Below are positions 1-64,000 of a stretch of DNA of 64,000 nucleotides, one piece after another. The DNA lies in the sequence record MZ501067; one strand, given 5' to 3'. The position numbers and the translations under genes are program-made. The DNA comes from Escherichia phage FriedrichZschokke. Under the pieces are notes generated by a model, which saw only the letters and a list, made by a program, of their open reading frames with translations, made no database searches and was not told where the DNA came from. Each line of letters begins with the position of its first letter. Within the stretch, counting starts at the first letter, position 1.

Positions 1-390
1 ACGAGCATGGCCATGATAATACCCACAATCCATGGCATCTTCGACGTATTGAATCAATTCATAGAACTGTTCACGGGTTAATTGATTGACTTTATCTACA
101 CAACGACGGTCATCTCTTTTTCGCATTGAACTCATACGAATAGTAGTATCATCGTCAATCATCCAGATTCGTTGACCTGCATACATATCAGTAATTGCTT
201 TACGAGTACCGGCAATTCCGTTTACATCATCAGGAATAGTTATAATTTTAGCTCTAGACCCATAGGCATCATAATAAGCTTTTTCTTCATGTTCACGCAC
301 TACAATATGGGGTTCATAATCAGTCGGAAACATATCAAGGGCAGAAACTGCCCCGACACGCTGATAACTTGGAATTACGAATTGAATCAT
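1..390 (-). CDS. Glycosyltransferase, GT-A-like, N-terminal ~130 codons only (3' end runs off the window)
   Basis: Reverse-strand ATG at 390-388 overlaps the gene 42 stop (ATGA). Translation MIQFVIPSYQRVG...RIWMIDDDTTI has a DxD motif typical of GT-A transferases; it does not resemble T4 beta-gt as I recall it. Confidence 0.5.
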   Translation of the reverse strand, partial: MIQFVIPSYQRVGAVSALDMFPTDYEPHIVVREHEEKAYYDAYGSRAKIITIPDDVNGIAGTRKAITDMYAGQRIWMIDDDTTIRMSSMRKRDDRRCVDKVNQLTREQFYELIQYVEDAMDCGYYHGHAR

Positions 391-1127
391 TTCCACTCAC
401 CTTTATAGTCTTTTTTCACAATATGAGTTTCGCCAGTATTCCACCAATGATCAACCAAGTAAAAATGACGAGAATATACATGAAGACTTCCGACATTCCA
501 TATAATAGAACCTGCTTTATACTGACGAGTTGAATCGCCTGCATTCAAATCAGATACTAATTTATCTAATACGTATTTTTGCCATGCATAATCATTACGG
601 AATCCGAAGACCACGTCATTTGAGCGCATGCTTACTACTGCATTGACTTTCTTATCACGAATCAGGTACTGTACTGTATTAGTACACATGAAATCTGACA
701 TACCATCTTTATTGTAGTCAAATTGCATGGATGGACGAGTATAAATCATGATACCACGTCGAGAATCAGAATTTTGACCAAGTTCAGCTAAACACATATC
801 ATACTGGGCATAGTTATCTTCTGACCAGATAGCCCAACCATAATTTGAGTTAATTTCACCTTTAGAAGATGCTACTTGTTGCCAAATCTTTGGTGTTTCA
901 CCTGGAATATCTTTAACAAACAAGCTCTTAGATTTATACCATTCAAGTTCGCGCTGAATGTATTCATCATTAAGAGCGCCAAAAATAAACGGTTCATCTG
1001 CTACAAATGATGCGCCAATAATTTCAATAGTTTTAACACCGGTTTTATCAACTACGAAATCTTTTTCTTTTAATGCAAGCCCCAAATGAAGACGGATTTC
1101 TTCAACTGTCATAGAGTCACTAATCAT
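387..1127 (-). CDS. 42: dCMP hydroxymethylase (thymidylate-synthase fold)
   Basis: 246 aa ORF; length and sequence match T4 gp42 as recalled; lies between imm and the glycosyltransferase as in T-even phages. Confidence 0.92.
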   Translation of the reverse strand: MISDSMTVEEIRLHLGLALKEKDFVVDKTGVKTIEIIGASFVADEPFIFGALNDEYIQRELEWYKSKSLFVKDIPGETPKIWQQVASSKGEINSNYGWAIWSEDNYAQYDMCLAELGQNSDSRRGIMIYTRPSMQFDYNKDGMSDFMCTNTVQYLIRDKKVNAVVSMRSNDVVFGFRNDYAWQKYVLDKLVSDLNAGDSTRQYKAGSIIWNVGSLHVYSRHFYLVDHWWNTGETHIVKKDYKGEWK

Positions 1128-1227
1128 TTAAACCTCAATTGATACATTCATATTTAACTTGTAACAGTAATAAACCCCAACCTAAAATAATAGTTGGAAT
1201 CATAAGAGGAACCGTTACACTATAGTA

Positions 1228-1262
1228 TATACTTATTATAATCATCAAGATTAAAAGCAACA
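1228..1262 (-). promoter_or_regulatory. Middle-type promoter (MotA box GCTTTT, 12 bp spacer, TATAAT) upstream of gene 42
   Basis: Minus strand reads GCTTTTaatcttgatgatTATAAT; the MotA-box/-10 spacing matches the T4 middle-promoter architecture. Confidence 0.4.
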
Positions 1263-1280
1263 CTGCTATAATTTTGCTTT

Positions 1281-1532
1281 TCATTCCTTCTCTCTGATGA
1301 TAATTACCTGATTTGGTTGTGCAGACTTTTTAGTTTCACCCGCAATTGACCAAATAAATGTAATAAACCAACCAATAATTGACCAGTTAAACAGTAAAGA
1401 TGTGAAAAAGATTCCTACTGTCGATTTTGACCCACGCATCAAGGCGATAAACCATGGAAGCATGTATATAATAATAGCCAACACACCTGAAACTAAAACC
1501 ATAAAAATTGAACCTGCTACTAAAGTTTCCAT
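1281..1532 (-). CDS. imm: Superinfection immunity membrane protein Imm
   Basis: 83 aa with two hydrophobic helices (METLVAGSIFMVLVSGVLAIIIYMLPWFIALM...); position immediately upstream of gene 42 as in T4. Confidence 0.8.
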   Translation of the reverse strand: METLVAGSIFMVLVSGVLAIIIYMLPWFIALMRGSKSTVGIFFTSLLFNWSIIGWFITFIWSIAGETKKSAQPNQVIIIREKE

Positions 1533-1539
1533 GTTTTCC

Positions 1540-1920
1540 TCACTTAGTCAAATTTTTTACACATGAATTATAAGAATTCACTACATACTCCATCGGAGCA
1601 TTTTTACCAGTACGCCATTGGTAATTATTAGCCCAATTAGCCCAAAGCTCGGCGCAGTAGTTTTCAATTTTTTCTTCGCGTGTAATTACATCCGAATTAC
1701 GATATGCTTGAGCAGATTCATCTGGACGAATAGCTTCGTCAAAATTCGCCTGCATTTGTTCGACTGTTTGCTTTGGAGCTTCTTTATAACACTTGACATT
1801 AGGATTATAAAATTTGCTTGAACAGTTTACAATTTTTCCTACATCAGACTGATTTACTACCGGTCCTTGAGCTACACAACCAGTAAGACCTAATGCAATA
1901 ACCAAAATAGCGATTTTCAT
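1540..1920 (-). CDS. Putative lipoprotein / secreted protein
   Basis: 126 aa; N-terminal signal sequence with lipobox-like LTGC (MKIAILVIALGLTGC...). Confidence 0.6.
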   Translation of the reverse strand: MKIAILVIALGLTGCVAQGPVVNQSDVGKIVNCSSKFYNPNVKCYKEAPKQTVEQMQANFDEAIRPDESAQAYRNSDVITREEKIENYCAELWANWANNYQWRTGKNAPMEYVVNSYNSCVKNLTK

Positions 1921-1930
1921 AATAATTTCC

Positions 1931-2179
1931 TCAAATGCAAGTAGTAATTACTCCAGTAGTGCTTATGCAGGTATTACCCATTTGCACACCTAAAGATCCA
2001 TTTGTATTCACATGAAGATTATCATCAATTTTAACTGATATTTTACCATTAGTGTGAATAACGGTGCTAGATTCAATCACAGGTTGAGTATCATTTTCAA
2101 CACTAACAAATGGAACTGCTGCTAATGCAACTAAACAAACTGCTAAGCATCCCATAACAATTTTCATTTTATTCTCCAA
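1931..2179 (-). CDS. Small secreted protein
   Basis: 82 aa with N-terminal signal peptide; GGAG Shine-Dalgarno upstream; early promoter directly upstream. Confidence 0.55.
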   Translation of the reverse strand: MENKMKIVMGCLAVCLVALAAVPFVSVENDTQPVIESSTVIHTNGKISVKIDDNLHVNTNGSLGVQMGNTCISTTGVITTCI

Positions 2180-2194
2180 ATCCGTATTAGTTGA

Positions 2195-2240
2195 TAGTTG
2201 TATAGTACCATGGAAGAACAGTCTTGTAAACAGTTTTGTG
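2195..2240 (-). promoter_or_regulatory. Early (sigma70-type) promoter with extended -10
   Basis: Minus strand: -35 TTTACA (2225-2230), 17 bp spacer, TGG-TACTAT -10 (2202-2210), A/T-rich UP-like tract upstream; one copy of a recurrent ~50 nt motif. Confidence 0.55.
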
Positions 2241-2311
2241 AAAATTTTTTAGGGAATTCTAAAGGTCCAGAATCATCTGTTTTTCATAAGTATAGATTTA
2301 TATTACTTGTA

Positions 2312-2335
2312 TGAAAAAGGGACCCGGAGGTCCCT
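2312..2335 (-). terminator. Intrinsic terminator downstream of gene 43
   Basis: Minus RNA agggacc-UCCG-ggucccu followed by UUUUUC. Confidence 0.6.
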
Positions 2336-2347
2336 AGATTTATTCTA

Positions 2348-5044
2348 TCAGCCAAACAGGAAGTCTAACGAAGCTTTTTCTTCATAGTCCATACCAGCCG
2401 ATTCACACATGCCTGCAAGCGGTTTAACAAACGATTTTTGGAACAAAGTTGAGTAGTCAATCCAAGACAGTACGTCAGAACGAATTTCTTTTGGAAGTTC
2501 TGTACCCGACGGCCAAGCAATGCATTTGTCACCAAATGGATTTCCTTCACGCAATGGAAGAACCATTACTTTATTTCCATCCAAAATTGGAGCTACACCT
2601 AAACCGCTAACAGCTCGACGATAAGTTAGCACACCACGAATATGGAACGGACATTTAAATCCTGGCCAACCTTTATCATCATATTTCGCTATATCGTTCG
2701 CAGTTTTTACTTCAGCAATAACTTTATAGTCAAGTTGACGATATTCTTTCTCGAAGTTCTTGTAATATTCTTGGACAGACTCTTCACCTTCCTGAAGAAT
2801 ACGACGAATACTTTCTTCGAGAGCTTCTTGAACCGCTTTAGGTGTTGAACTCTGCTGAGTTTCCATACCCATGATTTTTAGATGTGGTTCAGCAAAACGC
2901 TTATCTTCCATATCATAAACGTTCAGAGCATAACGCTTTTTCGCTTTCCAAAATCCACCAACACCCTTTGAACCGAGCGGAGGGCAAGAAATAGCTTCAC
3001 GGTCCATATGCATCAGATGCTCGCGGTTATTCATATAATCACATAACTCACGATATGCAACATCAATCATAGGTTCCATCTTTTTCTTACCGAACTGATT
3101 CATGAATTCAACTAAATCGTTCTGCTCTTTGAATCGGTCAAGACCAACTTTTTCAATAACTTTATCTACACAAACATATACCGAATCAGTATCACCTGCT
3201 GCGATGAAATCTTCGCCATTAGTTCCACATACTTTATTCAGATACTCATTAATTTTACGAGCAATCCACTGAATACCAACTTGGCCGAAAATTGTGATAG
3301 CAGTAGCATTTCGCAAATCATAGTAACGGAAATGAATATTACCAAGAGCACCGTAAAGGCTGTTAATAAGAATTTTACGGTTCAGCTGATTTGTGTTAGC
3401 AAGTGTAGCCGCTTTTTCACATTCTTCAATCAAACTATTGAGAACAGATTCAGTATAATTCGATAGTTCATTTAAGAAATCATCACTGAACTTAACATAT
3501 CGTTCAACTTCAGGTTTAGTTGAACAAGACCCTGCGCCTTTCATAATAATCTTTTTAATAGCTTCGGCATTCATTTCTTCAGCGAACATTTTCTTTTTCC
3601 AATCTTTACGCTGGAAAAATACTTTAGCGATTTCCTTTGGAATGATACCTTCTTGATGCTTATCATACATCCATCCATTCGGAGAACAAGAATATTCATC
3701 ACTCGGTTTAGGAGCTGTTCCTGCGATATATTCATGAATTGGATGAACTTTAAACTGACCACGAATAGTCTCAGGACTAATGTTAACCTGACGAATAATG
3801 CTCGGATACAGAGACGTCAAGTCAAAACTCATAATATATCGACGAGCAATTGGTTTAGGTTCAAATACGAATGCACCTGGAAAACTTTGTTTAACGTGCG
3901 AACCTTGTTGAGGAATAACCTTATGTTCACCTTTCAATGAGTTAAAAATAATAGCATCCCAAGTTTTAATAGGACTCATTACACCAGAAAAAGGCATTTT
4001 AGCGTAATAAGACATACTTAAAACTAGATCGATAAACCCGCGGATTTTATCAATTGCTTGAACTGATTCTACGTCAATGATGTTATAACTAATGTATCGT
4101 TGATGATTAGTCTCACGAAGTTTATTAATAGGACCATCATACGGTAATTTACCTTTTTTGGTTTCATGTTGAGCAACTGATTCCAAAGAGAATGACGGCA
4201 AATTAGTAAAAGCGAATTTCTTGTACAAATCTAAATAATCAAGAATAGATACGCCATCAATAGAATAAATTTCTTTGCTACCGTACATATTTTGAATTAG
4301 TTTAGATTTTACTCGACCGATTGGAGAGAAACGTTTCATACTACGTTCACCGAGAACCATTTTAACGCGATTCATGATATACGGAACGTCAAATCCCTCA
4401 ATATTCCAACCAGTAAAAATAGCAGGTCGTTTCTGTTCCCAAAGATTAATATATTCCATGAGCATATCACGCTCATTATCGAATGGCATATAAATTACTC
4501 GGTCAAGAATTTCTTGAGGAACTTCATCACCACCTTCACAGTCAAGCTTAGCAGCTAACTTTGCATCCCATTTTGATACTGAACCGTACATTGAATTCAA
4601 AAGGTCGAAAACATAAAAACGATCATCAATTGAATCGTAATGAGTGATAGCATCAATTTCATATTCAGCTTTCATTGGGTCAGGAAATTTATCACCAGTA
4701 ACCTCAATGTCACAGTTAGCTACACGAACAAATTTTCGGTCATAAACAATTTCTGAACCGTATGTATCACTGATATAAGCGAGTTTAAAATCGTTCATAC
4801 CGAGAGCTTCGAGACCGATGTCTTCCATTCGTTTCATCCAATCTCGAGCATCTTTCATTGATGGAAATTTTTGAGGAGCGCAGTTTTTACCATAGATGTC
4901 TTTGTACTTTGACTCTTCCTTACAATGCCTAAACATAGTTGGAAGATATTCTACTTCACGAGTACGTTCCTTTCCGTTTTCATCAATATAACGTTCAACA
5001 ATGTTATTTCCGACTGTTTCGATAGAGATATAAAATTCTTTCAT
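2348..5044 (-). CDS. 43: DNA polymerase (family B)
   Basis: 898 aa ORF; length and sequence match T4 gp43 as recalled; synteny with regA-62-44-45. Confidence 0.97.
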   Translation of the reverse strand: MKEFYISIETVGNNIVERYIDENGKERTREVEYLPTMFRHCKEESKYKDIYGKNCAPQKFPSMKDARDWMKRMEDIGLEALGMNDFKLAYISDTYGSEIVYDRKFVRVANCDIEVTGDKFPDPMKAEYEIDAITHYDSIDDRFYVFDLLNSMYGSVSKWDAKLAAKLDCEGGDEVPQEILDRVIYMPFDNERDMLMEYINLWEQKRPAIFTGWNIEGFDVPYIMNRVKMVLGERSMKRFSPIGRVKSKLIQNMYGSKEIYSIDGVSILDYLDLYKKFAFTNLPSFSLESVAQHETKKGKLPYDGPINKLRETNHQRYISYNIIDVESVQAIDKIRGFIDLVLSMSYYAKMPFSGVMSPIKTWDAIIFNSLKGEHKVIPQQGSHVKQSFPGAFVFEPKPIARRYIMSFDLTSLYPSIIRQVNISPETIRGQFKVHPIHEYIAGTAPKPSDEYSCSPNGWMYDKHQEGIIPKEIAKVFFQRKDWKKKMFAEEMNAEAIKKIIMKGAGSCSTKPEVERYVKFSDDFLNELSNYTESVLNSLIEECEKAATLANTNQLNRKILINSLYGALGNIHFRYYDLRNATAITIFGQVGIQWIARKINEYLNKVCGTNGEDFIAAGDTDSVYVCVDKVIEKVGLDRFKEQNDLVEFMNQFGKKKMEPMIDVAYRELCDYMNNREHLMHMDREAISCPPLGSKGVGGFWKAKKRYALNVYDMEDKRFAEPHLKIMGMETQQSSTPKAVQEALEESIRRILQEGEESVQEYYKNFEKEYRQLDYKVIAEVKTANDIAKYDDKGWPGFKCPFHIRGVLTYRRAVSGLGVAPILDGNKVMVLPLREGNPFGDKCIAWPSGTELPKEIRSDVLSWIDYSTLFQKSFVKPLAGMCESAGMDYEEKASLDFLFG

Positions 5045-5082
5045 AGATATTCCTTAGTTTATAGCCCGAGTTATTAGGCTCT
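5045..5082 (-). promoter_or_regulatory. Gene 43 translational operator (hairpin plus Shine-Dalgarno)
   Basis: mRNA reads AGCC-UAAUAACUC-GGGCU (5 bp stem, 8 nt loop) then AUAAACUAAGGAAUAUCUAUG; matches the gp43 autoregulatory operator as I recall it. Confidence 0.55.
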
Positions 5083-5100
5083 TGATATATTATACTCCAA

Positions 5101-5122
5101 ATAAGGGGCCGAAGCCCCTTGC
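5101..5122 (-). terminator. Hairpin / weak intrinsic terminator between regA and 43
   Basis: Minus RNA aaggggc-UUCG-gccccuu followed by AUUUGG. Confidence 0.45.
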
Positions 5123-5491
5123 TTAATTACCAATCGTATATTTAGGAACGAGTTTCCATTCATGTTTTTGTTTAAAAGAAATAACTCGGAAGTTATTAGT
5201 TAAATCTTTCATAAAAGTTCTTTGACCAGGAACAATTTCAATCAGTCCCCAATCTTCTAACAGCCATGCAATCGAATCACGACGAACTTCATCTTCTTCT
5301 GTCATTTCAACTTGGCGACCATCCATACGAAGCATTTCTTTAAAATGAACGATATAGTATAGTCCTTTTTTCTGAAGAATATGACAGGACTGATACAGAA
5401 CTTTATCTTTATTATTAGCAATTCCCATACGAGTCAAAGTTTCTTTTACTTTCAGAAAATCTTCAGGTTTTTTAAGAGTAATTTCAATCAT
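5123..5491 (-). CDS. regA: Translational repressor RegA
   Basis: 122 aa; position between 62 and 43; matches T4 RegA length and sequence as recalled. Confidence 0.9.
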   Translation of the reverse strand: MIEITLKKPEDFLKVKETLTRMGIANNKDKVLYQSCHILQKKGLYYIVHFKEMLRMDGRQVEMTEEDEVRRDSIAWLLEDWGLIEIVPGQRTFMKDLTNNFRVISFKQKHEWKLVPKYTIGN

Positions 5492-5492
5492 T

Positions 5493-6056
5493 TTACCATT
5501 CCAATGCTAGTTTTTTGAGTTGTTTCTGTTCTTTTACGTTCTTAGTCACTTCTTTCAAAAAATCATCCGTGACTAATCCTTTAAGTTCTTTTAATACTAA
5601 AGGTAGTTTTCCATTTTTAGTAAGAATTGATTTATAGTTAATTGCATCATTTGTATTAACTTGATACCGCTTAGCAAGTAACTTAATAATCAATACTTCG
5701 GTGGAATCTTCAACTAGTTTTGCCCATTTACCATATCTTTTACCACGAGGAACTGCAGCCATTAGATAATTAAAATGAGCTTCATCACTTAAGCCTGATC
5801 CAATTAAATTCATAGCATATACAGCTGGCATGCACTCTGGAAATTGTGATAATGCATTTTCAACCATGAATTTTGAATAATCTTTTTGAGCAATAGAGCA
5901 TTTAGTTTTATTATTAATAGCTCCAATTATTTCAAAAAATTCATTTTCAGCTTTTTCTTTAAAAGTATCAGCAGCAGATTGGACAGCTGTCCAATCTTTA
6001 GAATACCAAGCAACTTGATGCTCGTTTAATTGAATATCATCTTCAAATAAGCTCAT
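5493..6056 (-). CDS. 62: Clamp loader small subunit
   Basis: 187 aa; immediately downstream of 44. Confidence 0.9.
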
Positions 6057-6057
6057 A

Positions 6058-7017
6058 TCACTTCCACTGCATTTCGCATGCTAATTGAATGAAAAGATAA
6101 GCTAAATGCAATTCAGTATTAGCTGCAATACCATGATACTGATTATTTTCGCCGACAATTTCGTACATACGAATAATACTCTGTGGTGTTACACGTGAAT
6201 AGATTTCTTCGGCAAGTTTACCCACGAACCACGAATAATCGGCTGCATATTTTGGTGCTAAAGCTCTGAGTTGTTTAACATCTTTATTTTTGAGAGACTC
6301 AAGAACATCATCAATAGCACCACGATCGTTAGTAACCAGTGATAAAATACCAGCATCCAAAACACCTTTAGATGAATAGCTATCGAGCTCGCCAATAGTT
6401 TTACGAAAATCAGGAAAATTCTTTTTAACCAAAGCTGCTACAACTTTCATATCAGCTATAGCAATACCTTCATGTTTACAGATTTCAGTCAATCGACGAA
6501 TCATCTGCTTCATCATTTCAATTTTATCTTCATCGGTCGGTTGACCGAACGTAATAACTCGGCAGCGTGACTGAAGTGGTTTAATAATACCATCAATATT
6601 GTTAGCAGTAATAATAATACTACAGTTTGAACTATAAGCTTCCATAAAGGAACGAAGATGTCGCTGAGATTCTGCTAAACCTGAGCGGTCAAATTCATCA
6701 ATAACGATTACTTTTTGACGACCATCAAATGAAGCTGCACTCGCAAAATTAGTTAAAGGACCACGAACGAAATCAATTTTACAGTCTGATCCATTTACAA
6801 ACATCATATCAGCATTTACATCATGACACAATGCTTTTGCTACAGTTGTTTTACCTGTTCCTGGAGAAGGAGAATGAAGAATAATATGTGGAATCTTACC
6901 TTTACTTGTAATAGATTTAAAGGTTTCTTTATCAAAGGCGGGAAGAATACATTCATCGATAGTAGATGGACGATATTTCTGTTCAAGAATGTGTTCTTTT
7001 TCATTTACGGTAATCAT
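6058..7017 (-). CDS. 44: Clamp loader ATPase subunit
   Basis: Walker A GTGKTT and DEFD Walker B; start placed at MITVNEK (319 aa) rather than the 5 codon longer ORF. Confidence 0.92.
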
Positions 7018-7048
7018 AATTTCCTCATTCAAGTTTTAGTGTAAATTA

Positions 7049-7068
7049 TAAAGGGCCGAAGCCCTCTA
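7049..7068 (-). terminator. Hairpin / intrinsic terminator between 45 and 44
   Basis: Minus RNA agggc-UUCG-gcccu followed by UUAUAAUUU. Confidence 0.45.
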
Positions 7069-7755
7069 TTAAAAATCGTGGGTAGAATCAGCTTCAAGAG
7101 CTACTACATAATTCGCATGTTCACCTTCAAATTTAGCAGCACCTTGTTTACCTTTTGCCCAGAGCAGAAGTTTATAATTTCCTGGTTGCATTTTCATATT
7201 TGCCATATTGATAATGAAATTAAATGTATTTTCACCATCATAATCACCAAGAGTCAAAGAATATTTAACACGGGTCAGAGCAGAATCTTCTACTTTATTA
7301 AAACCGTTAATTACGATTTTACCTTCTTTTACCGTGATAGCAATTGTATCAATTTGCAGACCACGAGATACACGCAACAGTTGTTGAAGGTCTTCAGCTT
7401 TAATTTCAGTAACAACAGATGCTACCGGGAATGGAATTGGTTTATTAGGAGCAACTACTGTACTCGGATCGGCTGCTGGCCAAAAAATTGTTGAACGGGC
7501 ATCAGCAATTTTAATATTTCCATCTTCTGACTGGGAAATTTCTGCATCATCATTAACTAGAGACAGAATACCGAGAAAACCGTTCAAATCGTAAATTGCT
7601 ACATCAAAATCAATAACGTCAGAAATATTTGCTTCCGCATAAGTTGTACCATTAACTGCGCGAGTCATAATAAATTGACCGGATTTAAGCATAATACCGG
7701 AGTTAATAGTAGCGAAATTTTTAAGCAGAGCAGTAGTATCTTTAGACAGTTTCAT
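7069..7755 (-). CDS. 45: Sliding clamp
   Basis: 228 aa; synteny and sequence match T4 gp45. Confidence 0.93.
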   Translation of the reverse strand: MKLSKDTTALLKNFATINSGIMLKSGQFIMTRAVNGTTYAEANISDVIDFDVAIYDLNGFLGILSLVNDDAEISQSEDGNIKIADARSTIFWPAADPSTVVAPNKPIPFPVASVVTEIKAEDLQQLLRVSRGLQIDTIAITVKEGKIVINGFNKVEDSALTRVKYSLTLGDYDGENTFNFIINMANMKMQPGNYKLLLWAKGKQGAAKFEGEHANYVVALEADSTHDF

Positions 7756-7810
7756 GTAATTTCCTTCAATTCAAATGAGATTTAATTTTATAACTAATTT
7801 AATAAAGCAA

Positions 7811-8200
7811 TTAACGATTAAAATCAGCCGCAATTGTTTCCGCAACAATTTGAGCAGCAACAATTAGACGTTCATCTGCATTACCACAATAATCATCTTC
7901 AAGGCGTTCACCACATGAAGTCATAATAAATTTAGCACCGGCGTTTAGGGATTCTGTAGTATGTTTGCGCATTAGTTCAATCCATTTATTACTTACTTCA
8001 CGATCGATAGCTTCATAATACGCATGACGAGCAGGTGCAGATTTAATTTTGTTCTGAATAACTTCCATTGCGTTATCAGAAAGAGACAAAACCCATGCTC
8101 GACGAATTTTATTTTGGTTTTGTGGATTTGATTCAGAACGCACGTGTTTTGGCTGAATATCTTTTACGTCAACAGTATAATTCACAGTAATTTTAGTCAT
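7811..8200 (-). CDS. rpbA: RNA polymerase-binding protein RpbA
   Basis: 129 aa; position between 45 and 46. Confidence 0.8.
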
Positions 8201-8209
8201 AATACACCT

Positions 8210-8398
8210 TTAGTCATAATAATCAGTAACAGTCCAAGCTTCATTTCTATTGGACATTATTTTTGTATATTCTGCTTTAAATGCATTCCTAAGCATAGAT
8301 TCAGTAACTATATGCTCTTCATTAGAAAAATTATTTCTCAGAATATATCGTTTTATTTCAGGAAAAGTTAATAAATGCTGTCCAGTTGAATATTCCAT
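8210..8398 (-). CDS. Hypothetical protein (62 aa)
   Basis: ORF on the early strand, tightly packed between rpbA and 46. Confidence 0.5.
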   Translation of the reverse strand: MEYSTGQHLLTFPEIKRYILRNNFSNEEHIVTESMLRNAFKAEYTKIMSNRNEAWTVTDYYD

Positions 8399-8453
8399 GT
8401 TTTTCCTCCATAGAGATTATACTCTAATAAATTAAAGCATAATCTCTTATAAA

Positions 8454-10136
8454 TTAAACCATTACAGTAAATCGACCAACTTTCTTCATTTGAAGATGCT
8501 GACCATATTCTTGTGGGTCATGGTCTTTATGCGAAATTATAAAAACATTAGTATTTTTCATTGAATTTATAATATTCGCTACACCTTTAATACCTTCGGC
8601 ATCAAATGACCCATCAAACACTTCATCGAGTATTAATGTACTAATACTAACACCAGATACAATAGAAGCAATATCACGCCAAGTAAATAAAAGAGCAATA
8701 TCAATTCTTGCCTTTTCACCTTCACTAAATGAAGCATAACTAAAATCTTCACGACCACGGGATTTAATTGTCTCATTAAATTCTTCATCTAATGTAAACA
8801 CATAATCCGCTTCCATTATTTTAAGATAGTGGTTAATCTGCTTATTAAATAATGGAATGTACTTTTTAATAATAGCACCTTTAATACCAGAATCTTTGAG
8901 CATATCAGTCAAAATTCCTCGGTGGTATTTTTCCATTACTAAATTAGTTTTTGTCTTAACAATTTTATCAAGTTCTTCTTGAAGCAGTGCTATTTCATCA
9001 GCATGGTCAATAAACTCAGAAGATGCTTTTTCTATAGCTGCTTTAACTTTTTTAGCTTTATCTACTGTCGTGATTAGAGATTGCTTTTTATTGCGAATAT
9101 CATTTGCCAACGACTGCTGGGTTTTAATATTATCTCGGTATTCATCAACAAGAACTTTTAAATTATCACGGTGTGTTGAAAGCTGTTCAAACGAATGCGT
9201 GCATTCAGAAACTTTATCTTTAATTTTAGAAACAACTTTATCACCGGAACTCAATTGTGACAAACAGGTTGGACATAATCCACCTTCGTGATACATATTA
9301 ATGACTTTATTATACGAGTCAATTTTTGATTTAATTAAAACTGCTTCTTGACCGATTTTATTAAATGCATCAGTCGGGTCTTCGTCTAAAACAATATTAA
9401 CTAATCTTTCATTAGCTTCTTCTATTTCCGATTTTAGCGTTCTAGCTTCTTTTGCCAAATCATCATACATATTTTGCAGACGAGTAAGATTGTCACCCGT
9501 TAATTTTTTCTGGCGTTCAACGTTATCATTATATATTTTAATTTGTTGGATAATACTATCTTTTTTAACATCAAGCACTTGGTTTTGTGAATTTAATTCA
9601 CGTATTAGTGCTTTATTAAGCTTATCCATTTCAGCTAATGTTCCTACCTCAAGCAGGTCTTCCACAAGCTTTCTTCGTGCAGGGGTCGACAAACCCATGA
9701 AAGGGGTATACCCTGCTGTACCAAGGACAACAATCTGCTTGAAACTGGCATATGACATTCCGATAAGCTGTTCAAATTCTGCTTGGAAATCTTTACTGCT
9801 GGCAGATTCATTAAGACGTGTACCGTTAACGGTGATTTCGAAAACGTTTGGTTTTTGTCCTCTTTTGATATAGTACTTTTTCTCATCATATTCCATCCAC
9901 AGTTCAACTAAAAGTTCTTTCTTATTTGTGCTGTTTATTAATTGACCTTTCTTTACATCACGAAATGGTTTGCCAAAAAGCCCAAATGTGATGGCTTCTA
10001 ACATAGTAGACTTACCACCGCCATTTCGTCCAGTAATAAGAGTTTTTTGAACCTTATCTAATTGAATGTCAATAGGATTTCCACCTACTGACATTATATT
10101 TTGATACCTAACTCGGTTTAATTTAAAATTCTTCAC
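8454..10136 (-). CDS. 46: Recombination nuclease subunit (Rad50/SbcC-like ATPase)
   Basis: 560 aa; Walker A GRNGGGKST, long coiled-coil middle, C-terminal signature/Walker B region. Confidence 0.93.
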   Translation of the reverse strand: MKNFKLNRVRYQNIMSVGGNPIDIQLDKVQKTLITGRNGGGKSTMLEAITFGLFGKPFRDVKKGQLINSTNKKELLVELWMEYDEKKYYIKRGQKPNVFEITVNGTRLNESASSKDFQAEFEQLIGMSYASFKQIVVLGTAGYTPFMGLSTPARRKLVEDLLEVGTLAEMDKLNKALIRELNSQNQVLDVKKDSIIQQIKIYNDNVERQKKLTGDNLTRLQNMYDDLAKEARTLKSEIEEANERLVNIVLDEDPTDAFNKIGQEAVLIKSKIDSYNKVINMYHEGGLCPTCLSQLSSGDKVVSKIKDKVSECTHSFEQLSTHRDNLKVLVDEYRDNIKTQQSLANDIRNKKQSLITTVDKAKKVKAAIEKASSEFIDHADEIALLQEELDKIVKTKTNLVMEKYHRGILTDMLKDSGIKGAIIKKYIPLFNKQINHYLKIMEADYVFTLDEEFNETIKSRGREDFSYASFSEGEKARIDIALLFTWRDIASIVSGVSISTLILDEVFDGSFDAEGIKGVANIINSMKNTNVFIISHKDHDPQEYGQHLQMKKVGRFTVMV

Positions 10137-10348
10137 AAAAGATTCCTTTTAATGTATCTTTTAGACCATTCTATCATATCATCATAATCTAAAAAGTATT
10201 CATCAAATTCAGCCATGCAAACAACACCTTGTGCTGCTTTTGATGTGATATAAATTATTCCAACATATCTAGAATCTTCTTCGGTATAATCAATATTTGC
10301 TATGAATTCATCATTAATGTCAAATGTCGAAAACTTCACAGTATGCAT
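10133..10348 (-). CDS. Hypothetical protein (~71 aa)
   Basis: ORF between 46 and 47; start moved to an internal Met to limit overlap with the upstream ORF. Confidence 0.4.
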   Translation of the reverse strand: MHTVKFSTFDINDEFIANIDYTEEDSRYVGIIYITSKAAQGVVCMAEFDEYFLDYDDMIEWSKRYIKRNLL

Positions 10349-10583
10349 CCTTAATACAAGATACAGCCATATCTTGTAATGATTTAGGTGTGTCATTATC
10401 TAAAATGTTGAAGTTAAAAGATACAGCCCAGTCAGTGCAGACTGTAACCTTTTTAATACAATTATCTTCAACCTCTAACGGTTCAAACCAATATTCAATA
10501 ATTTCTTTATGCCCAATATCATCTTTTACTTCGCATTCAAAATGCTGACTCATCATAACATTTTTAAATTCATCAAAAGTCAT
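10320..10583 (-). CDS. Hypothetical protein (87 aa)
   Basis: ORF starting 4 nt inside the end of gene 47 (ATGA-type junction). Confidence 0.5.
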   Translation of the reverse strand: MTFDEFKNVMMSQHFECEVKDDIGHKEIIEYWFEPLEVEDNCIKKVTVCTDWAVSFNFNILDNDTPKSLQDMAVSCIKDAYCEVFDI

Positions 10584-11599
10584 TGTGTTGCCTCTACATA
10601 TAGCTGGTTTGCATATTGAATAAGTGCTTCACGGTCAGAATCAGTGATGTCTGGAATTGCATTAATGTATTCTTCCATCAACGTCTGAAGAGATTGAACT
10701 TCAACTTCTTCACTGTCATCTGACTCGACAGAGTTATCAATTTTTGACACAACTCGTAATGAATGCACAACTTTTTCTAGTTCAGATTCGAACTTCGTTA
10801 GATTTTTGTCTACTTCAGTTACTATAACACGTACTGATAGATTTGTAAAATCTTTATAGTCAATTTTTCCTTTAAATGGATAATGAATTCTACGATGCCA
10901 AGTAGTGTTGTTTGGAATAAATTCCATTCGTTCTGTTTCTGTATCAAACATCCAGAACCCGCGAGGGTCATTCTCGTCACCTGCAGTTAGTGTCCATGGT
11001 GTCCCAATATATCTGACGTTAGCAGCCTCAGAGATAGTATGGAAGTGACCAGACCACACTTCTTTATAAGTCTTAAGGAAATCAGGTTCAAGACCATGAG
11101 ATTTCATTCCTTTATAAAAATAAAATCCGTTCAGTTCCCAGTGACCAACGCAAAAAGAAGCAGATGAAGTTTTGATGTGTTCAAGAATTTCACCAGTATT
11201 TTCTTCACACATCCAAGGAATTAAATCAATTAAACATCCGTCAAAATCTACTGTAGTAGGCTTATCATACACTTTAACATTAGGATATTTAGCCAAAAGC
11301 TCAGTAGAGGCATTTGGAGTTAAAGTATTTTTAAAGTGCATATCATGGTTTCCTACAACAGTATGTAGGGTAATACCAGCATCATCAAGCATTTGAACTA
11401 TTTCACGAGCAAACTCCATAGTTTTATGCGTGATTGCTTTTCGCACATCAAAAATATCGCCGTATTGAATCCAGGTAGTAATTCCATTTTTCTTAGAATA
11501 TTCTATTGCTTGTTTAATTCCATCCAACTGAATGGATTGAACCCACTCATCATCGGCTTTAACACCTAAATGCCAATCACCTAAATTTAAAATTTTCAT
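10580..11599 (-). CDS. 47: Recombination nuclease subunit (Mre11/SbcD-like phosphoesterase)
   Basis: 339 aa; metallophosphoesterase motifs (DWHLG, GDIFD, GNHD, GHxH). Confidence 0.93.
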   Translation of the reverse strand: MKILNLGDWHLGVKADDEWVQSIQLDGIKQAIEYSKKNGITTWIQYGDIFDVRKAITHKTMEFAREIVQMLDDAGITLHTVVGNHDMHFKNTLTPNASTELLAKYPNVKVYDKPTTVDFDGCLIDLIPWMCEENTGEILEHIKTSSASFCVGHWELNGFYFYKGMKSHGLEPDFLKTYKEVWSGHFHTISEAANVRYIGTPWTLTAGDENDPRGFWMFDTETERMEFIPNNTTWHRRIHYPFKGKIDYKDFTNLSVRVIVTEVDKNLTKFESELEKVVHSLRVVSKIDNSVESDDSEEVEVQSLQTLMEEYINAIPDITDSDREALIQYANQLYVEATQ

Positions 11600-11758
11600 A
11601 TATCAAGAACCGTCATTGAAATGCAAAATAAAATTATTGAAATAAACCCATCTGGTGTGCTAAAGAACCCAATCCAACATGCTCTAGTGAATAGATAAAA
11701 TGCGAGAAAAAGTATCACATATCCAAGAAATATCATTATATCAAACTCCGTATAAAGC

Positions 11759-11782
11759 TAAAGGGCCGAAGCCCTTTATTTT
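11759..11782 (-). terminator. Palindromic hairpin / terminator after alpha-gt
   Basis: aaagggc-cgaa-gcccttt is a perfect palindrome with T-rich flanks on both strands. Confidence 0.5.
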
Positions 11783-12978
11783 GTAATAATGTCAAACTGT
11801 TCTTTAAAGCAGAAGCTTGAATCTTGATGTTGATACAAAAATTCATACGCTTTTTCTCGCTCACGGTCATAAAGAGCTCGGTCAGATGACAGTTCTTTAA
11901 TACGCTCGAATGTTGATTCCATATCATTTTCATCAAACCAAATGATACCGCTATCATGCGAGGTCAAAGGAGTATTATCAACACGGAATTTTAAATTTTC
12001 GCCAGTAGATTTCCAAAATACCGGAATTGTTCCACATGCACCAAGCTCAAGATGAGTATATTCTAAAGAGCGCTGTAGATATTTTTTATCCAACTTACTC
12101 AACTGATAACCAAAACCGGATTTACTCATACGTTCAAGCATTTCGCTATTTACATAACGGTCAAGAATTTGCGTTGGCAAATTAGGAGCAATTTTAATTT
12201 GGTCTACTTGATGAAGACGATAATACTCGTATGGAATTCCTTTTTCTTTAATAGGAATGAACGCTGGAGAACGTTCCAGACCTTCCATAATAGTACTTAG
12301 TCCTGCAGGTTTAAGATGTTTTTCATGAAAATCAAACATCTGATAAAAACCTTTCCATGTAGTCGTACGACCAATCCAACGGTTGATATTCATGTTAATT
12401 TCAGAAACATCTTTCCAGTAGGTTGACCGAACCTTCGCAATATCCATAGGAGGCTGAAAGTTATATACTGTCGGTGCTTCTTCAATATCATCAAACAGAG
12501 AAACTGTTTCAGGATACCATTCTTTCATCAGAACTTTATTAAAATCACCATTATCAGAATGGCTAAAAATAACATCAGCTCGACGAACAGTTTCTTCTAA
12601 TCCCAAATTTCGGCGCAAAGAAAGAGAAGAATGGTCATGTTGATAAACTACAACACGAACAGAAGGTTTAATGTTATCAATAATTTTTTTATAGTTATTA
12701 ATAGTGTCTTCTTCAACCGAAGTAGCAGGAACTGAATTGATAATTAGAATATCACAATCATTTACCAGCTTAAGTGTTTTATCATATTCTTTTGCCAATA
12801 AAACCGGAATTGAAAATGATTTATAATCATGCGCGCAATTACGAGTAAATGATTTATCTTTAGCATAAACCAAAGTTACTTCATGACCATTTTTAATAAA
12901 CCAATCACGTTGCTCGAGTGAGAATTTTGTTACACCACAACCTTCAAGACCTCGAGCCATAAAAATACATACTTTCAT
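11776..12978 (-). CDS. agt: DNA alpha-glucosyltransferase
   Basis: 400 aa; sequence and position (after 47) match T-even alpha-gt. Confidence 0.9.
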   Translation of the reverse strand: MKVCIFMARGLEGCGVTKFSLEQRDWFIKNGHEVTLVYAKDKSFTRNCAHDYKSFSIPVLLAKEYDKTLKLVNDCDILIINSVPATSVEEDTINNYKKIIDNIKPSVRVVVYQHDHSSLSLRRNLGLEETVRRADVIFSHSDNGDFNKVLMKEWYPETVSLFDDIEEAPTVYNFQPPMDIAKVRSTYWKDVSEINMNINRWIGRTTTWKGFYQMFDFHEKHLKPAGLSTIMEGLERSPAFIPIKEKGIPYEYYRLHQVDQIKIAPNLPTQILDRYVNSEMLERMSKSGFGYQLSKLDKKYLQRSLEYTHLELGACGTIPVFWKSTGENLKFRVDNTPLTSHDSGIIWFDENDMESTFERIKELSSDRALYDREREKAYEFLYQHQDSSFCFKEQFDIITK

Positions 12979-13027
12979 TTAATATCCTCTTTGTTTTGGT
13001 TTATTTTACCAAAAATTTATAAAGCAA

Positions 13028-13048
13028 TATAGGAGCCGAAGCTCCTAT
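13028..13048 (-). terminator. Hairpin / intrinsic terminator
   Basis: Minus RNA uaggagc-UUCG-gcuccua followed by UAUUGCUUU. Confidence 0.45.
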
Positions 13049-13221
13049 CCACATAATACGCCATACAGAGGCTCATTAGAACTTTTAAATTTTATGCGCT
13101 TATATTTTATAGTTCCTTCTGCTTTAGCTTTATCATGAGACTCTTTAAAGAGTCTCATGATTTCCTCTTTAGAGGAACGAATTTTATTATAATCTATTTC
13201 AGAAGTCTGGGTGTTCATCTT

Positions 13222-13428
13222 TCATAACTGCCACCATTTTTTGACTTGATAAGAATCAACCCACACTTTCATATTAGGGTCTGCTCTTACAATAGGAGGA
13301 TTAACTTCTTTAATTGAACTATCATGGTATTCTTTTTCAGAAATTTTCACACAAAGATGACCATTCAAAGATTCAGTAAATCCTGCATTAATTTTAAGAC
13401 GCTTGAATTTTACGTGTGTAAGCATCAA
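13222..13428 (-). CDS. Hypothetical protein (68 aa)
   Basis: ORF on the early strand. Confidence 0.45.
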   Translation of the reverse strand: MMLTHVKFKRLKINAGFTESLNGHLCVKISEKEYHDSSIKEVNPPIVRADPNMKVWVDSYQVKKWWQL

Positions 13429-13711
13429 TCATATCCTCAATTTGCGATCTAGTAGTCTTCCAAAGAATACTGATGAGTTCATCGTTATATGGCTGTTTTA
13501 GAATATCCCGACTTTTCTTGATAGCATATTCGTATTGAGCAAAATTATTGTTTTCAGCTGCAATCTGAGCGTGCTTATAAAGACGATTCAGTTCGCGTTT
13601 GTTTTTAGACAATAACTTATTTGCTTTTCTTTCTGCTTCAAGACGGTTCTTTTCTTCAATAGAAGAAATAAGCTTTTCCACTTCATCATTAATTTCGGGT
13701 TTATCAGTCAT
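13394..13711 (-). CDS. Hypothetical protein (105 aa)
   Basis: ORF on the early strand; predicted helical, charged. Confidence 0.5.
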   Translation of the reverse strand: MTDKPEINDEVEKLISSIEEKNRLEAERKANKLLSKNKRELNRLYKHAQIAAENNNFAQYEYAIKKSRDILKQPYNDELISILWKTTRSQIEDMIDAYTRKIQAS

Positions 13712-13712
13712 A

Positions 13713-13931
13713 TTATTTCTCTAATATAAAATAAAAATCATCATCTGTTAAATGATACCTGTAATTTAATTCTACACCATTAGATTTAAAAGCGGTATCA
13801 TACGGATTTTCTGGATCAATATCAATGTCAAGAGCTAAAACTTCCCTGAGATACATTTTAAGTAAATAGGGAATAGCTTCAACTTCAGGTATTTCTTCCA
13901 AGAATCCGGAGAGGTTAATCGTTAGCCTCAT
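13713..13931 (-). CDS. Hypothetical protein (72 aa)
   Basis: ORF abutting the upstream gene. Confidence 0.5.
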
Positions 13932-14472
13932 ATAAAAAATCCAAACTAGGAGAATCGTCTACAACACTTTTCTTTTCAGCCCCCGGTGTTCTATAGGTTG
14001 ATTCTTCGTAATGCGTCATTTTATCATAGATGTCTTGAATAAAAGTTTCATCTACTAACGCAACCATATCGTCGTCACGGCTGTCATAGACATTGTGAAC
14101 GAAGTAACTATATTTCTTTGCAACTTCCTTACGTTCTTTTTTAATACGCTGGACGAATGCATTAAAACAAGCTTGAGTTATATACGCATGTGGGTTTTTA
14201 TATTTCGTTTCATCAAAATTGTGAAGCCCCTTAATAGAAGCTTCTATACCATCTGCAATCATTTCTTGTTTCCAAGACTGGGTGTATCCTGAAAAGTTGA
14301 AACGTTTAGATAAGCCTTCTGCAATAAGCATAATGGCTAATCCGATAGTATCATTCTGACGAACTACTTTATTTGGGTCTTTATTATTTGCTAATTCTGT
14401 TTTCCAATCAATAATAGCTTGTAAAAGCTCTTTATTGTTTACGTAATTATATTTAGGCTTAGTTTCTGACAT
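13915..14472 (-). CDS. 55: Late-transcription sigma factor
   Basis: Translation [23 protein letters not shown]...; start set at the MSETK Met (185 aa). Confidence 0.9.
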
Positions 14473-14550
14473 TTTCACCTCTTAGCTCAATTCATAGATC
14501 TATTATATCATAATATTTGAAGATCTATCTTAAAGCATAGAGGATATCAG

Positions 14551-14820
14551 TTATCTAAGTAAACAGTATGCTTGGAATACTTTTTCCATCATCTTTTTAA
14601 ATTCATGAATATCTATATAATGACTAGTTAGATCAGCATGATATAAAAAGTCTAAAAACTTTTCATGTGTACTAACATATTCACTTTCATTTAATTCAGA
14701 AACATGGCTTTCCCAATATCCAACACCAGTCTTATTTGGGAAAAATGAAATTTTCATGTATTGGTCAACATAGAAAATGCCATAATTTTCAATAGTAATA
14801 GAAATATTAATAAATTTCAT
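14551..14820 (-). CDS. Hypothetical protein (89 aa)
   Basis: ORF on the early strand. Confidence 0.5.
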   Translation of the reverse strand: MKFINISITIENYGIFYVDQYMKISFFPNKTGVGYWESHVSELNESEYVSTHEKFLDFLYHADLTSHYIDIHEFKKMMEKVFQAYCLLR

Positions 14821-15032
14821 ACATTCATCAACTTAGCCGCTTCAAGAGCTGCATCTAGTGAATCAAATTGGTCAACGTATTCAATCAATTCGCCATAATT
14901 GGCATATAACCACCATTGGCTAAATTCATACTCAAGGATGAATCCGTTTCCTTCAATTTGAGTTAAACCAATGCCATTTGTATTTACTTCATATCCAGCA
15001 AGACGCAAATCGTTAATAAGAGCTTCGTTCAT
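14817..15032 (-). CDS. Hypothetical protein (71 aa)
   Basis: ORF with ATGA overlap to its neighbour. Confidence 0.5.
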   Translation of the reverse strand: MNEALINDLRLAGYEVNTNGIGLTQIEGNGFILEYEFSQWWLYANYGELIEYVDQFDSLDAALEAAKLMNV

Positions 15033-15034
15033 AA

Positions 15035-15361
15035 TTATACCTTAGTAATTTTCAGGTCTGCAAATTTTTTCTTGCGTTGATTTTTCATGCGACGAATAGT
15101 TTTATCGGAAATTTCATGCTTTTGATAAGCTTTAGATTCTACACCAAAAGCTTTAACATCAAATTCTGACAAGATATATTGAACCAACAATTCACGGACA
15201 GTATTGCGTCCAATCTTCTGATCATTCTGTTTCATCGTCTGATGAAGCTCTTTTTCCCATTTATCCAAACTTTGAGGAGTTACAATATCGCCTTTTTCTA
15301 GCAAAGAAACTACTTTATCATATGCGTAAGAATTGATGGCGTTTTTAATTTGAATAGTCAT
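15035..15361 (-). CDS. Hypothetical protein (108 aa)
   Basis: ORF on the early strand. Confidence 0.55.
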   Translation of the reverse strand: MTIQIKNAINSYAYDKVVSLLEKGDIVTPQSLDKWEKELHQTMKQNDQKIGRNTVRELLVQYILSEFDVKAFGVESKAYQKHEISDKTIRRMKNQRKKKFADLKITKV

Positions 15362-15394
15362 ACATTATCCTCAATTGCGTTAAAATTTTATTAT

Positions 15395-15415
15395 CCAAAA
15401 AGGGCCGAAGCCCTT
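15395..15415 (-). terminator. Intrinsic terminator
   Basis: Minus RNA aagggc-UUCG-gcccuu followed by UUUUGGAUAA. Confidence 0.55.
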
Positions 15416-15614
15416 AGCTAAACTTTTTGGCACCCTTCCAGCCTTCATACATCATTGCGGCTGATATTAATATTGCTCCTGAACAACTTGAATATTTGTG
15501 ATTCCAAAACCAGTTTAGAAAAACTTCGTCATCAATACCTTGTGCTATCATATTTTCAAAGAACTGACGACGAGCTTCGGCAATTCGCTGCGATAATTTA
15601 GATTCAGGATTCAT
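15414..15614 (-). CDS. Hypothetical protein (66 aa)
   Basis: ORF on the early strand. Confidence 0.5.
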   Translation of the reverse strand: MNPESKLSQRIAEARRQFFENMIAQGIDDEVFLNWFWNHKYSSCSGAILISAAMMYEGWKGAKKFS

Positions 15615-15753
15615 TTAAATTTTCCAATTACCGTTTTCATCAATGAATTTAATCCAGTCATTTACTGACCACTTAGTTGTATCGCCTTTTGGAGTAACAT
15701 TTAAAGTATATAGCCCTTGCTTAAAAAGCATTCGTTTGATATTCATATTTTCC

Positions 15754-16047
15754 TCAGCTGTAACGATAACACTCGTTTGATTTACGTTTAGCAACTCGTT
15801 GAGAAGTATTATAATCAAAATCATCGTCAATGTAAACTGATTTTTTCAACTTTCTTACTTCACCACGTAATTGGCGATTTAGCTCATCTTTAACTTCTGA
15901 ATCAATACCTTTCATTCTACGCCATTTATCTGAGCGAAAAATGTTTTCAACCATATCTTTATGACTTACCCCATCAGGAGCTTTACGCTTTCCGAAATAG
16001 TCATAATCACGAACTTTCAAGTCTTTACGACGATACGTTTTACCCAT
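15754..16047 (-). CDS. Hypothetical basic protein (~97 aa)
   Basis: Start placed at MGKTYRRK with AGGAAA Shine-Dalgarno; the longer listed ORF would overlap its upstream neighbour. Confidence 0.5.
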   Translation of the reverse strand: MGKTYRRKDLKVRDYDYFGKRKAPDGVSHKDMVENIFRSDKWRRMKGIDSEVKDELNRQLRGEVRKLKKSVYIDDDFDYNTSQRVAKRKSNECYRYS

Positions 16048-16222
16048 GGAGTTTAATTTCCTTAGCAACTGAACTAAATGCAGCACGATCGCAAATCATG
16101 CGTTTATGTAACTTGAGTATAATATAGCAAACTTCAAAACTATTTACATGAGTAACACGAACAGCATTACCATTAATGAGATAATACTGTCCCTTTTTAA
16201 TTTCTTTATCAACCATAACCAT
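16040..16222 (-). CDS. Hypothetical protein (60 aa)
   Basis: ORF directly downstream of an early promoter. Confidence 0.45.
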   Translation of the reverse strand: MVMVDKEIKKGQYYLINGNAVRVTHVNSFEVCYIILKLHKRMICDRAAFSSVAKEIKLHG

Positions 16223-16245
16223 ATCAATTCCTCAAAGGTAATTCA

Positions 16246-16290
16246 TATGTTAATAATACCACGGTTTGAACTTGTTGTAAACAACTTTGT
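16246..16290 (-). promoter_or_regulatory. Early promoter
   Basis: Minus strand: -35 TTTACA (16276-16281), 17 bp spacer, TGG-TATTAT -10. Confidence 0.5.
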
Positions 16291-16349
16291 GAAAAATATT
16301 TCAGGGAATGATAAGAAAGGAACGATAGCTTAGAATGGTAATATACAGA

Positions 16350-16378
16350 ATGTAAGAAAGAAAGGCCCAGAGGGCCCA
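16350..16378 (-). terminator. Intrinsic terminator
   Basis: Minus RNA gggcc-cucu-gggcc followed by UUUCUUUCUUAC. Confidence 0.55.
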
Positions 16379-16380
16379 TC

Positions 16381-16701
16381 TTAGTCTTCTATGATATCTC
16401 TATCATATCCAAGTGAAATGAGAGTTTCTTTGAAGTGTTTAATGTTCTTTTGTCTGGAATCATTAATGAAAATGACTGGATAACGAATGTTAAGAGATGT
16501 GAATCCAGCGCGTTTAGCAAGAGATACAATCAGTTGACGATCATACTCAATCTTACCATTATTAGTAAGAACTTTATAAAAAGTAAAAGGAGCATTGAGC
16601 TCCTTTAGAAGTTTTGTAACTGATTGACATCCAGGACAACGACCTACTTCATCTGGAATTCCATAGACTTCAATCTTATTCTTTAAGTTCGAGTTTTGTT
16701 C
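16381..16701 (-). CDS. nrdH: Glutaredoxin-like protein (NrdH-type redoxin)
   Basis: CPGC redox motif in KIEVYGIPDEVGRCPGCQ; no in-frame ATG near the conserved N-terminus; GTG at 16701-16699 with AAGGA 10 nt upstream is the likely start (107 aa). Confidence 0.6.
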   Translation of the reverse strand, partial: EQNSNLKNKIEVYGIPDEVGRCPGCQSVTKLLKELNAPFTFYKVLTNNGKIEYDRQLIVSLAKRAGFTSLNIRYPVIFINDSRQKNIKHFKETLISLGYDRDIIED

Positions 16702-16987
16702 CACGAGAAATAATTCCTTGGTAAGCCCAATAAGGAGGATTAACAGAATCCTCACCAGAGTTTTCTTCAGGAAAATAAACCTGGATAACGAAGCCGGATT
16801 CATCAAAGGTAAAATAAACCGTAGGCAGTTCACCTAACAAATCGGCACGAGCGTTGATTTCTTCGAGGTCTTGTTCACGTCCAGCCCAGAAGATTGGGTT
16901 CAGACTACATTCATAGAAATAATAGTCATTACCGAACATATCAAAACCATTCCAACTCTCTACTACATACCGCTCAAAACTAATCAT
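16676..16987 (-). CDS. Hypothetical protein (103 aa)
   Basis: ORF whose 3' end overlaps the NrdH-like start in another frame. Confidence 0.55.
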   Translation of the reverse strand: MISFERYVVESWNGFDMFGNDYYFYECSLNPIFWAGREQDLEEINARADLLGELPTVYFTFDESGFVIQVYFPEENSGEDSVNPPYWAYQGIISRGTKLELKE

Positions 16988-16989
16988 AA

Positions 16990-17205
16990 TTAATCCTTTT
17001 TATCAAGAACCGCATTCAGCTTGTTAGTAATTTTATCCAGACGCTCATTGAACTCACTAGAAGATAAGCCCTTTTCTGGAGAAATTAAACTAATCACGAA
17101 AAATACAACAATAAAAGGAATAAGAAAAATAGCTCCAACTGCCATAAACAGAAAGAACGTTACAGTTGTAAGAAAATCAGCTAAACCTTTACGAAATTTA
17201 TACAT
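16990..17205 (-). CDS. Small membrane protein (71 aa)
   Basis: One strongly hydrophobic helix (FFLFMAVGAIFLIPFIVVFFVISLI). Confidence 0.55.
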   Translation of the reverse strand: MYKFRKGLADFLTTVTFFLFMAVGAIFLIPFIVVFFVISLISPEKGLSSSEFNERLDKITNKLNAVLDKKD

Positions 17206-17320
17206 ATTTTACCCTTAATTGATTAACCAAGCATTGATAAGCACTAAACTATATTGCGAATAAAATTCTGGACCAAAATGAAAAATCATATCATTTATAG
17301 TATCCATAATGTAATTCAAT

Positions 17321-17791
17321 TTAATCATGTGTCCACACCCCATCGGTATTTGACCAAAGTCGCTGATTATCTGATCCTCGCCACAGCTTTTTAGTCGGAA
17401 GATTTTTCTCATACTTCCCATCAATAATAACATCAACATATTTAAGCATTTCTAGTTGTTTAATATCTTCAAACTTATATCCTGTCCACAACCAAATGCT
17501 TTTATTGGGATAAAGATTTTTTACTGTTTGAACCACAGAGTGAATCACGTCTCTGTTATCAGGATAAAGAGGGTCACCTCCGGTTATAGTTAATCCTTCT
17601 ATATAATCATTATTCAAACATTCAATTAATTGTTCTAGTGTTTCACCAGTGAATGGAATACCATTTCTAGCATTCCATGTTGATTTATTATAACACCCTT
17701 CGCATTTATGCAAACAACCTGTAACGAAAAGAACGACCCTGCATCCAGGGCCATTCACAAAATCGCAAGGATAAAATCTATCATAATTCAT
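17321..17791 (-). CDS. nrdG: Anaerobic ribonucleotide reductase activase (radical SAM)
   Basis: 156 aa; CxxxCxxC-type cluster (GCLHKCEGC); overlaps nrdD stop by ATGA. Confidence 0.9.
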   Translation of the reverse strand: MNYDRFYPCDFVNGPGCRVVLFVTGCLHKCEGCYNKSTWNARNGIPFTGETLEQLIECLNNDYIEGLTITGGDPLYPDNRDVIHSVVQTVKNLYPNKSIWLWTGYKFEDIKQLEMLKYVDVIIDGKYEKNLPTKKLWRGSDNQRLWSNTDGVWTHD

Positions 17792-19605
17792 TGGTGTTTA
17801 ACCCTATGCATGATTTCTTTATTTTTGCCGAGATTAAATCCGCGTTCGTTCGGATTTCCCAAATAACCACATGTTCTTCTTATTGTGTTCATCTTTTTAG
17901 GATCAGTTTCTCCACAAATAGAACAAACAAATCCATTTTCAGTAGGAGTCATTTCATGGGTACTTCCACATGTAAAACATTTATCTACTGGCATATTAAC
18001 ACCAAAATAATCTAAATGTTGTGCAGCATAATCCCATACAGCCTCAAGACCTTTTAAGTTATTTTTCATATCAGGAAGTTCAACATAAGAAATGTGACCA
18101 CCTGTCGCAATGAAATGATATGGCGCTTCACGAGAAATCTTTTCAAACTGAGTAATATTTTCTTCTACTGAAACGTGGAAACTGTTAGTGTACCAGCCTT
18201 TATCGGTAACATCTTTTACACTTCCATATTTTTCTGTATCAAGTTTACAGAAGCGATAACAAAGGTTTTCAGCAGGAGTAGAATACAAACTAAAAGCAAA
18301 CCCAGTTCTTTCAGTCCACTGTTTAAGACGAGCATTCATTTTAGTTAAAATTTCTCGTCCAATATCACGACCGACAAGAATATTCAATTCGTGAATACCA
18401 ATGTATCCTAAGGACACTGAACTTCTACCATTTTTAAATAACTCAATTATATCGTCATCAGGTTTAAGACGAACCCCGAATGCACCTTCTTGGTAAAGAA
18501 TAGGAGCAACAGTCGCTTTAACTCCTTTTAAGGAACTAATTCTACACATCAATGCTTCAAAACATAAATCCATTCGTTCATTGAACAATTCAACAAATTT
18601 CTGCTCATTGAATTGAGTTCCAATATAAGAATCTAATGCGATACGAGGAAGATTCAGTGTTACAACACCGAGATTATTACGTCCATCAAGAATTTCATTA
18701 CCGGTTGAATCTTTCCACACACTCAAGAAACTACGACAACCCATTGGAGAAACAGGAATAGATGAGCCGGTGATAGCTTTATTGTTCTTAGCCGAAATGA
18801 TGTCAGGATACATTCTTTTGCTTGCGCACTCTAAAGCAAGCTGCTTAATATCATAGTTCGGGTCGTCTTTATAAAGATTAATACCTTCTTCAACGAACAT
18901 AACAAGTTTAGGGAAAATAGGAGTTATCCCATCACGACCAAGACCTTTAATACGATTTTTCAGAATTGCTTTCTGAATCATTCGTTCAGTCCAGTCAGTT
19001 CCCGTACCAAATGTAATTGTTACAAAGGGTGTTTGTCCGTTTGAACTAAAGAGAGTATTTACTTCATATTCATAAGCTTGGAATGCATCGTATACATCTT
19101 TTTCTGTTTTAGATTGAGCATAATTCAATGCATCAGCGATTTGCCATTTTTCTGCATCCTCAATATGTTTTGCATAGGTGCGTTTAACATAAGGAGAAAG
19201 TACTTTATCTACATTAGCAAAAGTCGTTCCGCCGTATTGGTGGGAAGCAACCTGTGCAGTAATTTGTGCCATAATTGCAGTAGCAACGCCAATTGATTTA
19301 GGAGTTTCAATCTGCGCATTACCTAGCTTAAATCCGTTCTCAAGCATTCCTTTTAAATCTACTAAACAACAATTAGTAAATGGAAGAGCAGGGGAATAAT
19401 CAATATCGTGGAAATGAATAATTCCGCTTTCATGCGCTTTCATAATAAAAGACGGGACCATATTTTTGGCAATGTGTTTAGACACAATACCAGCCATAAG
19501 GTCCCGTTGAGTTGGAAAAACACGAGAATCTTTATTGGCATTCTCGTTTAAAAGGTCTTTATTAGTTTTATGAATCAATCCTTCAATTTCTTTTTCAATT
19601 GTCAT
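17788..19605 (-). CDS. nrdD: Anaerobic ribonucleoside-triphosphate reductase (class III), uninterrupted
   Basis: 605 aa continuous ORF; C-terminal glycyl-radical motif RRTCGYLG and Cys-rich Zn ribbon; no intron or endonuclease insert. Confidence 0.95.
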   Translation of the reverse strand: MTIEKEIEGLIHKTNKDLLNENANKDSRVFPTQRDLMAGIVSKHIAKNMVPSFIMKAHESGIIHFHDIDYSPALPFTNCCLVDLKGMLENGFKLGNAQIETPKSIGVATAIMAQITAQVASHQYGGTTFANVDKVLSPYVKRTYAKHIEDAEKWQIADALNYAQSKTEKDVYDAFQAYEYEVNTLFSSNGQTPFVTITFGTGTDWTERMIQKAILKNRIKGLGRDGITPIFPKLVMFVEEGINLYKDDPNYDIKQLALECASKRMYPDIISAKNNKAITGSSIPVSPMGCRSFLSVWKDSTGNEILDGRNNLGVVTLNLPRIALDSYIGTQFNEQKFVELFNERMDLCFEALMCRISSLKGVKATVAPILYQEGAFGVRLKPDDDIIELFKNGRSSVSLGYIGIHELNILVGRDIGREILTKMNARLKQWTERTGFAFSLYSTPAENLCYRFCKLDTEKYGSVKDVTDKGWYTNSFHVSVEENITQFEKISREAPYHFIATGGHISYVELPDMKNNLKGLEAVWDYAAQHLDYFGVNMPVDKCFTCGSTHEMTPTENGFVCSICGETDPKKMNTIRRTCGYLGNPNERGFNLGKNKEIMHRVKHQ

Positions 19606-20075
19606 TTTAAACTCTTTCTAAGCTGCTTCTTAAATGAAGCTATTAACTGTGTTTTGGTGTCAGATTCATTATATTCAAATCCTCTTTGAAGCATCTCGGC
19701 CATCATTTCCTCTTTTCCTAAACGAGAAAATTCCTTTGATTTATCTCCAACAAAGTTAGGGTGAATATTATTTTGGGTGTAATCGGATTTTAAATAAGTA
19801 AGTAAATTTTCTAACCATTCAAGATAATCAACACCTTGTCCCTTTAAGCCAGAACGATTAAATTTATGCTTCATTTGACCTTCTGCGGCATTGCAGAGAT
19901 TACAAAGCAATCCACGTACCTTTCCTGCTTTTGGTCCATTTAATTCATGGTCATGGTCGAGGTGATTAGCTTGAACGTCAGGATTTAGTTCTCGTTGGCA
20001 AATTAAGCATTTACCATTTTGTGCATCATAAAATTTCTGTTTTTCTTCTTTATATAATTTGCCAGTCAATAACAT
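19602..20075 (-). CDS. 49: Endonuclease VII (Holliday junction resolvase)
   Basis: 157 aa, MLLTGKLYKEEKQKFYDAQNGKCLICQREL...; sequence matches T4 endo VII as recalled. Confidence 0.92.
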   Translation of the reverse strand: MLLTGKLYKEEKQKFYDAQNGKCLICQRELNPDVQANHLDHDHELNGPKAGKVRGLLCNLCNAAEGQMKHKFNRSGLKGQGVDYLEWLENLLTYLKSDYTQNNIHPNFVGDKSKEFSRLGKEEMMAEMLQRGFEYNESDTKTQLIASFKKQLRKSLK

Positions 20076-20117
20076 AATAAAACCCTTACCTTAAATAGAT
20101 AAGGGTATTTATTATTT

Positions 20118-20603
20118 TCAAGTATTGTAAAACATTTGATGCAATCGCTTATATTGCCGAATCTTTTGGTCAGAAAAAGAAATTTGAGTTTCAAGCCATT
20201 CAATGTATTCTGCGGCAGCTTGCATCAGGTTACCTTCATAGCCATCGTTATTTTCTTGCGCAGCTAATTTAGCTAATGCGTATGAAATACGTTCACCTTG
20301 AAAATCGGCTTTAGGCTTCTGAACAACTTGATTAGTTCGCTCTACAACTTCTTCAATTTCGCCATTTTCAACGGATTCAGTATTCCATAAGCACCAATAC
20401 GTAATTGGCTTATCGTAGATGTTAATAATCTTTCCATCAGAAAGTTCAATTTCAATAATTCCAGTATCAGGCTCTATATCATCTTCACATTCTTTTGCAA
20501 GTTCACGAACTTTAAAGACAGTACCTGCGCTAAGTTCCGGCCAGTAATTACACAGCCCTGTATCAGCACGATTAATTCTAAACCACTTATCTACTGTAAT
20601 CAT
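20118..20603 (-). CDS. Hypothetical protein (~161 aa), in the position of T4 pin
   Basis: ORF downstream of gene 49; start placed at the second Met; functional identity not verified. Confidence 0.5.
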   Translation of the reverse strand: MITVDKWFRINRADTGLCNYWPELSAGTVFKVRELAKECEDDIEPDTGIIEIELSDGKIINIYDKPITYWCLWNTESVENGEIEEVVERTNQVVQKPKADFQGERISYALAKLAAQENNDGYEGNLMQAAAEYIEWLETQISFSDQKIRQYKRLHQMFYNT

Positions 20604-20726
20604 GTCCCATCTCCATATCAATTAAGTCATTTATCGTTGGTTCATTATATACTGTTTCTTCATCAGTGTAAACCGGTTCTTCCGGCTCTGGCTCTACAGT
20701 TTCCCATCTAGCCGCCCACCAAGGTT

Positions 20727-21047
20727 TTATAGCGTAATCCATTCTCGTACTATCTGAGTTACTACACGTTCACGGGGCTCGACTAGTTCAACAGTCGGAA
20801 CTGCATAATACCAGTCAGAATGGTAAGAACCCGAACGGCATTCATTTACGGAAACATGTACGTTATGTTTTGGACTAAAATAAACACACTGACGATATTG
20901 ACATTTACCATCTTGCACCCAGTCTTCTATTTCGACAGGTTTAAGATAATCGGAAAAATCGAAATCATAGTTTTCCGAAAATGCATCATGGTCTTCAATG
21001 ATTTCGCTCAGAACTGCATCAACATCTAATTTATTTTCAATAGTCAT
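20727..21047 (-). CDS. Hypothetical protein (106 aa), acidic, Cys-containing
   Basis: ORF on the early strand. Confidence 0.5.
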   Translation of the reverse strand: MTIENKLDVDAVLSEIIEDHDAFSENYDFDFSDYLKPVEIEDWVQDGKCQYRQCVYFSPKHNVHVSVNECRSGSYHSDWYYAVPTVELVEPRERVVTQIVREWITL

Positions 21048-21057
21048 TTTTCACCAA

Positions 21058-21267
21058 TTAATTTCGCAATTTATTAAGTTCTTCATAATCAATCCAGGAT
21101 TCTAATCCTGATGGCAAATCAGATTCAATTTCCCAAAGAAGTTCTTCAATTTTATGAAGACGATCTAGTTCTTCAGCAGGAATAGTAACCATTGACGGAG
21201 CTCTTGCTACATTAATATCGTAAATCATATTTACCCCAGTTTGACCATACAATCGCCGTATTTCCAC
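21058..21267 (-). CDS. Hypothetical protein (69 aa)
   Basis: ORF on the early strand. Confidence 0.5.
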   Translation of the reverse strand: MEIRRLYGQTGVNMIYDINVARAPSMVTIPAEELDRLHKIEELLWEIESDLPSGLESWIDYEELNKLRN

Positions 21268-21446
21268 TTAGAAATAGACTTTTCACCGTTAGAATAATAA
21301 ACTTCAAGTTTAGCACGATTATTTTTAATTTGAATAACCTTTGCTGTCATCAAAGTTCCATACCCATAATAAACTGCAACTTCATCACCTACATATACCG
21401 CGCTTCCGCGGTAATCGTGAATATAGTCAGTTCCTTCGAGCATCAT
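21231..21446 (-). CDS. Hypothetical protein (71 aa)
   Basis: ORF with ATGA overlap to nrdC. Confidence 0.5.
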   Translation of the reverse strand: MMLEGTDYIHDYRGSAVYVGDEVAVYYGYGTLMTAKVIQIKNNRAKLEVYYSNGEKSISKWKYGDCMVKLG

Positions 21447-21706
21447 TTAAAATATTCTCGCAGTTGGTCAAATCCACCAATATGACTTCCATCAGGAGCA
21501 AATACCTGGGGCATTGTCAAGCCGATTTGAGTATCACGACCTAGTTTAGTCAGAAGCTCAGCAATTTTCTCATCATCAAAAACACCTTTTTCCGGCATAA
21601 TGTTGATAAATTCAAACGGCTGTTTCTTCACGGTCAAAAGACGTTTTGCATTATCGCAATACACACATTTATGAATGTTGCTATCATAACCATATACTTT
21701 AAACAT
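21443..21706 (-). CDS. nrdC: Thioredoxin (glutaredoxin-fold)
   Basis: 87 aa; CVYC active site (MFKVYGYDSNIHKCVYCDNAKRLL...); matches T4 thioredoxin. Confidence 0.9.
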   Translation of the reverse strand: MFKVYGYDSNIHKCVYCDNAKRLLTVKKQPFEFINIMPEKGVFDDEKIAELLTKLGRDTQIGLTMPQVFAPDGSHIGGFDQLREYFK

Positions 21707-21707
21707 A

Positions 21708-21950
21708 TTATTCCTTAATTCCTAGTACTTGTTTAAAAGTCTCGTCGTAATCAAGACTTTGGCCCGTTTGTTCTTTATGTTTGTATATAATATCACTTAC
21801 TTCTGATAGCATATTTTTATATGAACGAGTTAAAGCAGATTTAAGCACGCTGTATCTATCAGGAAATTTACCATGTTCATTATAATAAGCTATTGCTAAT
21901 TCACGGACTGCCTTTTCAGCAGCCTCCATATATTCTTTACGCTTGGTCAT
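21708..21950 (-). CDS. Hypothetical protein (~80 aa)
   Basis: ORF trimmed to an internal Met to avoid a long overlap with the upstream ORF. Confidence 0.4.
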
Positions 21951-22254
21951 TTTCTTCTCGGTCAAATCGGTGTTTACAATGGCGACATTTATAACGAAGA
22001 TTACTAGTCTGCCAATGGACCAATTGCACCTGTTCAGTACCGCATTCAGGGCAATTAGGAACGTTTTTAGAAGCTCTTTCACGTCGTTCAACCATAGCCA
22101 TAATAGCGTCCCAGGCCGGCGGTTTAAAATCTAAATCGTCGCAGCCGTGAATCTTTCCACGCATTTCCATATCATCTTCCTCACCAGCCATAATAATTTT
22201 AATTAAACTGGAATTACTTGAAGCTGCAATGTCTTCTAATAAACGCTTTTTCAT
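21937..22254 (-). CDS. Zinc-ribbon protein (105 aa)
   Basis: CPECG...CRHCKHRF four-Cys motif. Confidence 0.55.
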
Positions 22255-23180
22255 TTCAATACCTCAATAGCATTACGTAAACCATTTGCTTTTGCATTAA
22301 GAGCTTTTAACAATTTGGTGTGTTCTGCAATTTGGGCTTCAACTTCAATCAAACGGGCATTGAGATATTCACGTTCTTCACTCAGATTATCAACCTTTTC
22401 TACTTTAGGCTCTTTTACAACTGTCTTATATGTATTAGGGTTCTTCAGTTTAATTAGAATGCGTGAACTGTATAACATTGAACCATTATCTTCGGTTTCG
22501 TCATACATTTCCACTACGTCCATAATTTTTAACATCATGCGGAGTTTATAAGACAACGAACGAATAGTTTTGTTGTGCTTATTAATTTCTTTAGCTGTCA
22601 TGGTGCCAAGATTACGTGAGTAATAATAAGGAACCTGGATATTAATTAATACTGATGAACCACCTGGCTTGTGTGTTACTTCATCAGCAATAACCCAGTC
22701 CTTAACATGAACTGTATTTGTACGGTCATCGCCCGCGGTAAATAGTTTGCGAGCATGCTTAAAAAGCATATTCACTTGGTCATTGAATTGACAAGCAAAT
22801 TTATCAGCAAATTTAGTTTCAGGAATGGTAGAAAACCAATCAGCCAAATGAGTCTTTTTAACATCATTAACAATAGTAAATTCAACAAAATCGGTTATAG
22901 ATGTCTCAGATTTAATGAAGCTCGGCTTCATAAAGTTTTTAATGTTCTCATGAGCTACAGTAGAAGATAACATACGAGAACGTTTAAACCATTCAAGCAA
23001 ATTGCCTAACGAATGAGAATAAGCGTTTTGAGTATCTTTACAGATATGATTTTCCCGACCAACATATTGAAGGAAATCACGAAGAATATTATTGATTACT
23101 GCTCTGTGCCCGATCTGATAATTACGGTGTTTAGTAATAAGACTGTCAAAATAATCAATATAATGTTTACGAGTTTTCAT
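22251..23180 (-). CDS. Unknown-function protein with C-terminal coiled coil (A, 309 aa)
   Basis: N-terminal MKTRKHY...; last ~45 aa strongly heptad-like ([42 protein letters not shown]). Confidence 0.6.
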   Translation of the reverse strand: MKTRKHYIDYFDSLITKHRNYQIGHRAVINNILRDFLQYVGRENHICKDTQNAYSHSLGNLLEWFKRSRMLSSTVAHENIKNFMKPSFIKSETSITDFVEFTIVNDVKKTHLADWFSTIPETKFADKFACQFNDQVNMLFKHARKLFTAGDDRTNTVHVKDWVIADEVTHKPGGSSVLINIQVPYYYSRNLGTMTAKEINKHNKTIRSLSYKLRMMLKIMDVVEMYDETEDNGSMLYSSRILIKLKNPNTYKTVVKEPKVEKVDNLSEEREYLNARLIEVEAQIAEHTKLLKALNAKANGLRNAIEVLK

Positions 23181-23234
23181 GTTCTTCTCACTTGGTTAAT
23201 GATTTATACTCCGAGCCATCCTTGGCTTTAAATT

Positions 23235-24233
23235 TTACTTAATTAACTGTAAAGCCTGTTCTAAACGATCAAGACGATTAACAGATTCTTCCCAAATCCT
23301 TTTAGCCTGCTCATATTCTTTCTGCGCTTTATTAGAAATTTCTAGAACTTCTTTATAAGCTTTTTCTAATGCAATAACTTCTGGACGAATTTCTACCGGT
23401 TCAGGTGAATCATCAAGATTATTCATTAGTTCCTCAAGGGTAGTTTCTTCTTTAGGAGTATTCACAATTTCCTCACATTTTTGTTGATAAATTTCTTTAT
23501 CAGTAGGTGAATAAGCACATTTCACTTCACGAAGACTAATTACAATTTTATATCCTTCCCATCCGCATATATTCTTAAAAGGATATGTATGAATATTTTC
23601 TACCGTTTCCATACAAAGTAATGCAGTCTCTAACTGACGAGTTATAGTGCTAGCAATTGAGAAAAATTTATTAATATTCTTTTGGTTAGCGTTTGGTGTA
23701 AAAAATCCATAATTCACAAAAATAGCTACTTTATTTTCATCAAGATCATATTCTTTTACGATAATCATATCAGAAGCCAAAGGATGAATTTGACGATAAT
23801 CGCCATAACATAATTTAGAAGCTGATTTTAGAATTTGTCCTTTGAAAAGTCTGAAATTACTAATCCAACGGCGAGTAAAAATATTCTCAGGGTCTTCTTT
23901 ATTAAGATGATAAGAATTAACATCACCGAACCAATTATATCCTACTACATCTTTGGTTCGTTTAATTTCTTTCCCAAAATTACCAAGAATATCCCGATTA
24001 ACCAAATATGAAAGAAGACGAGACTCTTTAAAGGTTTTCTTGATAACATCTTTATCTACACGGCTAGAAATTTTACGAATTTCATGAATAAATTTAGCAG
24101 AAGAAACAATACTTGCATCAACACTATTGAGCCACTGATTGATAATAGAAAGAACGCTATTTTGACCAAACATCGGTATAGCTTTATCATCAATAACTCT
24201 ATTGAATGATTTAATATATTCGTTGCGAGTCAT
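23235..24233 (-). CDS. Unknown-function protein with C-terminal coiled coil (B, ~332 aa)
   Basis: Start placed at MTRNEYIKSF (downstream of the promoter); C-terminal ...KAQKEYEQAKRIWEESVNRLDRLEQALQLIK. Confidence 0.6.
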   Translation of the reverse strand: MTRNEYIKSFNRVIDDKAIPMFGQNSVLSIINQWLNSVDASIVSSAKFIHEIRKISSRVDKDVIKKTFKESRLLSYLVNRDILGNFGKEIKRTKDVVGYNWFGDVNSYHLNKEDPENIFTRRWISNFRLFKGQILKSASKLCYGDYRQIHPLASDMIIVKEYDLDENKVAIFVNYGFFTPNANQKNINKFFSIASTITRQLETALLCMETVENIHTYPFKNICGWEGYKIVISLREVKCAYSPTDKEIYQQKCEEIVNTPKEETTLEELMNNLDDSPEPVEIRPEVIALEKAYKEVLEISNKAQKEYEQAKRIWEESVNRLDRLEQALQLIK

Positions 24234-24254
24234 ATTAATCTCCTCAGTAGAAAG

Positions 24255-24295
24255 TAAGAACATTATACCACATCCTTGTGGCGAAGTAAACTAGT
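24255..24295 (-). promoter_or_regulatory. Early promoter
   Basis: Minus strand: -35 TTTACT, 17 bp spacer, consensus -10 TATAAT (24262-24267). Confidence 0.5.
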
Positions 24296-25310
24296 TTAGT
24301 GCATTTAGTGCGTTGTTCAATTTAGAACGTTGCTTCGTGAGATTTTTTACTTTTTCTTGAGCTTTTTCTAGCATCTTTTCAGCTTCTAACGCTTCATTAG
24401 TTGCTTTAACGAGTTCATCATCTACTGCCTTGATAGACTTCTCAATCGCATCCGCGTGCCATTTTTCAACAGGTTTAAGACTAGGATTTTCAACAGGAAG
24501 AAAATTCACTTTATTAAATTTCCATGCATCTTTATTACCTGAACTATACATCCAAAATTTAGGATCGTTTGATGAGCAATTAGATAAATTTAAGTTATCT
24601 TGTACTTCCTGCTTTTTCTCTTGCGTGACTTCGTCTTTTCTCAAAAAATCATATTTAAATGAAACGATCATATCAAGTTCATATGTTGTTGTATGTTCCC
24701 AATTTCGCTCAAAACGAGGTAAAATCTTAGATTGAACAGCAGCAACAACATCCATATACTTAAATGCTTCTGTCAGCTGTGATTTAAGACATTCACAAAT
24801 TGAACGAGAATTTTTAGTATTAGGTTTAAAGCTAATTCGTGCAGTTCTATTATTTTCTTTAGATGGTCTTACTTCCATTTGAAGAGTATAACCATCAAAT
24901 TTCAGATTCTTTAAGTTAATATCAGAGCCTTTTAATCGACTAGCAGTAGACAAAATTTGCTTTAATTGTTTACGAAATAGAGCAATAAATCTCCATTCAA
25001 TACGATAATGATTTGGATTAAAAAATCCTGTTGATAAATCAACCTTACTCTGACCAACGCCTTGAACAAATAGAGGATTTTTATAATCAATAGTTTTACA
25101 GAAATCGGTGAGCTGCTCACGAGCAGTCATTTGTGTAATATATCCCGCTTTACTAAAATGACGTAACCATTCACTGCTATTCATATACTTAAAGTGAATG
25201 GAACTATTAACTCTATCAGGGTCTAAATTATTTTGGTACAAAAATGTCATAACATTACGGGTATAGCTGGCATTACGAACCATATCTTCAATTTGAGAAC
25301 GAGTTTTCAT
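24291..25310 (-). CDS. Unknown-function protein with C-terminal coiled coil (C, 339 aa)
   Basis: N-terminal MKTRSQIEDM...; C-terminal ...EALEAEKMLEKAQEKVKNLTKQRSKLNNALNALN. Confidence 0.6.
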   Translation of the reverse strand: MKTRSQIEDMVRNASYTRNVMTFLYQNNLDPDRVNSSIHFKYMNSSEWLRHFSKAGYITQMTAREQLTDFCKTIDYKNPLFVQGVGQSKVDLSTGFFNPNHYRIEWRFIALFRKQLKQILSTASRLKGSDINLKNLKFDGYTLQMEVRPSKENNRTARISFKPNTKNSRSICECLKSQLTEAFKYMDVVAAVQSKILPRFERNWEHTTTYELDMIVSFKYDFLRKDEVTQEKKQEVQDNLNLSNCSSNDPKFWMYSSGNKDAWKFNKVNFLPVENPSLKPVEKWHADAIEKSIKAVDDELVKATNEALEAEKMLEKAQEKVKNLTKQRSKLNNALNALN

Positions 25311-25318
25311 AGTGTTCC

Positions 25319-26227
25319 TTAAGATTTAAGTAAATCAACAATTTTAATTAATTTTTCACGCTCAGATTTAGCTTTACTACTCAATCCAGATAGTCTGAAA
25401 ATTTCATCGTCATACTGTTGAATAGAAATATTCAGCTCTTCAATTTGCTTATTAAAATAATCAATTTGCTCAGAATGTTTTTCATTACTGCGAACTGGTA
25501 CAGGTTTTGTAGGCAATTTAGTTAAACTGGATTCATCCGGGCGATAAATTAAAATACAACTTGAACCAATCGGGCATTTAGCACCAGACACATATTCTAA
25601 TGTTCCGGCTTCTTTTAAAACTTCAAAAGCTAAACAGAGATGATGCCCCATATTAACATAATCTGTAGAGCGAGCTCTGACGTAATAATCATCGCCGCGA
25701 ATACTAAATTTAAAGCATTTAAGGTCTTCTGTATTATTGGTCTTAAAAATCATTTGTTTATCTAGACCTTTAGCTAATCGAGCGCCTAATGCTAATAATC
25801 GTCGTTGATTTTCCCACAAATCTGCGATCATTTGGTCAAATGATAATTTCGGCATTAGTCGACCGTAAAGATCATAGCCTTTATTATAATTGCGAAGAAT
25901 TTCACTCGCGTTAATACGAGACAATGCTCCAATTTTATTAAGGGCTTTCATGATGCGATTAGATAAACCCATTCCAGACCCGTTTGTTCGTTGTAAATGT
26001 TTATCTAATCCAAACCCAATATCAACTTTAAATTTATCTAAAATTTCAGCATGAACATCTCTGTCAATAACATTCAAATCCAAAGTTGGGTTAAATCTAT
26101 GAAAAAATTTATCTGGCTCTCCACGACGAAGTACAGTCCATTCATTCAATTTTTTATTAACTAAAGATTTAATTACTGCATTGACATTATTAATTACTAC
26201 TGACATATTTTCCTCACTCAATTTCAA
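25319..26227 (-). CDS. Unknown-function protein with C-terminal coiled coil (D, 302 aa)
   Basis: C-terminal ...QIEELNISIQQYDDEIFRLSGLSSKAKSEREKLIKIVDLLKS. Confidence 0.6.
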   Translation of the reverse strand: MKLSEENMSVVINNVNAVIKSLVNKKLNEWTVLRRGEPDKFFHRFNPTLDLNVIDRDVHAEILDKFKVDIGFGLDKHLQRTNGSGMGLSNRIMKALNKIGALSRINASEILRNYNKGYDLYGRLMPKLSFDQMIADLWENQRRLLALGARLAKGLDKQMIFKTNNTEDLKCFKFSIRGDDYYVRARSTDYVNMGHHLCLAFEVLKEAGTLEYVSGAKCPIGSSCILIYRPDESSLTKLPTKPVPVRSNEKHSEQIDYFNKQIEELNISIQQYDDEIFRLSGLSSKAKSEREKLIKIVDLLKS

Positions 26228-26621
26228 TTTTACTAAATACGCAGAATATGATGGAAAAGACTATATAAGCACCGCATACAGATTGAACTAATACCATTCC
26301 AAAGAACCAAACAATATTATCAAACAATGTCTGTTTTACGTCGAAAGGACGTAAACTTACAGTAATATTATCGCCTTTTTCTATTGATGAATACATCTCT
26401 GGGGAAATATATTCACTAAATCTATAACCGTCTTTGAGTTCATATACGGCAATAAACGATAAACTAGACCCCTTTCCTTGAGTTCCTGTAAAGGTATTAA
26501 CCACAGTAACATCATAATCTTTATAATGCATATAATCATTAATTGCGTAATAACCATATGCAATTGCTATACATAAACAACATATCAATAAATTCAATCT
26601 TTTAATTATCAACTGTTTCAT
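26214..26621 (-). CDS. Membrane protein (135 aa)
   Basis: N- and C-terminal hydrophobic helices flanking a soluble middle. Confidence 0.55.
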   Translation of the reverse strand: MKQLIIKRLNLLICCLCIAIAYGYYAINDYMHYKDYDVTVVNTFTGTQGKGSSLSFIAVYELKDGYRFSEYISPEMYSSIEKGDNITVSLRPFDVKQTLFDNIVWFFGMVLVQSVCGAYIVFSIIFCVFSKIEIE

Positions 26622-26644
26622 AATAATCTCAATTAAAAGGGCTT

Positions 26645-26680
26645 AGAACCATTATACCATCCTTGGTATAAAGCGGTTAT
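26645..26680 (-). promoter_or_regulatory. Middle-type promoter (MotA box GCTTTA, 12 bp, TATAAT)
   Basis: Minus strand reads ccGCTTTAtaccaaggatggTATAATgg. Confidence 0.45.
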
Positions 26681-27204
26681 GCGAGTACCGTCTTTAACCG
26701 TTCTTCAAACTTCCGAAGAGTATTTTGGCGTTCAGCTCTTTGCTTTTTGTAAGTTTCAATACGCTCTGAAATGAGAGTGTATCGTTCATTTACTGATTCT
26801 TTCATAAAATCAGGAATTTCACGAGAAGCTTTAATCTCGTCAAATTTATCAATAACAGCTTGCTCTTCAGCAATTAAGTTATCATACATCAAAATATCTT
26901 TCTTGATGAACTCAATATCTTCTTGAGTTACACGAGATAACTTAGATGCTTTATCCTTTTTGTACTGTTCATTAGTATCACGAGACCAGTGTAATGTACG
27001 ATTTTTATTCGTATTCTTATAAATTTCTACAATACCAATCTCATCAATAATAACGATCCAATTCCAACGGGATTTGTAAATTTGTCCTCCATCAACTGTG
27101 ATTTCACCTCCGATTGAGATGTCATTAAAGAACTTGCTTTGTGCTTCAGATTTAAATTTACCATCGTTGTAATTTACCAAGTTGAAAATATCTTTAGCGT
27201 TCAT
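26677..27204 (-). CDS. Hypothetical protein (175 aa)
   Basis: ORF with GGAGG Shine-Dalgarno; early promoter upstream. Confidence 0.55.
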   Translation of the reverse strand: MNAKDIFNLVNYNDGKFKSEAQSKFFNDISIGGEITVDGGQIYKSRWNWIVIIDEIGIVEIYKNTNKNRTLHWSRDTNEQYKKDKASKLSRVTQEDIEFIKKDILMYDNLIAEEQAVIDKFDEIKASREIPDFMKESVNERYTLISERIETYKKQRAERQNTLRKFEERLKTVLA

Positions 27205-27225
27205 TTTCTGTTCCTCCGTAGTTGA

Positions 27226-27270
27226 TAGTTGTATAGTACCACAGAGGAACAGTCTTGTAAACCACTAAAA
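27226..27270 (-). promoter_or_regulatory. Early promoter
   Basis: Minus strand: -35 TTTACA (27256-27261), 17 bp spacer, TGG-TACTAT -10 (27233-27241). Confidence 0.55.
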
Positions 27271-27579
27271 GAAGCTTCTTTCACAATTTTTTCCACTGAA
27301 CCACGCGCTCACTGCTTTCTTAGTCTCAGGAGCAGTGTTATCCATAAACCATTCAAAGGCAGCCTTTTTATGATTCTGGAGGGCTTCTCGGGCTTTAATC
27401 TGCTCACGGTCTATTAACACTAACATGTGAGCCTTTCTTGTCACCAAGGGCTTCTTATGATTCTTGGAGTATTCCCAGTCATTTGTCCAACGCATTGTCG
27501 TTGCGAACTGATGAACCGCGTCTTTAATTTTAGTTTCGTAAATTTCACGAGCCTTTGAGTATAACATCACTACCTCCAT
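27265..27579 (-). CDS. Hypothetical protein (104 aa)
   Basis: ORF on the early strand. Confidence 0.5.
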   Translation of the reverse strand: MEVVMLYSKAREIYETKIKDAVHQFATTMRWTNDWEYSKNHKKPLVTRKAHMLVLIDREQIKAREALQNHKKAAFEWFMDNTAPETKKAVSAWFSGKNCERSFF

Positions 27580-27668
27580 TTACCAGTTTAATTCTAATCA
27601 TCTTTTTGATGGCAGTCCATATAATCTATTTCTGAACTGCCTTTTTGTCATAGAAGTCCTCTTATGAA

Positions 27669-28637
27669 TTATTTCAGAAGAGTAACCTCAGCAATTTCTT
27701 CCCAACCGTTTTTGTCGGTCATAATAAAGTCAGCAAGATAAAGAGCAGTACGCAGTGAAACATTACGTAAACGGTTAACATTGACTTTCATCCATGATAA
27801 TGCTTTATAAGTTTCTTCATCAGAAAGACCGCGTTTTTGCATCATGTCAGTTGAAAGAATAACATCTTCAACCCTGACCATAATTTCTTCATTAGTGTGA
27901 ACACCCAAATCCAAATAAACTGAGCGGGACACTAATGCTTGTAAATGTGGAGCAAGTTTAGTACCACGGTCTAATTCGCGGTCAATGTCAACGTTTGTGA
28001 TAAAAACAATCGTTCCTTTAAATTCAAACTCACGCTCAATGCCTTTTTCTTCTAAGTAAGAAGATGCGGTGCTCCAGCAGACTTTACGGGTCTCTCCAGT
28101 GTCCAGAGCGGCTTTTAGAAGATTAAGAATGTCCATATCAGAGAAAACATCCACATCATCAATCAAAAGGACATAATTCTCTTCACGATTATTCCAAAGC
28201 TGTTCATAAAGACCGATACCAGAGATTTTACCATTAATGCTTTTATATTCAATGTATCCAATATCATTTGCTTTATTTAAAGCTTTATCTAAAGAATACG
28301 TTTTACCAATACCCGCCGCACCAGAGATAATTAATGAACGAATGTTTCCGTTAATAATACCATTCGTCATCATTCCCATAACATTAAATCTTTTATTAAT
28401 GCGGGTTTTCATGTCTTCATACGATTCTTTAACTTCTTCAACTTTTACACCATCATATGAAATGTCTGATTTGTAAACCCAAACACCGCGACGCTTACCG
28501 TCAATTTCAACAAAAACTTTACCATCTCCTTGTGCATCTACCGGAGCATTATCTGGGAACCATTCGCCTAAGAGCTCAAAAGTTCCAGAGATTTCTTTAC
28601 CGAAGTAGATACCCTTATTGATAGTTACAGTTTTCAT
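27669..28637 (-). CDS. P-loop NTPase (AAA-like), unknown function
   Basis: 322 aa; Walker A GAAGIGKT and Walker B VLLIDDVD; ~100 aa N-terminal domain precedes the ATPase core. Confidence 0.65.
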   Translation of the reverse strand: MKTVTINKGIYFGKEISGTFELLGEWFPDNAPVDAQGDGKVFVEIDGKRRGVWVYKSDISYDGVKVEEVKESYEDMKTRINKRFNVMGMMTNGIINGNIRSLIISGAAGIGKTYSLDKALNKANDIGYIEYKSINGKISGIGLYEQLWNNREENYVLLIDDVDVFSDMDILNLLKAALDTGETRKVCWSTASSYLEEKGIEREFEFKGTIVFITNVDIDRELDRGTKLAPHLQALVSRSVYLDLGVHTNEEIMVRVEDVILSTDMMQKRGLSDEETYKALSWMKVNVNRLRNVSLRTALYLADFIMTDKNGWEEIAEVTLLK

Positions 28638-28694
28638 TTTATTCTCCTTTGATTTGATAGGACTACTATAACATAGTCCTATCAGTTTGTATAC

Positions 28695-28895
28695 TTATTT
28701 TGACATTTCTTCGATGTCACGACGATACCCGTCACGAACTTCACGAAGAGCTTCAAGGCCACACATAGGCTCGATACCAGTAATGTGAACTTGATTAATC
28801 TGATACTCTACATCTTCTAACTGAGCGAAAACATAACGACGTTCAGCTGCACACCCAGATTTAGCTTTACCGAAACGTTTATTCAAAGTAGTCAT
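28695..28895 (-). CDS. Hypothetical protein (66 aa)
   Basis: ORF on the early strand. Confidence 0.5.
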   Translation of the reverse strand: MTTLNKRFGKAKSGCAAERRYVFAQLEDVEYQINQVHITGIEPMCGLEALREVRDGYRRDIEEMSK

Positions 28896-28926
28896 TTTGT
28901 ATCTCCAATTTACTCATTTGTTTTGA

Positions 28927-28970
28927 TAGTTGTATAGTACCATAAAGCTTTATGCTTGTAAACAGTTTTG
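28927..28970 (-). promoter_or_regulatory. Early promoter
   Basis: Minus strand: -35 TTTACA (28958-28963), 18 bp spacer, TGG-TACTAT -10. Confidence 0.5.
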
Positions 28971-28980
28971 TGAAAAATTT

Positions 28981-29011
28981 TTGAAATAAAAAAGGGAGCC
29001 CGAAGGCTCCC
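28981..29011 (-). terminator. Strong intrinsic terminator
   Basis: Minus RNA gggagcc-UUCG-ggcuccc followed by UUUUUUAUUU. Confidence 0.7.
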
Positions 29012-29013
29012 TA

Positions 29014-29562
29014 TCATTTATAATAACTTCGGTGGTTTTCAAGATAGACCTTCTCAAGGAAGTCATCCCAGAAACTCATGTCTACTGTTTTAGGCATACC
29101 GTTCTTAGAAGCTTCAGTAGATGCTGCTTCTACTTGATCGACCACATCTTCCAAAAACTCTTGAACTGTTTTAAATGGATGTTTACCCAACTTCACGTCG
29201 AGAATAAATGGAGCATCTTGAAGTGGATAGACTAAGTCACCAGTTTTGTAAATTTCCAATAGTTGGAGTCCACCACGACAAGCATGACTTAGTGCTTTCC
29301 AATCAATGCCTTCATTGGCTTCGGCCTTACGAGCACGTTCACCGTATTCAGCATCTAATTTGTTCAGTGACTGCTTAAGCTCAATAAGAGAAAGCGTTGT
29401 CTGATATTTACGACCCAACACAGTGTAGAACGTTTGTGGGCCTGTTTTCTCATGATTATGGAACACCCATTCACAGAATTCGTTTTCTGGAAGACGATGC
29501 TTAATATCTTCAACTTTAGTACGACGCTGCTTAATGGAACCGTCTTCTTGGTAATCAACCAT
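29014..29562 (-). CDS. Hypothetical protein (182 aa)
   Basis: ORF starting at the ATG embedded in the CAATG junction at 29560-29564; plausible globular sequence throughout. Confidence 0.55.
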   Translation of the reverse strand: MVDYQEDGSIKQRRTKVEDIKHRLPENEFCEWVFHNHEKTGPQTFYTVLGRKYQTTLSLIELKQSLNKLDAEYGERARKAEANEGIDWKALSHACRGGLQLLEIYKTGDLVYPLQDAPFILDVKLGKHPFKTVQEFLEDVVDQVEAASTEASKNGMPKTVDMSFWDDFLEKVYLENHRSYYK

Positions 29563-30026
29563 TGCTCAGGGATTTGATTAACTACTTTCAATACATCACG
29601 TAATGCAGCCAAACGAGAACCCTTGACGCCGTATTTAGAAGCTTGCTTGCGGACATATCCTAAATATGATTTCATGTTAGTCGTATAAAAACGAGAACGG
29701 TTGTCTTGAATAAACTTCCACACATCAGGCAAATCGGATTTAACCACTAGTTCAGGTGGAGTGTGAAGCATATCCAACGCTACAGTTTCACCATCTGCTG
29801 CTAATTTAAAGAAATATTTAAGACTGTATAGTTCATGGTCAATATCATCTTTAGTGTTTTTAGATGATGTATTGTTAGTATTTTTACTCATATGCTCTTT
29901 AACATTTCCGATAAGAATATCACGAGCAGGAGGAACAAAGATTTCTTTAAAATCTACATCAGATTCTGGGGTAGAAGTTCCATAAAGATGACTACCAAAA
30001 TAGCTTTTCATTACTGTTTTCATCAT
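29364..30026 (-). CDS. Nucleotidyltransferase-fold protein (Pol-beta superfamily), 3' end uncertain
   Basis: N-terminal GSHLYGTSTPESDVDF (GS...DxD NTase signature). The ORF runs 66 codons past a CAATG junction into low-complexity sequence overlapping the next gene; the native end is probably near 29562. Confidence 0.5.
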   Translation of the reverse strand: MMKTVMKSYFGSHLYGTSTPESDVDFKEIFVPPARDILIGNVKEHMSKNTNNTSSKNTKDDIDHELYSLKYFFKLAADGETVALDMLHTPPELVVKSDLPDVWKFIQDNRSRFYTTNMKSYLGYVRKQASKYGVKGSRLAALRDVLKVVNQIPEQWLITKKTVPLSSVVLKLKILSIVFQKTNSVNGCSIIMRKQAHKRSTLCWVVNIRQRFLLLSLSSH

Positions 30027-30484
30027 TCAGCCTTATATTCAATAACAGGACATACTTTAGCTTTACGAGCTTTTAAAAATTCAACGATAACCGATTTCTT
30101 GGGTTGAATAGGAGGTAAACCTTTATACGCCCTATCAATATTTTCTACGTGTAAAGCATAATCCTTTTTCCATTTATAATCTTTATATTTTTCACGCAAA
30201 TGTGCAGGAATAACAAATGAACCGATAATAAGTAAAACAACCAAAAGCGCAAGTATAAATGCTGATGGAAGCAAAGTCCATAAACTACCAAAAATAATCC
30301 AACGTTGTAGGCTTTCTGCACAAATAATTGTTAGCCCTACGAGTATAGCACATCCAAAAATAGAAACGAAAAATGTAGGAATGGCAATAGACCAAAAATA
30401 TGCGCACAGTGTCTTAGGTCGTTGCCATTCATCGTTAAACAATTTGAATAATTTATAGTGCCAAGAGTTTTCATTAATAATCAT
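30023..30484 (-). CDS. Membrane protein (153 aa)
   Basis: Two to three hydrophobic helices (FWSIAIPTFFVSIFGCAILVGLTIICA; LLPSAFILALLVVLLIIGSFVI). Confidence 0.55.
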   Translation of the reverse strand: MIINENSWHYKLFKLFNDEWQRPKTLCAYFWSIAIPTFFVSIFGCAILVGLTIICAESLQRWIIFGSLWTLLPSAFILALLVVLLIIGSFVIPAHLREKYKDYKWKKDYALHVENIDRAYKGLPPIQPKKSVIVEFLKARKAKVCPVIEYKAE

Positions 30485-30486
30485 AA

Positions 30487-31008
30487 TTATTCTTTCATTG
30501 AAGGCGTAACGGTTGTTAAATACTTAATCATAGCTTCAGCTTCTGATTTTGATAGTGAAATTTCTTCACCGTTTTGGCGAATAGAAACAAAATCTGGATG
30601 ACGATCACCACCAGCTTTTAAAACACACATATAAGTATCAGCTTCGCCTTCAATATTTGAAATGATTGAAGCAGTTCCACATGAATGAGGTTTTTGATAA
30701 ATCAATACAGCTTTTCTTCCACCATTTGACTGTTCATAGGCTTTTAATACATCAAGCAAATCAGTTCTTTTATCAATAGCTAAGATGTTATTTTCATCTT
30801 CAATATTAAATCCTTCGGATACTTCATAAAGAGTTACCCATAAATCACCGATGTCAATAACAGCATTTACTTTTCCACGGCTTTCAAGAGTATGACAAAT
30901 TTTCTTGATTTCGTCATAACTCATTTTAATAATATCATCTCCTTGACTAAGGAAGATGTCATTTTTAAATTCAACACGAATTAAACCGCTTCCACTTGAA
31001 ATAAACAT
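30487..31008 (-). CDS. Hypothetical protein (173 aa), paralog 1 of a tandem pair
   Basis: C-terminus ...ISLSKSEAEAMIKYLTTVTPSMKE resembles the C-terminus of the adjacent 184 aa ORF. Confidence 0.55.
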   Translation of the reverse strand: MFISSGSGLIRVEFKNDIFLSQGDDIIKMSYDEIKKICHTLESRGKVNAVIDIGDLWVTLYEVSEGFNIEDENNILAIDKRTDLLDVLKAYEQSNGGRKAVLIYQKPHSCGTASIISNIEGEADTYMCVLKAGGDRHPDFVSIRQNGEEISLSKSEAEAMIKYLTTVTPSMKE

Positions 31009-31014
31009 ATTTCC

Positions 31015-31569
31015 TCACTTTGAAATCATAGTTGGAATAACAGAATCAAGATAAGTCTTTAGTGCAATAGCTTCGTCTTTGGTAAATGTGACAATATGTG
31101 CTCGAGAATCATCAATTTGACGAATAGTTAAGACATCTCCATCTTCATAACATTTTGATACGTTTAAAACAGTTTCATCATTCTGATTGCAAGCGTTAGT
31201 AATAATAGCATTGCAATTTTTAAACCATTTTAAACTATGTTTTCTTTCATTAGAATAATAAAAATATTTAATCTTATCTATAAAACTATCCCAATGGATA
31301 ACTGATAAGCATATTGACTCGCTTTCAATATTAAATCCTGGGCATGAAGAATAAAAATGAATTTTATGCTCATCATTAATGCTTACAATTTTATCAGTAT
31401 AAGGATTTTCAATTTGGGTTAAATGAATGATTTCACTAGGCGTAAAATATAGCATATCGTCTTCTTGTGTCAAACGATACATATTATTTACTTTTTCTAT
31501 AGCCAATTCACCAAAAAGTGAACTAACTTCTAATACTAATCGTTTCATATTAATCCTTTTTATTGGCAC
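31015..31569 (-). CDS. Hypothetical protein (184 aa), paralog 2 of a tandem pair
   Basis: C-terminus ...VTFTKDEAIALKTYLDSVIPTMISK. Confidence 0.55.
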   Translation of the reverse strand: MPIKRINMKRLVLEVSSLFGELAIEKVNNMYRLTQEDDMLYFTPSEIIHLTQIENPYTDKIVSINDEHKIHFYSSCPGFNIESESICLSVIHWDSFIDKIKYFYYSNERKHSLKWFKNCNAIITNACNQNDETVLNVSKCYEDGDVLTIRQIDDSRAHIVTFTKDEAIALKTYLDSVIPTMISK

Positions 31570-31828
31570 GAATTTGTTCTAAAATTTTAGAGTATTCCTT
31601 TGTATCAGATTTACGTACAATCGATACACTATACGGCATACTATCGGTGTCTTTTATAAAGCGTTCCAAATGACACTCTAATAAAATTTCTGGATTATAA
31701 ATCGTGTACATCAAATTACCTGTTGCTCCACGATATTGACAGATTTCTACTGATTGAACACCATTCCATAATTTTGTTAAGACCAAATCACCTACTTCTA
31801 ATTTAGGAAAGCCCATGTTATTCACCAA
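31550..31828 (-). CDS. Hypothetical protein (92 aa)
   Basis: ORF on the early strand. Confidence 0.5.
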   Translation of the reverse strand: MVNNMGFPKLEVGDLVLTKLWNGVQSVEICQYRGATGNLMYTIYNPEILLECHLERFIKDTDSMPYSVSIVRKSDTKEYSKILEQIRANKKD

Positions 31829-32003
31829 TTAAAGTTTCAATATAAGAATCAAGATTTACTTTAGCTTCTTCCATAAGAGTTTTGTATTTAATCTTGTTAG
31901 CATGTCCGGAGAAAGCTGATTCATCAATAACTGTTGATGTATGAACAGCTCTACTATACGTCTCAATTAATTCTCTTAATTTAAAAGCCTGCTCACTTGT
32001 CAT
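31818..32003 (-). CDS. Hypothetical protein (61 aa)
   Basis: ORF on the early strand. Confidence 0.45.
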   Translation of the reverse strand: MTSEQAFKLRELIETYSRAVHTSTVIDESAFSGHANKIKYKTLMEEAKVNLDSYIETLIGE

Positions 32004-32128
32004 TACATACTCCTTTGAATCATATCAATAATATTGTTCACCAGATTATAGGTAAACATTGGGTAATTATATTGAATCATCACATATATAACAAACAAAA
32101 CTTTCATTCTCTTCTCCTTGACAGTTGA

Positions 32129-32170
32129 CAAGATTACTATACCATAACCTTGCCAACTTGTAAACCGTTA
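32129..32170 (-). promoter_or_regulatory. Early promoter
   Basis: Minus strand: -35 TTTACA (32159-32164), 17 bp spacer, -10 TATAGT. Confidence 0.45.
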
Positions 32171-32341
32171 AATGTTGTTTTCAATAAAATTCTGAAGCTT
32201 TGTGTGAGCATCAACCATGATTTTCATTTCTTCCTTTGCGAAAGCTGTATCTCTTTCCCGAGCAGAATACTCATAGTCAGAAACTGCATTAGCATATTCT
32301 TCAATTAGCTTCATTAAAAACATCTGCTTTTCAGTTTTCAT
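32168..32341 (-). CDS. Small hypothetical protein (~57 aa)
   Basis: ORF read by hand from the reverse strand (MKTEKQMFLMKLIEEYANAV...); below the length cut-off of the supplied ORF track. Confidence 0.35.
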   Translation of the reverse strand: MKTEKQMFLMKLIEEYANAVSDYEYSARERDTAFAKEEMKIMVDAHTKLQNFIENNI

Positions 32342-32525
32342 TATTCCACCTAATCATTTCAAGATATTGAACTAACTTAGCTTTAGATTTATCCAAATCC
32401 TTTTTAGCTGCTTCTATACCGTCGTATGAATATCCTTCACAATGCTCAACTGCTAATTGATATGAATCTATTTCAATATCACGTGCTAATTTAATGATTT
32501 TTTCAAACTGTTCGCGTGTTAGCAT
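32331..32525 (-). CDS. Hypothetical protein (64 aa)
   Basis: ORF on the early strand. Confidence 0.45.
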   Translation of the reverse strand: MLTREQFEKIIKLARDIEIDSYQLAVEHCEGYSYDGIEAAKKDLDKSKAKLVQYLEMIRWNNEN

Positions 32526-32527
32526 AA

Positions 32528-32767
32528 TTAAACTCTCGTATTATGATCGATAATTTCATCAAGAAACATATCTAACGCTTCTAAAGCATTATCAACTTTA
32601 GTTTCAAAGTCTTTAATGCCTTTATTCGAAATACCCGATGAATACCAAGCAAAGTCAATCAGCTCTTCATCTGCTCTACGAATTGAAGCCACTAATTCCT
32701 TGATTTTATCTGCTCGCTCTATACTAATCATTATTCCACCACATATGACAGAGAGAATATTGCACAC
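32528..32767 (-). CDS. Hypothetical protein (79 aa)
   Basis: ORF on the early strand. Confidence 0.45.
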
Positions 32768-32919
32768 GCCATATGCGTTGCAGCTTCATCACACATATTA
32801 TAACGTTTCTTCAAAACTTCAACAAGTTCTTCACTAGTAACTTCATCCATGTCGACGAAAAAATCACCATTAATGATGACGTAGATATTTCCTTCTTGAT
32901 TGAGTGCTTCAATTTTCAT
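32731..32919 (-). CDS. Hypothetical protein (~62 aa)
   Basis: Start placed at MKIEALNQ with AGGAGAA Shine-Dalgarno, downstream of the promoter at 32940-32980. Confidence 0.45.
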
Positions 32920-32939
32920 GATGTTCTCCTCTTTATTCG

Positions 32940-32980
32940 ATAGTTGTATAGTACCACAACTCAAACGGAAAGTAAACCGG
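32940..32980 (-). promoter_or_regulatory. Early promoter
   Basis: Minus strand: TGG-TACTAT -10 (32947-32955) with TTTACT-like -35 about 18 bp upstream. Confidence 0.45.
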
Positions 32981-33010
32981 TAAAATGAAAAAAGTCTCCC
33001 GAAGGAGACT
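32981..33010 (-). terminator. Strong intrinsic terminator
   Basis: Minus RNA agucucc-UUCG-ggagacu followed by UUUUUCAUUUU. Confidence 0.7.
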
Positions 33011-33014
33011 AATG

Positions 33015-33401
33015 TTATTCGAGGGAAAGAAGATACTTACTCTGGTAAAACATTCCAGTAATATCATCTATCGTGCTTTGAATGGCTGGAGGCATTTCTT
33101 TATAAATGCTGTTAGATTGGTCTAGTATGCGATCAATCATTTTAATTGTGTCGGTAGGAAGTTTACTGGCATCTGGAATTGAAGGTGTGTATTTTCTACC
33201 AGAATACCCCAAATATTGCTCACCAAATTTATCAATCAAATCTGGCAACTCGGAGAAAATAAAATCGTATGCTTTGTGTCTAGCATAACTTTTAGTTTCA
33301 AAATGTGCAGAATGAAAATAAGCTTGTGCAGCCATTAATAAACCTAAGTATTCATCTGCCTTTGAAGGTTTTCCACTTTGTGAAAAGTCGCTGAATTTCA
33401 T
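33015..33401 (-). CDS. Hypothetical protein (128 aa)
   Basis: ORF with ATGA overlap to rI. Confidence 0.55.
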
Positions 33402-33691
33402 TCAGTCTCCAATTTAATGTTCATAATTCTAGCGTATGATTGTGCCATCTCCGCGCCTCGTTCTATACATTCAAAATCAGAAGAGCACGGGTCATTTTTA
33501 TAGGTCGTTCTCATAAAACTATAGAATTGTTCAGACGATTCTACGCTTTTATTTTCAAAAAGCATATAAACATGTCTAATACCAGATTCCATAAATTTAT
33601 CAAAATGAGGATTGACATTCGCTTCAATCGATGGAGATAAAACAAATGACAATCCTAGCATGGCAAATAGTGCCGTTGCTTTTAAGGCCAT
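33398..33691 (-). CDS. rI: Lysis-inhibition regulator RI (signal-anchored periplasmic protein)
   Basis: 97 aa, MALKATALFAMLGLSFVLSPSIEA...; matches T4 RI as recalled. Confidence 0.85.
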   Translation of the reverse strand: MALKATALFAMLGLSFVLSPSIEANVNPHFDKFMESGIRHVYMLFENKSVESSEQFYSFMRTTYKNDPCSSDFECIERGAEMAQSYARIMNIKLETE

Positions 33692-33703
33692 AAAGGCCTC
33701 CTA

Positions 33704-33916
33704 TCATTTTTGTCCTGTATTTACTTTATGCCGATGCACGGCCTTAACTTTATCAAGGTATTTTTCAAAATTTCGCAATCTAGTATAGTCTGCCGGAGAT
33801 TGGTTGAGTGATACTTCTCGACGCAAAGCTGAAATAACATTTCCAACTTCCCTACGAATTTCATCTAATTGAAGCACAGTAAGATTGCGAAGTTGCTTTT
33901 CAGTTAATTGTAGCAT
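33704..33916 (-). CDS. Hypothetical protein (70 aa)
   Basis: ORF preceded by a TATAAATA late-promoter motif. Confidence 0.5.
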
Positions 33917-33942
33917 ATATACCCCTTTAGTTAGATAAACCT

Positions 33943-33950
33943 ATTTATAA
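33943..33950 (-). promoter_or_regulatory. Late promoter core (TATAAATA)
   Basis: Exact TATAAATA on the minus strand about 27 nt upstream of the ORF start at 33916. Confidence 0.5.
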
Positions 33951-33958
33951 CTTTTGCA

Positions 33959-34540
33959 CTAACCGAGCTTTTTAGTTAATTCATTCCAATGTTTTCTACA
34001 CAAAGAAACATAAATTTCATCACCAATACAGATTTGATTACCTTCTTTAACTGGTGTTCCATCTTCCATTAATCGAGCTGTCATAATCGCTTTTTTGCCG
34101 CAATGACAAACTGCCTTTAGTTCAATAAGTTTATCTGCAATCGCTAAAAGTTCTTTAGAACCTTCAAACAATTTTCCAGCGAAATCAGTCCTTAATCCAT
34201 AAGCCATAACAGGAACATTATATGTATCAACAATTCGGCTCAATTGATGTACTTGTTCAGTTTTTAAAAATTGGGCTTCATCTACAAATACGCAATGAAT
34301 ATCTTTTTGTGCTTCAGCCCATTTATAGAACTCGAAAATATCCATATCATCTGTAATAATATTCGCTTCCTGTTTAATTCCAATGCGAGAAACGACTTCG
34401 CAGACAGAATCGCGAGTATCAATAGCAGGCTTAAGAACTAATACACTCATTCCACGTTCTTTATAATTATGTGCAGCAGTCAAAAGAGAAGCAGATTTTC
34501 CAGCATTCATTGCTGCATAAGTAAAAATTAAACTCGCCAT
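33959..34540 (-). CDS. tk: Thymidine kinase
   Basis: 193 aa; P-loop NAGKSAS; C-terminal Zn-binding Cys pairs; matches T4 Tk. Confidence 0.93.
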   Translation of the reverse strand: MASLIFTYAAMNAGKSASLLTAAHNYKERGMSVLVLKPAIDTRDSVCEVVSRIGIKQEANIITDDMDIFEFYKWAEAQKDIHCVFVDEAQFLKTEQVHQLSRIVDTYNVPVMAYGLRTDFAGKLFEGSKELLAIADKLIELKAVCHCGKKAIMTARLMEDGTPVKEGNQICIGDEIYVSLCRKHWNELTKKLG

Positions 34541-34549
34541 ATCACCTTC

Positions 34550-34735
34550 TTAAAGCGTATTCACATAAGCTATTAATTCATTTTCTTTCTTATCAAACCG
34601 ATCAGCAAATTCTTCCTGCTGTTCGGGAGATAGCGGGCCGTATTCATCATAAAAGGTGTTTGCTTCTATATGCTCATCTAGAAGTTCATGGATAAGCTCA
34701 AACAATTTATCTTTTTGTTCTTTACTCAGACTCAT
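34550..34735 (-). CDS. Hypothetical acidic protein (61 aa)
   Basis: ORF on the early strand. Confidence 0.5.
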   Translation of the reverse strand: MSLSKEQKDKLFELIHELLDEHIEANTFYDEYGPLSPEQQEEFADRFDKKENELIAYVNTL

Positions 34736-34901
34736 ATATTAATTTCCAGGAGTTTTAAAATAATTCGCTTTTGCTTAAATATTTCCATAGTTAAATGACC
34801 AGTATCTTTTTGACCGATTCCAATGGCAAAACCTTTATTAACAGCGAGTTCAATTAAATTATCAAGCTCACGTAACACTTCGTATTGTAACTCAAAACTA
34901 T

Positions 34902-35129
34902 TCATTTTGGTTTACCTTCTTTAACGAAATCAGGATAAGGATAAAATCCTGAATAAAATCCTTCACCTTTATGATTGATGCATCCTTTATTAGAACAATA
35001 GCACCAATAATCGAAATCACAAGCCATTTCATCATTACATAAAGCAAAAACAACAGGCCATTTACACTTTTCACAATGGGCATTTTTAAGAATACTAGTT
35101 TGGCTCATAACCATGTAACCTTTAAGCAA
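34902..35129 (-). CDS. Cys-rich small protein (up to 75 aa; start uncertain)
   Basis: Multiple CxxC pairs (CEKCKW..., CYCSNKGC). Confidence 0.45.
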   Translation of the reverse strand: MLKGYMVMSQTSILKNAHCEKCKWPVVFALCNDEMACDFDYWCYCSNKGCINHKGEGFYSGFYPYPDFVKEGKPK

Positions 35130-35317
35130 TATTCTTCTACATGTTGTTTACGACCTTTCTTATCAATAAAGGTATATTCAACGAATGTTCCAATGTAGTC
35201 TTTATCTACATCATGTGGACTATTAATTGGACATTTAGTACGGCAAATGCGTTCCCATTGACGAATAATTTCCACTTTGTTTTTAGGATCAAACGGATGT
35301 GGGTAATGTACTTTCAT
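35105..35317 (-). CDS. Hypothetical protein (70 aa)
   Basis: ORF on the early strand. Confidence 0.5.
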   Translation of the reverse strand: MKVHYPHPFDPKNKVEIIRQWERICRTKCPINSPHDVDKDYIGTFVEYTFIDKKGRKQHVEEYCLKVTWL

Positions 35318-35768
35318 AATCCACCACTATTAAATCAATATCAGGAGTAAACATGTCGATTAATTTAGAAACCTTATCCCAATCGCCGCCAGCAATACCA
35401 CAACCTATGCGTGGAATGTAAATTACTGGTTTAAACAAAAGGGTTTCTGCCTGTAGATTTAATTCTATCATGCAGTTTACTAAAGCACCATAATCAAGAT
35501 TAGGACCTGGTTCGTATTGCGTATACAGGTTATAGCATATACCAAAACCATTAGGTTTATGTTTAAAAACAATAGACATATCGCCTAATTTATCACGAGA
35601 ACCGTACTCAGTAGTGGTTTTATCTATTTCTAAAATTTTGGGATAGGCTCTTGCTAATTGACCAGCTACACCTGAACCCATAGTATGAAAACAATTGCAC
35701 CCGTGCGCAATAATATTACCTTGAAGAAATAGGGCGACAATATCGCCCTTGATATATTTTACAATCAT
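35289..35768 (-). CDS. Macro-domain-like protein (predicted ADP-ribose binding/processing)
   Basis: 159 aa; GDIV...NIIAHGCNCFHTMGSGVAGQLA and later IGCGIAGGDW fit the two glycine-rich loops of macro domains (cf. DAIVNAAN...GGGGVxxAI and GxYGYP). Confidence 0.6.
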   Translation of the reverse strand: MIVKYIKGDIVALFLQGNIIAHGCNCFHTMGSGVAGQLARAYPKILEIDKTTTEYGSRDKLGDMSIVFKHKPNGFGICYNLYTQYEPGPNLDYGALVNCMIELNLQAETLLFKPVIYIPRIGCGIAGGDWDKVSKLIDMFTPDIDLIVVDYESTLPTSV

Positions 35769-36106
35769 CTAGTACTCAATCCTCGATTATAAGAATCTAC
35801 CAAACGGTCAACCATTGAATGACAAGCGGCTTTATCTTTCTCCTCCGCAACTGAACATTCTAAGGTATTCCACTTTTTAGCATATCGTTTTAACAATGTA
35901 TCATTTTTGTATCTGCTTGATTTATCTCTTTCTCCGTCTTTATATGCATATATTAATTTCTGCGCAAATTCAGCTTGGCATGCTTTATTTTTCCCGCAAT
36001 AATCCGCTGCAGTACGGTTTACATACTCTCTAATTTCAGTATATGATGTATCTGCTAACGCAGAAAATGAAATTAATCCTATACATAAAACCAAAATTTT
36101 AGTCAT
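35765..36106 (-). CDS. Secreted protein (113 aa)
   Basis: N-terminal signal peptide (MTKILVLCIGLISFSALA); several Cys. Confidence 0.55.
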   Translation of the reverse strand: MTKILVLCIGLISFSALADTSYTEIREYVNRTAADYCGKNKACQAEFAQKLIYAYKDGERDKSSRYKNDTLLKRYAKKWNTLECSVAEEKDKAACHSMVDRLVDSYNRGLSTR

Positions 36107-36644
36107 TTACTATTTCCAAAAGTTTATTATTTTTAAGGTAATTAGCCTTTTCTAGGACTTCAGAAGCATATTTAGAACCTGCTTTAACATTCCATCCCGA
36201 ATTATAAGAGGATATTGCTTTTCTTATATCGCCCTTATGTATATTTAACCAATAAGAAAGTTCAATGTACGCCCAGGAAGCTGAATTGGACCGTTTATTC
36301 AACATTCTTTTTATTTCAGCATCGGTCATATTATAACCAAGTTCCTTAACTCTTGCTCGCATAGTAGGCAAATAATTTTGGAACATTCCGTAGGCGTGAT
36401 GCTTTGGTTTAGATTTTAAATTAACTCCGCCAGAGCTTTCTTGCCATAAAATAGCAGCCATTATATGACCTAATCCGCTCTTGTGGATATTTTTATGTGT
36501 TTTATATTTTCCATCCTTAGAAAATTGTTCCCCGAATTGATACGCGTAACGCATGTTATCGAGTTGGACATTACTGAAAGTATGCTCGGAGCTATGTGCC
36601 ATCATTGAAATGGCCAATAGACCAGCGAGTAGTGCTTTTCTCAT
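36099..36644 (-). CDS. Secreted lytic transglycosylase-like protein (SLT domain)
   Basis: 181 aa; signal peptide; QESSGG...YGMFQ motif typical of the SLT catalytic region. Confidence 0.6.
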   Translation of the reverse strand: MRKALLAGLLAISMMAHSSEHTFSNVQLDNMRYAYQFGEQFSKDGKYKTHKNIHKSGLGHIMAAILWQESSGGVNLKSKPKHHAYGMFQNYLPTMRARVKELGYNMTDAEIKRMLNKRSNSASWAYIELSYWLNIHKGDIRKAISSYNSGWNVKAGSKYASEVLEKANYLKNNKLLEIVND

Positions 36645-36651
36645 GCTTACC

Positions 36652-37113
36652 TCATTGAGTTTTAATTACTGCTTTAGAAGCCTTTCCTGGTAAACGACGA
36701 CTGTTGATAATTGCCATCCTGCATTGAAGTGACGGGTCTTTGAACTTCTCATTAGGCTTACAAACCGTAAATCCAAGCCAAAGATTTCCATCTGTGATTT
36801 CTAAACGTCCAGGACGATATTCAACCCCATCAATAAAATCCTCGTCAATGTCAGGACGCGGAGGCATACTCAGGAATTCATTAACTTCTAAAACATGGTC
36901 TTTTATTTTATGGAATAATTCAAAAACATATGTCTCATCAATCTCCCGTTGAATTGCACGATCAAGAAGATGTTGAGAATATTTTAGATGAAACGATGAG
37001 ACTCCTGCTGCTTTTGATGCCTCACGAATCTCATTGTTAATTTGACGAAACTCCGACTCAAAGTGACGACGAAGCTTATTTCGACGGATAAAAACTTCTG
37101 TATTGATAGTCAT
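36652..37113 (-). CDS. regB: Endoribonuclease RegB
   Basis: 153 aa; position and length match T4 RegB; early promoter upstream. Confidence 0.75.
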   Translation of the reverse strand: MTINTEVFIRRNKLRRHFESEFRQINNEIREASKAAGVSSFHLKYSQHLLDRAIQREIDETYVFELFHKIKDHVLEVNEFLSMPPRPDIDEDFIDGVEYRPGRLEITDGNLWLGFTVCKPNEKFKDPSLQCRMAIINSRRLPGKASKAVIKTQ

Positions 37114-37134
37114 GTTGTTCTCCTCTTAACTGAT

Positions 37135-37175
37135 AGAAAAATTATACCACAGTCAAGAGGAAAAGTAAACAGTTA
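37135..37175 (-). promoter_or_regulatory. Early promoter
   Basis: Minus strand: -35 TTTACT, 17 bp spacer, consensus -10 TATAAT (37141-37146). Confidence 0.5.
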
Positions 37176-37451
37176 TTCTTTAAATCTAATCAATTTATTC
37201 ATAGACTTTGAAACTTCTGCACGAACCTCATGTAAGTTTTTAAGCTGTTCAAGACGCTGCTCATAGTAAGCAATTTCATCTTCTTCGAGACAGTCCTGTG
37301 AATCTTCTTTAAGATAGCGTGCATAGTCCTGGAAAGCTTTACGGACTACTTCCTGGAAGTCATCAAGACTTTGAATTTTCTTAGGAGCGGCAGATACACG
37401 ACGAGGGGCAGTATAATACTCATAACCAAACCCTGCACTTAATTGAGCCAT
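37173..37451 (-). CDS. Hypothetical protein (~92 aa)
   Basis: ORF trimmed to an internal Met (MAQLSAGF...). Confidence 0.45.
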
Positions 37452-37717
37452 TAGTATTTTTCCTCTGGTTGGAACACAGCACGGCAAGCCCACATACTTG
37501 CTTCTTTGAGTTTCGTTTTAGCAATAGTTAACTGATCGAGGCTTTCGGCGTAATTCTTCGCGAGTTCATCATCTTCACAGCTATCAAATGCTTCCCAGAA
37601 TTCATCGTATAAAGCGTCAAAGATAAGTCCTAAACGAACTTCAGCGTCTTTGATAGCATTCACTTTACCGATTTTCTCTTCAGTATGCGGCTTATAACCT
37701 TTAATGTCTTCAATCAT
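37451..37717 (-). CDS. Hypothetical protein (~88 aa)
   Basis: ORF trimmed to an internal Met (MIEDIKGY...). Confidence 0.45.
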
Positions 37718-37931
37718 ATTTGACTTCCTCACCAGTACATAAATCGTATTCAACTAAACGAATAGGTTCATGAATGCCATATCCCTGAACAGAAATTTCT
37801 GTAGTAGGATAAATTCCATCAATATCACCCATATTCCACGCTTCGTTAAATTGCTGTTCGCCTGAATTACTAAACCACTCGGCGAAAGCATTTAGCACAT
37901 CTTTAGAACCTTCAATAATTATCTTTGCCAT
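37710..37931 (-). CDS. Hypothetical protein (73 aa)
   Basis: ORF with ATGA overlap to the GrcA-like gene. Confidence 0.5.
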   Translation of the reverse strand: MAKIIIEGSKDVLNAFAEWFSNSGEQQFNEAWNMGDIDGIYPTTEISVQGYGIHEPIRLVEYDLCTGEEVKYD

Positions 37932-38293
37932 TATAAGCTCTCAGTAAAGGTACGAGCAATAACGTCGCGCTGCTGTTCCGGAGTCAGAGAGTTAAAGCGA
38001 ACTGCATAACCGGATACACGGATGGTCAGCTGCGGATATTTTTCCGGATGCTTAACTGCATCTTCCAGAGTTTCACGACGCAGAACGTTAACGTTCAGGT
38101 GTTGACCACCTTCAATTTTAACTGTAGGCTGTGGCTCAATTTCAATTTCACGAGCATGCAAACCGTAGAAAATTTCTGGGTCTACAAAAGAGTCCTCTTT
38201 AAAGGTTTTAGAGACAATAATTCGTGCTTGAATACCATCTTCAAAATAAATAGTACCTTTATGTGTGCCTTCAAGAATTTGATATGCTTTCAT
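37931..38293 (-). CDS. grcA: Autonomous glycyl-radical cofactor (GrcA/YfiD-like)
   Basis: 120 aa; C-terminal ~60 aa (...[33 protein letters not shown]) carries the RVSGY glycyl-radical motif and appears near-identical to E. coli GrcA as recalled. Confidence 0.8.
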
Positions 38294-38300
38294 ATAAACC

Positions 38301-38627
38301 TCAATTAGAAAATAAATTTATCCAAGATTGTTCTTTAATTAAAAATGGCTCAGAATCATATGCCATTAAACTTTGGGTGATTAGTCCTTTAAAAGGTCCA
38401 TCAATAAATTCCATGGTAAAATATGGAATTTTATTCATTAACTGTGCGTTAGGAGCAGTGCACAAAACTCTGCATCCTTTGAATACACCTTTTTGTAATT
38501 TGTATTGCTTGGGATAAAATTCGCTTAAAATGTTGTTATTTGCCAAAATTTCAAAATGATTTACCAATTTATTTTTAATAGTTTTTGGCGAAAAATAGAG
38601 ATATTCGAAAAGCTGTGTGTCTGTCAT
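38301..38627 (-). CDS. Hypothetical protein (~108 aa)
   Basis: ORF trimmed to an internal Met. Confidence 0.45.
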
Positions 38628-39223
38628 TATTGCATTCCGATTACGAAAAACTGTGGACGAGTAATACCACCAATGCAACATTTACTATTACAGCAGTAGT
38701 GTACAGTGTCAATATGGACGCTATAAATCTTATCCATATCAGGAGATTTGACAGGCTCATCAATTATATACAAAATTCGCGAAAGCGATAAACCTCTGAA
38801 CTTGCTTCCTTTATTACCAATAAAACTGCGTACAGAATCAGTAAATAAACGAAAACGTATATCATCATTAGAATAACGCGAAAATTCCTTTTTAATGTTA
38901 TTTGCAGAAATTTTAGCGTAAGCTGAAGTATTAGAAAGAACAATAACTGTTCCGCCATCATACAGCCAATTAGCAGCAAAGTTAGTCACAGCAATTGATT
39001 TACCAGATTGACGTCCACCATCTATACGAAGTGTGCAGTACTGCTTAAGTAATTCTTCAAATGGCGGGATATATTCGTTTTTACAAATTTCTTCTACTCT
39101 AGCATCAGAATGGTGTGTAAAAGCATTCATCAGGGATAGATACGGGCCAGTTAAAAATGTTCTCATATTTTCTCTCTTAATTTTTGGGCCATTCCATGGC
39201 ACATGAGTTGTCCATTCCTGCAT
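38627..39223 (-). CDS. P-loop NTPase-like protein (198 aa)
   Basis: Walker A-like GGRQSGKS and Walker B-like LYIIDE; C-terminal Cys cluster. Confidence 0.5.
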   Translation of the reverse strand: MQEWTTHVPWNGPKIKRENMRTFLTGPYLSLMNAFTHHSDARVEEICKNEYIPPFEELLKQYCTLRIDGGRQSGKSIAVTNFAANWLYDGGTVIVLSNTSAYAKISANNIKKEFSRYSNDDIRFRLFTDSVRSFIGNKGSKFRGLSLSRILYIIDEPVKSPDMDKIYSVHIDTVHYCCNSKCCIGGITRPQFFVIGMQ

Positions 39224-39301
39224 TACCCATTACCGCGCTTTGGCTCGACCTTATCACAGGTTGACGGGAATACCTCAAATGAGGTCCAGGCTGTTCCCAT
39301 A

Positions 39302-39775
39302 TTATTTGAACGATTTAACGTACTGAATAGAACCTTTACTATTTACAAAGGCAATTTTACCATTTTTACTATACATGGTAGCAGTACGTTGATAACCATA
39401 AGTTTGTTTACCAGATTGATAACCAACTAATGCGAAATTATCTTCGCCCATTTTATTCTGTTTAGCGCGAATGCGTTCATGACCATGTGCCATAAGAACC
39501 TTAGCATCACCGGTTGCAATGGATCGACGAGTTTTTTCATCTTCAACTGTATTAACAAAGTCGTCAAATGAATCAAATTTAGCATGAGATTTATTATACA
39601 GTTTTCCATCTACTGCATAATTATATCCCTGTACATCCATCTCAACTTCTGTACCATCATCCAATACAGCAGTGATTTTTTGACCTTTTTTAAATTTCAA
39701 AAGATCAGTAAAAGATTCAGCAATAATTTGAGAATTAATAGCTGCTTCAGTGATAAATTCTTGATATGTTTTCAT
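39302..39775 (-). CDS. ipIII: Capsid internal protein (IPIII-like)
   Basis: 157 aa; N-terminal capsid-targeting sequence MKTYQEFITE shared with the adjacent IP gene; basic. Confidence 0.7.
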   Translation of the reverse strand: MKTYQEFITEAAINSQIIAESFTDLLKFKKGQKITAVLDDGTEVEMDVQGYNYAVDGKLYNKSHAKFDSFDDFVNTVEDEKTRRSIATGDAKVLMAHGHERIRAKQNKMGEDNFALVGYQSGKQTYGYQRTATMYSKNGKIAFVNSKGSIQYVKSFK

Positions 39776-39791
39776 ATGATTCCTTTAATTT

Positions 39792-40109
39792 TTATTCTTT
39801 AGGAAAATTTTTAGAATATGCGTCGTAAAGCTTATTTCCAATACGACGAAAAACTCTAGCTGCAAAACGATTTTCTGGGTTTTTAATCATAATTTGCATC
39901 ATATAAGTACCCGCGTCTGAAAGAGCTTCTTCATAGTACCCGTTAATTTCTTTAAGAGTCCTACGTTTACCACCAGGACCATCAACAGTGATTTTCCATT
40001 TACCTGTAGAAGTGCGACTCGGCGGCTCAACTTGTTCAATCCAAATATAACCGCCTTCTACACGTTGTCCTGCAGCAGATTCTGCAATAAATTCTTGATA
40101 TGTTTTCAT
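39792..40109 (-). CDS. ipII: Capsid internal protein (IPII-like)
   Basis: 105 aa; N-terminal capsid-targeting sequence MKTYQEFIAE. Confidence 0.7.
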   Translation of the reverse strand: MKTYQEFIAESAAGQRVEGGYIWIEQVEPPSRTSTGKWKITVDGPGGKRRTLKEINGYYEEALSDAGTYMMQIMIKNPENRFAARVFRRIGNKLYDAYSKNFPKE

Positions 40110-40118
40110 ATGTTTCCT

Positions 40119-40535
40119 TTAAATGTAAATATTTTTACCGTAATACTTATACCAATGTGGTTTCATTAAAATTTTTTCATCAAGTCGTTGTTGACTCAAT
40201 TTAATAGCTGATTTGCATGGATTATAATCATTTTTCCATTCTACTGGAATATCGCTGATGTCAGGAACTTCAGTATCTTTTATACTGAACCCTCGTTTTA
40301 AGCATTCCGTTATAATGTCTAATTGACGCTTTCGCAAAAATTCTAACTTATCGTAAAAGAAAGTAACATGACCAGAACCTAAAATAAATTTAGAAGATAT
40401 TTTAAAATCTTTAACGCGCTTACCGTTTGCCACATGCTTACGAACTATACCAAAAACACGCGGCAATTCACGGTATTCTGCGATTAAATGTTGATCAGCA
40501 AGTTCAGATACTAAAGTCAAATTAATACGAGTCAT
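40119..40535 (-). CDS. denV: Endonuclease V (pyrimidine-dimer DNA glycosylase)
   Basis: 138 aa, [17 protein letters not shown]...; matches T4 DenV. Confidence 0.93.
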
Positions 40536-40554
40536 TTTATCCCTCCAAGTAACT

Positions 40555-40594
40555 GTGAATATACTATCACAATTCTAGGAGAAAGTAAACAACT

Positions 40595-40595
<1 letters not shown>
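40555..40595 (-). promoter_or_regulatory. Early promoter
   Basis: Minus strand: -35 TTTACT, 17 bp spacer, -10 TAGTAT. Confidence 0.45.
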
Positions 40596-41563
<968 letters not shown>

Positions 41564-41582
<19 letters not shown>

Positions 41583-42052
41583 TCAGTGATAAAGTTATTT
41601 AAATTTTGAGTATATTTCTTTTCATCAAAAATCCTTTGTTGTCTGCGTAGCCGCCATGGCATTTCAATGAACGTGTACCATATCCCAGATAATATTGCTG
41701 CTGTAAAAATATTAACAAGTATGGTTAAAAGAATCCAATCTCCTATTCTGTCCATTGGATTTTTTATAAAAAAGTAAAATACGAATGATGTCACAGGAAA
41801 ACTAATAATGTACCACAGAATCATAATTTTATCTGTGAACCAATCAGCATTTGTTAACTTAGCACGACCATTATGAATACACACGAATTTATCATCTGTT
41901 ATAATAGATGGCTTAGCTGCTTGATATCCCATTCTAAACTCCCTAATCAACAAATTTTTCATATCTTCGGAACAACCATTCCAGTCAACTCTATTAACTG
42001 AAATGCCATCATCCCCATCATCTAAATCATACCAGCGAGTTTTTAAAATCAT
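41564..42052 (-). CDS. Membrane protein (162 aa) with C-terminal FITECRKLK motif
   Basis: Two hydrophobic helices; C-terminus NNFITECRKLK. Confidence 0.55.
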
Positions 42053-42423
42053 TTAATTTTCCTACAATCATTCACGAATTCTTTCATTGATTCATTTTCA
42101 ATATAAGACATGTAGTTATTATATTCTTTTAATTGTATTTTGTAATCCTTTTTTCTTTGCCAATTTATTTTAAAATTATCATAATGAAAATATAAAATGA
42201 TACTAAAGAATGAAAATAATGAAATTGCTATAGTATAATGAAGTTCACTCCAAACTTCTATTATATCTACTATACCGCTGACGTTACTGCGGATGTTTAA
42301 AATAATACAGTCAATCATTAATCCAATAAGACTACCAGCAAGAGCTGCAGCCAACGCCACAGCAAAAATTAAAAATGACTCAGAAAAAGAATATTTGACT
42401 TTATTTAGTTTTGGCTTTTGCAT
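42049..42423 (-). CDS. Membrane protein (124 aa) with C-terminal FVNDCRKIK motif
   Basis: Two hydrophobic helices; C-terminus KEFVNDCRKIK. Confidence 0.55.
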   Translation of the reverse strand: MQKPKLNKVKYSFSESFLIFAVALAAALAGSLIGLMIDCIILNIRSNVSGIVDIIEVWSELHYTIAISLFSFFSIILYFHYDNFKINWQRKKDYKIQLKEYNNYMSYIENESMKEFVNDCRKIK

Positions 42424-42797
42424 CGTGATTCCTTAACAAATTTCATAATTTCATTAAATTCATACATATTTAGTTTAAGCTGGTGTTCCTTTTTAATCTT
42501 TTTACACTGAGCTTTCCATTCACGTACACGTTTACGATAATGCCTTCCTTGATACCAATATCCTACCCAATTTACAGGTACCAATAAAAATGGAACTACT
42601 AATGGAAGAATTAATACTAACAAAAATATTACGCCAGATTTAATATCAGTCATAAAGTCTATAACCATTCCAACAATCAATAGAATTACAAATGATATAG
42701 CTGTCACAGGACCTATTAATACATCAGTAGGAATTAGCTGACGTTTTAGTTCATACTTCACAGGTTCACTTGGAAGGTATAGTGATGGCTTTGACAT
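42405..42797 (-). CDS. Membrane protein (~130 aa) with C-terminal FVKESRCK motif
   Basis: Two hydrophobic helices; start trimmed to an internal Met; still overlaps its upstream neighbour. Confidence 0.5.
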   Translation of the reverse strand: MSKPSLYLPSEPVKYELKRQLIPTDVLIGPVTAISFVILLIVGMVIDFMTDIKSGVIFLLVLILPLVVPFLLVPVNWVGYWYQGRHYRKRVREWKAQCKKIKKEHQLKLNMYEFNEIMKFVKESRCKSQN

Positions 42798-43371
42798 ATT
42801 CTCTACATTCCTTAACAAATTTTTCTAATAATAAATCGCTTTCAAAATTAGGATTTTCTACGAATTTATCAAAAAGATCATCAACAATAGTTAAGATATT
42901 CTTTTTACTAAGAATACGTTTATTTTCATGCTTTGTTTCAGAATCAACTATAAGAGTAAAGAAATATTTCTTGCCCTGAAATTTTACAGTAGTATCAATA
43001 TAGAATAAATTTGACTTTTGTAAATTACGTTTAAACCATGCATCACTTAAACTATAAACACCAAGATAATCATAATCGTCGTTTAAATAACATACTGTCC
43101 ATTCAGGAGAAATGAAATCAGTAAATTCAACATCAAAATCACATGTTAATGAATGAATTGATTCAATACTGTTAATAAGTATTCCAGGACGTATTAAAGA
43201 CTTTTTACCTTTATAAAATCCAGAAAGACTTTCATCAGTTTCATATGAAGAACCCCAATAATAATTACGTCCTTCTGCCATACGTTTAAGAGCATTTAAT
43301 AATTGGTCTGGAACATCAACCTGTCTTTGGAACTCTTCAAACATTGAATTGAAATCACTTTGCATTTTCAT
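42766..43371 (-). CDS. Hypothetical protein (201 aa) with near-C-terminal FVKECRE motif
   Basis: Soluble; ...LLEKFVKECREYVKAITIPSK. Confidence 0.55.
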   Translation of the reverse strand: MKMQSDFNSMFEEFQRQVDVPDQLLNALKRMAEGRNYYWGSSYETDESLSGFYKGKKSLIRPGILINSIESIHSLTCDFDVEFTDFISPEWTVCYLNDDYDYLGVYSLSDAWFKRNLQKSNLFYIDTTVKFQGKKYFFTLIVDSETKHENKRILSKKNILTIVDDLFDKFVENPNFESDLLLEKFVKECREYVKAITIPSK

Positions 43372-43392
43372 TCCTACTTACTCCAAGTAATA

Positions 43393-43408
43393 GGGGCCGA
43401 AGCCCCTT
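43393..43408 (-). terminator. Hairpin / weak terminator
   Basis: Minus RNA aggggc-UUCG-gccccu with a modestly U-rich tail. Confidence 0.4.
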
Positions 43409-43412
43409 ATCA

Positions 43413-44006
43413 TTATTTCAGAGAATTAATGTATTCCTGAACATCGGCAGAGGTAGTTTCAACCCCAGAAATATTGCCATTAAAGGTTTCAACTCGAGCA
43501 AGAGTATCTTCAATATCAACCTTAGTCAGTGCTGCAATTTCAACTACATCATCAGCAGTACTAATTCCAAGGGCATTTGCTGCACGAGTTTCACGGATAT
43601 ATTCCAATTTAACTGCAAGTTCTTGGCGAGCATCATCCAATTCAACTACTTTCTTGGCGATTTCAATTCGCATTTCAGCATAACCATCAGCTTTAGTAGT
43701 CAACTGTTCAGCTGTTCGACGATATAGCAAGCCGAGTTTAGCATGCATTGTTACATCTTGACCTTCAGAAAGAAGCTTGCGAATTTCACGCTCTTTTGAT
43801 TCGGCCTGTCGATTCTTTTCGACAATAAGTTCACGAATACGTTTTTCTTCATTAATAGATTTAACAGAAGCAGTTTTTAGATCTTTAATCTTATCAAGTA
43901 GTTTTGCTGCCGCAGCAGTATACTGTTCTTCAACAGATAGATTTTTAGCCATAGCAGAACCAAGTTTAGTGCGAATAAACTCAACAATTTTCTTCAGTGT
44001 GTTCAT
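43413..44006 (-). CDS. Coiled-coil protein (197 aa), PspA/IM30-like by composition
   Basis: Entirely helical, charged, heptad-rich; resemblance to PspA judged by eye only. Confidence 0.5.
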
Positions 44007-44063
44007 AGTATTTCCTTAGGTTGGTATAATTAGATAATATCACGTTTCTAATAGATTGTAAAC

Positions 44064-44399
44064 TTATTCTTCGTCTAGCTCGTCGATAAAGGCGTCGATG
44101 GCCTCGACAACGGCATCATTGATAGCCAATAAAATAAAATCATCGTCAGTACCTTTAGAAGATTTTAAAGCATTGATATATGCTTGGTTGGCGAGTTCCC
44201 AAGCCTTTTTAAAATAAGGAGCTTCATCATCGGGGCCAACGAAACGTACGCCTTCAAAGATACGGTTAGCATAATCCAATACCCAATGTACAGGTATGTT
44301 TTGAGAACGTTCGTTAAACTCTTTAAATTCCTTAGATTCAAAAAGCTCTTCAGGATAATCATTTCTATTACAAAAAGCTTTACTAAAGTTACGTTTCAT
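44064..44399 (-). CDS. Hypothetical protein (111 aa)
   Basis: ORF downstream of an early promoter. Confidence 0.5.
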   Translation of the reverse strand: MKRNFSKAFCNRNDYPEELFESKEFKEFNERSQNIPVHWVLDYANRIFEGVRFVGPDDEAPYFKKAWELANQAYINALKSSKGTDDDFILLAINDAVVEAIDAFIDELDEE

Positions 44400-44419
44400 A
44401 ATGTTTTCCTTGTGATGAT

Positions 44420-44460
44420 AAGTCTATAGTAACGCCTTCATACTTAGATGTAAACTATTT
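44420..44460 (-). promoter_or_regulatory. Early promoter
   Basis: Minus strand: -35 TTTACA (44449-44454), 17 bp spacer, -10 TACTAT (44426-44431). Confidence 0.5.
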
Positions 44461-44610
44461 CAACATCGCCTTTTGCTGTTTTATAACCTTCAGCCCAAGA
44501 TACAACCGAGTTTTTATCTGAAGATTCAAATTCTGGCATTGGGCTTTCGCCAATGTTCACGCAGTATGTTTCTTCATTTTCGTCGAACCAAATAATTAAA
44601 GTAGTCATTT
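44449..44610 (-). CDS. Small hypothetical protein (~53 aa)
   Basis: ORF read by hand (MTTLIIWFDENEETYCVNIGESPMPEF...); below the track cut-off. Confidence 0.35.
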
Positions 44611-44676
44611 ATTTCTCCGTTTCTGTATTTGTTTTGATAAGTCTATAATAACACCATCCTTGGTGTTTGTACACAA

Positions 44677-44952
44677 TTATTTCATATTATTGAAATATTC
44701 TTCTGCGATTTCGTCGTTATCATGGTAAACTTTAGAAGACAGTTTAACATAACCTTCAGCAGTGAACATGTTAATCACAACCTTTACAGTATACCACTGA
44801 CCATCTTCATTACCCATTACTGCGTAAGTTTCAAACATCGGATGGTCAGGACCGATAACTTTAATATCATTCACTGTACGACCGAAATCTTCTGAAACAC
44901 ATTTCATAAAGAAGTTGAACAGTTCGCCGTAATTATCCATTTTATTCTCCAA
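44677..44952 (-). CDS. Hypothetical protein (91 aa)
   Basis: First ORF downstream of the early promoter at 44977-45020. Confidence 0.5.
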   Translation of the reverse strand: MENKMDNYGELFNFFMKCVSEDFGRTVNDIKVIGPDHPMFETYAVMGNEDGQWYTVKVVINMFTAEGYVKLSSKVYHDNDEIAEEYFNNMK

Positions 44953-44976
44953 GTTGTTTTCTGTATCAGTAGTTGA

Positions 44977-45020
44977 TATTGATATAGTACCATGGAAGAA
45001 CAGGGATGTAAACAGTTTTG
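44977..45020 (-). promoter_or_regulatory. Early promoter
   Basis: Minus strand: -35 TTTACA (45007-45012), 17 bp spacer, TGG-TACTAT -10 (44984-44992). Confidence 0.55.
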
Positions 45021-45140
45021 TGAAAAAATTTTTTAAAAAGTTTTGGGGAATTCTGGGGCAGGGAGGGGCAATTAAAGGATAGGATAATATATTATAACGG
45101 GTAGAAACTAAATGATGTCTGGAGAGGCCCAGAAAGGCCT

Positions 45141-45176
45141 AGATGCCAAAAAGCCCCAACCTTTCGGTCGGGGCTA
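45141..45176 (-). terminator. Intrinsic terminator at the end of the tRNA / small-RNA transcription unit
   Basis: Minus RNA agcccc(gacc)-GAAA-(gguu)ggggcu followed by UUUUGGCAUCU. Confidence 0.6.
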
Positions 45177-45227
45177 AGCCTTGCGGCAACCTTGTCGGGG
45201 TTCCACCTGCTAAGGCAAGTGTTTGTA

Positions 45228-45318
45228 CGAAACGCCGGGATTCGAACCCGGTTATTAAGCAGTTGACGCTACTCAATATTTTTAAAAGGCCATATCTCGA
45301 CCATATCCGAACGTTCCG
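45228..45318 (-). ncRNA. tRNA-like element / possible small stable RNA (no anticodon arm recognised)
   Basis: Perfect T-arm (CCGGG-UUCGAAU-CCCGG) and a 7 bp acceptor-like helix (45312-45318 with 45228-45234), but the interior does not fold as D and anticodon arms by eye. Confidence 0.25.
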
Positions 45319-45491
45319 TCAAAAACGCTACTCGGCTTACGGCAAAGATATTTCCTCGAATCGATAATTCGGTGCGCCGTTTCTGCTGTGATGTAAGGGG
45401 ATATTAACAAATCATAAAGATTTATTAAGACCAGTCCTTACTCAGGGAACATCAGTCCGACGTCTTGCCGGTAGCGACCCGGCTTCTTGTT

Positions 45492-45567
45492 TGGTCGAGG
45501 CAGTAGGGATCGAACCTACGACCCAGGACTTAGAAGGTCCTTGCTCTTCCTTCTGAGCTATGCCCCG
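45492..45567 (-). tRNA. tRNA-Arg (anticodon UCU)
   Basis: Hand-folded cloverleaf: 7 bp acceptor, T-loop UUCGAUC, anticodon loop CUUCUAA; CCA encoded. Confidence 0.85.
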
Positions 45568-45571
45568 TAAT

Positions 45572-45647
45572 TGGGGTGACCGATGGGAGTCGAACCCATG
45601 ACTACGAGAATCACAATCTCGAGTTCTACCAACTGAACTACGGCCAC
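45572..45647 (-). tRNA. tRNA-His (anticodon GUG)
   Basis: Hand-folded cloverleaf: anticodon loop UUGUGAU, discriminator C73, CCA encoded; no G at position -1 (U instead). Confidence 0.75.
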
Positions 45648-45761
45648 ATTAATACCTACTCCAACAATCAAGATGTCTTCACACGAAATTAAGAGAAGAG
45701 TGATCAGTTCAACCCCTATAATCGCGTCAAGTAGATATTAATGTGACAGTTGTCACAAATT

Positions 45762-45836
45762 TGGCGGACGTGATAGGATTCGAACCTATAACCAATCGCT
45801 TAACAGGCGATCGCTCTGCCATTGAGCTACACATCC
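45762..45836 (-). tRNA. tRNA-Asn (anticodon GUU)
   Basis: Hand-folded cloverleaf: anticodon loop CUGUUAA, T-loop UUCGAAU, CCA encoded. Confidence 0.8.
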
Positions 45837-45840
45837 AAAT

Positions 45841-45927
45841 TGGTGGGGAGTGGTGGAGTCGAACCACCCGAGTCGCAATGACAATGGATTTACAGTCCAC
45901 ACCGCTACCTCTACGGGATAACTCCCC
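45841..45927 (-). tRNA. tRNA-Tyr (anticodon GUA), long variable arm
   Basis: 87 nt; perfect acceptor GGGGAGU/ACUCCCC; anticodon loop CUGUAAA; variable region resembles E. coli tRNA-Tyr; CCA encoded. Confidence 0.8.
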
Positions 45928-45940
45928 TTAATTCTTAATT

Positions 45941-46015
45941 TGGTGGCCCTGGGTGGAATTGAACCACCATCTGGCGATTATGAGTCGCTTGCTTGAACCT
46001 TCCAGCTACAGGGCC
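45941..46015 (-). tRNA. tRNA-Ile (anticodon CAU, lysidine-type; Met not excluded)
   Basis: Anticodon stem-loop AGCGA-CUCAUAA-UCGCC closely resembles E. coli tRNA-Ile2; paired head-to-tail with tRNA-Thr as in the T4 Thr-Ile dimer. Confidence 0.75.
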
Positions 46016-46016
46016 T

Positions 46017-46092
46017 TGGTGCTGATTGACGGAATCGAACCGCCGACCTTCTCATTACAAGTGAGTTGCTCTACCTACTGAGCTAAATCAGC
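46017..46092 (-). tRNA. tRNA-Thr (anticodon UGU)
   Basis: Hand-folded cloverleaf: anticodon loop CUUGUAA; CCA encoded. Confidence 0.8.
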
Positions 46093-46097
46093 AAAAC

Positions 46098-46187
46098 TGG
46101 CGGAGGCGATAGGATTTGAACCTATGAGTCGCCGGAGCGACTGCCGGTTTTCAAGACCGGTGCATTAAACCACTCTGCCACGCCTCC
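46098..46187 (-). tRNA. tRNA-Ser (anticodon UGA), long variable arm
   Basis: 90 nt; anticodon stem-loop CCGGU-CUUGAAA-ACCGG; CCA encoded. Confidence 0.8.
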
Positions 46188-46189
46188 AG

Positions 46190-46263
46190 TCTCCATACAA
46201 GGATTTGAACCTTGGACCTCCTGATCCCAAATCAGGCGCTCTACCAAACTGAGCTACACGGAG
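46190..46263 (-). tRNA. tRNA-Pro (anticodon UGG)
   Basis: Anticodon loop UUUGGGA; CCA not encoded; 2 nt from tRNA-Ser (dimeric precursor arrangement). Confidence 0.8.
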
Positions 46264-46273
46264 TAAATTAAAT

Positions 46274-46347
<74 letters not shown>

Positions 46348-46352
46348 AAATT

Positions 46353-46439
46353 TGGTGCGAGAAGTGGGACTCGAACCCACAAGGAAATCATTCCGCAGCA
46401 TTTTAAGTGCTGTGCCTTTACCAATTTGACCATTCTCGC
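46353..46439 (-). tRNA. tRNA-Leu (anticodon UAA), long variable arm
   Basis: 87 nt; anticodon stem-loop CAGCA-CUUAAAA-UGCUG; CCA encoded; 1 nt from tRNA-Gln. Confidence 0.8.
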
Positions 46440-46440
46440 G

Positions 46441-46513
46441 CTGGGAATAAAGGACTCGAACCTTTGCATCCTGGAATCAAAATCCAGTGCCTTACCAACT
46501 TGGCTAATTCCCA
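46441..46513 (-). tRNA. tRNA-Gln (anticodon UUG)
   Basis: UGGGAAU acceptor; anticodon stem-loop CUGGA-UUUUGAU-UCCAG; resembles E. coli tRNA-Gln; CCA not encoded. Confidence 0.85.
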
Positions 46514-46610
46514 ATTATTAACAAAGGCTCTTAAGCAAGAACCCTTGATGATAGAGGGTATTAATCAGTGCGGTATGAGTTAATAATAACAAATAATTCT
46601 TAAAGCATAT

Positions 46611-46904
46611 TTACCATTTATGATAATACATATTTACGATGCATTCAAGACCCAAAGGATTCTTGAAAATATCATATTCAAGAGGACCTTTTTCTGTTTC
46701 AATAAAGAAATCAAAATTTACTGTATTAAATTTACGGTCTTCCTTTACTAATTTAACTTGAGAAGATGAACGGTCAATGTAAACCTTTTCAACTTCAAAA
46801 CATGTTAAAATGCCATAATCATCAATCAAGGCTTTAGCTGCTTCTTGATCATATTTATATCCATTTTCAATGGATGATACTTTCGCATAAAGAATCATTA
46901 TCAA
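46611..46904 (-). CDS. Hypothetical protein (97 aa)
   Basis: ORF immediately upstream of the tRNA cluster. Confidence 0.5.
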   Translation of the reverse strand: MIMILYAKVSSIENGYKYDQEAAKALIDDYGILTCFEVEKVYIDRSSSQVKLVKEDRKFNTVNFDFFIETEKGPLEYDIFKNPLGLECIVNMYYHKW

Positions 46905-47284
46905 CCTTCATCAACAATAGTGTGCGTATTGGCATTAACTATTTGCCACCAATCAAAGCGATTAAAACCATACATCGGTTTGTTTTCATTTTCTTTGATA
47001 ATGTCACGGAGTTCATCTTCGGTAGCGGCTTTCGCTATTAAATCAGCATATCCACCACGAGGATAATAATTATCACCTGCAAAAAGTAAAAAGTTTGGTT
47101 TAATGTTATTGAACTCTTCAAGAGTAATAACTTTTCCTGATGGTAGTTGAACAATCTCTACATATTTATATCCCAATTTTTGAGCAGCATCTACTGCTTC
47201 AAGCAAAGTATCATGAGCCCATCCAATTTGACAACCTGGCTTTTCAGATGGATTAGCCTGATAATCCGCATACACTTTGTACAT
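46901..47284 (-). CDS. Hypothetical protein (~127 aa)
   Basis: ORF trimmed to an internal Met (MYKVYADYQ...). Confidence 0.5.
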   Translation of the reverse strand: MYKVYADYQANPSEKPGCQIGWAHDTLLEAVDAAQKLGYKYVEIVQLPSGKVITLEEFNNIKPNFLLFAGDNYYPRGGYADLIAKAATEDELRDIIKENENKPMYGFNRFDWWQIVNANTHTIVDEG

Positions 47285-47285
47285 T

Positions 47286-47471
47286 CTATTCACCTTTAGA
47301 AATTTTATCCATAACGATAGCAATTAAACCAATTAAAAATGCTACTACAAGTGAAAAAACATTTTCTGCTGTAGTCAATAATCCGCATATAAATCCAACA
47401 AACATTGAAAAACTAAAAGCGGAAGCAGAAATTGCAATAGCAACATTTCGAATTAATTCACAACGTTTCAT
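47286..47471 (-). CDS. Small membrane protein (61 aa)
   Basis: Two hydrophobic segments; early promoter directly upstream. Confidence 0.5.
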   Translation of the reverse strand: MKRCELIRNVAIAISASAFSFSMFVGFICGLLTTAENVFSLVVAFLIGLIAIVMDKISKGE

Positions 47472-47492
47472 TTTATTCTCCTCAGTAGTTGA

Positions 47493-47535
47493 TAGGGTAA
47501 TAGTATCACAACTAAAACCCTATGTAAACAACTTT
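47493..47535 (-). promoter_or_regulatory. Early promoter
   Basis: Minus strand: -35 TTTACA (47523-47528), 17 bp spacer, TGA-TACTAT -10 (47500-47508). Confidence 0.5.
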
Positions 47536-47547
47536 GTGAAATATTTA

Positions 47548-47835
47548 TTACAAAAGATTTTTAGCAATAATCTTGAGATGTGCCGCAGAAATGTGTTTAG
47601 CTTTAAACAACGCAGTTTCTTCAGCAGGAGAGATAACGATTGTAGCACCATCCTTTTTAGCAGACCACCCATCACCTAGGTAAACAGTACCTTTGATTTC
47701 TTCGCCATCAACCAGACTAATCATTGGTTTACCTTCTCGTCCTTTATTTGCTTTAATAACTTCAGAAGTAAGAGTAGCCTCGGTAATGGTAGAAACCGGG
47801 GTAGTTGTAGAAGTAAATTCTTTGAAAGTTTTCAT
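47548..47835 (-). CDS. ipI: Capsid internal protein I
   Basis: 95 aa; N-terminal capsid-targeting-type leader MKTFKEF...; matches T4 IPI as recalled. Confidence 0.85.
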   Translation of the reverse strand: MKTFKEFTSTTTPVSTITEATLTSEVIKANKGREGKPMISLVDGEEIKGTVYLGDGWSAKKDGATIVISPAEETALFKAKHISAAHLKIIAKNLL

Positions 47836-47858
47836 TTTATTTTCCTAATTAATTTTGA

Positions 47859-47900
47859 TGAGATAATAGTATCACTACCTCATCAACGTGTAAACAACTT
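47859..47900 (-). promoter_or_regulatory. Early promoter
   Basis: Minus strand: -35 TTTACA (47889-47894), 17 bp spacer, TGA-TACTAT -10 (47866-47874). Confidence 0.5.
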
Positions 47901-47907
47901 TGTGAAA

Positions 47908-48604
<697 letters not shown>

Positions 48605-48605
<1 letters not shown>

Positions 48606-49318
48606 TATAGTACCTTTAGTGTATTTTTAATTTTAGAAAAAAGCTCTTCAAGAGAACCATCGTTTGTAATTACTAAATCGCCATCACGAATTGGCAATCC
48701 AGCTTCTGTAATATGAGTATCATTGGATTTTTGACCAGGACGAACTACATGAATTACTGTAGCACCCATCGCCCTAGCCGCATCCATTTCATGATCTTGA
48801 CGAGTATCAGGAACGATATAATAATCATAACCTGAGTTAAATTTATCAAGATAATCTAAAGCAAATAATTTTACCCAATACATGCGGTCGAAGTTATTAA
48901 CAATCAAATCCGTACCTAGGGCTTGCATCAGACGACGGACTGACCATTGATCTTCAATATTATTTATAACGTCAGCAATCTTGTTAAATGCTACGAAATT
49001 AACTGCGTCATCAAAAACAAACACACCTTTAATTGGGCTTTTACTATTAAGATAGCAAAATGCTTGTTCCATAATCGTAATTACTTCTAATTTAGTCAGA
49101 TTTAAATTAGTTTCACGATCATAGTCAATTCCTTCAAACTCTTTACGAGTTAAACAAGGATAGTCAGTGTTTGCTGCAAATACACCCCATGCATAAGCCA
49201 ATGCATCTTTAATAGGACCAGCAAGTTGATATTTAACTGCAGAATAATTGCTCATGATAAAATCTGCAGTAGTATCTTTTCCACTACGCTTTACACCACT
49301 TAAAAAGATTAGTTTCAT
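48605..49318 (-). CDS. 1: Deoxynucleoside monophosphate kinase
   Basis: P-loop LSGVKRSGKDT; start placed at MKLIFLSG. Confidence 0.9.
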
Positions 49319-49367
49319 ATGTTTCTCCTCAAATTTAATTAAGATTATAACACACAAAACTGAAGCA

Positions 49368-49898
49368 TTAAACTTCTGCTATAATTTTTCCATCTTTTTC
49401 TACTTGAAAATACGTATAAGGAATCGTTGCTGTGCATACTAAGGCTGGGTCTGAATCTTCTGTGTAGCTAAATTCTACTTCAGATAGGTCAGAAACCCAA
49501 GGCTTATAAAAATTTATTGACATCACGATTTCAGTTTTGCTATTATCTAAGATGTAAAGCGTAATGTACTCAGGACCTGTTTTTTGGGCAGTATTTTCAC
49601 CTGTAAGATAGTTACTAGTTCCTAGCATCCATTCATACATTCCTATCCACGACTTAAGTTCTTCATCAACTATAAATCTCACGATGAGTGGATCATACTC
49701 GAATGTAACACCAGGACGTTGTGCTCGGCCCAGTCCAAACGGCCCAGTCACGGTATCAGTAACAGGTATTCTAATTCCCGGAATAGGAACTGACTGAGCA
49801 TTTAAAGTAAAAGCAGATGTAGTATTACTATGCGGTATTGATACTACAAAGTTAGTTGTATTTGCTTGGTTAAAAATTTGTTGCAGAGCTTGCGACAT
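49368..49898 (-). CDS. 3: Tail completion / sheath stabiliser protein
   Basis: Start placed at MSQALQQIF (176 aa), consistent with T4 gp3 length. Confidence 0.75.
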   Translation of the reverse strand: MSQALQQIFNQANTTNFVVSIPHSNTTSAFTLNAQSVPIPGIRIPVTDTVTGPFGLGRAQRPGVTFEYDPLIVRFIVDEELKSWIGMYEWMLGTSNYLTGENTAQKTGPEYITLYILDNSKTEIVMSINFYKPWVSDLSEVEFSYTEDSDPALVCTATIPYTYFQVEKDGKIIAEV

Positions 49899-50004
49899 AT
49901 ATTCCTCATAATGCTTTATAACTGTTGGTGGTATAATGGGTCTAAGTCCCTTCCATTCAATTCCATTTAGAACAAACAATAGAAAAGAATGGAAGATAAT
50001 AGAA

Positions 50005-50829
50005 TTAGATATTTGACCAGACTTTGTTTGCAGAGAAACGTTTTCCTTTTGAAACGAACTGCTGAAGTGGCATTAACACAACGTTCGCCCAGTCTTTCGG
50101 GGCGATTTCAACAAGGCTACCCATAATATTACCAGGTATATATGCCTTAATCATTTGGTCTGCACCCCTAAATCCTTTCACTTGACTCCAATCAATTTTT
50201 AATTTCGTTTTATTAGTAATAGTAGGTGTATTTGCATATTGCTTTAAAAGCTCTTCTAGAAATTGCTGACGAGCTTTAGGTGGAATATAGTGCAAGTTCA
50301 ATCCGTACATTAAGTTATGCTTACCTAAACCAAGATAAATTATCAAAGGAAATTTATCCCAGTAAGGAAGAGTTTCCTTGTGTTTAGCATCATAAGCAAA
50401 AGCATATATTCGTCCCGGCTGCGGGCGAACAACTTTATGTCCTTTTACTTGCTTAATAGTTTCAGCAAACCACTTTCTGGTTTTATTATTAATTGCTGCA
50501 CCTTCATTACGAATTTTATCGCGCAATGTTTGTCTGAATGAATTTATCATAAGCAGTTGTCTTTCTTGCTTATTGAGTTTATTCATTGGTTTTGATTCAA
50601 GCTTTTGAATCTTTTCAGCCGTTTTAATTCCTGAAGCATATTTTGACATTGCTGAAGTAAACGTAGAGTATTTGATTCCTCTTTCTTCAGCAAATTGCTT
50701 TCCTGTCATTCCTTTTGCTTTGGCCTTTTTATATTCAAGACCTATCTGAATCCATTTCTTTTCGTTTAATGATTGCTTAACCTTTGGAACTTGGGGAGTG
50801 CTTTCATTAATTATTTGAAAAATAGCCAT
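50005..50829 (-). CDS. 2: DNA end-protector protein
   Basis: 274 aa; synteny 1-3-2-4. Confidence 0.8.
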
Positions 50830-51281
50830 TATGCCCCCTTAAAGCCAAGAGCTCGTAATCCATCTTCTGTTAGAATTCTAAATTTTATTCCACGCTTTTC
50901 AGCTAAAGCTTGCGCTGCTTTCCATTTGTCGGTATTAACGGAATATGTATAAATTTCATTCATAAATCTTTTCTTCGCTGCGGTTGTTAGATGTGCTGGT
51001 TTAACTGGTGGTTGTGTTTCTTTTTTAGGTTTTATTTCAATAAAAAATTCTTGTCCAGAAGAATCTTTCATCCAAATATCCATGAAGTATCTACGTTTTT
51101 TCCCTTCTGCATTACAAAAATAAGGAATTACTGCTGTTTCACTACCCCATGCAATAATTTCTGGATTTTTATCTAACCATTCAAAAAAGAATTTTTCCCA
51201 ATTTGATCTATACGTAATTTTTTTAGGGTCACCTCTATACTTTGATATATTTTTAGGAACCCATTTTCCAGAATATGCCAT
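50829..51281 (-). CDS. 4: Head completion protein
   Basis: 150 aa; ATGA-type junction with gene 2. Confidence 0.8.
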
Positions 51282-51292
51282 TGGATTCTCCT

Positions 51293-51300
51293 TATAAATA
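51293..51300 (+). promoter_or_regulatory. Late promoter core (TATAAATA) for gene 53
   Basis: Exact TATAAATA 29 nt upstream of the gene 53 ATG. Confidence 0.6.
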
Positions 51301-51307
51301 GATAATA

Positions 51308-51315
51308 TATTTATA
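51308..51315 (-). promoter_or_regulatory. Late promoter core (TATAAATA) for gene 4, divergent from the gene 53 promoter
   Basis: Exact TATAAATA on the minus strand ~27 nt upstream of the gene 4 ATG. Confidence 0.55.
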
Positions 51316-51328
51316 AACAGGAGGGCCC

Positions 51329-51919
51329 ATGCTCTTTACATTTTTTGATCCGATTGAATATGCGGCCAAAACGGTGAATAAAAACGCGCCGACTATTCCT
51401 ATGACAGATATTTTTAGAAACTATAAAGACTATTTTAAACGCGCTCTTGCGGGATACCGCTTACGTACTTATTATATTAAAGGTTCACCACGCCCGGAAG
51501 AATTAGCAAATGCTATATATGGAAATCCGCAGTTGTATTGGGTTTTATTGATGTGTAATGATAATTATGATCCGTATTATGGATGGATTACTTCGCAAGA
51601 AGCTGCTTATCAAGCATCTATACAAAAATACAAAAACGTAGGTGGAGACCAAATAGTATATCATGTGAATGAGAATGGTGAAAAATTTTATAATTTAATA
51701 TCATACGATGATAATCCATATGTTTGGTATGACAAAGGTGATAAAGCTAGAAAATATCCTCAATATGAAGGAGCACTTGCTGCGGTAGATACGTATGAAG
51801 CTGCTGTTCTTGAAAATGAAAAACTTCGTCAAATAAAAATAATAGCAAAATCAGACATCAATTCATTTATGAACGACCTTATACGTATAATGGAGAAATC
51901 TTATGGAAATGATAAGTAA
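51329..51919 (+). CDS. 53: Baseplate wedge protein
   Basis: 196 aa; first plus-strand late gene; synteny 53-5-6-7-8. Confidence 0.9.
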   Translation: MLFTFFDPIEYAAKTVNKNAPTIPMTDIFRNYKDYFKRALAGYRLRTYYIKGSPRPEELANAIYGNPQLYWVLLMCNDNYDPYYGWITSQEAAYQASIQKYKNVGGDQIVYHVNENGEKFYNLISYDDNPYVWYDKGDKARKYPQYEGALAAVDTYEAAVLENEKLRQIKIIAKSDINSFMNDLIRIMEKSYGNDK

Positions 51920-53630
51920 TAACCTTAATTGGTTTGTTGGTGTTGTTGAAGATAGAATGGACCCATTAAAATTAGGTCGTGTTCGTGTTCGTGTAGTTGG
52001 TCTGCATCCACCTCAAAGAGCACAAGGCGACGTAATGGGTATTCCAACTGATAAATTACCATGGATGTCAGTTATTCAACCTATAACTTCTGCAGCAATG
52101 TCAGGAATTGGAGGTTCTGTTACAGGGCCAGTAGAAGGAACTAGAGTTTATGGTCATTTTTTGGACAAATGGAAAACTAACGGAATTGTCCTTGGCACGT
52201 ATGGTGGGATAGTTCGCGAAAAACCTAATAGACTTGAAGGATTTTCTGACCCAACCGGGCAGTATCCTAGACGTTTAGGAAATGATACTAACGTACTAAA
52301 CCAAGGCGGAGAAGTAGGATATGATTCCTCTTCTAACGTTATTCAAGATAGTAACTTAGACACCGCAATAAATCCCGATGATAGACCACTATCAGAGATT
52401 CCAACCGATGATAATCCAAATATGTCAATGGCTGAAATGCTTCGCCGTGATGAAGGATTAAGACTAAAAGTTTATTGGGATACCGAAGGATATCCGACAA
52501 TTGGCATTGGTCATCTTATCATGAAGCAGCCAGTTCGTGATATGGCCCAAATTAATAAAGTTTTATCAAAACAAGTTGGTCGTGAAATTACCGGAAATCC
52601 AGGTTCTATTACAATGGAAGAAGCGGTAGCTTTATTTGAGCGTGATTTGGCTGATATGCAACGTGACATTAAATCACATTCTAAAGTTGGCCCAGTTTGG
52701 CAAGCAGTTAATCGTTCTCGTCAAATGGCGTTAGAAAATATGGCATTTCAGATGGGTGTTGGCGGTGTAGCTAAATTTAACACAATGTTAACTGCCATGT
52801 TAGCAGGAGATTGGGAAAAAGCATATAAAGCCGGTCGTGATTCATTGTGGTATCAACAAACAAAAGGCCGTGCATCCCGTGTTACCATGATTATTCTTAC
52901 GGGGAATTTGGAATCATATGGTGTTGAAGTGAAAACTCCAGCTAGGTCTTTATCGGCAATGGCTGCGACTGTAACTAAATCTTCTGACCCTGCTGACCCT
53001 CCTATTCCAAATGACTCGAGAATTTTATTCAAAGAACCAGTTTCTTCATATAAAGGCGAATATCCTTATGTGCATACAATGGAAACTGAAAGTGGACATA
53101 TTCAGGAATTTGATGATACCCCTGGGCAAGAACGATATAGATTAGTTCATCCAACTGGAACTTATGAAGAAGTATCACCGTCAGGGAGAAGAACAAGAAA
53201 AACTGTTGATAATTTGTATGATATAACCAACGCTGATGGTAATTTTTTGGTAGCCGGCGATAAAAAGACTAACGTCGGTGGATCAGAAATTTATTACAAC
53301 ATGGATAATCGTCTTCACCAAATAGATGGAAGCAATACAATATTTGTACGTGGCGATGAAACTAAGACGGTTGAAGGTAATGGAACTATCCTAGTTAAAG
53401 GTAATGTTACTATTGTAGTTGAAGGTAATGCTGACATTACAGTTAAAGGAGATGCTACCACTTTAGTTGAAGGAAATCAGACTAATACAGTAAATGGAAA
53501 TCTTTCTTGGAAAGTTGCTGGGACAGTTGATTGGGACGTTGGTGGTGATTGGACAGAAAAAATGGCATCTATGAGTTCTATTTCATCTGGTCAATACACA
53601 ATTGATGGATCGAGGATTGACATTGGCTAA
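51903..53630 (+). CDS. 5: Baseplate central spike with lysozyme domain
   Basis: 575 aa; N-terminal OB region, central T4L-like lysozyme domain (MAEMLRRDEGLRLKVYWDTEGYPTIGIGHL), C-terminal beta-helix VxGxxxxx octapeptide repeats. Confidence 0.95.
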   Translation: MEMISNNLNWFVGVVEDRMDPLKLGRVRVRVVGLHPPQRAQGDVMGIPTDKLPWMSVIQPITSAAMSGIGGSVTGPVEGTRVYGHFLDKWKTNGIVLGTYGGIVREKPNRLEGFSDPTGQYPRRLGNDTNVLNQGGEVGYDSSSNVIQDSNLDTAINPDDRPLSEIPTDDNPNMSMAEMLRRDEGLRLKVYWDTEGYPTIGIGHLIMKQPVRDMAQINKVLSKQVGREITGNPGSITMEEAVALFERDLADMQRDIKSHSKVGPVWQAVNRSRQMALENMAFQMGVGGVAKFNTMLTAMLAGDWEKAYKAGRDSLWYQQTKGRASRVTMIILTGNLESYGVEVKTPARSLSAMAATVTKSSDPADPPIPNDSRILFKEPVSSYKGEYPYVHTMETESGHIQEFDDTPGQERYRLVHPTGTYEEVSPSGRRTRKTVDNLYDITNADGNFLVAGDKKTNVGGSEIYYNMDNRLHQIDGSNTIFVRGDETKTVEGNGTILVKGNVTIVVEGNADITVKGDATTLVEGNQTNTVNGNLSWKVAGTVDWDVGGDWTEKMASMSSISSGQYTIDGSRIDIG

Positions 53631-54159
53631 TATACTTCCAATGAGCGCTGATTTAGGAGAATCCATGGAAGGTTCTTCTATCGACGTCACCTTTACCGCT
53701 CAATTAGAAACAGGTGAAACGTTAGTATCTATAAATATAACTAGTTACGAAGAAACTCCTGGGGTTTTAGTAGAAGAAAATCGCTTATATGGAACATATG
53801 AATCTGTATTTGGTTTCGGAAATGACGCGTTGAAATATCGTTTAGGCGATGAATTTAAAACTGCTGCTTCATGGGAAGAACTTCCTACTGATTCTGATAC
53901 TCAGTTGTATTTGTGGAAAGCTCCTCAAAATCTCCAGAAGACATTCACTTACGAAGTAACATTAATATATGACTACCAAGAACAAAGTGAATCTGGAGGT
54001 TCTGGCAGTAATTCTAGGTCATCTTCTGATACTACTGAACCGACAGATCCTCCTGCTCCAGTAAGAAAAACTCTCGTTAAAAATTATACTAAAACTATAG
54101 TTGGAAATTGGAGTCGTTGGGCTAATAAATTAAGAAGCTATGTGTATGAGAGGTCATAG
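53602..54159 (+). CDS. 5.1: Baseplate-associated protein
   Basis: 185 aa ORF between 5 and 5.4. Confidence 0.65.
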
Positions 54160-54453
54160 ATGTCAGGATTAAGTTATGATAAATGTGTTACTGCTGGTCA
54201 TGAAGCATGGCCTCCAACAGTTGTGAATGCTACACAAAGTAAAGTATTCACTGGAGGAATTGCTGTTCTCGTAGCAGGTGATCCAATTACAGAACATACA
54301 GAAATTAAAAAGCCATATGAAACACATGGCGGAGTGACACAACCCAGAACTTCTAAGGTATATGTCACTGGAAAGAAAGCTGTTCAAATGGCTGATCCAA
54401 TATCATGCGGTGATACTGTGGCTCAGGCATCATCTAAAGTATTCATTAAATAG
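54160..54453 (+). CDS. 5.4: PAAR-repeat spike-tip protein
   Basis: 97 aa; size and position match T4 gp5.4. Confidence 0.8.
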
Positions 54454-54461
54454 GATTTAAA

Positions 54462-56444
54462 ATGGCAAATACCCCTGTAAATTATCAATTAACAAGAACA
54501 GCAAATGCTATTCCCGAGATATTCGTCGGGGGTACGTTTGCTGAAATAAAACAAAACCTCATTGAATGGCTTAATGGCCAAAATGAATTTTTGGATTATG
54601 ATTTTGAAGGCTCAAGATTAAACGTTCTGTGTGACCTTTTGGCTTATAATACATTGTACATTCAGCAGTTTGGTAATGCTGCTGTATATGAAAGCTTTAT
54701 GCGTACTGCTAACTTACGAAGTTCAGTTGTTCAAGCTGCACAAGATAACGGATATTTACCTACTTCAAAATCCGCTGCGCAGACCGAAATTATGTTAACA
54801 TGCACCGACGCATTGAATAGGAATTACATTACTATTCCTCGCGGAACTCGCTTTTTAGCATATGCAAAAGATACTTCTGTTAATCCATATAACTTCGTTT
54901 CTACCGAAGACGTTATTGCCATTCGTGATAAAAATAACCAATATTTTCCGCGTTTAAAATTGGCCCAGGGACGTATAGTAAGAACTGAAATCATTTATGA
55001 TAAATTAACACCTATTATCATTTATGATAAAAATATTGATAGAAACCAGGTTAAATTATATGTTGATGGAGCGGAATGGATTAACTGGACGAGAAAGTCA
55101 ATGGTTCATGCTGGTTCAACATCAACGATTTACTATATGCGTGAAACTATTGATGGAAACACTGAATTCTATTTTGGCGAAGGTGAAATTTCTGTTAATG
55201 CTTCTGAAGGAGCTTTGACCGCTAATTATATCGGAGGTCTTAAACCTACCCAGAACTCTACGATTGTTATTGAGTACATCAGTACTAACGGTGCAGATGC
55301 GAATGGCGCAGTCGGATTTTCATATGCAGATACATTAACAAATATAACTGTCATCAATATTAATGAAAATCCAAACGACGACCCAGATTTTGTCGGAGCA
55401 GATGGCGGCGGTGATCCAGAAGATATTGAGCGTATTCGCGAATTGGGTACTATTAAACGCGAAACCCAGCAACGCTGCGTAACTGCGACTGACTACGATA
55501 CATTCGTTTCAGAGAGATTTGGTTCTATTATTCAAGCTGTTCAGACTTTCACTGATTCTACTAAACCTGGGTATGCATTTATTGCTGCTAAACCTAAATC
55601 AGGATTGTATTTAACTACTGTGCAACGTGAAGATATTAAAAATTATCTCAAAGACTATAATTTAGCTCCTATTACGCCATCAATTATTTCTCCTAATTAT
55701 CTTTTTATTAAGACTAATTTAAAAGTCACATATGCCTTAAATAAGCTGCAAGAATCCGAACAGTGGCTCGAAGGTCAAATAATTGATAAAATTGATCGTT
55801 ATTATACCGAAGATGTAGAAATTTTTAACTCGTCTTTTGCCAAGTCTAAGATGTTGACATATGTAGATGATGCAGATCATTCTATCATTGGTTCATCAGC
55901 GACAATTCAAATTGTTCGTGAAGTACAAAACTTCTATAAAACGCCTGAAGCAGGTATTAAATACAATAATCAAATAAAAGATCGTTCTATGGAATCTAAT
56001 ACGTTTTCATTTAATTCTGGACGAAAGGTTGTAAATCCTGATACTGGTTTAGAAGAAGATGTATTATATGACGTTCGTATAGTATCAACAGACCGAGATT
56101 CTAAAGGAATTGGTAAAGTTATTATTGGTCCATTTGCTTCTGGCGATGTTACAGAAAATGAAAACATTCAGCCGTATACAGGAAACGATTTTAACAAATT
56201 AGCAAATTCTGATGGACGCGACAAATACTATGTTATCGGTGAAATAAATTATCCAGCTGACATGATTTATTGGAATATCGCTAAAATTAATTTAACATCT
56301 GAAAAATTTGAAGTTCAGACTATTGAATTATATTCTGACCCAACCGATGATGTTATCTTTACTCGTGATGGTTCACTGATTGTATTTGAAAATGACTTAC
56401 GTCCACAATACTTAACTATCGATTTGGAGCCTATATCACAATGA
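54462..56444 (+). CDS. 6: Baseplate wedge protein
   Basis: 660 aa. Confidence 0.9.
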   Translation: MANTPVNYQLTRTANAIPEIFVGGTFAEIKQNLIEWLNGQNEFLDYDFEGSRLNVLCDLLAYNTLYIQQFGNAAVYESFMRTANLRSSVVQAAQDNGYLPTSKSAAQTEIMLTCTDALNRNYITIPRGTRFLAYAKDTSVNPYNFVSTEDVIAIRDKNNQYFPRLKLAQGRIVRTEIIYDKLTPIIIYDKNIDRNQVKLYVDGAEWINWTRKSMVHAGSTSTIYYMRETIDGNTEFYFGEGEISVNASEGALTANYIGGLKPTQNSTIVIEYISTNGADANGAVGFSYADTLTNITVININENPNDDPDFVGADGGGDPEDIERIRELGTIKRETQQRCVTATDYDTFVSERFGSIIQAVQTFTDSTKPGYAFIAAKPKSGLYLTTVQREDIKNYLKDYNLAPITPSIISPNYLFIKTNLKVTYALNKLQESEQWLEGQIIDKIDRYYTEDVEIFNSSFAKSKMLTYVDDADHSIIGSSATIQIVREVQNFYKTPEAGIKYNNQIKDRSMESNTFSFNSGRKVVNPDTGLEEDVLYDVRIVSTDRDSKGIGKVIIGPFASGDVTENENIQPYTGNDFNKLANSDGRDKYYVIGEINYPADMIYWNIAKINLTSEKFEVQTIELYSDPTDDVIFTRDGSLIVFENDLRPQYLTIDLEPISQ

Positions 56445-59400
56445 CAGTAAAAGCACCTTCAGTCACTAGTCTCAGAATTTCCAAGTTATCCGCAAATCAG
56501 GTGCAAGTACGCTGGGATGACGTTGGTGCTAATTTCTACTATTTTGTAGAAATCGCTGAGACAAAAACAAACTCGGGGGAAAATCTCCCGAGTAATCAAT
56601 ACAGATGGATTAACTTAGGATATACTGCAAATAACAGCTTCTTTTTTGATGATGCTGATCCATTGACATCATACATTATCAGAGTAGCTACAGCTGCGCA
56701 AGATTTTGAGCAGTCTGATTGGATTTATACCGAAGAGTTTGAAACTTTTGCTACAAATGCTTATACATTTCAAAACATGATTGAAATGCAATTAGCCAAT
56801 AAATTCATTCAGGAAAAATTTACTCTTAATAATTCTGATTATGTTAATTTTAATAATGACACTATAATGGCTGCATTGATGAATGAATCATTTCAATTCA
56901 GCCCATCGTATGTTGATGTTTCATCAATAAGTAATTTTATTATTGGTGAAAATGAGTATCATGAAATACAAGGTTCTATTCAGCAAGTATGTAAGGATAT
57001 TAACCGAGTTTATTTGATGGAATCAGAAGGAATTCTATATCTTTTTGAGCGCTATCAACCTGTAGTTAAAGTATCCAATGATAAAGGACAAACTTGGAAA
57101 GCTGTAAAGCTCTTCAATGACCGTGTAGGATATCCTTTATCTAAGACAGTATATTACCAATCTGCGAACACAACATACGTTCTAGGATACGACAAGATTT
57201 TCTATGGCCGCAAATCTACTGATGTTAGATGGTCAGCTGATGATGTCAGATTTAGTTCACAGGATATAACATTCGCTAAACTTGGTGACCAATTGCATCT
57301 AGGATTTGATGTAGAAATTTTTGCCACTTATGCGACTTTACCAGCGAATGTATACCGCATTGCAGAAGCTATTACTTGCACCGATGATTACATTTACGTT
57401 GTCGCCAGAGACAAAGTTAGATACATAAAAACGAGTAATGCACCTATAGATTCTGATCCATTATCTCCAACATATTCGGAAAGACTTTTTGAACCTGATA
57501 CCATGACTATAACTGGAAATCCTAAAGCAGTATGCTATAAAATGGATTCTATCGGTGATAAAGTTTTTGCTCTTATTATTGGTGAAGTTGAAACATTGAA
57601 TGCTAATCCGAGAACATCAAAAATAATTGATTCTGCTGATAAAGGAATATATGTTTTAAATCATGATGAAAAAACATGGAAAAGAGTTTTTGGTAATACC
57701 GAAGAAGAAAGAAGACGTATTCAACCCGGATATGCGAATATGTCAACTGACGGTAAATTAGTTTCTCTGTCTTCGAGTAATTTTAAATTTTTAAGTGATA
57801 ATGTTGTTAATGACCCTGAAACTGCAGCAAAATATCAGTTAATTGGTGCTGTCAAATATGAATTTCCTCGTGAATGGTTAGCTGATAAGCATTATCATAT
57901 GATGGCATTTATAGCAGATGAAAAGTCTGATTGGGAAACTTTTACTCCTCAGCCGATGAAATACTATGCAGAACCATTCTTTAACTGGTCTAAAAAATCT
58001 AACACACGTTGTTGGATAAACAACTCTGATAGGGTTGTAGTAGTTTATGCTGATTTAAAATACACTAAAGTTATAGAAAATATTCCGGAAACATCACCAG
58101 ATAGATTAGTTCATGAATACTGGGATGATGGCGATTGCACTATAGTAATGCCAAATGTTAAATTCACTGGATTTAAAAAATATGCATCTGGGATGCTTTT
58201 CTATAAAGCCTCTGGTGAAATAATTTCTTACTATGATTTTAACTATCGCGTGAGAGATACAGTAGAAATTATTTGGAAGCCAACTGAAGTATTTTTAAAA
58301 GCATTTTTACAAAACCAAGAGCATGAGACTCCTTGGTCACCAGAAGAAGAGCGTGGATTAGCTGACCCTGATTTAAGACCATTAATTGGCACAATGATGC
58401 CTGATTCTTATTTGTTACAGGATTCGAATTTTGAAGCATTTTGCGAAGCATATATTCAATATCTTTCTGATGGATATGGAACTCAGTATAACAATTTACG
58501 AAATTTAATTCGTAACCAATATCCACGAGAAGAGCATGCATGGGAATATTTGTGGTCAGAGATATATAAAAGAAACATTTATTTAAATGCTGACAAACGC
58601 GATGCTGTTGCGAGATTCTTTGAATCACGTAGCTATGATTTTTATTCTACTAAAGGAATTGAAGCATCATACAAATTTCTTTTTAAAGTTCTTTATAATG
58701 AAGAGGTTGAAATTGAAATTGAATCTGGGGCTGGTACTGAATATGATATAATCGTTCAATCTGATTCTTTGACTGAAGACTTAGTAGGACAAACGATTTA
58801 TACAGCTACAGGAAGATGTAATGTTACTTATATAGAAAGAAGCTATTCTAATGGTAAATTGCAATGGACCGTAACTATTCATAATCTTTTGGGACGATTA
58901 ATTGCTGGTCAAGAAGTTAAAGCAGAAAGACTTCCTAGTTTTGAAGGCGAAATTATTCGTGGAGTTAAAGGAAAGGATTTGCTTCAAAATAATATAGACT
59001 ATATTAATAGAAGTCGATCATATTATGTAATGAAAATTAAATCCAATTTACCTTCTTCTCGTTGGAAATCTGACGTTATTCGTTTTGTTCATCCAGTAGG
59101 ATTTGGATTTATAGCAATTACCCTTTTAACGATGTTTATTAATGTTGGTTTAACTCTTAAACACACAGAGACTATAATTAATAAATACAAAAACTATAAA
59201 TGGGATTCTGGATTGCCTACTGAATATGCTGATAGAGTAGCTAAATTGACTCCAACTGGTGAAATTGAGCATGATTCGGTAACAGGCGAAGCAATTTATG
59301 AGCCTGGCCCAATGGCTGGTGTAGAATATCCTCTTCCTGATGACTATAATGCTGAAAATAATAATTCAATATTTCAAGGTCAATTGCCGTCTGAACGACG

Positions 59401-59539
59401 TAAATTAATGAGTCCTTTATTTGATGCATCTGGAACAACATTTGCGCAATTTAGAGATTTAGTTAATAAACGTCTAAAAGATAATATAGGAAATCCAAGA
59501 GACCCTGAAAATCCAACACAGGTTAAAATAGATGAATGA
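56441..59539 (+). CDS. 7: Baseplate wedge protein
   Basis: 1032 aa. Confidence 0.9.
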   Translation: MTVKAPSVTSLRISKLSANQVQVRWDDVGANFYYFVEIAETKTNSGENLPSNQYRWINLGYTANNSFFFDDADPLTSYIIRVATAAQDFEQSDWIYTEEFETFATNAYTFQNMIEMQLANKFIQEKFTLNNSDYVNFNNDTIMAALMNESFQFSPSYVDVSSISNFIIGENEYHEIQGSIQQVCKDINRVYLMESEGILYLFERYQPVVKVSNDKGQTWKAVKLFNDRVGYPLSKTVYYQSANTTYVLGYDKIFYGRKSTDVRWSADDVRFSSQDITFAKLGDQLHLGFDVEIFATYATLPANVYRIAEAITCTDDYIYVVARDKVRYIKTSNAPIDSDPLSPTYSERLFEPDTMTITGNPKAVCYKMDSIGDKVFALIIGEVETLNANPRTSKIIDSADKGIYVLNHDEKTWKRVFGNTEEERRRIQPGYANMSTDGKLVSLSSSNFKFLSDNVVNDPETAAKYQLIGAVKYEFPREWLADKHYHMMAFIADEKSDWETFTPQPMKYYAEPFFNWSKKSNTRCWINNSDRVVVVYADLKYTKVIENIPETSPDRLVHEYWDDGDCTIVMPNVKFTGFKKYASGMLFYKASGEIISYYDFNYRVRDTVEIIWKPTEVFLKAFLQNQEHETPWSPEEERGLADPDLRPLIGTMMPDSYLLQDSNFEAFCEAYIQYLSDGYGTQYNNLRNLIRNQYPREEHAWEYLWSEIYKRNIYLNADKRDAVARFFESRSYDFYSTKGIEASYKFLFKVLYNEEVEIEIESGAGTEYDIIVQSDSLTEDLVGQTIYTATGRCNVTYIERSYSNGKLQWTVTIHNLLGRLIAGQEVKAERLPSFEGEIIRGVKGKDLLQNNIDYINRSRSYYVMKIKSNLPSSRWKSDVIRFVHPVGFGFIAITLLTMFINVGLTLKHTETIINKYKNYKWDSGLPTEYADRVAKLTPTGEIEHDSVTGEAIYEPGPMAGVEYPLPDDYNAENNNSIFQGQLPSERRKLMSPLFDASGTTFAQFRDLVNKRLKDNIGNPRDPENPTQVKIDE

Positions 59540-60536
59540 TTCAAGTGTTATCTATCGTGCGATAGTTACTTCAAAATTTAGAACAGAAAAAATGTTGAAT
59601 TTTTATAATTCAATTGGAAGTGGTCCGGATAAAAACACTATCTTTATCACATTTGGAAGATCAGAACCGTGGTCATCAAATGAAAATGAGGTGGGCTTTG
59701 CCCCACCTTATCCTACCGATTCTGTATTAGGTGTAACTGACATGTGGACTCATATGATGGGAACAGTAAAAGTTCTTCCATCAATGCTTGATGCTGTTAT
59801 TCCTCGCAGAGATTGGGGAGATACTAGATATCCGGATCCATACACATTTAGAATTAACGATATTGTAGTGTGTAACTCAGCTCCTTACAACGCTACTGAA
59901 TCAGGCGCAGGCTGGTTAGTATATCGTTGTTTAGATGTTCCTGATACCGGAATGTGTTCAATCGCATCTTTAACTGATAAGGATGAATGCCTTAAGTTAG
60001 GTGGAAAATGGACTCCTTCTGCTAGGTCAATGACTCCTCCTGAAGGTCGAGGAGATGCTGAAGGAACAATTGAACCTGGGGACGGATATGTTTGGGAATA
60101 TCTATTTGAGATTCCGCCTGATGTATCTATAAATAGATGCACGAATGAATATATCGTGGTTCCTTGGCCTGAGGAATTAAAAGAAGACCCGACTAGATGG
60201 GGATATGAAGATAATCTCACTTGGCAGCAAGATGATTTTGGATTAATTTACCGTGTTAAGGCAAATACTATCCGTTTTAAAGCATATTTAGATTCAGTTT
60301 ATTTTCCTGAAGCTGCATTGCCAGGAAATAAAGGATTTAGACAAATATCAATAATCACGAATCCTCTTGAAGCTAAAGCTCATCCAAATGACCCAAACGT
60401 TAAAGCTGAAAAGGATTATTATGATCCGGAAGATTTAATGAGGCATTCGGGCGAAATGATTTATATGGAAAATAGGCCACCTATTATTATGGCAATGGAT
60501 CAGACAGAAGAAATCAATATTCTGTTTACATTTTAA
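59532..60536 (+). CDS. 8: Baseplate wedge protein
   Basis: 334 aa. Confidence 0.9.
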   Translation: MNDSSVIYRAIVTSKFRTEKMLNFYNSIGSGPDKNTIFITFGRSEPWSSNENEVGFAPPYPTDSVLGVTDMWTHMMGTVKVLPSMLDAVIPRRDWGDTRYPDPYTFRINDIVVCNSAPYNATESGAGWLVYRCLDVPDTGMCSIASLTDKDECLKLGGKWTPSARSMTPPEGRGDAEGTIEPGDGYVWEYLFEIPPDVSINRCTNEYIVVPWPEELKEDPTRWGYEDNLTWQQDDFGLIYRVKANTIRFKAYLDSVYFPEAALPGNKGFRQISIITNPLEAKAHPNDPNVKAEKDYYDPEDLMRHSGEMIYMENRPPIIMAMDQTEEINILFTF

Positions 60537-60541
60537 ATTAA

Positions 60542-60565
60542 GGGAGCCCATGGGCTCCCTTTTTC
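60542..60565 (+). terminator. Intrinsic terminator after gene 8
   Basis: Plus RNA gggagcc-CAUG-ggcuccc followed by UUUUUCUUU. Confidence 0.65.
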
Positions 60566-60567
60566 TT

Positions 60568-60575
60568 TATAAATA
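60568..60575 (+). promoter_or_regulatory. Late promoter core (TATAAATA) for gene 9
   Basis: Exact TATAAATA 25 nt upstream of the gene 9 ATG. Confidence 0.6.
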
Positions 60576-60599
60576 CTATAAACTCATAAGGAAACCGCT

Positions 60600-61466
60600 A
60601 TGTTCATTCAAGAACCAAAGAAATTGATTGATACCGGCGAAATTGGTAACGCTTCTACTGGTGATATCTTATTCGACGGTGGTAATAAAATTAATAGTGA
60701 TTTTAACGCAATTTATAATGCGTTTGGCGATCAACGTAAAATGGCAGTAGCAAATGGCACCGGAGCAGATGGTCAAATTATCCATGCTACTGGATATTAT
60801 CAAAAACACTCTATTGCAGAGTATGCAACTCCAGTAAAAGTTGGCACTAGGCATGATATTGATACCTCTACCGTAGGTGTTAAAGTTATCATTGAAAGAG
60901 GCGAACTCGGCGATTGTGTTGAATTCATTAATTCTAACGGATCAATATCAGTTACTAATCCTTTGACAATTCAAGCTATTGATTCAATTAAAGGTGTTTC
61001 AGGTAATTTAGTAGTAACTAGCCCATATAGTAAAGTTACTTTACGCTGTATTTCATCTGATAATTCTACGTCGGTTTGGAATTATTCTATTGAAAGTATG
61101 TTTGGACAAAAGGAATCACCAGCTGAAGGTACATGGAATATTTCTACATCTGGATCAGTTGATATTCCACTATTTCATCGCACTGAATACAATATGGCTA
61201 AATTACTAGTTACATGCCAATCGGTAGATGGAAGAAAAATTAAAACAGCAGAAATAAATATTCTTGTGGATACTGTCAATTCAGAGGTAATTTCTTCTGA
61301 ATATGCTGTCATGCGAGTTGGGAATGAAACCGAAGAAGACGAAATCGCTAATATTGCATTTAGTATTAAAGAAAATTACGTAACGGCGACTATAAGTTCT
61401 TCAACTGTCGGTATGAGAGCAGCAGTTAAAGTTATCGCTACGCAGAAAATCGGGGTGGCTCAATAA
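60600..61466 (+). CDS. 9: Baseplate protein, long-tail-fibre socket
   Basis: 288 aa. Confidence 0.9.
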   Translation: MFIQEPKKLIDTGEIGNASTGDILFDGGNKINSDFNAIYNAFGDQRKMAVANGTGADGQIIHATGYYQKHSIAEYATPVKVGTRHDIDTSTVGVKVIIERGELGDCVEFINSNGSISVTNPLTIQAIDSIKGVSGNLVVTSPYSKVTLRCISSDNSTSVWNYSIESMFGQKESPAEGTWNISTSGSVDIPLFHRTEYNMAKLLVTCQSVDGRKIKTAEINILVDTVNSEVISSEYAVMRVGNETEEDEIANIAFSIKENYVTATISSSTVGMRAAVKVIATQKIGVAQ

Positions 61467-63274
61467 TGAAACAAAATATTAATATCGGTAATGTTGTAGA
61501 TGATGGTACCGGTGACTACCTGCGTAAAGGTGGTATAAAAATAAATGAAAACTTTGATGAGCTTTATTATGAACTCGGTGATGGTGATGTTCCATATTCA
61601 GCCGGTGCCTGGAAAACTTATAATGCTTCATCAGGACAAACATTAACAGCAGAATGGGGAAAATCGTACGCTATTAATACATCTTCTGGAAGAGTGACTA
61701 TAAATCTTCCAAAGGGCACAGTTAATGATTACAACAAGGTAATTAGAGCTAGAGACGTATTTGCTACATGGAACGTCAACCCAGTTACACTAGTAGCTGC
61801 TTCCGGAGATACGATTAAAGGGTCTGCAGTACCAGTTGAAATTAATGTTCAATTCAGCGATTTAGAACTAGTGTATTGTGCCCCAGGACGTTGGGAATAT
61901 GTCAAAAATAAACAAATTGACAAAATTACCAGTTCAGACATTAGTAATGTAGCTCGTAAAGAATTTTTAGTCGAAGTCCAAGGACAAACAGACTTTTTAG
62001 ATGTTTTCCGTGGAACCAGTTATAATGTAAATAACATCAGAGTAAAACATCGTGGTAACGAATTGTATTACGGCGATGTGTTTAGCGAAAACAGCGATTT
62101 TGGCTCTCCGGGCGAAAATGAAGGAGAACTAGTTCCTCTTGATGGATTTAATATTCGATTAAGACAGCCTTGTAATATTGGTGACACTGTTCAAATTGAA
62201 ACATTTATGGATGGTGTATCGCAGTGGAGAAGTTCATATACAAGACGTCAAATTAGATTGTTAGATTCAAAATTAACGTCAAAAACTTCTTTAGAAGGAA
62301 GCATTTACGTTACTGATTTATCAACAATGAAATCAATTCCATTTTCAGCTTTTGGATTAATTCCAGGTGAACCTATTAATCCTAATTCTCTTGAGGTTCG
62401 TTTTAATGGAATTTTACAAGAATTGGCTGGAACAGTTGGAATGCCATTATTTCATTGTGTCGGTGCAGATTCAGACGATGAAGTAGAATGCTCTGTTTTA
62501 GGTGGAACTTGGGAACAATCTCATACCGATTATTCAGTTGAAACTGATGAAAACGGCATACCGGAAATTTTACATTTCGATAGAGTATTTGAGCATGGTG
62601 ACATTATCAATATCACCTGGTTTAATAATGATTTGGGTACATTATTAACGAAAGATGAGATTATTGATGAAACTGATAATCTCTATGTATCGCAAGGACC
62701 AGGAGTAGATATTTCCGGTGATGTAAATTTAACAGACTTTGATAAAATTGGATGGCCAAATGTAGAAGCAGTTCAATCTTATCAACGCGAATTTAATGCT
62801 GTTTCAAATATCTTTGATACGATTTATCCTATTGGAACTATATATGAAAACGCTGTTAATCCAAACAACCCTGTTACATATATGGGATTCGGCTCATGGA
62901 AATTATTTGGGCAAGGAAAAGTTTTAGTTGGATGGAATGAAGATATTTCGGATCCGAATTTTGCTCTAAATAACAACGATTTAGATTCTGGCGGAAATCC
63001 TTCGCATACTGCAGGTGGAACAGGTGGTTCTACTTCTGTTACATTGGAAAATGCTAATCTTCCTGCAACTGAAACAGATGAAGAAGTTCTAATAGTTGAT
63101 GAAAATGGATCAGTCATTGTTGGTGGGTGTCAATACGATCCAGATGAATCCGGTCCAATTTACACTAAATACCGTGAAGCTAAAGCATCTACTAACTCTA
63201 CTCACACTCCGCCAACATCAATAACTAACATTCAACCATATATTACAGTTTATCGTTGGATAAGGATTGCATAA
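61466..63274 (+). CDS. 10: Baseplate wedge / short-tail-fibre attachment protein
   Basis: 602 aa. Confidence 0.9.
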
Positions 63275-63933
63275 TGAGTTTACTTAATAATAAAGCGGGA
63301 GTTATTTCCCGCTTAGCCGATTTTCTTGGTTTTAGACCTAAAGCTGGTAATATAGATGTAATGAATCGTCAATCAGTTGGGTCAGTGACAATTTCTCAAT
63401 TAGCGAAAGGATTCTATGAACCAAACGTAGAATCAGCTATTAATGATGTTCATAATTTTTCTATAAAAGACGTTGGTACAATTATTACTAATAAAACTGG
63501 TGTTTCTCCTGAGGGTGTTTCTCAAACCGATTATTGGGCATTTTCTGGAACTGTAACAGACGATTCTCTTCCTCCGGGTTCTCCTGTTACGGTATTAGTA
63601 TTTGGTCTTCCAGTTTCAGCAACTACTGGAATGACGGCAATTGAGTTTGTTGCAAAAGTTCGTGTTGCCCTTCAAGAAGCTATTGCGTCATTTACTGCTA
63701 TTAACTCATATAAAGACCATCCAACAGATGGTAGTAAATTAGAAGTTACTTATTTAGATAATCAAAAACATGTATTAAGCACATATTCTACATATGGAAT
63801 AACTATTTCACAGGAAATTATTTCTGAGTCTAAACCTGGCTACGGTACATGGAATTTATTAGGCGCACAAACTGTAACTTTAGATAATCAGCAGACTCCT
63901 ACAGTATTTTATCATTTTGAGAGAACAGCATGA
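63274..63933 (+). CDS. 11: Baseplate wedge / short-tail-fibre attachment protein
   Basis: Start placed at MSLLNNKAG (219 aa) on a TAATG junction with gene 10. Confidence 0.88.
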
Positions 63934-64000
63934 GTAATAATACATATCAACACGTTTCTAATGAATCTCGTTATGTAAAATTTGATCCTACCGATACGAA
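63930..64000 (+). CDS. 12: Short tail fibre, first ~23 codons only
   Basis: [23 protein letters not shown]... matches the T4 gp12 N-terminus; ATGA junction with gene 11. Confidence 0.85.

What the first reader, a model, noticed from the sequence alone, without database searches (positions are those of the whole stretch)
29364..30026. Nucleotidyltransferase-fold gene whose stop codon appears lost at a CAATG junction
The ORF starts with a Pol-beta-type NTase signature (GSHLYGTSTPESDVDF). After ~154 codons it reaches CAATG at 29560-29564, where the ATG begins the next gene. T-even junctions are typically TAATG; here CAA replaces TAA, so the frame runs 66 codons further into low-complexity sequence. 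That is either a stop-loss variant, a base-call error, or a real extension. A small NTase in this accessory region is a plausible anti-defence or nucleotide-signalling candidate.
Basis: partly seen in the sequence, partly recalled or inferred. Interest (0 to 1): 0.6.

Follow-up and report, generated by a model that had tools for sequence, protein, structure and literature searches.

The report
Frameshifted copy of T4 nrdC.11 nucleotidyltransferase
The odd "CAATG junction" is not a lost stop codon: it lies inside one well-known T4-type gene (nrdC.11, an RNA-end nucleotidyltransferase) that has lost a single G in this phage, so the gene reads as two overlapping pieces, which is an ordinary inactivating frameshift.

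Summary
The sequence facts are right. There is a minus-strand ORF at 29364..30026 (220 aa) with a Pol-beta nucleotidyltransferase motif. CAATG sits at 29560-29564, and its ATG opens a 182-aa ORF (29014..29562).

The stop-loss reading is wrong. T4 and three close relatives aligned or read at the site carry one 336-337-aa gene here (T4 nrdC.11) that reads CAA-TGG-GTT. CAA (Gln154 in the 336-aa numbering) is the ancestral codon, and there was never a TAA.

The window has GG where relatives have GGG (plus-strand CC at 29559-29560). This is a 1-nt deletion. After Trp155 (336-aa numbering) it adds 64 out-of-frame codons and puts a chance ATG in frame with the C-terminal half.

The two ORFs match the two halves of one family (phrog_388). 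The N-terminal half hits Pfam RlaP (PF10127).

The 220-aa product is identical to QXV79201.1 of Escherichia phage FriedrichZschokke (Bas41), an Illumina assembly at typically 50-100x. No identical copy of the deletion allele turned up among 488 matching phage records, in IMG/VR, or in the protein cluster. It is the only uncompensated frameshift inside an annotated gene across the 64 kb.

The deletion is most likely real and recent, and it inactivates a gene that can be deleted from T4. An assembly error remains possible. Nothing supports recoding. Interest is low.

The parts
29014..30026 (-). Whole disrupted gene: ortholog of T4 nrdC.11 (RlaP-family nucleotidyltransferase). It is 1010-1013 nt here against 1011-1014 nt intact in relatives.
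   Evidence: The 1201-nt region matches JLBYU31 at 99.9%; within the gene the missing G is the only difference from JLBYU31. In JLBYU31, R5505, FriedrichMiescher and T4 the region is annotated as one CDS of 336-337 aa. phrog_388 covers ORF1 (profile positions 35-179) and ORF2 (182-339).
29559..29560 (.). Site of the 1-nt deletion: CC on the plus strand (GG on the coding strand), where relatives have CCC/GGG (codons TGG-GTT, Trp155-Val156 in the 336-aa numbering).
   Evidence: Alignment A1 column 472; blast indel list, window 29559; T4 reads CAATGGGTTGAT.
29560..29564 (-). The CAATG pentamer: CAA is Gln154 (336-aa numbering; ancestral, not a mutated stop). The ATG is the A of CAA plus the TG of TGG, a chance out-of-frame ATG in the intact gene.
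29559..30026 (-). Native N-terminal part, 156 codons counted from the first ATG: NTase core plus the long helix.
   Evidence: 154 of 155 residues identical to P0001. Pfam RlaP hit over residues 7-137. In the AF2 model the core spans residues 1-112 and the helix 118-149.
29979..29996 (-). GSHLYG: the G-S motif of Pol-beta NTases.
   Evidence: G10 and S11 are invariant in 69 family members; coordinates.
29949..29963 (-). SDVDF: the catalytic DxD carboxylates.
   Evidence: S21, D22 and D24 are invariant; coordinates.
29763..29780 (-). ALDMLH: the presumed third catalytic Asp.
   Evidence: D84 is conserved in at least 90% of members. The RlaP preprint reports three strictly conserved Asp (PMC12776372). 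Coordinates.
29364..29558 (-). Out-of-frame tail: 64 missense codons (LITKKTVPLSS...LSSH) plus the TGA stop.
   Evidence: The same frame is open but unused in T4 and the close relatives.
29014..29562 (-). ORF2, 182 aa: Met followed by native residues 156-336 (beta subdomain and C-terminal helical domain). The deletion puts it in frame with the chance ATG.
   Evidence: 177 of 181 residues identical to P0001. It matches phrog_388 positions 182-339. Its Shine-Dalgarno pairing is -1.5 kcal/mol against a gene median of -5.9, like a random internal ATG. It holds the invariant residues R230, K243, H247, R250, P267 and K278.
28993..29012 (-). Intrinsic terminator hairpin (AGGGAGCCTTCGGGCTCCCT followed by a T run) directly after the natural nrdC.11 stop.
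   Evidence: The same element is annotated as a terminator in R5505.

Best explanation
The window comes from Escherichia phage FriedrichZschokke (Bas41). The region 29014..30026 (minus strand) is its ortholog of T4 nrdC.11, normally a single 336-aa RlaP-family (PF10127) Pol-beta nucleotidyltransferase.

One G of a GGG run (codons Trp155-Val156) is missing. Translation from the normal start gives the NTase core and long helix (155 native residues), then 64 nonsense residues and a stop. [quoted passage not shown] It also lacks six of the family's 14 invariant residues (R230, K243, H247, R250, P267, K278). In the solved RlaP enzyme, the two domains form the RNA/NTP cleft between them. The enzyme is therefore most likely inactivated (inferred).

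The ATG in CAATG is a chance ATG that the deletion brings into frame. It has no convincing ribosome-binding site, so the C-terminal half is probably made poorly or not at all (inferred).

The deletion is most likely a real, recent slippage mutation in the sequenced stock. It is tolerated because nrdC.11 is dispensable on laboratory hosts.

By family inference, the intact protein adds one or two nucleotides to the 3'-OH of damaged RNA (tRNA). This would help T4's RNA-repair enzymes restore tRNAs from which a host anticodon nuclease has removed a nucleotide.
For: Shown:
- One G is missing relative to JLBYU31, R5505, FriedrichMiescher and T4.
- Relatives annotate one CDS of 336-337 aa.
- The listed relatives at 78% identity or more are nearly all 324-343 aa long. 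Cluster representatives at 36-57% identity mostly match full length in one stretch; 818 have E<=1e-30.
- ORF1 and ORF2 hit consecutive halves of phrog_388.
- Pfam RlaP: 41.9 bits for ORF1 and 43.8 bits for the intact relative, against a cut-off of 23.
- Catalytic GS, DxD and D84 lie in the N-terminal half; R230, K243, H247, R250, P267 and K278 lie downstream of the frameshift.
- The AF2 model has pLDDT 94. Residue 155 sits at the boundary between helix 118-149 and the beta subdomain 154-208.
- The 220-aa product is identical to QXV79201.1, bas41_0212.

For a real mutation:
- BASEL phages were sequenced on an Illumina NextSeq at typically 50-100x.
- Against R5505, this is the only uncompensated frameshifting indel inside an annotated CDS across the whole 64 kb. 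The other indels are intergenic, compensated, or multiples of three.

For tolerance:
- T4 mutants deleted for nrdC.11-mobD.3 are viable (PMC9825161).
- An independent 1-nt deletion (A5 to A4) splits the same gene in phage slur07. Another contig carries 130-aa and 199-aa halves.

For recency:
- Apart from the missing G, the gene is identical to JLBYU31.

For function:
- RlaP enzymes add 1-2 NMP to RNA 3'-OH and are needed to restore over-damaged tRNA. T4 NrdC.11 is placed in RlaP cluster 5 (PMC12776372).
Against: - No reads were available, so a consensus or assembly error in the deposited genome cannot be excluded.
- No identical copy of the allele was found: no match at 99% identity or better among 488 matching phage records, none in IMG/VR, and no other 220-aa form in the N-terminal-fragment cluster. 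This fits a private recent mutation and an error equally well.
- Loss of function is inferred from the domain architecture, not measured. The two halves could in principle reassemble if ORF2 is translated.
- The biochemical role of T4 NrdC.11 itself has never been tested. The RlaP data come from Pseudomonas enzymes in another subcluster, reported in a preprint.
- The Pfam model covers only the N-terminal part of the T4-type protein (profile positions 23-144 of 249).
Confidence: 0.75

Rival explanations
1. Sequencing or assembly artefact: the phage really has GGG and an intact nrdC.11, and the deposited consensus dropped one base in the short homopolymer.
For: No identical copy of the allele was found anywhere: 86/87 is the best match among 488 matching records, there are no IMG/VR hits, and no other 220-aa form appears in the N-terminal-fragment cluster. 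The rest of the gene is identical to JLBYU31, so there is no sign of decay. Indels in homopolymers are the classic consensus error.
Against: The platform was Illumina NextSeq at typically 50-100x, where consensus indels in a 3-base run are rare. The assembly shows no other frameshift inside an annotated CDS across 64 kb against R5505, so it is not error-prone in general. Independent frameshifts of the same dispensable gene occur in other isolates.
Confidence: 0.2
2. A functional split or recoded gene. Either a -1 ribosomal frameshift after TGG restores the full protein, or the two halves (the N-terminal NTase and ORF2 from the new ATG) are made separately and assemble into an active enzyme.
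For: A -1 slip right after TGG would restore the exact wild-type sequence. The deletion happens to create an in-frame ATG one codon before native Val156. The break falls at a domain boundary in the model.
Against: There is no X_XXY_YYZ heptamer and no long homopolymer in the frame overlap. Local RNA folding is no better than for shuffled sequence (z = -0.24). The ORF2 ATG has Shine-Dalgarno pairing of -1.5 kcal/mol, like random internal ATGs (median -0.9), and weaker than 92% of gene starts. No relative was found to share the arrangement. ORF1 would also carry a 64-residue nonsense tail.
Confidence: 0.04
3. One reading: two adjacent genes joined at a TAATG overlap whose TAA mutated to CAA (stop-loss), or a genuine C-terminal extension.
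For: ATGA/TAATG overlaps are common in T-even phages; this gene's own start overlaps the upstream stop. One metagenomic fragment, P0127, ends at ...NQIPE. That could be a separate CAA-to-TAA nonsense allele, but it could not be checked.
Against: T4 and the three close relatives aligned at the site have CAA here inside one continuous 336-337-aa ORF. In those genomes the ATG is out of frame and runs into TGA after two codons (ATG GGT TGA). The tail is the unused off-frame of a conserved domain.
Confidence: 0.005

Closest known systems
Phage T4 NrdC.11 (NP_049709.1; 'uncharacterized 38.9 kDa protein in nrdC-mobD intergenic region')
   Same: Same position, downstream of a small membrane-protein gene and upstream of nrdC.10 with a terminator between. 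Same length once the missing G is restored. T4 has the same CAATGGGTTGAT context. Both belong to Pfam RlaP.
   Different: The window's copy lacks one G and is split into overlapping 220-aa and 182-aa ORFs.
RlaP nucleotidyltransferases PfRlaP and PaRlaP (PF10127; preprint PMC12776372)
   Same: Both pass the Pfam family threshold, have three conserved acidic catalytic residues, and combine an N-terminal NTase domain with a C-terminal helical domain. The preprint places T4 NrdC.11 in the family as cluster 5.
   Different: The T4-type protein is in a different subcluster. It has an extra beta subdomain (residues ~154-208). The Pfam model covers only its N-terminal part. It is not next to an RNA ligase gene, and its activity is untested. 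No solved structure was detectable by sequence.
nrdC.11 frameshift allele of Escherichia phage slur07 (LN881732.1)
   Same: A 1-nt deletion in a short homopolymer of the same gene gives two ORFs annotated as hypothetical proteins.
   Different: It is a different site (A5 to A4 near nt 159-163, giving 73-aa and 252-aa ORFs) and an independent event.
Solved Pol-beta NTases with helical C-terminal domains: Hailong HalB (9dbh), 3c18, kanamycin NTase (1kny/6nlt)
   Different: Sequence identity is only 8-17% and whole-chain TM-scores are low. The substrates differ (dATP oligomerisation, aminoglycosides). This is a fold-level resemblance only.
Programmed -1 ribosomal frameshifting (for example E. coli dnaX)
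   Same: Two overlapping ORFs sit in the 0 and -1 frames.
   Different: There is no slippery heptamer, no stimulatory structure and no conservation of the arrangement.

Membership tests
Pfam PF10127 RlaP (RNA-ligase-associated Pol-beta NTase) | Score above the Pfam gathering threshold | tested here: met
   41.9 bits for window ORF1 and 43.8 bits for the intact relative, against a cut-off of 23.
Pfam PF10127 RlaP (RNA-ligase-associated Pol-beta NTase) | G-S motif and three conserved catalytic Asp | tested here: met
   G10, S11, D22 and D24 are invariant and D84 is conserved in at least 90% of 69 homologs. All are present in the window at 29979-29996, 29949-29963 and 29763-29780.
Pfam PF10127 RlaP (RNA-ligase-associated Pol-beta NTase) | One polypeptide with an N-terminal NTase domain and a C-terminal helical domain forming the substrate cleft (PMC12776372) | tested here: not met
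   The intact relative P0001 models this way (pLDDT 94). In the window the C-terminal 181 residues are out of frame after Trp155 (336-aa numbering). The window's copy is therefore a disrupted member.
Pfam PF10127 RlaP (RNA-ligase-associated Pol-beta NTase) | Gene adjacent to an RNA ligase or RNA-repair operon | tested here: not met
   The neighbours are a small membrane protein, nrdC.10 (an AAA ATPase) and small unnamed ORFs. T4's pnk and RNA ligase genes lie elsewhere in the genome (my own knowledge of the T4 map).
Pfam PF10127 RlaP (RNA-ligase-associated Pol-beta NTase) | Adds 1-2 NMP to the RNA 3'-OH | not testable with these tools
   This needs an enzyme assay. It is known only for the Pseudomonas enzymes.
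T4 nrdC.11 ortholog group | High identity over the full length and conserved synteny | tested here: met
   154/155 and 177/181 residues are identical to P0001. Gene order matches T4, R5505 and JLBYU31.
Programmed -1 ribosomal frameshift site | Slippery X_XXY_YYZ heptamer in the overlap | tested here: not met
   None found.
Programmed -1 ribosomal frameshift site | Downstream stimulatory RNA structure | tested here: not met
   Folding z-score is -0.24 against shuffles.
Programmed -1 ribosomal frameshift site | Two-frame arrangement conserved in relatives | tested here: not met
   Relatives have one frame. No identical copy of the deletion allele was found among 488 matching records or in IMG/VR.
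TAATG stop/start gene junction | Relatives carry a stop codon at this position with two separately conserved genes | tested here: not met
   CAA lies within one ORF in T4 and three close relatives. One family profile spans both halves.

The most novel reading that the evidence does not exclude
The frameshift is adaptive rather than neutral. Loss (or splitting) of NrdC.11 would remove a protein or an RNA-end modification that host abortive-infection systems sense. This could contribute to the published oddity that Bas41, unlike its T-even relatives, is only weakly sensitive to the P2 Tin and Fun/Z systems (bioRxiv 10.1101/2021.03.08.434280). Nothing here links the two observations beyond their occurring in the same phage. 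Bas41 also differs from its nearest relatives at about 2% of positions elsewhere.
Probability: 0.03. Interest if true: 0.55.

Novelty: already known. Interest (0 to 1): 0.12.

Why it matters
It matters little as biology. The finding is a one-base frameshift in a dispensable, already catalogued T-even accessory gene, in a genome that is already public.

It has three practical uses:
- It corrects an annotation. bas41_0212 is the front half of nrdC.11 plus a nonsense tail, not a 220-aa protein.
- Bas41 and slur07 are natural nrdC.11-null candidates. They could be used to test the recently proposed RNA-repair role of RlaP enzymes against nucleotide-excising anticodon nucleases.
- It shows that a CAATG followed by a long ORF in a T-even genome is not evidence of a gene junction unless relatives are checked.

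Tried and rejected
- Stop-loss at a TAATG junction: rejected. Relatives have CAA inside one ORF.
- Genuine C-terminal extension or an overlapping gene in the tail frame: rejected. The tail frame is open in relatives but is only the off-frame of a conserved domain. Its length (top ~1% of simulated deletions) is noted as chance.
- Programmed -1 frameshift or transcriptional slippage: rejected. There is no heptamer, no homopolymer run and no structure.
- ORF2 as a bona fide gene with its own ribosome-binding site: rejected. Its Shine-Dalgarno pairing is like that of random internal ATGs, and the exact ORF2 product is in no database.
- Error-prone assembly: not supported. There are no other frameshifts in annotated CDSs across 64 kb against R5505.
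- Sequence search of the PDB with the protein and with a 69-sequence profile: nothing significant. The solved PfRlaP structure was not detectable.
- NCBIfam: only a sub-threshold MntA hit over the GS-DxD motif.
The possible CAA-to-TAA nonsense allele could not be verified.
- Literature search for Bas41 or nrdC.11 function: no experimental work on T4 NrdC.11 beyond its dispensability and its family placement.
- A quasi-palindrome around the site (11-bp RNA stem) was considered as a mutational template. It relies on G-U pairs and is weak as DNA, so it was not pursued.

Full report
**1. What is in the sequence**

On the minus strand there is an ORF at 29364..30026 (220 aa). It begins MMKTVMKSYFGSHLYGTSTPESDVDF. 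A second ORF at 29014..29562 (182 aa) overlaps it in the -1 frame. The coding-strand pentamer CAATG lies at plus coordinates 29560-29564, and its ATG is the start of the second ORF. The codon counts are slightly off: there are 156 native codons from the first ATG (155 from the second, which relatives use) and 64 tail codons.

**2. What the junction really is**

A megablast of 28900-30100 found 579 T4-like (Tequatrovirus) phage records. The best matches are 1202-1203 nt long against the query's 1201 nt.

In JLBYU31, R5505 and FriedrichMiescher the region is annotated as one CDS of 336-337 aa. In T4 itself it is gene nrdC.11, annotated 'nucleotidyltransferase'.

The alignment shows a single difference that matters. 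Relatives read GAG CAA TGG GTT GAT TAC, while the window reads GAG CAA TGG TTG ATT AC. One G of a GGG run is missing, which is plus-strand CC at 29559-29560. T4 also has GGG.

CAA is therefore the ancestral Gln154 codon (336-aa numbering) inside a gene, not a mutated TAA. In the intact gene the ATG is out of frame and hits TGA after two codons. The deletion both shifts the upstream frame into a 64-codon open off-frame and brings that chance ATG into frame with the C-terminal half.

One phage protein family, phrog_388, matches ORF1 at profile positions 35-179 and ORF2 at positions 182-339. The intact relative matches end to end at E = 1.7e-137.

**3. Where the window comes from, and how common the allele is**

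The 220-aa product, nonsense tail included, is identical to QXV79201.1, 'hypothetical protein bas41_0212' of Escherichia phage FriedrichZschokke (Bas41, BASEL collection). The 182-aa ORF2 product is in no database.

- An 86-nt query across the site found 488 matching phage records, none at 99% identity or better. The best matches are 86/87, differing only by the gap.
- The exact deletion-allele 25-mer has no hit in IMG/VR. The wild-type 26-mer has one.
- In the cluster of N-terminal fragments, no other sequence has the 220-aa form.

No identical copy of the allele was found outside Bas41.

**4. Real mutation or artefact?**

BASEL genomes were sequenced on an Illumina NextSeq 550 at typically 50-100x and assembled in Geneious. 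I aligned all 64 kb to R5505 (97.6-99.2% identity over the long aligned blocks, which cover most of the window). Every other indel is intergenic, locally compensated, or a multiple of three. The nrdC.11 deletion is the only uncompensated frameshift inside an annotated CDS. The assembly is therefore not generally indel-prone.

Apart from the missing G, the gene is identical to JLBYU31. The lesion is either very recent or an error.

The gene can be lost:
- T4 mutants lacking nrdC.11-mobD.3 are viable (PMC9825161).
- Phage slur07 carries an independent 1-nt deletion (A5 to A4) that splits the same gene into 73-aa and 252-aa ORFs.
- Another ~169-kb contig has 130-aa and 199-aa halves.

I put a real mutation at about 0.75 and a consensus error at about 0.2. 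Only the reads or resequencing can settle it.

**5. No recoding**

The shift needed to restore the protein is -1.
- The ORF2 frame opens only one codon before the ATG.
- The overlap has no X_XXY_YYZ heptamer and no homopolymer long enough for transcriptional slippage.
- The local RNA folds no better than shuffled sequence (z = -0.24).
- The ORF2 ATG has Shine-Dalgarno pairing of -1.5 kcal/mol. That is like random internal ATGs (median -0.9) and weaker than 92% of gene starts in the window (median -5.9).

**6. What the intact gene is**

Pfam places the N-terminal half in RlaP (PF10127): 41.9 bits for ORF1 and 43.8 bits for the intact relative, against a cut-off of 23.

The listed close relatives (78% identity or more) are nearly all 324-343 aa long. 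In a library clustered at 50% identity there are 3322 hits, 818 of them at E<=1e-30. The best are 300-360 aa and mostly match the query end to end in one stretch.

In an alignment of 69 homologs at 34-55% identity to P0001:
- The invariant residues are G10, S11, S21, D22, D24, N56, D62, Y131, R230, K243, H247, R250, P267 and K278.
- D84 is nearly invariant.
- Six invariant residues lie downstream of the frameshift.

The AlphaFold2 model of P0001 has pLDDT 94 and pTM 0.82. It shows an NTase core (residues 1-112), a long helix (118-149), a beta subdomain (154-208) and a helical domain (213-335). Residue 155 is at the boundary after the long helix.

A 2025 preprint (PMC12776372) reports the following:
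- Pseudomonas RlaP enzymes add one or two NMPs to RNA 3'-OH ends.
- They prefer damaged RNA as substrate.
- They are needed to restore aminoacylation of tRNA that has lost a nucleotide.
- They have an N-terminal NTase domain and a C-terminal helical domain that form the substrate cleft.

The preprint places T4 NrdC.11 in RlaP cluster 5.

From this I infer that intact NrdC.11 fills in nucleotides on cleaved tRNA before T4's Pnk and RNA ligase reseal it. This would counter 'smart' anticodon nucleases such as RloC. I also infer that the Bas41 product, which lacks the C-terminal domains, is inactive. Neither step has been tested for the T4 protein.

**7. Comparison with what is known, and novelty**

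The gene is a known, named T4 gene and a member of a known Pfam family. The allele already sits in GenBank, annotated as a hypothetical protein. The window's copy fails the family's single-polypeptide, two-domain architecture only because of the frameshift.

Nothing here is a new kind of element. The one speculative thread is that Bas41 was singled out for weak sensitivity to the P2 Tin and Fun/Z abortive-infection systems. I found nothing connecting that to nrdC.11 and give it about 3%.

**8. Verdict**

The coordinates, motif and CAATG are right, but no stop codon was lost. It is an NTase and something is wrong at this spot, but the cause is a 1-nt deletion and not a stop-loss. The finding is an ordinary frameshifted accessory gene, and interest is low.

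Noticed in passing
L008 (Escherichia phage slur07, LN881732.1) 484-1493: An independent 1-nt deletion (A5 to A4 at about nt 159-163 of nrdC.11) splits the same gene into 73-aa and 252-aa ORFs, both annotated as hypothetical proteins. Other split or truncated copies exist: 130-aa and 199-aa halves on a 168,860-bp contig labelled E. coli, and 81-aa C-terminal fragments in pSs-1 and fPS-65.
   Followed up: partly
That would fit a CAA-to-TAA nonsense allele (a true TAATG) in some uncultured T-even phage. The contigs could not be fetched.
   Followed up: no
window ~5121-5123: The window lacks the 222-bp CDS R5505_00051 (a hypothetical protein between the DNA polymerase gene and the translation-repressor gene) that is present in R5505.
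   Followed up: no
window 23899, 24582-24585, 49006, 58035-58037: In-frame indels relative to R5505: 3 nt and 6 nt in two of the nrdC.x-region ORFs of unknown function, a 12-nt deletion in the dNMP kinase gene, and 3 nt in a baseplate wedge gene.
   Followed up: no
window 45492-46513, minus strand: A cluster of 11 tRNA genes (Arg, His, Asn, Tyr, Met, Thr, Ser, Pro, Gly, Leu, Gln), the same set as annotated in R5505.
   Followed up: no
window 29367-29558, minus strand (and the same stretch in T4, JLBYU31, R5505 and FriedrichMiescher): The off-frame entered after the deletion is open for 64 codons in all relatives checked. Only 0.9% of simulated 1-nt deletions in the window's genes give 66 or more open codons. 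This is probably chance. It was not tested in distant relatives.
   Followed up: partly
window 27669-28637, minus strand: The nrdC.10 ortholog (322 aa) gives only sub-threshold AAA/STAND-type NTPase Pfam hits. It lies downstream of nrdC.11, separated by a terminator and a 66-aa ORF.
   Followed up: no
GenBank annotations of relatives: Many records label nrdC.11 and other nrdC.x genes 'thioredoxin', apparently carried over from the name of nrdC. One record calls it an HNH homing endonuclease. These names do not agree with the Pfam and PHROG assignments.
   Followed up: no
whole phage (Bas41); bioRxiv 10.1101/2021.03.08.434280: Bas41 is reported to be only weakly sensitive to the P2 Tin and Fun/Z abortive-infection systems that strongly block its T-even relatives. 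The cause is unknown.
   Followed up: partly

What the first reader, a model, noticed from the sequence alone, without database searches (positions are those of the whole stretch)
30487..31569. Tandem pair of ~180 aa paralogues with a shared C-terminal segment
Adjacent ORFs of 173 and 184 aa end in ...SKSEAEAMIKYLTTVTPSMKE and ...TKDEAIALKTYLDSVIPTMISK. This points to a local duplication followed by divergence. They sit between a membrane protein and the NTase-fold gene.
Basis: seen in the sequence. Interest (0 to 1): 0.45.

Follow-up and report, generated by a model that had tools for sequence, protein, structure and literature searches.

The report
Tandem MobD.1-family paralogues, T4-like phage
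Two neighbouring genes of a T4-like phage are real but anciently diverged copies of an already catalogued, non-essential phage gene (T4 mobD.1); they are predicted to fold like the nucleic-acid-binding protein Pur-alpha, and their function is untested.

Summary
The two minus-strand ORFs (A 30487-31008, 173 aa; B 31015-31548, 177 aa from its likely ATG) are paralogues over their whole length, not only at the C-terminus: 27% identity over 176 aa, E=1e-11, shuffle z=15.6.

The window is a Tequatrovirus. B is T4 mobD.1. A is the gene RB14/RB32 records already note as 'similar to mobD.1'. Both match Pfam T4_y05I_N + T4_y05I_C and PHROG 1502, so the family and the paralogy are already on record. No function is known, and T4 survives deletion of the region.

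New here:
- Repeat I and the C-domain are detectably homologous.
- Both genes are under purifying selection (omega 0.10 and 0.29).
- A is not sister to B in the tree, so a recent local duplication is not shown.
- One or two genes of this repeat family always lie directly upstream of a conserved two-helix membrane protein and near the NrdC.11/RlaP RNA-repair nucleotidyltransferase, in five named Tevenvirinae genera and further unclassified contigs.

The proteins are acidic, so nucleic-acid binding is uncertain. Ordinary finding with modest interest.

The parts
31015..31548 (-). ORF B = mobD.1 orthologue (177 aa from ATG at 31548; the mechanical ORF from GTG runs to 31569). Pfam T4_y05I_N maps to about 31249-31539 and T4_y05I_C to about 31027-31236.
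   Evidence: 84% identical to T4 mobD.1 by tblastn. Pfam E=7e-38 and 6e-21. PHROG 1502 E=1.5e-80. Start codon and ribosome-binding site. Related records annotate the same MKRL start. AF2 model pLDDT 79.
30487..31008 (-). ORF A = RB32ORF097c-type paralogue (173 aa). Pfam T4_y05I_N maps to about 30724-31005 and T4_y05I_C to about 30496-30705. Its GAGGA ribosome-binding site overlaps the TGA stop of B, and the intergenic gap is 6 nt.
   Evidence: Pfam E=3e-33 and 3.5e-23. PHROG 1502 E=5e-66. Found at 80% identity or more in 433 phage records. omega=0.10. AF2 model pLDDT 81.
30023..30484 (-). Small membrane protein (153 aa; two hydrophobic helices; 57-aa C-terminal tail with pI 9.6) = RB32ORF096c. 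It is the conserved downstream partner gene of the family.
   Evidence: Hydropathy and tail charge. Homologues directly downstream of y05I-family genes in Mosig-, Dhaka-, Moon- and Jiaodavirus, blastp E from 1e-17 to 1e-44. PHROG 944 'membrane protein'. omega=0.17.
29014..30026 (-). nrdC.11, an RlaP-family nucleotidyltransferase. It is the last gene of the apparent transcription unit. In this window it is split into two overlapping ORFs by a 1-nt deletion in a GGG run near 29560.
   Evidence: Pfam RlaP E=1.3e-10. Alignment to RB14 shows the single-base gap. The gene is intact in RB14, FriedrichMiescher and others.
31550..31816 (-). Phage Tudor-domain gene directly upstream of B. Its stop lies 1 nt before B's ATG.
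   Evidence: Pfam Phage_tudor E=2.7e-40. Annotated as 267 nt in related records.
28993..29012 (-). Terminator-like hairpin (8 bp, 6 GC pairs, followed by a T run) just after nrdC.11. It is the likely 3' end of the unit that contains A and B.
   Evidence: Annotated as a rho-independent terminator in phage wV7.
32066..32164 (-). Two sigma-70-like promoter matches in the 165-nt gap upstream of the DUF7438-Tudor-B-A-membrane-NTase run. These are candidate early promoters by consensus match only.
   Evidence: TTTACA-17-TATAGT with TG, and TTGTTA-17-TATAAT, each 10 of 12 matches.

Best explanation
A and B are two functional, anciently diverged paralogues of the T4 MobD.1 (Y05I) family. This is a family of about 20-kDa acidic cytoplasmic accessory proteins found only in T4-like enterobacterial phages.

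Proposed architecture: each protein is built from three beta-beta-beta-beta-alpha repeats of the PC4-like/PUR fold. Repeats I and II pack into an intramolecular domain, as in Pur-alpha repeats I-II. The C-terminal repeat is a lone unit that I infer must pair with another such repeat. The proteins would then act as homodimers and/or an A-B heterodimer.

Proposed context: they are co-transcribed and translationally coupled with a conserved two-helix membrane protein and the NrdC.11/RlaP RNA 3'-end nucleotidyltransferase. I propose they act as the soluble binding subunit of this dispensable module, holding single-stranded RNA or DNA, or a basic protein surface.

Shown: paralogy, family membership, purifying selection, predicted fold, conserved gene order.
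Inferred: dimerisation through the C-domain, the ligand, and any link to RNA repair.
For: - Paralogy and family.
- Repeats: the predicted secondary structure shows three beta-rich units each ending in a helix. hhalign matches repeat I to the C-domain at probability 89%, E=2e-6, with a shared hxQxDD...FTxxE motif.
- Modularity: the C-domain exists as stand-alone proteins of about 70-87 aa. This parallels single-repeat Pur proteins, which dimerise (PMC7549692).
- Both copies are functional: omega is 0.10 for A and 0.29 for B.
- Interchangeable C-domains: a natural in-frame B::A hybrid occurs in at least 4 contigs.
- Module: y05I-family gene(s), then a homologous membrane protein, then the RlaP NTase (sometimes after an inserted gene), in Tequatro-, Mosig-, Dhaka-, Moon- and Jiaodavirus and in three metagenomic or unclassified loci.
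- Neighbour function: RlaP enzymes extend damaged RNA 3' ends.
- Expression signals: tight gene spacing and flanking terminators.
Against: - Nearly all members are acidic (pI 4.2-5.3; net charge down to about -22). The most conserved residues are acidic or polar (QEDD, E18, N-x-E-x-E). This is atypical for PC4-like nucleic-acid-binding surfaces.
- There is no sequence match to the PurA, Whirly or PC4 families at E<=1, nor to any PDB sequence.
- C-domain model confidence is only moderate (pLDDT 53-90), and pTM is about 0.55.
- T4 keeps mobD.1 without A or the membrane protein, so the coupling is not obligatory.
- The genes are often broken: both in T2, and B in RB14.
- T4 survives deletion of the region.
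Confidence: 0.5

Rival explanations
1. Same fold, different ligand. The proteins are protein-binding adaptors or nucleic-acid mimics rather than nucleic-acid binders. Their acidic surface would bind a basic partner, such as the basic cytoplasmic tail of the downstream membrane protein or a host DNA/RNA-binding protein. Whirly-fold SsgA/SsgB proteins, which are described as cell-division proteins rather than nucleic-acid binders (from general knowledge), would be an analogy.
For: - Family-wide acidity and conserved acidic motifs.
- The membrane protein's C-tail has pI 9.6 with 15 K+R.
- That gene is the most constant neighbour, always directly downstream.
Against: - The best structural matches are nucleic-acid binders: Pur-alpha, MRP, Whirly, PC4.
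- The conserved nearby enzyme acts on RNA.
- T4 retains mobD.1 without the membrane protein.
- No interaction has been tested.
Confidence: 0.3
2. Origin rival. A is not a local duplicate of B. It would be a homologue acquired by recombination from another, unsampled T4-like lineage and inserted next to the resident gene.
For: - A is equidistant (about 30%) from all lineages and is not sister to B.
- The locus is a known mosaic hot spot: mobD HNH insertion in T4, a very divergent B allele in AV120 next to a conserved A, and an extra seg-like endonuclease gene nearby in RB14.
Against: - No A-type gene was found outside Tequatrovirus among 50,697 phage records or 1.84 billion representative proteins.
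- Tandem same-strand placement is what a duplication produces.
- Long-branch effects could hide a sister relationship in a 13-sequence NJ tree.
Confidence: 0.3
3. One or both copies are decaying, functionless remnants of a duplication.
For: - Both genes are split across three reading frames in T2, and B is frameshifted in RB14.
- Fragmentary N-only or C-only products occur in several records.
- The region is deletable in T4.
Against: - In the window both ORFs are intact and have good ribosome-binding sites.
- omega is 0.10 (A) and 0.29 (B) across 7 sequences per gene (8 phages in all).
- A is 90-100% conserved in 428 records.
Confidence: 0.03
4. They are conventional double-stranded-DNA-binding transcription factors, as the Pfam name 'putative transcription factor' suggests.
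For: The Pfam description. Pur-alpha and Whirly/PBF-2 are annotated as transcription regulators.
Against: - No helix-turn-helix or other dsDNA-binding domain was detected.
- The proteins are acidic.
- PC4-like folds bind single strands.
- The name appears to derive from fold resemblance only. No paper mentions a function.
Confidence: 0.05

Closest known systems
T4 MobD.1 / Y05I family (Pfam PF24449 T4_y05I_N + PF24448 T4_y05I_C; PHROG 1502)
   Same: B is the orthologue (84% identity to T4 mobD.1). A has the same two domains in the same order and a similar length. Both score far above the Pfam gathering thresholds.
   Different: A is a second, very divergent copy (27-30% identity) that T4 itself lacks. 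T4 has the MobD HNH homing endonuclease where A and the membrane protein lie here.
Pur-alpha (PURA; PUR repeats I-III; PDB 3k44, 5fgo, 8chw)
   Same: It is the best structural match to both models. Both have three beta-beta-beta-beta-alpha repeats, with the first two forming one domain followed by a lone third repeat. In Pur-alpha that third repeat mediates dimerisation. A 2020 review calls this combination unique to Pur-alpha (PMC7549692).
Single-repeat PC4-like proteins (Borrelia Bpur 3n8b, PC4/Sub1, phage T5 PC4 homologue 4bg7, YdbC)
   Different: There is no sequence relationship. Those proteins are basic ssDNA/RNA binders with known functions.
Whirly-fold SsgA/SsgB cell-division proteins (3cm1)
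   Different: It comes from an unrelated organism and context. Only the fold is shared.

Membership tests
T4 MobD.1/Y05I family (Pfam PF24449 + PF24448) | Significant match to both the N- and C-domain models, above the gathering score and in N-to-C order | tested here: met
   A scores 114.8 and 82.2 bits. B scores 129.7 and 75.1 bits. Cut-offs are 24.9 and 27.
T4 MobD.1/Y05I family | Syntenic position in the rI - nrdC.11 segment of a T4-like genome | tested here: met
   The window order tk, rI.1, rI, rI.-1, mobD.5-.2, Tudor, B, A, membrane protein, nrdC.11 matches the RB14 annotation.
PUR family (Pur-alpha; Pfam PurA PF04845) | Sequence match to the PUR repeat profile | tested here: not met
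   No PurA hit at E<=1 in Pfam. No PDB sequence hit below E=0.28.
PUR family (Pur-alpha) | [quoted passage not shown] | tested here: met
PUR family (Pur-alpha) | A third repeat that dimerises to form an intermolecular domain | tested here: inconclusive
   The C-domain is predicted as beta strands plus a long helix. It is homologous to repeat I and exists as a stand-alone protein. No multimer model or experiment was possible.
PUR / PC4-like superfamily | Binding of single-stranded DNA or RNA on the beta-sheet face | not testable with these tools
   Only indirect and conflicting evidence exists: fold resemblance against family-wide acidity.
DUF7189 (PF23819) | Match above the gathering score | tested here: not met
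   A scores 21.1 bits against a cut-off of 27, E=3.7e-4, over 27 residues. A y05I_C protein of KpV477 matches DUF7189 over nearly its full length at E=5e-4. This suggests related single-repeat units, not membership.
Recent local tandem duplication | The two copies are each other's closest relatives | tested here: not met
   B groups with Mosigvirus orthologues (79% bootstrap). A falls outside, and its placement has 34% support. No significant DNA similarity remains apart from one 16-nt identity.
Known anti-phage defence or counter-defence proteins (PADLOC-DB) | Match to any model | tested here: not met
   No hits for A or B at E<=1.

The most novel reading that the evidence does not exclude
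The variable set of PUR-like repeat proteins (y05I, y05I_C, DUF7189), the conserved two-helix membrane protein and the NrdC.11/RlaP nucleotidyltransferase together form a so far unrecognised Tevenvirinae module for RNA repair or counter-defence. The repeat proteins would assemble by pairing their lone repeats and would present or mimic damaged RNA. The second paralogue in Tequatrovirus would create a heterodimer with a new specificity. This would also make the family the first non-eukaryotic example of the Pur-alpha 'type I plus type II' domain layout.
Probability: 0.15. Interest if true: 0.6.

Novelty: new member of a known kind. Interest (0 to 1): 0.3.

Why it matters
As a tandem duplication this is routine. 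T4-like genomes are full of small paralogous accessory genes, and this pair is already in Pfam and in GenBank notes.

The value lies in giving a first structural and contextual handle on an uncharacterised, widely conserved early-gene cassette.
- The proteins have a Pur-alpha-like three-repeat layout, which a review describes as unique to Pur-alpha.
- The repeat content varies between genera.
- The cassette is constantly linked to a small membrane protein and to an RlaP nucleotidyltransferase, an enzyme family recently shown to repair RNA 3' ends.

If that linkage is functional, it would point to an additional RNA-repair or anti-defence activity in T4-like phages.

Tried and rejected
- My local tblastn of A against the window did not report B. 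BLASTP and shuffle tests showed that the similarity is real, so the miss was a tblastn sensitivity issue.
- P0046, a 1572-aa protein with 13-14 'matches' to the C-domain, is spurious. Each segment scores 1-3 bits and the total carries a high bias.
- A strong promoter-like site inside B (31446-31473, 11 of 12 matches) coincides with the codons of the conserved YRLTQEDDMLYF motif and is weaker in T4 and T6. It cannot be told apart from coding constraint.
- No hits were found in NCBIfam, PADLOC or PDB sequences.
- No further family members occur in the 64-kb window.
- hhalign found no similarity of repeat II to repeat I or to the C-domain. Sequence evidence for three homologous repeats therefore covers only repeat I and the C-domain.
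- The afdb50 fold library was unavailable.
- The BFVD viral fold search returned only members of the same family.
- Literature searches for mobD.1, y05I and the Pfam accessions found no functional study.

Full report
**What is there.** The window is a Tequatrovirus (T4-like) genome segment, 99.9% identical over 4 kb to Escherichia phage FriedrichMiescher. The region is a run of minus-strand early-type genes in the T4 order tk, rI.1, rI, rI.-1, mobD.5-mobD.2, then the genes of interest, then nrdC.11 and nrdC.10.
- ORF A (30487-31008, 173 aa) corresponds to RB32ORF097c.
- ORF B corresponds to mobD.1. B most likely starts at the ATG at 31548 (177 aa). That ATG has an AAGGA ribosome-binding site and lies 1 nt after the stop of the upstream Tudor-domain gene. 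Five related records annotate the start at this MKRL ATG; four give 534 nt and T6 543 nt.
- A's GAGGA ribosome-binding site overlaps B's stop codon, and only 6 nt separate the genes.
- In the direction of transcription the order is Tudor -> B -> A -> membrane protein -> NTase.

**Is the similarity real?** Yes, and it is full-length.
- BLASTP gives E=1e-11 with 27% identity over 176 aa.
- Against 2000 shuffles the Smith-Waterman score has z=15.6. N-halves alone give z=9.8 and C-halves alone z=6.9. With the final 25 residues removed, z is still 10.7.
- Both proteins match Pfam T4_y05I_N and T4_y05I_C far above threshold, and both match PHROG 1502.

**Already known?** The family is catalogued in Pfam ('y05I-like putative transcription factor').
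- I found no functional literature. 'mobD.1' occurs only in a table of a 2010 review of T4 homing endonucleases.
- Viable genome-reduced T4 mutants lack the fragment nrdC.11-mobD.3, so mobD.1 is dispensable in the laboratory (PMC9825161).
- RefSeq's product name 'molybdopterin-guanine dinucleotide biosynthesis protein MobD' for these genes appears to be a name-propagation error. In T4, mobD is an HNH homing endonuclease gene.

**Distribution and copy number.**
- An exhaustive profile search of 1.84 billion representative proteins found only 27 hits. Every member whose genomic context I examined lies in a T4-like phage locus. One of the 27 (P0046) is spurious.
- In the phage collection, B-like genes occur in 726 records and A-type genes at 80% identity or more in 433. 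The T4-type mobD gene at 95% or more occurs in 47.
- Locus variants:
  - Most Tequatroviruses: B, A, membrane protein, NTase.
  - T4: mobD.1, MobD HNH, NTase, with neither A nor the membrane protein.
  - AV120: a very divergent allele in the B slot (49% identity) next to a conserved A.
  - Mosigvirus and Dhakavirus: a single copy.
  - Moonvirus KM16: two C-domain-only genes in tandem.
  - Jiaodavirus KpV477: a DUF7189 gene plus a C-domain-only gene.
- A natural B::A hybrid (P0021) occurs in at least four assembled contigs. It joins B nt 1-379 to A nt 364-520 at a 7-nt microhomology, an in-register 525-nt deletion.
- In T2 both genes are broken across three reading frames. In RB14, B is frameshifted.

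**Are both copies functional?** Across 7 sequences per gene (8 phages in all), pairwise Nei-Gojobori omega has a median of 0.10 for A, 0.29 for B and 0.17 for the membrane-protein gene. Both are under purifying selection where they are intact.

**Origin.** In an NJ tree, B groups with the Mosigvirus single-copy genes (79% bootstrap). A is about 30% identical to every lineage and is not sister to B; the relevant node has 34% support. No significant DNA similarity remains apart from one 16-nt identity. A-type genes were seen only in Tequatrovirus. The data do not distinguish between an old duplication with losses, a duplication followed by a burst of divergence, and acquisition from an unsampled relative.

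**Structure.** AlphaFold2 models have pLDDT 79 (B) and 81 (A), with pTM about 0.55. The N-domain is modelled confidently and the C-domain moderately.
- Each model shows three beta-rich units that each end in a helix.
- Further hits are PUR repeat III of fly and human, Borrelia Pur-alpha, Whirly proteins, MRP1/2, PC4/Sub1, the phage T5 PC4 homologue and SsgA-like protein.
- At the sequence level, the beta3-beta4-alpha part of repeat I aligns with the C-domain (hhalign probability 89%, E=2e-6) through a shared hxQxDD...FTxxE motif. Repeat II shows no such signal.
- DUF7189 proteins and y05I_C proteins cross-match weakly, which suggests one family of single-repeat units.
- A review of PC4-like folds states that Pur-alpha is the only reported protein combining an intramolecular two-repeat domain with a lone repeat that dimerises (PMC7549692). 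The y05I layout resembles this, but dimerisation here is an inference. I had no multimer prediction available and could not inspect which repeat the single-repeat PDB chains align to.

**Context.** The downstream 153-aa protein has two hydrophobic helices and a basic 57-aa tail.
- Its homologues (E from 1e-17 to 1e-44) lie directly downstream of the y05I-family gene(s) in the five named genera examined.
- A gene of the same size occupies that position in two further metagenomic contigs and one unclassified phage genome.
- The RlaP-family NTase NrdC.11 follows, sometimes after an inserted gene.
- RlaP enzymes add one or two nucleotides to damaged RNA 3' ends, and T4 NrdC.11 belongs to the family with unknown function (bioRxiv 10.64898/2025.12.29.696909).
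- Terminator-like hairpins at 32993-33010 and 28993-29012, together with promoter-like sites at 32066-32164, bracket a plausible unit: DUF7438, Tudor, B, A, membrane protein, NTase.

**Mechanism and uncertainty.** I commit to the following: A and B are dimerising PC4-like/PUR-like repeat proteins that serve as the soluble binding component of this accessory cassette (confidence about 0.5).
- The ligand is open. The fold and the RNA-acting neighbour favour single-stranded nucleic acid.
- The consistent acidity (pI 4.2-5.3 in all but one member) and the conserved acidic motifs favour a protein partner or a mimic role. One candidate partner is the basic tail of the membrane protein.
- Pseudogene status is rejected for this window.
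- A role as a classical transcription factor has no support beyond the Pfam name.

**Verdict.** This is a correct observation of an already catalogued paralogous pair. Its interest is modest and comes from the Pur-alpha-like architecture and the conserved cassette, neither of which has been tested experimentally.

Noticed in passing
window 29014-30026 (frameshift near 29560): nrdC.11 (the RlaP nucleotidyltransferase) is split into two overlapping ORFs by a 1-nt deletion in a GGG run, relative to RB14. The 99.9%-identical FriedrichMiescher and all other records checked have an intact gene of 336-337 aa. This is either a real inactivation or a sequence error.
   Followed up: partly
window 31818-32003, 32168-32341, 32331-32525, 32528-32767: Four adjacent small genes (57-79 aa) all belong to Pfam DUF7438 (E from 1e-13 to 1e-17). 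This is a second, larger tandem paralogue array just upstream. Related loci carry further DUF7438 copies around tk.
   Followed up: partly
L002-L005 (Logan contigs), gene at L002 4001-4540: A natural single-gene B::A hybrid (P0021, 179 aa) was created by an in-register 525-nt deletion between the two paralogues at a 7-nt microhomology. It was seen in at least four contigs, each from a different sequencing run.
   Followed up: yes
L009 (phage T2) 1916-3016; L001 (RB14) 5020-5579: In T2 both paralogues are each broken across three reading frames. In RB14, mobD.1 is frameshifted into 137-aa and 52-aa pieces. Fragmentary N-only and C-only products also appear in other records (ECO4, fPS-90).
   Followed up: partly
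RefSeq records: There are propagated misannotations at this locus. mobD.1 and other mobD.x genes are called 'molybdopterin-guanine dinucleotide biosynthesis protein MobD'. A 61-aa DUF7438 gene is called 'helicase loader'. nrdC.11 is called 'thioredoxin' in several GenBank records.
   Followed up: no
window 31446-31473 (minus strand, inside ORF B): There is a near-consensus sigma-70 promoter match (TTGACA-16-TATATT with TG, 11 of 12). It overlaps the codons of the conserved YRLTQEDDMLYF motif and is weaker (TTGACG) in T4 and T6. Promoter function cannot be separated from coding constraint.
   Followed up: partly
L021 (phage AV120) 2510-3052: This Tequatrovirus has a B-slot allele only 49% identical to the window's B (P0027 type, closer to Mosigvirus). 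A P0027-type protein shares an almost identical last ~45 residues with the window's B. A conserved A-type gene follows. This points to mosaic exchange within the gene.
   Followed up: partly
window about 50000-52000: GC skew changes sign from negative to positive at about 50-52 kb. This is consistent with a switch from minus-strand to plus-strand gene blocks.
   Followed up: no
window 30487-30492: The window's ORF A ends ...SMKE, whereas the six other A-type genes examined (and cluster representative P0040) end ...SMKG.
   Followed up: no

What the first reader, a model, noticed from the sequence alone, without database searches (positions are those of the whole stretch)
35289..35768. Macro-domain-like protein among early genes
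The 159 aa ORF carries GDIV...NIIAHGCNCFHTMGSGVAGQLA and later IGCGIAGGDW, matching the two glycine-rich ADP-ribose-binding loops of macro domains. A phage macro domain could remove ADP-ribose marks or degrade ADP-ribose-derived molecules, for example to counter ADP-ribosylating host defences or to tune the phage's own ADP-ribosyltransferases. Function is inferred from motifs only.
Basis: partly seen in the sequence, partly recalled or inferred. Interest (0 to 1): 0.58.

Follow-up and report, generated by a model that had tools for sequence, protein, structure and literature searches.

The report
Known phage macrodomain tk.4/AdfM, anti-DarT

Summary

What I add:
- This allele is only 57% identical to T4 Tk.4, although the flanks are about 95-100% identical, which points to allele replacement.
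- The protein is not DarG-type. The catalytic Lys of DarG/TARG1 is replaced by a family-invariant Gln84, paired with Asn25. That is the catalytic arrangement of SCO6735, a standalone bacterial macrodomain shown biochemically to cleave DarT-made thymidine-ADP-ribose from DNA.
- Its "mobile loop" is short and uncharged, unlike that of SCO6735.
- Bacterial relatives are standalone genes, not DarT partners.

The most likely function is a thymidine-ADP-ribose DNA glycohydrolase that counters DarT2. This is an ordinary, already explained gene, and no biochemistry exists for this clade.

The parts
35289..35768 (-). tk.4 / adfM orthologue: a 159-aa single-domain macrodomain protein
35661..35705 (-). 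Residues H22-G36 (HGCNCFHTMGSGVAG): the catalytic-side motif H-G-C-N plus the first Gly-rich (phosphate-binding) loop. H22, G23, N25, C26, G33 and A35 are invariant in 59 family members.
   Evidence: Invariant columns. hhalign to SCO6735 maps H22-G23-C24-N25 onto H24-V25-C26-N27. SCO6735 Asn27 and the Val25 backbone are catalytically important (PMC9411070).
35490..35531 (-). Residues N80-Y93 (NLYTQYEPGPNLDY). The invariant Gln84 (codon 35517-35519) sits at the position of the catalytic Lys of DarG (K80) and TARG1 (K84), and of the essential Gln85 of SCO6735. It is followed by a short, uncharged 'mobile loop' of 8 residues.
   Evidence: Profile alignments. Loop lengths and charges. SCO6735 Q85A is inactive.
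35379..35414 (-). Residues P119-W130 (PRIGCGIAGGDW): the second Gly-rich (substrate-binding) loop. G124 corresponds to SCO6735 Gly128. A126 occupies the position of TARG1 Asp125.
35284..35730 (-). Divergent allele segment. Nucleotide identity to T4 falls to 45-83% here, while the flanking vs, vs.1, regB and tk.3 are about 95-100% identical.
   Evidence: Pairwise alignment and 60-nt sliding identity.
35731..35749 (-). GC-rich hairpin AGGGCGATATTGTCGCCCT within codons 7-13 of tk.4, followed by a T-rich tail. It is identical in T4. The break in identity to T4 begins just 3' of it.
   Evidence: Terminator-like hit. Annotated as a rho-independent terminator in phage ECML-123-2. Folded (8-bp stem; z=-1.56 for the 76-nt context, so not significant on its own).
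35765..36106 (-). vs (valyl-tRNA synthetase modifier), the upstream neighbour. Its stop codon overlaps the tk.4 start as ATGA.
35105..35317 (-). tk.3 (DUF7202), the downstream neighbour. Its start overlaps the 3' end of tk.4 by 29 nt.

Best explanation
The ORF is the tk.4 (adfM) gene of a T4-like phage. It encodes a small, single-domain macrodomain hydrolase of the TARG1-like (ALC1-like) class.

Proposed mechanism:
1. During infection the host DarT2 toxin transfers ADP-ribose from NAD+ onto thymidines in single-stranded phage DNA and blocks replication.
2. Tk.4 binds the ADP-ribose between its two glycine-rich loops.
3. Gln84, held in place by Asn25, positions the distal ribose, and a backbone-positioned water cleaves the thymine-ribose N-glycosidic bond. 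This is the SCO6735-type, lysine-independent mechanism.
4. Free ADP-ribose is released and the DNA is restored.

Shown here: the macro fold, the class, orthology to T4 tk.4, and conservation of the Gln/Asn catalytic arrangement.
Shown by others: T4 tk.4 is required on DarTG2 hosts, and SCO6735 hydrolyses dT-ADPr.
Inferred: that this 57%-identical allele does the same, and that it acts by hydrolysis.
For: Macro domain:
- Pfam above threshold.
- AF2 pLDDT 94.4.
- Foldseek probability 1.0.

Orthology:
- The window is 100% identical to Bas39 over 2.2 kb.
- The gene lies between vs and tk.3, as T4 tk.4 does.
- 57% identity over the full length, E=1e-69.

Function of the orthologue:
- T4 tk.4 was the only significant HIDEN-SEQ hit on a DarTG2 host, and a clean knockout became sensitive.
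- T4 lacking adfA and adfN stays DarTG2-resistant, and the T-even phages studied are described as DarTG2-resistant.

Mechanism:
- Three independent profile alignments put the invariant Q84 at the DarG K80 / TARG1 K84 / SCO6735 Q85 position, and N25 at SCO6735 N27.
- SCO6735 cleaves DarT-made dT-ADPr faster than DarG or TARG1 and rescues E. coli from DarT. Its Q85A mutant is dead and N27S nearly dead.
- H22, G23, N25, C26, D49, N80, Y82, Q84, G122, G124 and W130 are invariant in 59 diverse members, as expected for an enzyme.

Negative control: T5, which is DarTG2-sensitive, has no Tk.4-type or DarG-type macrodomain anywhere in its genome.
Against: - No member of the Tk.4 clade has been assayed biochemically. 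The T4 evidence is genetic and comes from a preprint.
- The window allele is only 57% identical to the tested T4 allele. The two differ in the second loop: IGCGIAGGDW here against IGAGIGKGNW in T4.
- The mobile loop, which in SCO6735 carries Lys89 (important for DNA activity), is 5-6 residues shorter here and has no Lys or Arg. DNA engagement must therefore differ.
- Tk.4 is about equally distant from Bt_1257/SCO6735, TARG1, Poa1p and DarG, so substrate specificity cannot be read from homology alone.
- Bacterial relatives are not linked to DarT.
Confidence: 0.72

Rival explanations
1. It processes small ADP-ribose derivatives rather than DNA adducts: ADP-ribose-1''-phosphate (the 'A1pp phosphatase' role behind the database name 'phosphatase', as for yeast Poa1p), O-acetyl-ADP-ribose, or ADP-ribose-based immune signals such as Thoeris products.
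Against: The 'phosphatase' label derives from the old SMART A1pp domain name, not from an assay. T4 tk.4 has a specific DarTG2 phenotype. From general knowledge, T4 RNA repair by Pnk and Rnl1 does not produce the 2'-phosphate intermediates that yield Appr>p. No KptA, 2H or sirtuin partner lies nearby in the window.
Confidence: 0.1
2. It neutralises DarT2 mainly by binding the toxin or its product rather than by catalysis (stoichiometric inhibition).
For: Catalytically dead SCO6735 Q85A, DarG K80A and TARG1 K84A all still inhibit DarT in vitro, and SCO6735 does so most strongly (PMC9411070).
Against: The active-site constellation is invariant across phage and free-living bacterial members, which argues for selection on catalysis. 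The protein lacks the C-terminal DarT-binding domain of DarG: it is a 159-aa single domain, scoring 27.8 bits against the 250-bit NCBIfam DarG cut-off.
Confidence: 0.08
3. It reverses protein ADP-ribosylation: either marks placed by the phage's own Alt/ModA/ModB enzymes or marks placed by host toxins on phage or host proteins.
For: SCO6735 and TARG1 also remove Glu/Asp-linked ADP-ribose from proteins. T4-like phages encode three ADP-ribosyltransferases (general knowledge).
Against: From general knowledge, Alt, ModA and ModB modify arginine, and TARG1-like macrodomains are not known to cleave Arg-ADPr. The known Arg-specific macrodomain, MavL, is cited only in a reference list and was not compared here. 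SCO6735 strongly prefers DNA over protein substrate. No ART gene is near tk.4, and tk.4 insertions were depleted only on the DarTG2 host.
Confidence: 0.06
4. Its main target is ADP-ribosylated RNA (uracil-ADPr or phosphate-linked ADPr) rather than DNA.
For: TARG1, DarG and SCO6735 all reverse uracil-ADPr on ssRNA (PMC13036486).
Against: No bacterial uracil-ADP-ribosylating anti-phage toxin is documented in the papers read. The DarTG2 phenotype already accounts for retention of the gene.
Confidence: 0.04

Closest known systems
Phage T4 Tk.4 = AdfM (anti-DarT factor Macrodomain), HIDEN-SEQ preprint 10.1101/2025.11.20.689424
   Same: Same locus (vs - tk.4 - tk.3). Same length class (159 against 155 aa). 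57% identity over the full length. Same invariant H/N/Q/G residues.
   Different: A deeply diverged allele in near-identical flanks. The second loop is IGCGIAGGDW, which is the family consensus, against IGAGIGKGNW in T4. The C-terminus is 4 aa longer and overlaps tk.3 by 29 nt. This allele has not been tested experimentally.
SCO6735 (S. coelicolor, PDB 5E3B) / Bt_1257 (PDB 2FG1, 2AFC): standalone thymidine-ADPr DNA hydrolases of the ALC1-like class (PMC9411070)
   Different: Only about 26-29% identity. The mobile loop is 8 residues with no Lys or Arg, against 13-14 residues with Lys89. It is encoded by a phage.
DarG antitoxin macrodomain (PDB 5M3I, 5M31) and the chimallivirus PhiKZ gp104, also named 'AdfM' (PMC13309987)
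   Different: A different lineage. PhiKZ gp104 scores 133 bits on the PADLOC DarG model, while the window protein scores 27.7. BLASTP between the two gives only E=0.001 over 33 residues. The FPTK catalytic Lys is replaced by YTQ. There is no C-terminal DarT-binding domain.
Human TARG1/OARD1 (PDB 4J5S)
   Same: Top Foldseek hit. Same mobile-loop length (8 residues). It has His at the H22 position. TARG1 also cleaves T-ADPr and U-ADPr.
   Different: Both residues of the Lys84/Asp125 dyad are absent: Gln84 and Ala126 here.
Yeast Poa1p ADP-ribose-1''-phosphate phosphatase (PDB 6LFQ)
   Different: The middle of the protein aligns poorly by sequence. Poa1p acts on a small molecule. No evidence connects tk.4 to tRNA-splicing by-products.

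Membership tests
Macro domain superfamily (Pfam PF01661) | Profile score above the curated threshold, over essentially the whole domain | tested here: met
   33.1 bits against a gathering score of 22, model positions 2-117 of 118. T4 Tk.4 scores 27.7 bits.
Macro domain superfamily (Pfam PF01661) | Three-layer alpha/beta/alpha macro fold with two Gly-rich loops lining the ADP-ribose cleft | tested here: met
Macro domain superfamily (Pfam PF01661) | Binds ADP-ribose | not testable with these tools
   Needs ITC, thermal shift or co-crystallisation.
T4 tk.4 / AdfM orthologous group | Conserved position between vs and tk.3 in a Tevenvirinae genome | tested here: met
   The flanks are 95-100% identical to T4.
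T4 tk.4 / AdfM orthologous group | Full-length sequence homology to T4 Tk.4 | tested here: met
   57% identity, 155 of 155 residues aligned, no gaps, E=1e-69.
T4 tk.4 / AdfM orthologous group | Required for growth on DarTG2-expressing hosts | not testable with these tools
   Shown only for the T4 allele.
ALC1-like / TARG1-like macrodomain class | Closest structural neighbours are TARG1, DarG, SCO6735/Bt_1257 and Poa1p rather than MacroD, macroH2A or PARG types | tested here: met
SCO6735/Bt_1257 subclass (Gln-type T-ADPr hydrolases) | Gln at the position of the DarG/TARG1 catalytic Lys, locked by the conserved Asn (SCO6735 Gln85/Asn27) | tested here: met
   Q84 and N25 are invariant in 59 of 59 members. 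Alignment.
SCO6735/Bt_1257 subclass (Gln-type T-ADPr hydrolases) | Mobile loop about 5 residues longer than in DarG/TARG1, carrying Lys89 (stated in PMC9411070 to be characteristic of the subclass) | tested here: not met
   The loop Q84-YEPGPNLD-Y93 has 8 residues and no Lys or Arg. SCO6735 has 13 and Bt_1257 has 14. Other Tk.4-family members have 8 or 11.
SCO6735/Bt_1257 subclass (Gln-type T-ADPr hydrolases) | Hydrolyses thymidine-linked ADP-ribose on ssDNA | not testable with these tools
   Requires a gel-shift assay on a DarT-modified oligonucleotide.
DarG antitoxin (type II TA, NCBIfam NF048014) | Catalytic Lys in the FPTK motif (K80) | tested here: not met
   YTQ in place of PTK.
DarG antitoxin (type II TA, NCBIfam NF048014) | Two-domain protein with a C-terminal DarT-binding domain, scoring above the model cut-off | tested here: not met
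   159-aa single domain. 27.8 bits against a cut-off of 250, matching only positions 2-142 of 338. PADLOC DarG 27.7 bits.
DarG antitoxin (type II TA, NCBIfam NF048014) | Encoded next to a DarT toxin gene | tested here: not met
   tblastn with P. aeruginosa DarT2 found nothing in the window or within 6 kb of 80 bacterial relatives. This was a single-sequence query, so very distant DarTs could be missed.
TARG1 | Lys84/Asp125 catalytic dyad | tested here: not met
   Q84 and A126 at those positions.
Poa1p-like Appr1p phosphatase | HxCNC motif, including the His (Poa1p H23) probed by mutation | tested here: met
   H22-G-C-N-C aligns with Poa1p IHSCNC. H23A entry 6LFS.
Poa1p-like Appr1p phosphatase | ADP-ribose-1''-phosphate phosphatase activity | not testable with these tools
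   No assay possible. The Poa1p structure paper is not in the library.

The most novel reading that the evidence does not exclude
T-even phages carry at least two deeply diverged tk.4/adfM allele lineages, swapped by recombination into otherwise near-identical genomes. These could be functionally specialised. They might be tuned to different DarT2 variants, to additional thymine/uracil-ADP-ribosylating toxins, or to escape host factors that sense or inhibit AdfM. In that reading the Tk.4 clade, with its Gln active site but short uncharged mobile loop, would engage nucleic acid differently from SCO6735 and DarG, possibly with a broader or different substrate range such as RNA U-ADPr.
Probability: 0.25. 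Interest if true: 0.45.

Novelty: already known. Interest (0 to 1): 0.2.

Why it matters
DarTG systems are a widespread anti-phage defence, and phage enzymes that erase the DNA mark decide host range. That is relevant to phage therapy cocktails built on T4-like phages. The gene and its role are already described. Two small points here could guide biochemistry. First, two unrelated macrodomain lineages now share the name AdfM: DarG-derived, Lys-type in PhiKZ, and Tk.4, SCO6735-like, Gln-type in T-even phages. Second, the T-even gene exists as strongly diverged alleles in identical genomic backgrounds. That offers a natural experiment on the specificity of counter-defence.

Tried and rejected
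1. A compensating Lys in T4. I considered whether Lys127 of the T4 allele, in the second loop, could replace the missing catalytic Lys and make the T4 and window alleles mechanistically different. I rejected this: position 127 is K, G or N even among close T4-type alleles, and G in 56 of 59 family members.

2. A plain MAFFT alignment of Tk.4 with DarG sequences put Tyr82, not Gln84, opposite the DarG Lys. I discarded it in favour of three concordant profile alignments.

3. DarT next to bacterial relatives. I tested whether Tk.4 might be an 'orphan antitoxin': there were no DarT hits and no neighbour conserved across phyla.

4. T5 ORF T5.105, annotated 'Sir2', might have been a hidden macrodomain. 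It is a HAD_SAK_2 domain.

5. The hairpin inside the 5' end of tk.4 as a real terminator. It is only a consensus match, and its fold z-score of -1.56 is not significant. I left it as an observation.

6. The promoter scan found fewer sigma-70-like sites than shuffled sequence (23 against 28), so it gives no evidence on timing of expression. 'Early gene' rests on general knowledge of T4, not on a test here.

7. Papers not held in the library: the Poa1p structure paper and LeRoux et al. 2022.

Full report
**Observation.** Its ATG overlaps the stop of the upstream gene as ATGA, and a GAGGA ribosome-binding site precedes it.

The macrodomain assignment is firm:
- Pfam Macro scores 33.1 bits (gathering score 22) across 116 of 118 model positions.
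- PHROG 335 matches at 1e-71.
- An AlphaFold2 model built on 59 homologues has mean pLDDT 94.4 and pTM 0.89.
- Foldseek finds TARG1, Poa1p, Bt_1257 and DarG at probability 1.0.

**What the gene is.** The region is 100% identical over 2.2 kb to Escherichia phage FriedrichMiescher (BASEL Bas39, Tequatrovirus). It is at least 95% identical in about 450 other T4-like genomes.

Gene order is tk - three small ORFs - tk.3 - this ORF - vs - vs.1 - regB. In T4 the gene between tk.3 and vs is tk.4, annotated 'phosphatase; contains A1pp phosphatase motif'. The ORF is therefore the tk.4 orthologue.

tk.4 orthologues were reported as A1pp (macro) domain proteins in 2006 (PMC1524935). Near-identical copies are annotated 'macro domain protein', 'Poa1p-like' or 'phosphatase'. 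Tk.4 protein has been detected in T2-infected cells. Macro domains occur in about 41% of myoviruses (PMC9503650).

**What is known about its function.**
- A 2025 preprint (10.1101/2025.11.20.689424) ran a T4 transposon library on a DarTG2 host. tk.4 was the single significant hit.
- A clean tk.4 knockout made T4 DarTG2-sensitive. The gene was renamed adfM, with hydrolysis of DNA-ADP-ribose proposed but not assayed.
- This fits earlier work: T4 lacking adfA and adfN remains DarTG2-resistant, and the T-even phages studied are described as DarTG2-resistant. Bas39 was in that collection, but no explicit DarTG2 data for it are cited (PMC11257639).
- Independently, a chimallivirus protein, PhiKZ gp104, was also named AdfM. 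It was shown in vitro to remove DarT2 ADP-ribose from ssDNA (PMC13309987).

**How this copy relates to those.**

*Allele divergence.* The protein is only 57% identical to T4 Tk.4. The flanking vs, vs.1, regB and most of tk.3 are 95-100% identical at the nucleotide level. Identity falls to 45-70% between about 35284 and 35630. This is an allele replacement. Among phage records, 318 carry the window-type allele at 90% identity or more. 224 carry the T4 type at 90% or more, and a further 159 lie at 80-90% to T4. The window allele matches the family consensus at every conserved position. The T4 type is the outlier in the second loop.

*Lineage.* The protein is not of the DarG lineage. PhiKZ gp104 scores 133 bits on the PADLOC DarG model and 1e-24 to Mtb DarG. 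The window protein scores 27.7 bits, and the two 'AdfM' proteins barely align to each other.

*Active site.* Three independent profile alignments agree that the catalytic Lys of DarG (K80, FPTK) and TARG1 (K84) is replaced here by Gln84 in the motif N-L-Y-T-Q. The alignments are hhalign against a DarG set, hhalign against TARG1 and SCO6735, and hmmsearch against PDB. They also show that TARG1 Asp125 corresponds to Ala126. Gln84 is invariant in 59 of 59 diverse family members. So are H22, G23, N25, C26, D49, N80, Y82, P119, G122, G124 and W130.

**Why the missing lysine is not a problem.** PMC9411070 characterised SCO6735, a standalone Streptomyces macrodomain that is 54% identical to Bt_1257.
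- It lacks the Lys/Asp residues and has Gln85 at that position.
- It nevertheless hydrolyses DarT-made thymidine-ADP-ribose on ssDNA faster than DarG or TARG1.
- It ignores guanosine-ADPr and rescues E. coli from DarT.
- Q85A is dead and N27S nearly dead.
- The proposed mechanism uses a water positioned by the Val25 backbone, with Gln85 (locked by Asn27) holding the distal ribose.

**Where it differs from SCO6735.** That paper describes a 'mobile loop' about 5 residues longer than in DarG/TARG1 as characteristic of the subclass. The loop carries Lys89, whose mutation reduces DNA activity. In the window protein the loop (Q84-YEPGPNLD-Y93) has 8 residues and no Lys or Arg. SCO6735 has 13 and Bt_1257 has 14. 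Other Tk.4-family members have 8 or 11. By HMM score, Tk.4 is roughly equidistant from Bt_1257 (72.6 bits), TARG1 (62.9), Poa1p (61.2), SCO6735 (60.2) and DarG (48.1). I therefore treat Tk.4 as its own subclade of the TARG1-like class. It has an SCO6735-type catalytic centre but is not a member of the SCO6735 subclass proper.

**Origin.** More than 500 bacterial genomes encode 33-44%-identical, roughly 150-aa relatives with the same H/N/Q motifs. None of the 80 loci fetched has a DarT2 homologue within 6 kb (a single-query tblastn). No neighbour is conserved across phyla. The clade therefore looks like a standalone housekeeping-type macrodomain taken up by phages, not an orphaned DarG antitoxin.

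**Negative control.** T5 is DarTG2-sensitive. It has no Tk.4-type or DarG-type macrodomain in its whole genome, and its 'Sir2-like' T5.105 is a HAD domain. This is one genome only, so the support is weak.

**Rivals.**
- Small-molecule ADPr-derivative hydrolysis is the source of the 'phosphatase' label. It cannot be excluded biochemically, but it has no supporting context or phenotype.
- Catalysis-independent DarT inhibition is plausible as an additional effect, because dead SCO6735 still inhibits DarT. It does not explain the invariant active site.
- Reversal of the phage's own Arg-specific ADP-ribosylation is unlikely for this macrodomain class.
- RNA uracil-ADPr reversal is possible in vitro for this class, but no bacterial toxin making that mark appeared in the papers I read.

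**Verdict.** However, this is the known gene tk.4/adfM in a published phage genome. No enzyme assay exists for any Tk.4-clade protein, and the allele present here has not been tested. My only contributions beyond the literature I read are the reassignment to a Gln-type, SCO6735-like mechanism, the short-loop difference, the two-lineage 'AdfM' naming issue and the allele replacement. Interest is low.

Noticed in passing
window 35731-35749 (minus strand): An 8-bp GC-rich hairpin with a T-rich tail lies inside codons 7-13 of tk.4 and is identical in T4. One deposited genome annotates it as a rho-independent terminator. The break in identity to T4 starts immediately 3' of it, so it may mark a recombination junction or attenuate read-through from vs.
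   Followed up: partly
window 35284-35730 compared with T4 (L002 5923-6390): tk.4 is an allele-replacement hotspot: 45-83% nucleotide identity to T4 inside the gene against 95-100% in the flanks. At least three allele groups circulate among T-even phages: window type (318 records at >=90% identity), T4 type (224 at >=90%), and an intermediate group (159 records at 80-90% to T4).
   Followed up: partly
window 34541-35104: The tk.1/tk.2 interval also differs from T4; only 181 nt align, at 68%. Here it holds three small ORFs, one of which (34902-35129) is a Pfam 'Phage zinc binding domain' protein.
   Followed up: partly
window 35289-35317: The 3' end of tk.4 overlaps the tk.3 start by 29 nt, because of a 12-13-nt deletion relative to T4. 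In T4 the stop and start overlap only as ATGA. The last 4-5 residues have pLDDT below 50.
   Followed up: no
window 41127-41582 (minus strand): A NUDIX hydrolase (Pfam E=1e-13) lies just beyond the endolysin gene, about 5.4 kb from tk.4. By position it is the T4 e.1/NudE orthologue. From general knowledge, T4 NudE hydrolyses ADP-ribose among other substrates, so it could dispose of the ADP-ribose that Tk.4 releases.
   Followed up: no
literature; PhiKZ gp104 compared with window 35289-35768: Two unrelated macrodomain lineages now share the name AdfM. One is DarG-like and Lys-type (PhiKZ gp104; 133 bits on the DarG model). The other is the Tk.4 clade, Gln-type (27.7 bits).
   Followed up: yes
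loci L003-L082 (bacterial genomes): Tk.4-family macrodomains are widespread as standalone ~150-aa genes in Rhodobacteraceae, Desulfobacterales, Verrucomicrobiota, Hyphomicrobiaceae and others. They have no DarT neighbour and no gene context conserved across phyla. Their cellular role is unknown.
   Followed up: partly
window 36099-36644 (minus strand): vs.1 encodes a protein with what looks like an N-terminal signal sequence (read by eye, not tested) and a weak SLT lytic-transglycosylase domain (Pfam E=1.4e-5). It sits in the same operon-like run as tk.4.
   Followed up: no

Follow-up and report, generated by a model that had tools for sequence, protein, structure and literature searches.

Pyruvate formate-lyase (PFL) is cleaved by O2 at Gly734, and two small proteins, YfiD (GrcA) of Escherichia coli and Y06I of phage T4, restore the cleaved enzyme once they have been radicalised by PFL-AE (PMC8683613). 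In that paper, which summarises Wagner et al. 2001, YfiD and Y06I are described as the only two validated spare-part proteins, with the same reported activity, namely PFL rescue after activation by PFL-AE. YfiD residues 61–127 reproduce the fold of PFL 693–759, whereas residues 1–60 are disordered and play a part in binding and activation (PMC8683613, Drennan laboratory work). The C-terminal domain of PflB is the part that PFL loses on cleavage by O2, and is thus the piece that the spare part replaces.

Here we examine the counterpart of Y06I, encoded by gene vs.6, in Escherichia phage FriedrichZschokke, using a stretch of 64,000 nucleotides from sequence record MZ501067 (the window). Like E. 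coli GrcA, it is a small stand-alone glycyl-radical domain protein with an RVSGY radical site. E. coli grcA sits between ung and eamB, whereas vs.6 lies in the early region of a lytic phage. Our main reading, to which we give a probability of about 0.85, is that vs.6 is a phage grcA homologue that serves as a PFL spare part and whose 3' portion has been overwritten by host grcA.

Identity and position of vs.6

The gene is an open reading frame of 120 codons on the minus strand, from ATG to TAA, in the ORF list of the window (Table 1), and the position that an earlier note on this DNA had assigned to it was exact. At the DNA level it is 100% identical to a gene annotated grcA in Escherichia phage slur04 (Tequatrovirus) and 92–99% identical to vs.6 of several hundred T4-like phages; GrcA-type vs.6 is annotated in hundreds of such genomes. 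The encoded protein shares 119 of its 120 residues with T4 vs.6 (NP_049730, named 'autonomous glycyl radical cofactor GrcA' in RefSeq), the exception being residue 73, which is Arg here and His in T4. Synteny is also kept. In slur04 and T4, vs.6 lies within the early block that holds regB and vs.3 to vs.8, flanked by vs.7 and vs.5, and in the window the RegB and SLT-domain vs.1 ORFs, identified by Pfam, adjoin the vs.6 region, so that the gene has the position of the T4 vs.6 orthologue group. The placement of vs.5 is the same in slur04, T4 and fFiEco06, and vs.5 itself matched no Pfam family. A scan for promoters and terminators gave 11 sites against 11.4 expected from shuffles, that is, no enrichment. 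T4 vs.6 has the same length, position, E. coli-identical tract and junction as the window gene, and differs from it by the one residue and a few synonymous changes at the 3' end, codon 118 being GAA in T4 and GAG here. The window gene is the already known T4-type vs.6/Y06I, characterised in 2001, and as a gene it is ordinary.

Table 1. Coordinates of the features discussed, numbered from the first letter of the window.
Feature	Position	Strand	Basis and remarks
nrdG, radical-SAM activase of NrdD	17321..17791	-	Pfam Fer4_12 7e-49, Radical_SAM 2.4e-7
nrdD, anaerobic ribonucleotide reductase	17788..19605	-	Pfam NRDD 1.1e-170, Gly_radical 1.2e-24
vs.5, downstream ORF, 73 aa	37710..37931	-	ATG overlaps vs.6 TAA (ATAATG)
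vs.6 (Y06I / phage grcA) CDS	37931..38293	-	120 aa + stop; ORF list, Pfam, slur04/T4 identity
Last 28 nt of vs.6	37931..37958	-	Alignment; E. coli-like with 4 synonymous differences (ATC>ATT, GAA>GAG, CTG>TTA)
157-nt perfect E. coli grcA match, gene nt 179–335	37959..38115	-	Alignment; core of the putative host-derived tract, encodes glycyl-radical domain
RVSGY motif, residues 92–96	38006..38020	-	Direct reading; aligned to GrcA and the PFL Gly734 loop
Gly95 codon GGT (radical glycine)	38009–38011	-	Direct reading
Phage-type 5' part, gene nt 1–178 (residues 1–59 and first base of codon 60)	38116..38293	-	No E. coli DNA match
GAGG, Shine-Dalgarno-like element (putative function)	38299..38302	-	5 nt upstream of vs.6 ATG; overlaps vs.7 stop
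vs.7, upstream ORF	38301–38681	-	ORF ends from list

The Pfam Gly_radical family (PF01228) matches residues 61–101 of the protein with an E value of 2.8e-18, the structure of E. coli GrcA (PDB 6OWR) matches it with 8.6e-42, and the homologous C-terminal glycyl-radical domain of PflB (residues 697–759; PDB 1H16 and 2PFL) with 5e-26. In the 6OWR alignment and the translations, residues 61–120 of vs.6 are the same as GrcA 68–127 at 60/60 positions, and the radical site reads R92-V93-S94-G95-Y96. The earlier note had described the last ~60 residues as host-like and RVSGY-bearing, with a differing N-terminal half, and had named absence of the motif on alignment as evidence against its view; the motif and Gly95 are present, and both parts of the description hold. 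In the N-halves only 14 of 40 residues (35%) are the same as in GrcA, a weak but significant similarity (pairwise E 5e-6), and the GrcA model TIGR04365 aligns to vs.6 residues 20–120. Since the N-half similarity is significant, the entire vs.6 protein is a GrcA homologue and not a fusion to an unrelated part. Its size, Gly_radical domain, radical glycine and N-half homology are those of the GrcA/YfiD family (TIGR04365, IPR011140). However, its score of 153.3 bits in the NCBIfam GrcA equivalog model lies under the curated cut-off of 170, because the N-half is divergent. Compared with E. coli GrcA, vs.6 is 7 residues shorter and its N-half is AT-rich. It is of the GrcA type and not of the PflB type: its GrcA match clearly exceeds the best matches to PflB, and vs.6 has no catalytic barrel.

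Host-like DNA in the 3' half

In every one of 5426 complete E. coli genomes, grcA shares 97.8% of its DNA with vs.6 over gene nt 179–363, and the first 157 nt of this tract match perfectly. The earlier note had proposed nucleotide alignment with host grcA as a check, low identity counting against a host origin; the alignment instead gave high identity, a sharp junction and E. coli-like GC. The four differences from E. coli grcA are all synonymous and are confined to the final 28 nt. The GAG and Leu-codon variants among them are also found in other Tequatro- and Mosigviruses, and the ATT change is private to FriedrichZschokke among the phages compared. No DNA similarity to E. coli grcA was detected upstream of nt 179 or past the stop codon. 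The 5' part is conserved among T4-like phages and is the counterpart of the disordered N-half of GrcA. The GC content is 0.50 in the 157-nt run versus 0.35 in the window, placing the run in the top 1% of 157-nt windows. For gene nt 1–180 it is 0.34, and GC3 is 0.20 there versus 0.42 in codons 61–112. The gene thus combines an abrupt drop in identity with a shift in composition, as expected for homologous replacement. When positions 20500–45499 of the window were compared with E. coli by megablast, all eight matches listed fell on the vs.6 tract.

At the end of vs.6 (37929–37947, minus strand), codon 118 has gone from GAA to GAG, which gives a GAGAG some 6 nt ahead of the vs.5 start codon. GAG at this codon is common to most of the Tequatro-, Mosig- and Jiaodaviruses compared, but not T4. 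Translational coupling might use the GAGAG as a ribosome-binding site, and such a site could account for the last vs.6 codons resisting the E. coli-like state.

Eleven tRNA genes (Arg, His, Asn, Tyr, Met, Thr, Ser, Pro, Gly, Leu and Gln) are clustered at 45492–46513 on the minus strand and make up the window's largest GC-rich island, which reaches 57% GC. T4 itself has 8 tRNAs, and FriedrichZschokke seems to carry more. Further short islands with GC of at least 0.47 lie at 20647–20846, 21993–22191, 9647–9803 and 55360–55533; none of the eight E. coli megablast matches listed for 20500–45499 lies on the first two, the ones inside that segment.

The donor was sought among 80 Enterobacterales grcA loci from a genome scan, a set without K. 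pneumoniae and K. oxytoca. Over the last 183 nt, identity was 97.8% for E. coli, 96.7% for a cryptic Escherichia sp. and 90.7% for Citrobacter amalonaticus, and was lower than the last of these in 78 other Enterobacterales and Pasteurellaceae. On these identities the donor of the vs.6 tract appears to be E. coli specifically.

A second host-like tract is found in the Jiaodaviruses, which are Klebsiella phages. Their vs.6 has a GC content of 0.36–0.37 in the 5' half and 0.54–0.56 in the 3' half, and the host-like tract begins at the same codon as the E. coli-type tract. In the KPV15-like L122 the tract is identical to K. pneumoniae grcA at 156/157 positions, and five other Jiaodavirus tracts are 96.8–98.1% identical. 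The PKO111 tract is 91.1% identical to K. pneumoniae. Against E. coli grcA, the Jiaodavirus tracts reach about 87%, and they carry the Klebsiella-type Leu and Glu at the positions of E. coli Glu84 and Lys88 (GrcA E84L, K88E). Phage records that reach 95% identity or more number 77 for K. pneumoniae grcA, about 505 for E. coli grcA and none for Salmonella grcA. The K. pneumoniae and K. aerogenes references were taken from chromosomes mislabelled as plasmids in PLSDB, and one base was removed from the K. aerogenes sequence to restore the frame. The sequences point to at least two independent donors, E. coli and a K. pneumoniae-type bacterium, having patched vs.6.

Several records consulted in this comparison have peculiarities of their own. 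In L122 (IMG/VR UViG_2974754850, 167,034 bp) one nucleotide is missing from a stretch of five T, so that the vs.6 frame at 301–659 is broken; this points to a homopolymer sequencing error or else to a pseudogene. In Klebsiella phage CPRSA (OM971648, 222–586) the 5' half is out of frame and two short CDSs are annotated, only the final 61 codons being called grcA, through a frameshift or an assembly error. Plasmid-labelled records with grcA are Klebsiella sp. WOUb02 plasmid unnamed4 (275 kb), LR134122 and CP125156, the last a K. pneumoniae 'plasmid' of 5.37 Mb and evidently a chromosome under the wrong label. In the K. aerogenes copy, one additional A in a run of A cuts the annotated CDS short. 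The 19-kb 'viral' contig UViG_2706794630_000006 of IMG/VR holds a bacterial-type full-length grcA with an MITGIQI... N-terminus and a tract 91% identical to Yersinia; this is probably the host flank of a prophage call and not a phage gene.

Competing accounts of the pattern

Given the two donor types, vs.6 may be a recurrent site of gene conversion from the host chromosome to lytic T-even phages, overwritten independently by E. coli and K. pneumoniae-type DNA. We hold this tentatively, at slightly under even odds. The account that best survives beside it supposes that each lineage received host DNA in one ancient event, after which there was only slow divergence and spread from phage to phage, with no recurrent or ongoing conversion; this is a serious contender, though one we would bet against. 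It draws on the fact that the tract tracks the phage genus and not the isolation host. Tequatrovirus isolates from Yersinia, Salmonella and Citrobacter have the E. coli tract, and Jiaodavirus isolates from K. aerogenes, Raoultella and 'Salmonella' have the K. pneumoniae-type tract, which argues against fast tracking of each new host. We had considered host tracking by the tract at the species level, and found it unsupported on the same grounds, and also because no phage reached 95% identity to Salmonella grcA. In addition, the Tequatro- and Mosigviruses share the GAG variant near the 3' end, and a comparison of tract end-points, made with a view to separating their events, showed an identical 5' junction and 3' variants that were either common to several phages or singletons private to one. 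Inside the tract the differences are dispersed singletons, as decay after one event would give.

However, the tract is far less diverged between the two genera than the rest of the locus. In the 5' half of vs.6, 10–13 of 52–55 synonymous codons differ between Tequatro- and Mosigviruses, as against 0–2 of 52 in the tract (Fisher p 0.001–0.004), and flank identity is 82–84% upstream of vs.6 and 69% downstream. With the tract less diverged than its flanks, one event before the split of the genera is excluded, and either spread across genera or re-conversion is required. The tract may thus be younger than the Tequatrovirus/Mosigvirus split, or have been kept uniform by re-conversion, or have spread between the genera, and phage-to-phage exchange could have carried one event from one genus to the other. 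The Jiaodaviruses also fit poorly with a single event: the identity of their tracts to K. pneumoniae varies between 91% and 99.4%, whereas only 0–3 positions vary in the first 110 nt of the gene.

Within Jiaodavirus, the flanks of vs.6 are about 77% identical. Kp17-11 and PKO111 have the same first 110 nt of vs.6, although their flanks are only ~77% identical and their tracts differ at 15/157 positions, a pattern that points to local mosaicism around vs.6. We also considered reading the Jiaodavirus polymorphism as nested conversion tracts, which it resembles, but do not take this as proof, because the variable zone seems to extend upstream of the host-like tract and phage-to-phage mosaicism is a confounder.

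A different question is whether the phage had a grcA homologue before the host DNA arrived. The earlier note had suggested capture of a host gene segment; its host-derived 3' half stands, but the event is better described as homologous replacement within a resident homologue. Capture in the strict sense would be a one-off, illegitimate event in which a 3' fragment of host grcA was fused de novo to an unrelated phage ORF, and the sharp 5' junction, with no DNA similarity upstream of nt 179, is what such a fusion would look like. We consider it improbable, at odds of well under one in ten, for three reasons. The N-half of the phage protein is itself a homologue of that of GrcA (35% identity across 40 aa, E 5e-6; TIGR04365 over 20–120). 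Full-length vs.6 homologues are present in Karamvirus CC31, Slopekvirus phiEap-3, Pseudotevenvirus Cronuts, Krischvirus RB49 and T5-like phages, and their 3' halves, with lower GC, are only 73–85% identical to every host grcA tested and look like the phage-type state, as expected of unconverted relatives. Finally, the independent Klebsiella-derived tract begins at the same codon. Because the N-half is a diverged GrcA N-half and the sister genera keep a phage-type 3' half, vs.6 is probably a resident phage grcA homologue overwritten by host DNA and not a newly captured fragment. The shared 5' junction fits homologous replacement bounded by the onset of pairing similarity between phage and host.

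Intragenic recombination between host and phage is known from cyanophage photosynthesis genes such as psbA. There, likewise, a phage metabolic gene is a mosaic of phage- and host-type segments through homologous exchange. The case of vs.6 differs in that its carrier, a T-even phage of enterobacteria, is strictly lytic and breaks down the DNA of its host, and in that the tract is very short, ~160–175 nt, with its junction near a protein domain boundary.

The window also encodes the anaerobic ribonucleotide reductase NrdD and its activase NrdG, which the earlier note had joined with vs.6 into a set of glycyl-radical functions. Window nrdD is an uninterrupted ORF of 605 aa and appears to be without the group I intron that T4 nrdD (sunY) carries. 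Both nrd genes are indeed present, but they lie 18 kb from vs.6 and pairwise comparison of vs.6 with window NrdD gave no significant similarity (E 2.6), so the proposed set is a thematic grouping, neither an operon nor a structural link. That vs.6 could be a spare part for phage NrdD and not for host PFL is very unlikely. In favour of the idea, NrdD likewise belongs to the glycyl-radical enzymes that O2 cleaves, nrdD and nrdG share the phage genome with vs.6, and the early genome paper of Nolan et al. 2006 (PMC1524935), which reports only a Pfam match for vs.6, suggested a role in nucleotide metabolism from that match alone. Beyond the lack of similarity to NrdD, however, the domain is identical to that of GrcA and matches the PFL C-terminus at 5e-26, and for T4 Y06I it is PFL rescue that is reported in PMC8683613.

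Still less probable is that there was no transfer at all and that extreme purifying selection, or selection at the mRNA level, keeps phage and host sequences the same. The protein constraint is certainly very strong, with 60/60 residues identical. Yet phages that encode the same tract residues otherwise differ from E. coli at 18–28 of 44–52 same-residue codons (~40%), Cronobacter phage Cronuts for example at 21/52, whereas in FriedrichZschokke, T4, fFiEco06 and two Mosigviruses the count is 0–1 of 52. The near-absence of synonymous differences is therefore not due to chance or protein constraint; the tract is closest to its host, beyond what the protein demands. Moreover, the tract has E. coli-like GC inside a genome of 35% GC, and the Klebsiella phages follow Klebsiella codons and not those of E. 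coli.

The direction of transfer appears to be from host to phage, because the composition of the tract is host-like and E. coli grcA looks vertically inherited: its identity to Citrobacter is 92.9% in the 3' half and 90.4% over the whole gene, and to Salmonella 84.2% and 84.4%. The reverse, in which a T-even phage would have given E. coli its grcA 3' half, has next to no probability, for although identity by itself carries no direction, the tract GC of 0.50 is host-like and not phage-like, the 3' half of E. coli grcA is about as close to its relatives as the whole gene is, and the match is found in all 5426 E. coli genomes, with the gene between ung and eamB in the single genome examined for its locus.

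Proposed function and significance

The phage-specific half of vs.6 appears from the alignment to correspond to the disordered region of GrcA. The host-derived tract starts at GrcA residue 68, so that what it encodes is in essence the structured domain, the one inserted into PFL. Following the literature on T4 Y06I and E. coli YfiD, the host PFL-activating enzyme (PflA) would install the radical on Gly95 of vs.6. Residues 61–120 would then stand in for the glycyl-radical domain lost by PFL cleaved at Gly734, and the divergent N-half would aid binding to the cleaved enzyme. The phage could thereby sustain fermentative production of acetyl-CoA and formate by the host during microaerobic infection. 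It would supply vs.6 itself because host gene expression is shut off, yet host fermentation would presumably be needed at low oxygen.

The history of the gene would begin with an old, phage-adapted grcA homologue with an AT-rich 5' half and 35% protein identity to GrcA. About nt 179–351 of this gene would have been overwritten by chromosomal grcA of E. coli through homologous recombination, leaving codon usage of the E. coli kind and a run of 157 nt without a mismatch. In the Klebsiella T4-like phages the same replacement, at the same 5' junction, would have used a K. pneumoniae-type donor, and a second donor at one junction would make the event repeatable and bounded by the start of homology. 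T4-type phages degrade host DNA. We infer recombination of vs.6 with host DNA from the sequence pattern alone.

In the literature searched, nothing relevant came up that ties phage grcA to recombination with the host or to auxiliary metabolic genes, and no paper there describes the host-derived nucleotide patch or its Klebsiella-phage counterpart. The evolutionary point is a modest one: vs.6 is a compact and clear case of a lytic phage metabolic gene patched with host DNA, in which the donors differ between phages of different hosts. The pattern gives a direct route to gauging how host fragments recombine into T-even genomes during infection. If recurrent conversion is the true account, re-conversion would keep the spare part of the phage matched to the PFL, PFL-AE and GrcA of its host, while the disordered N-half evolves freely.
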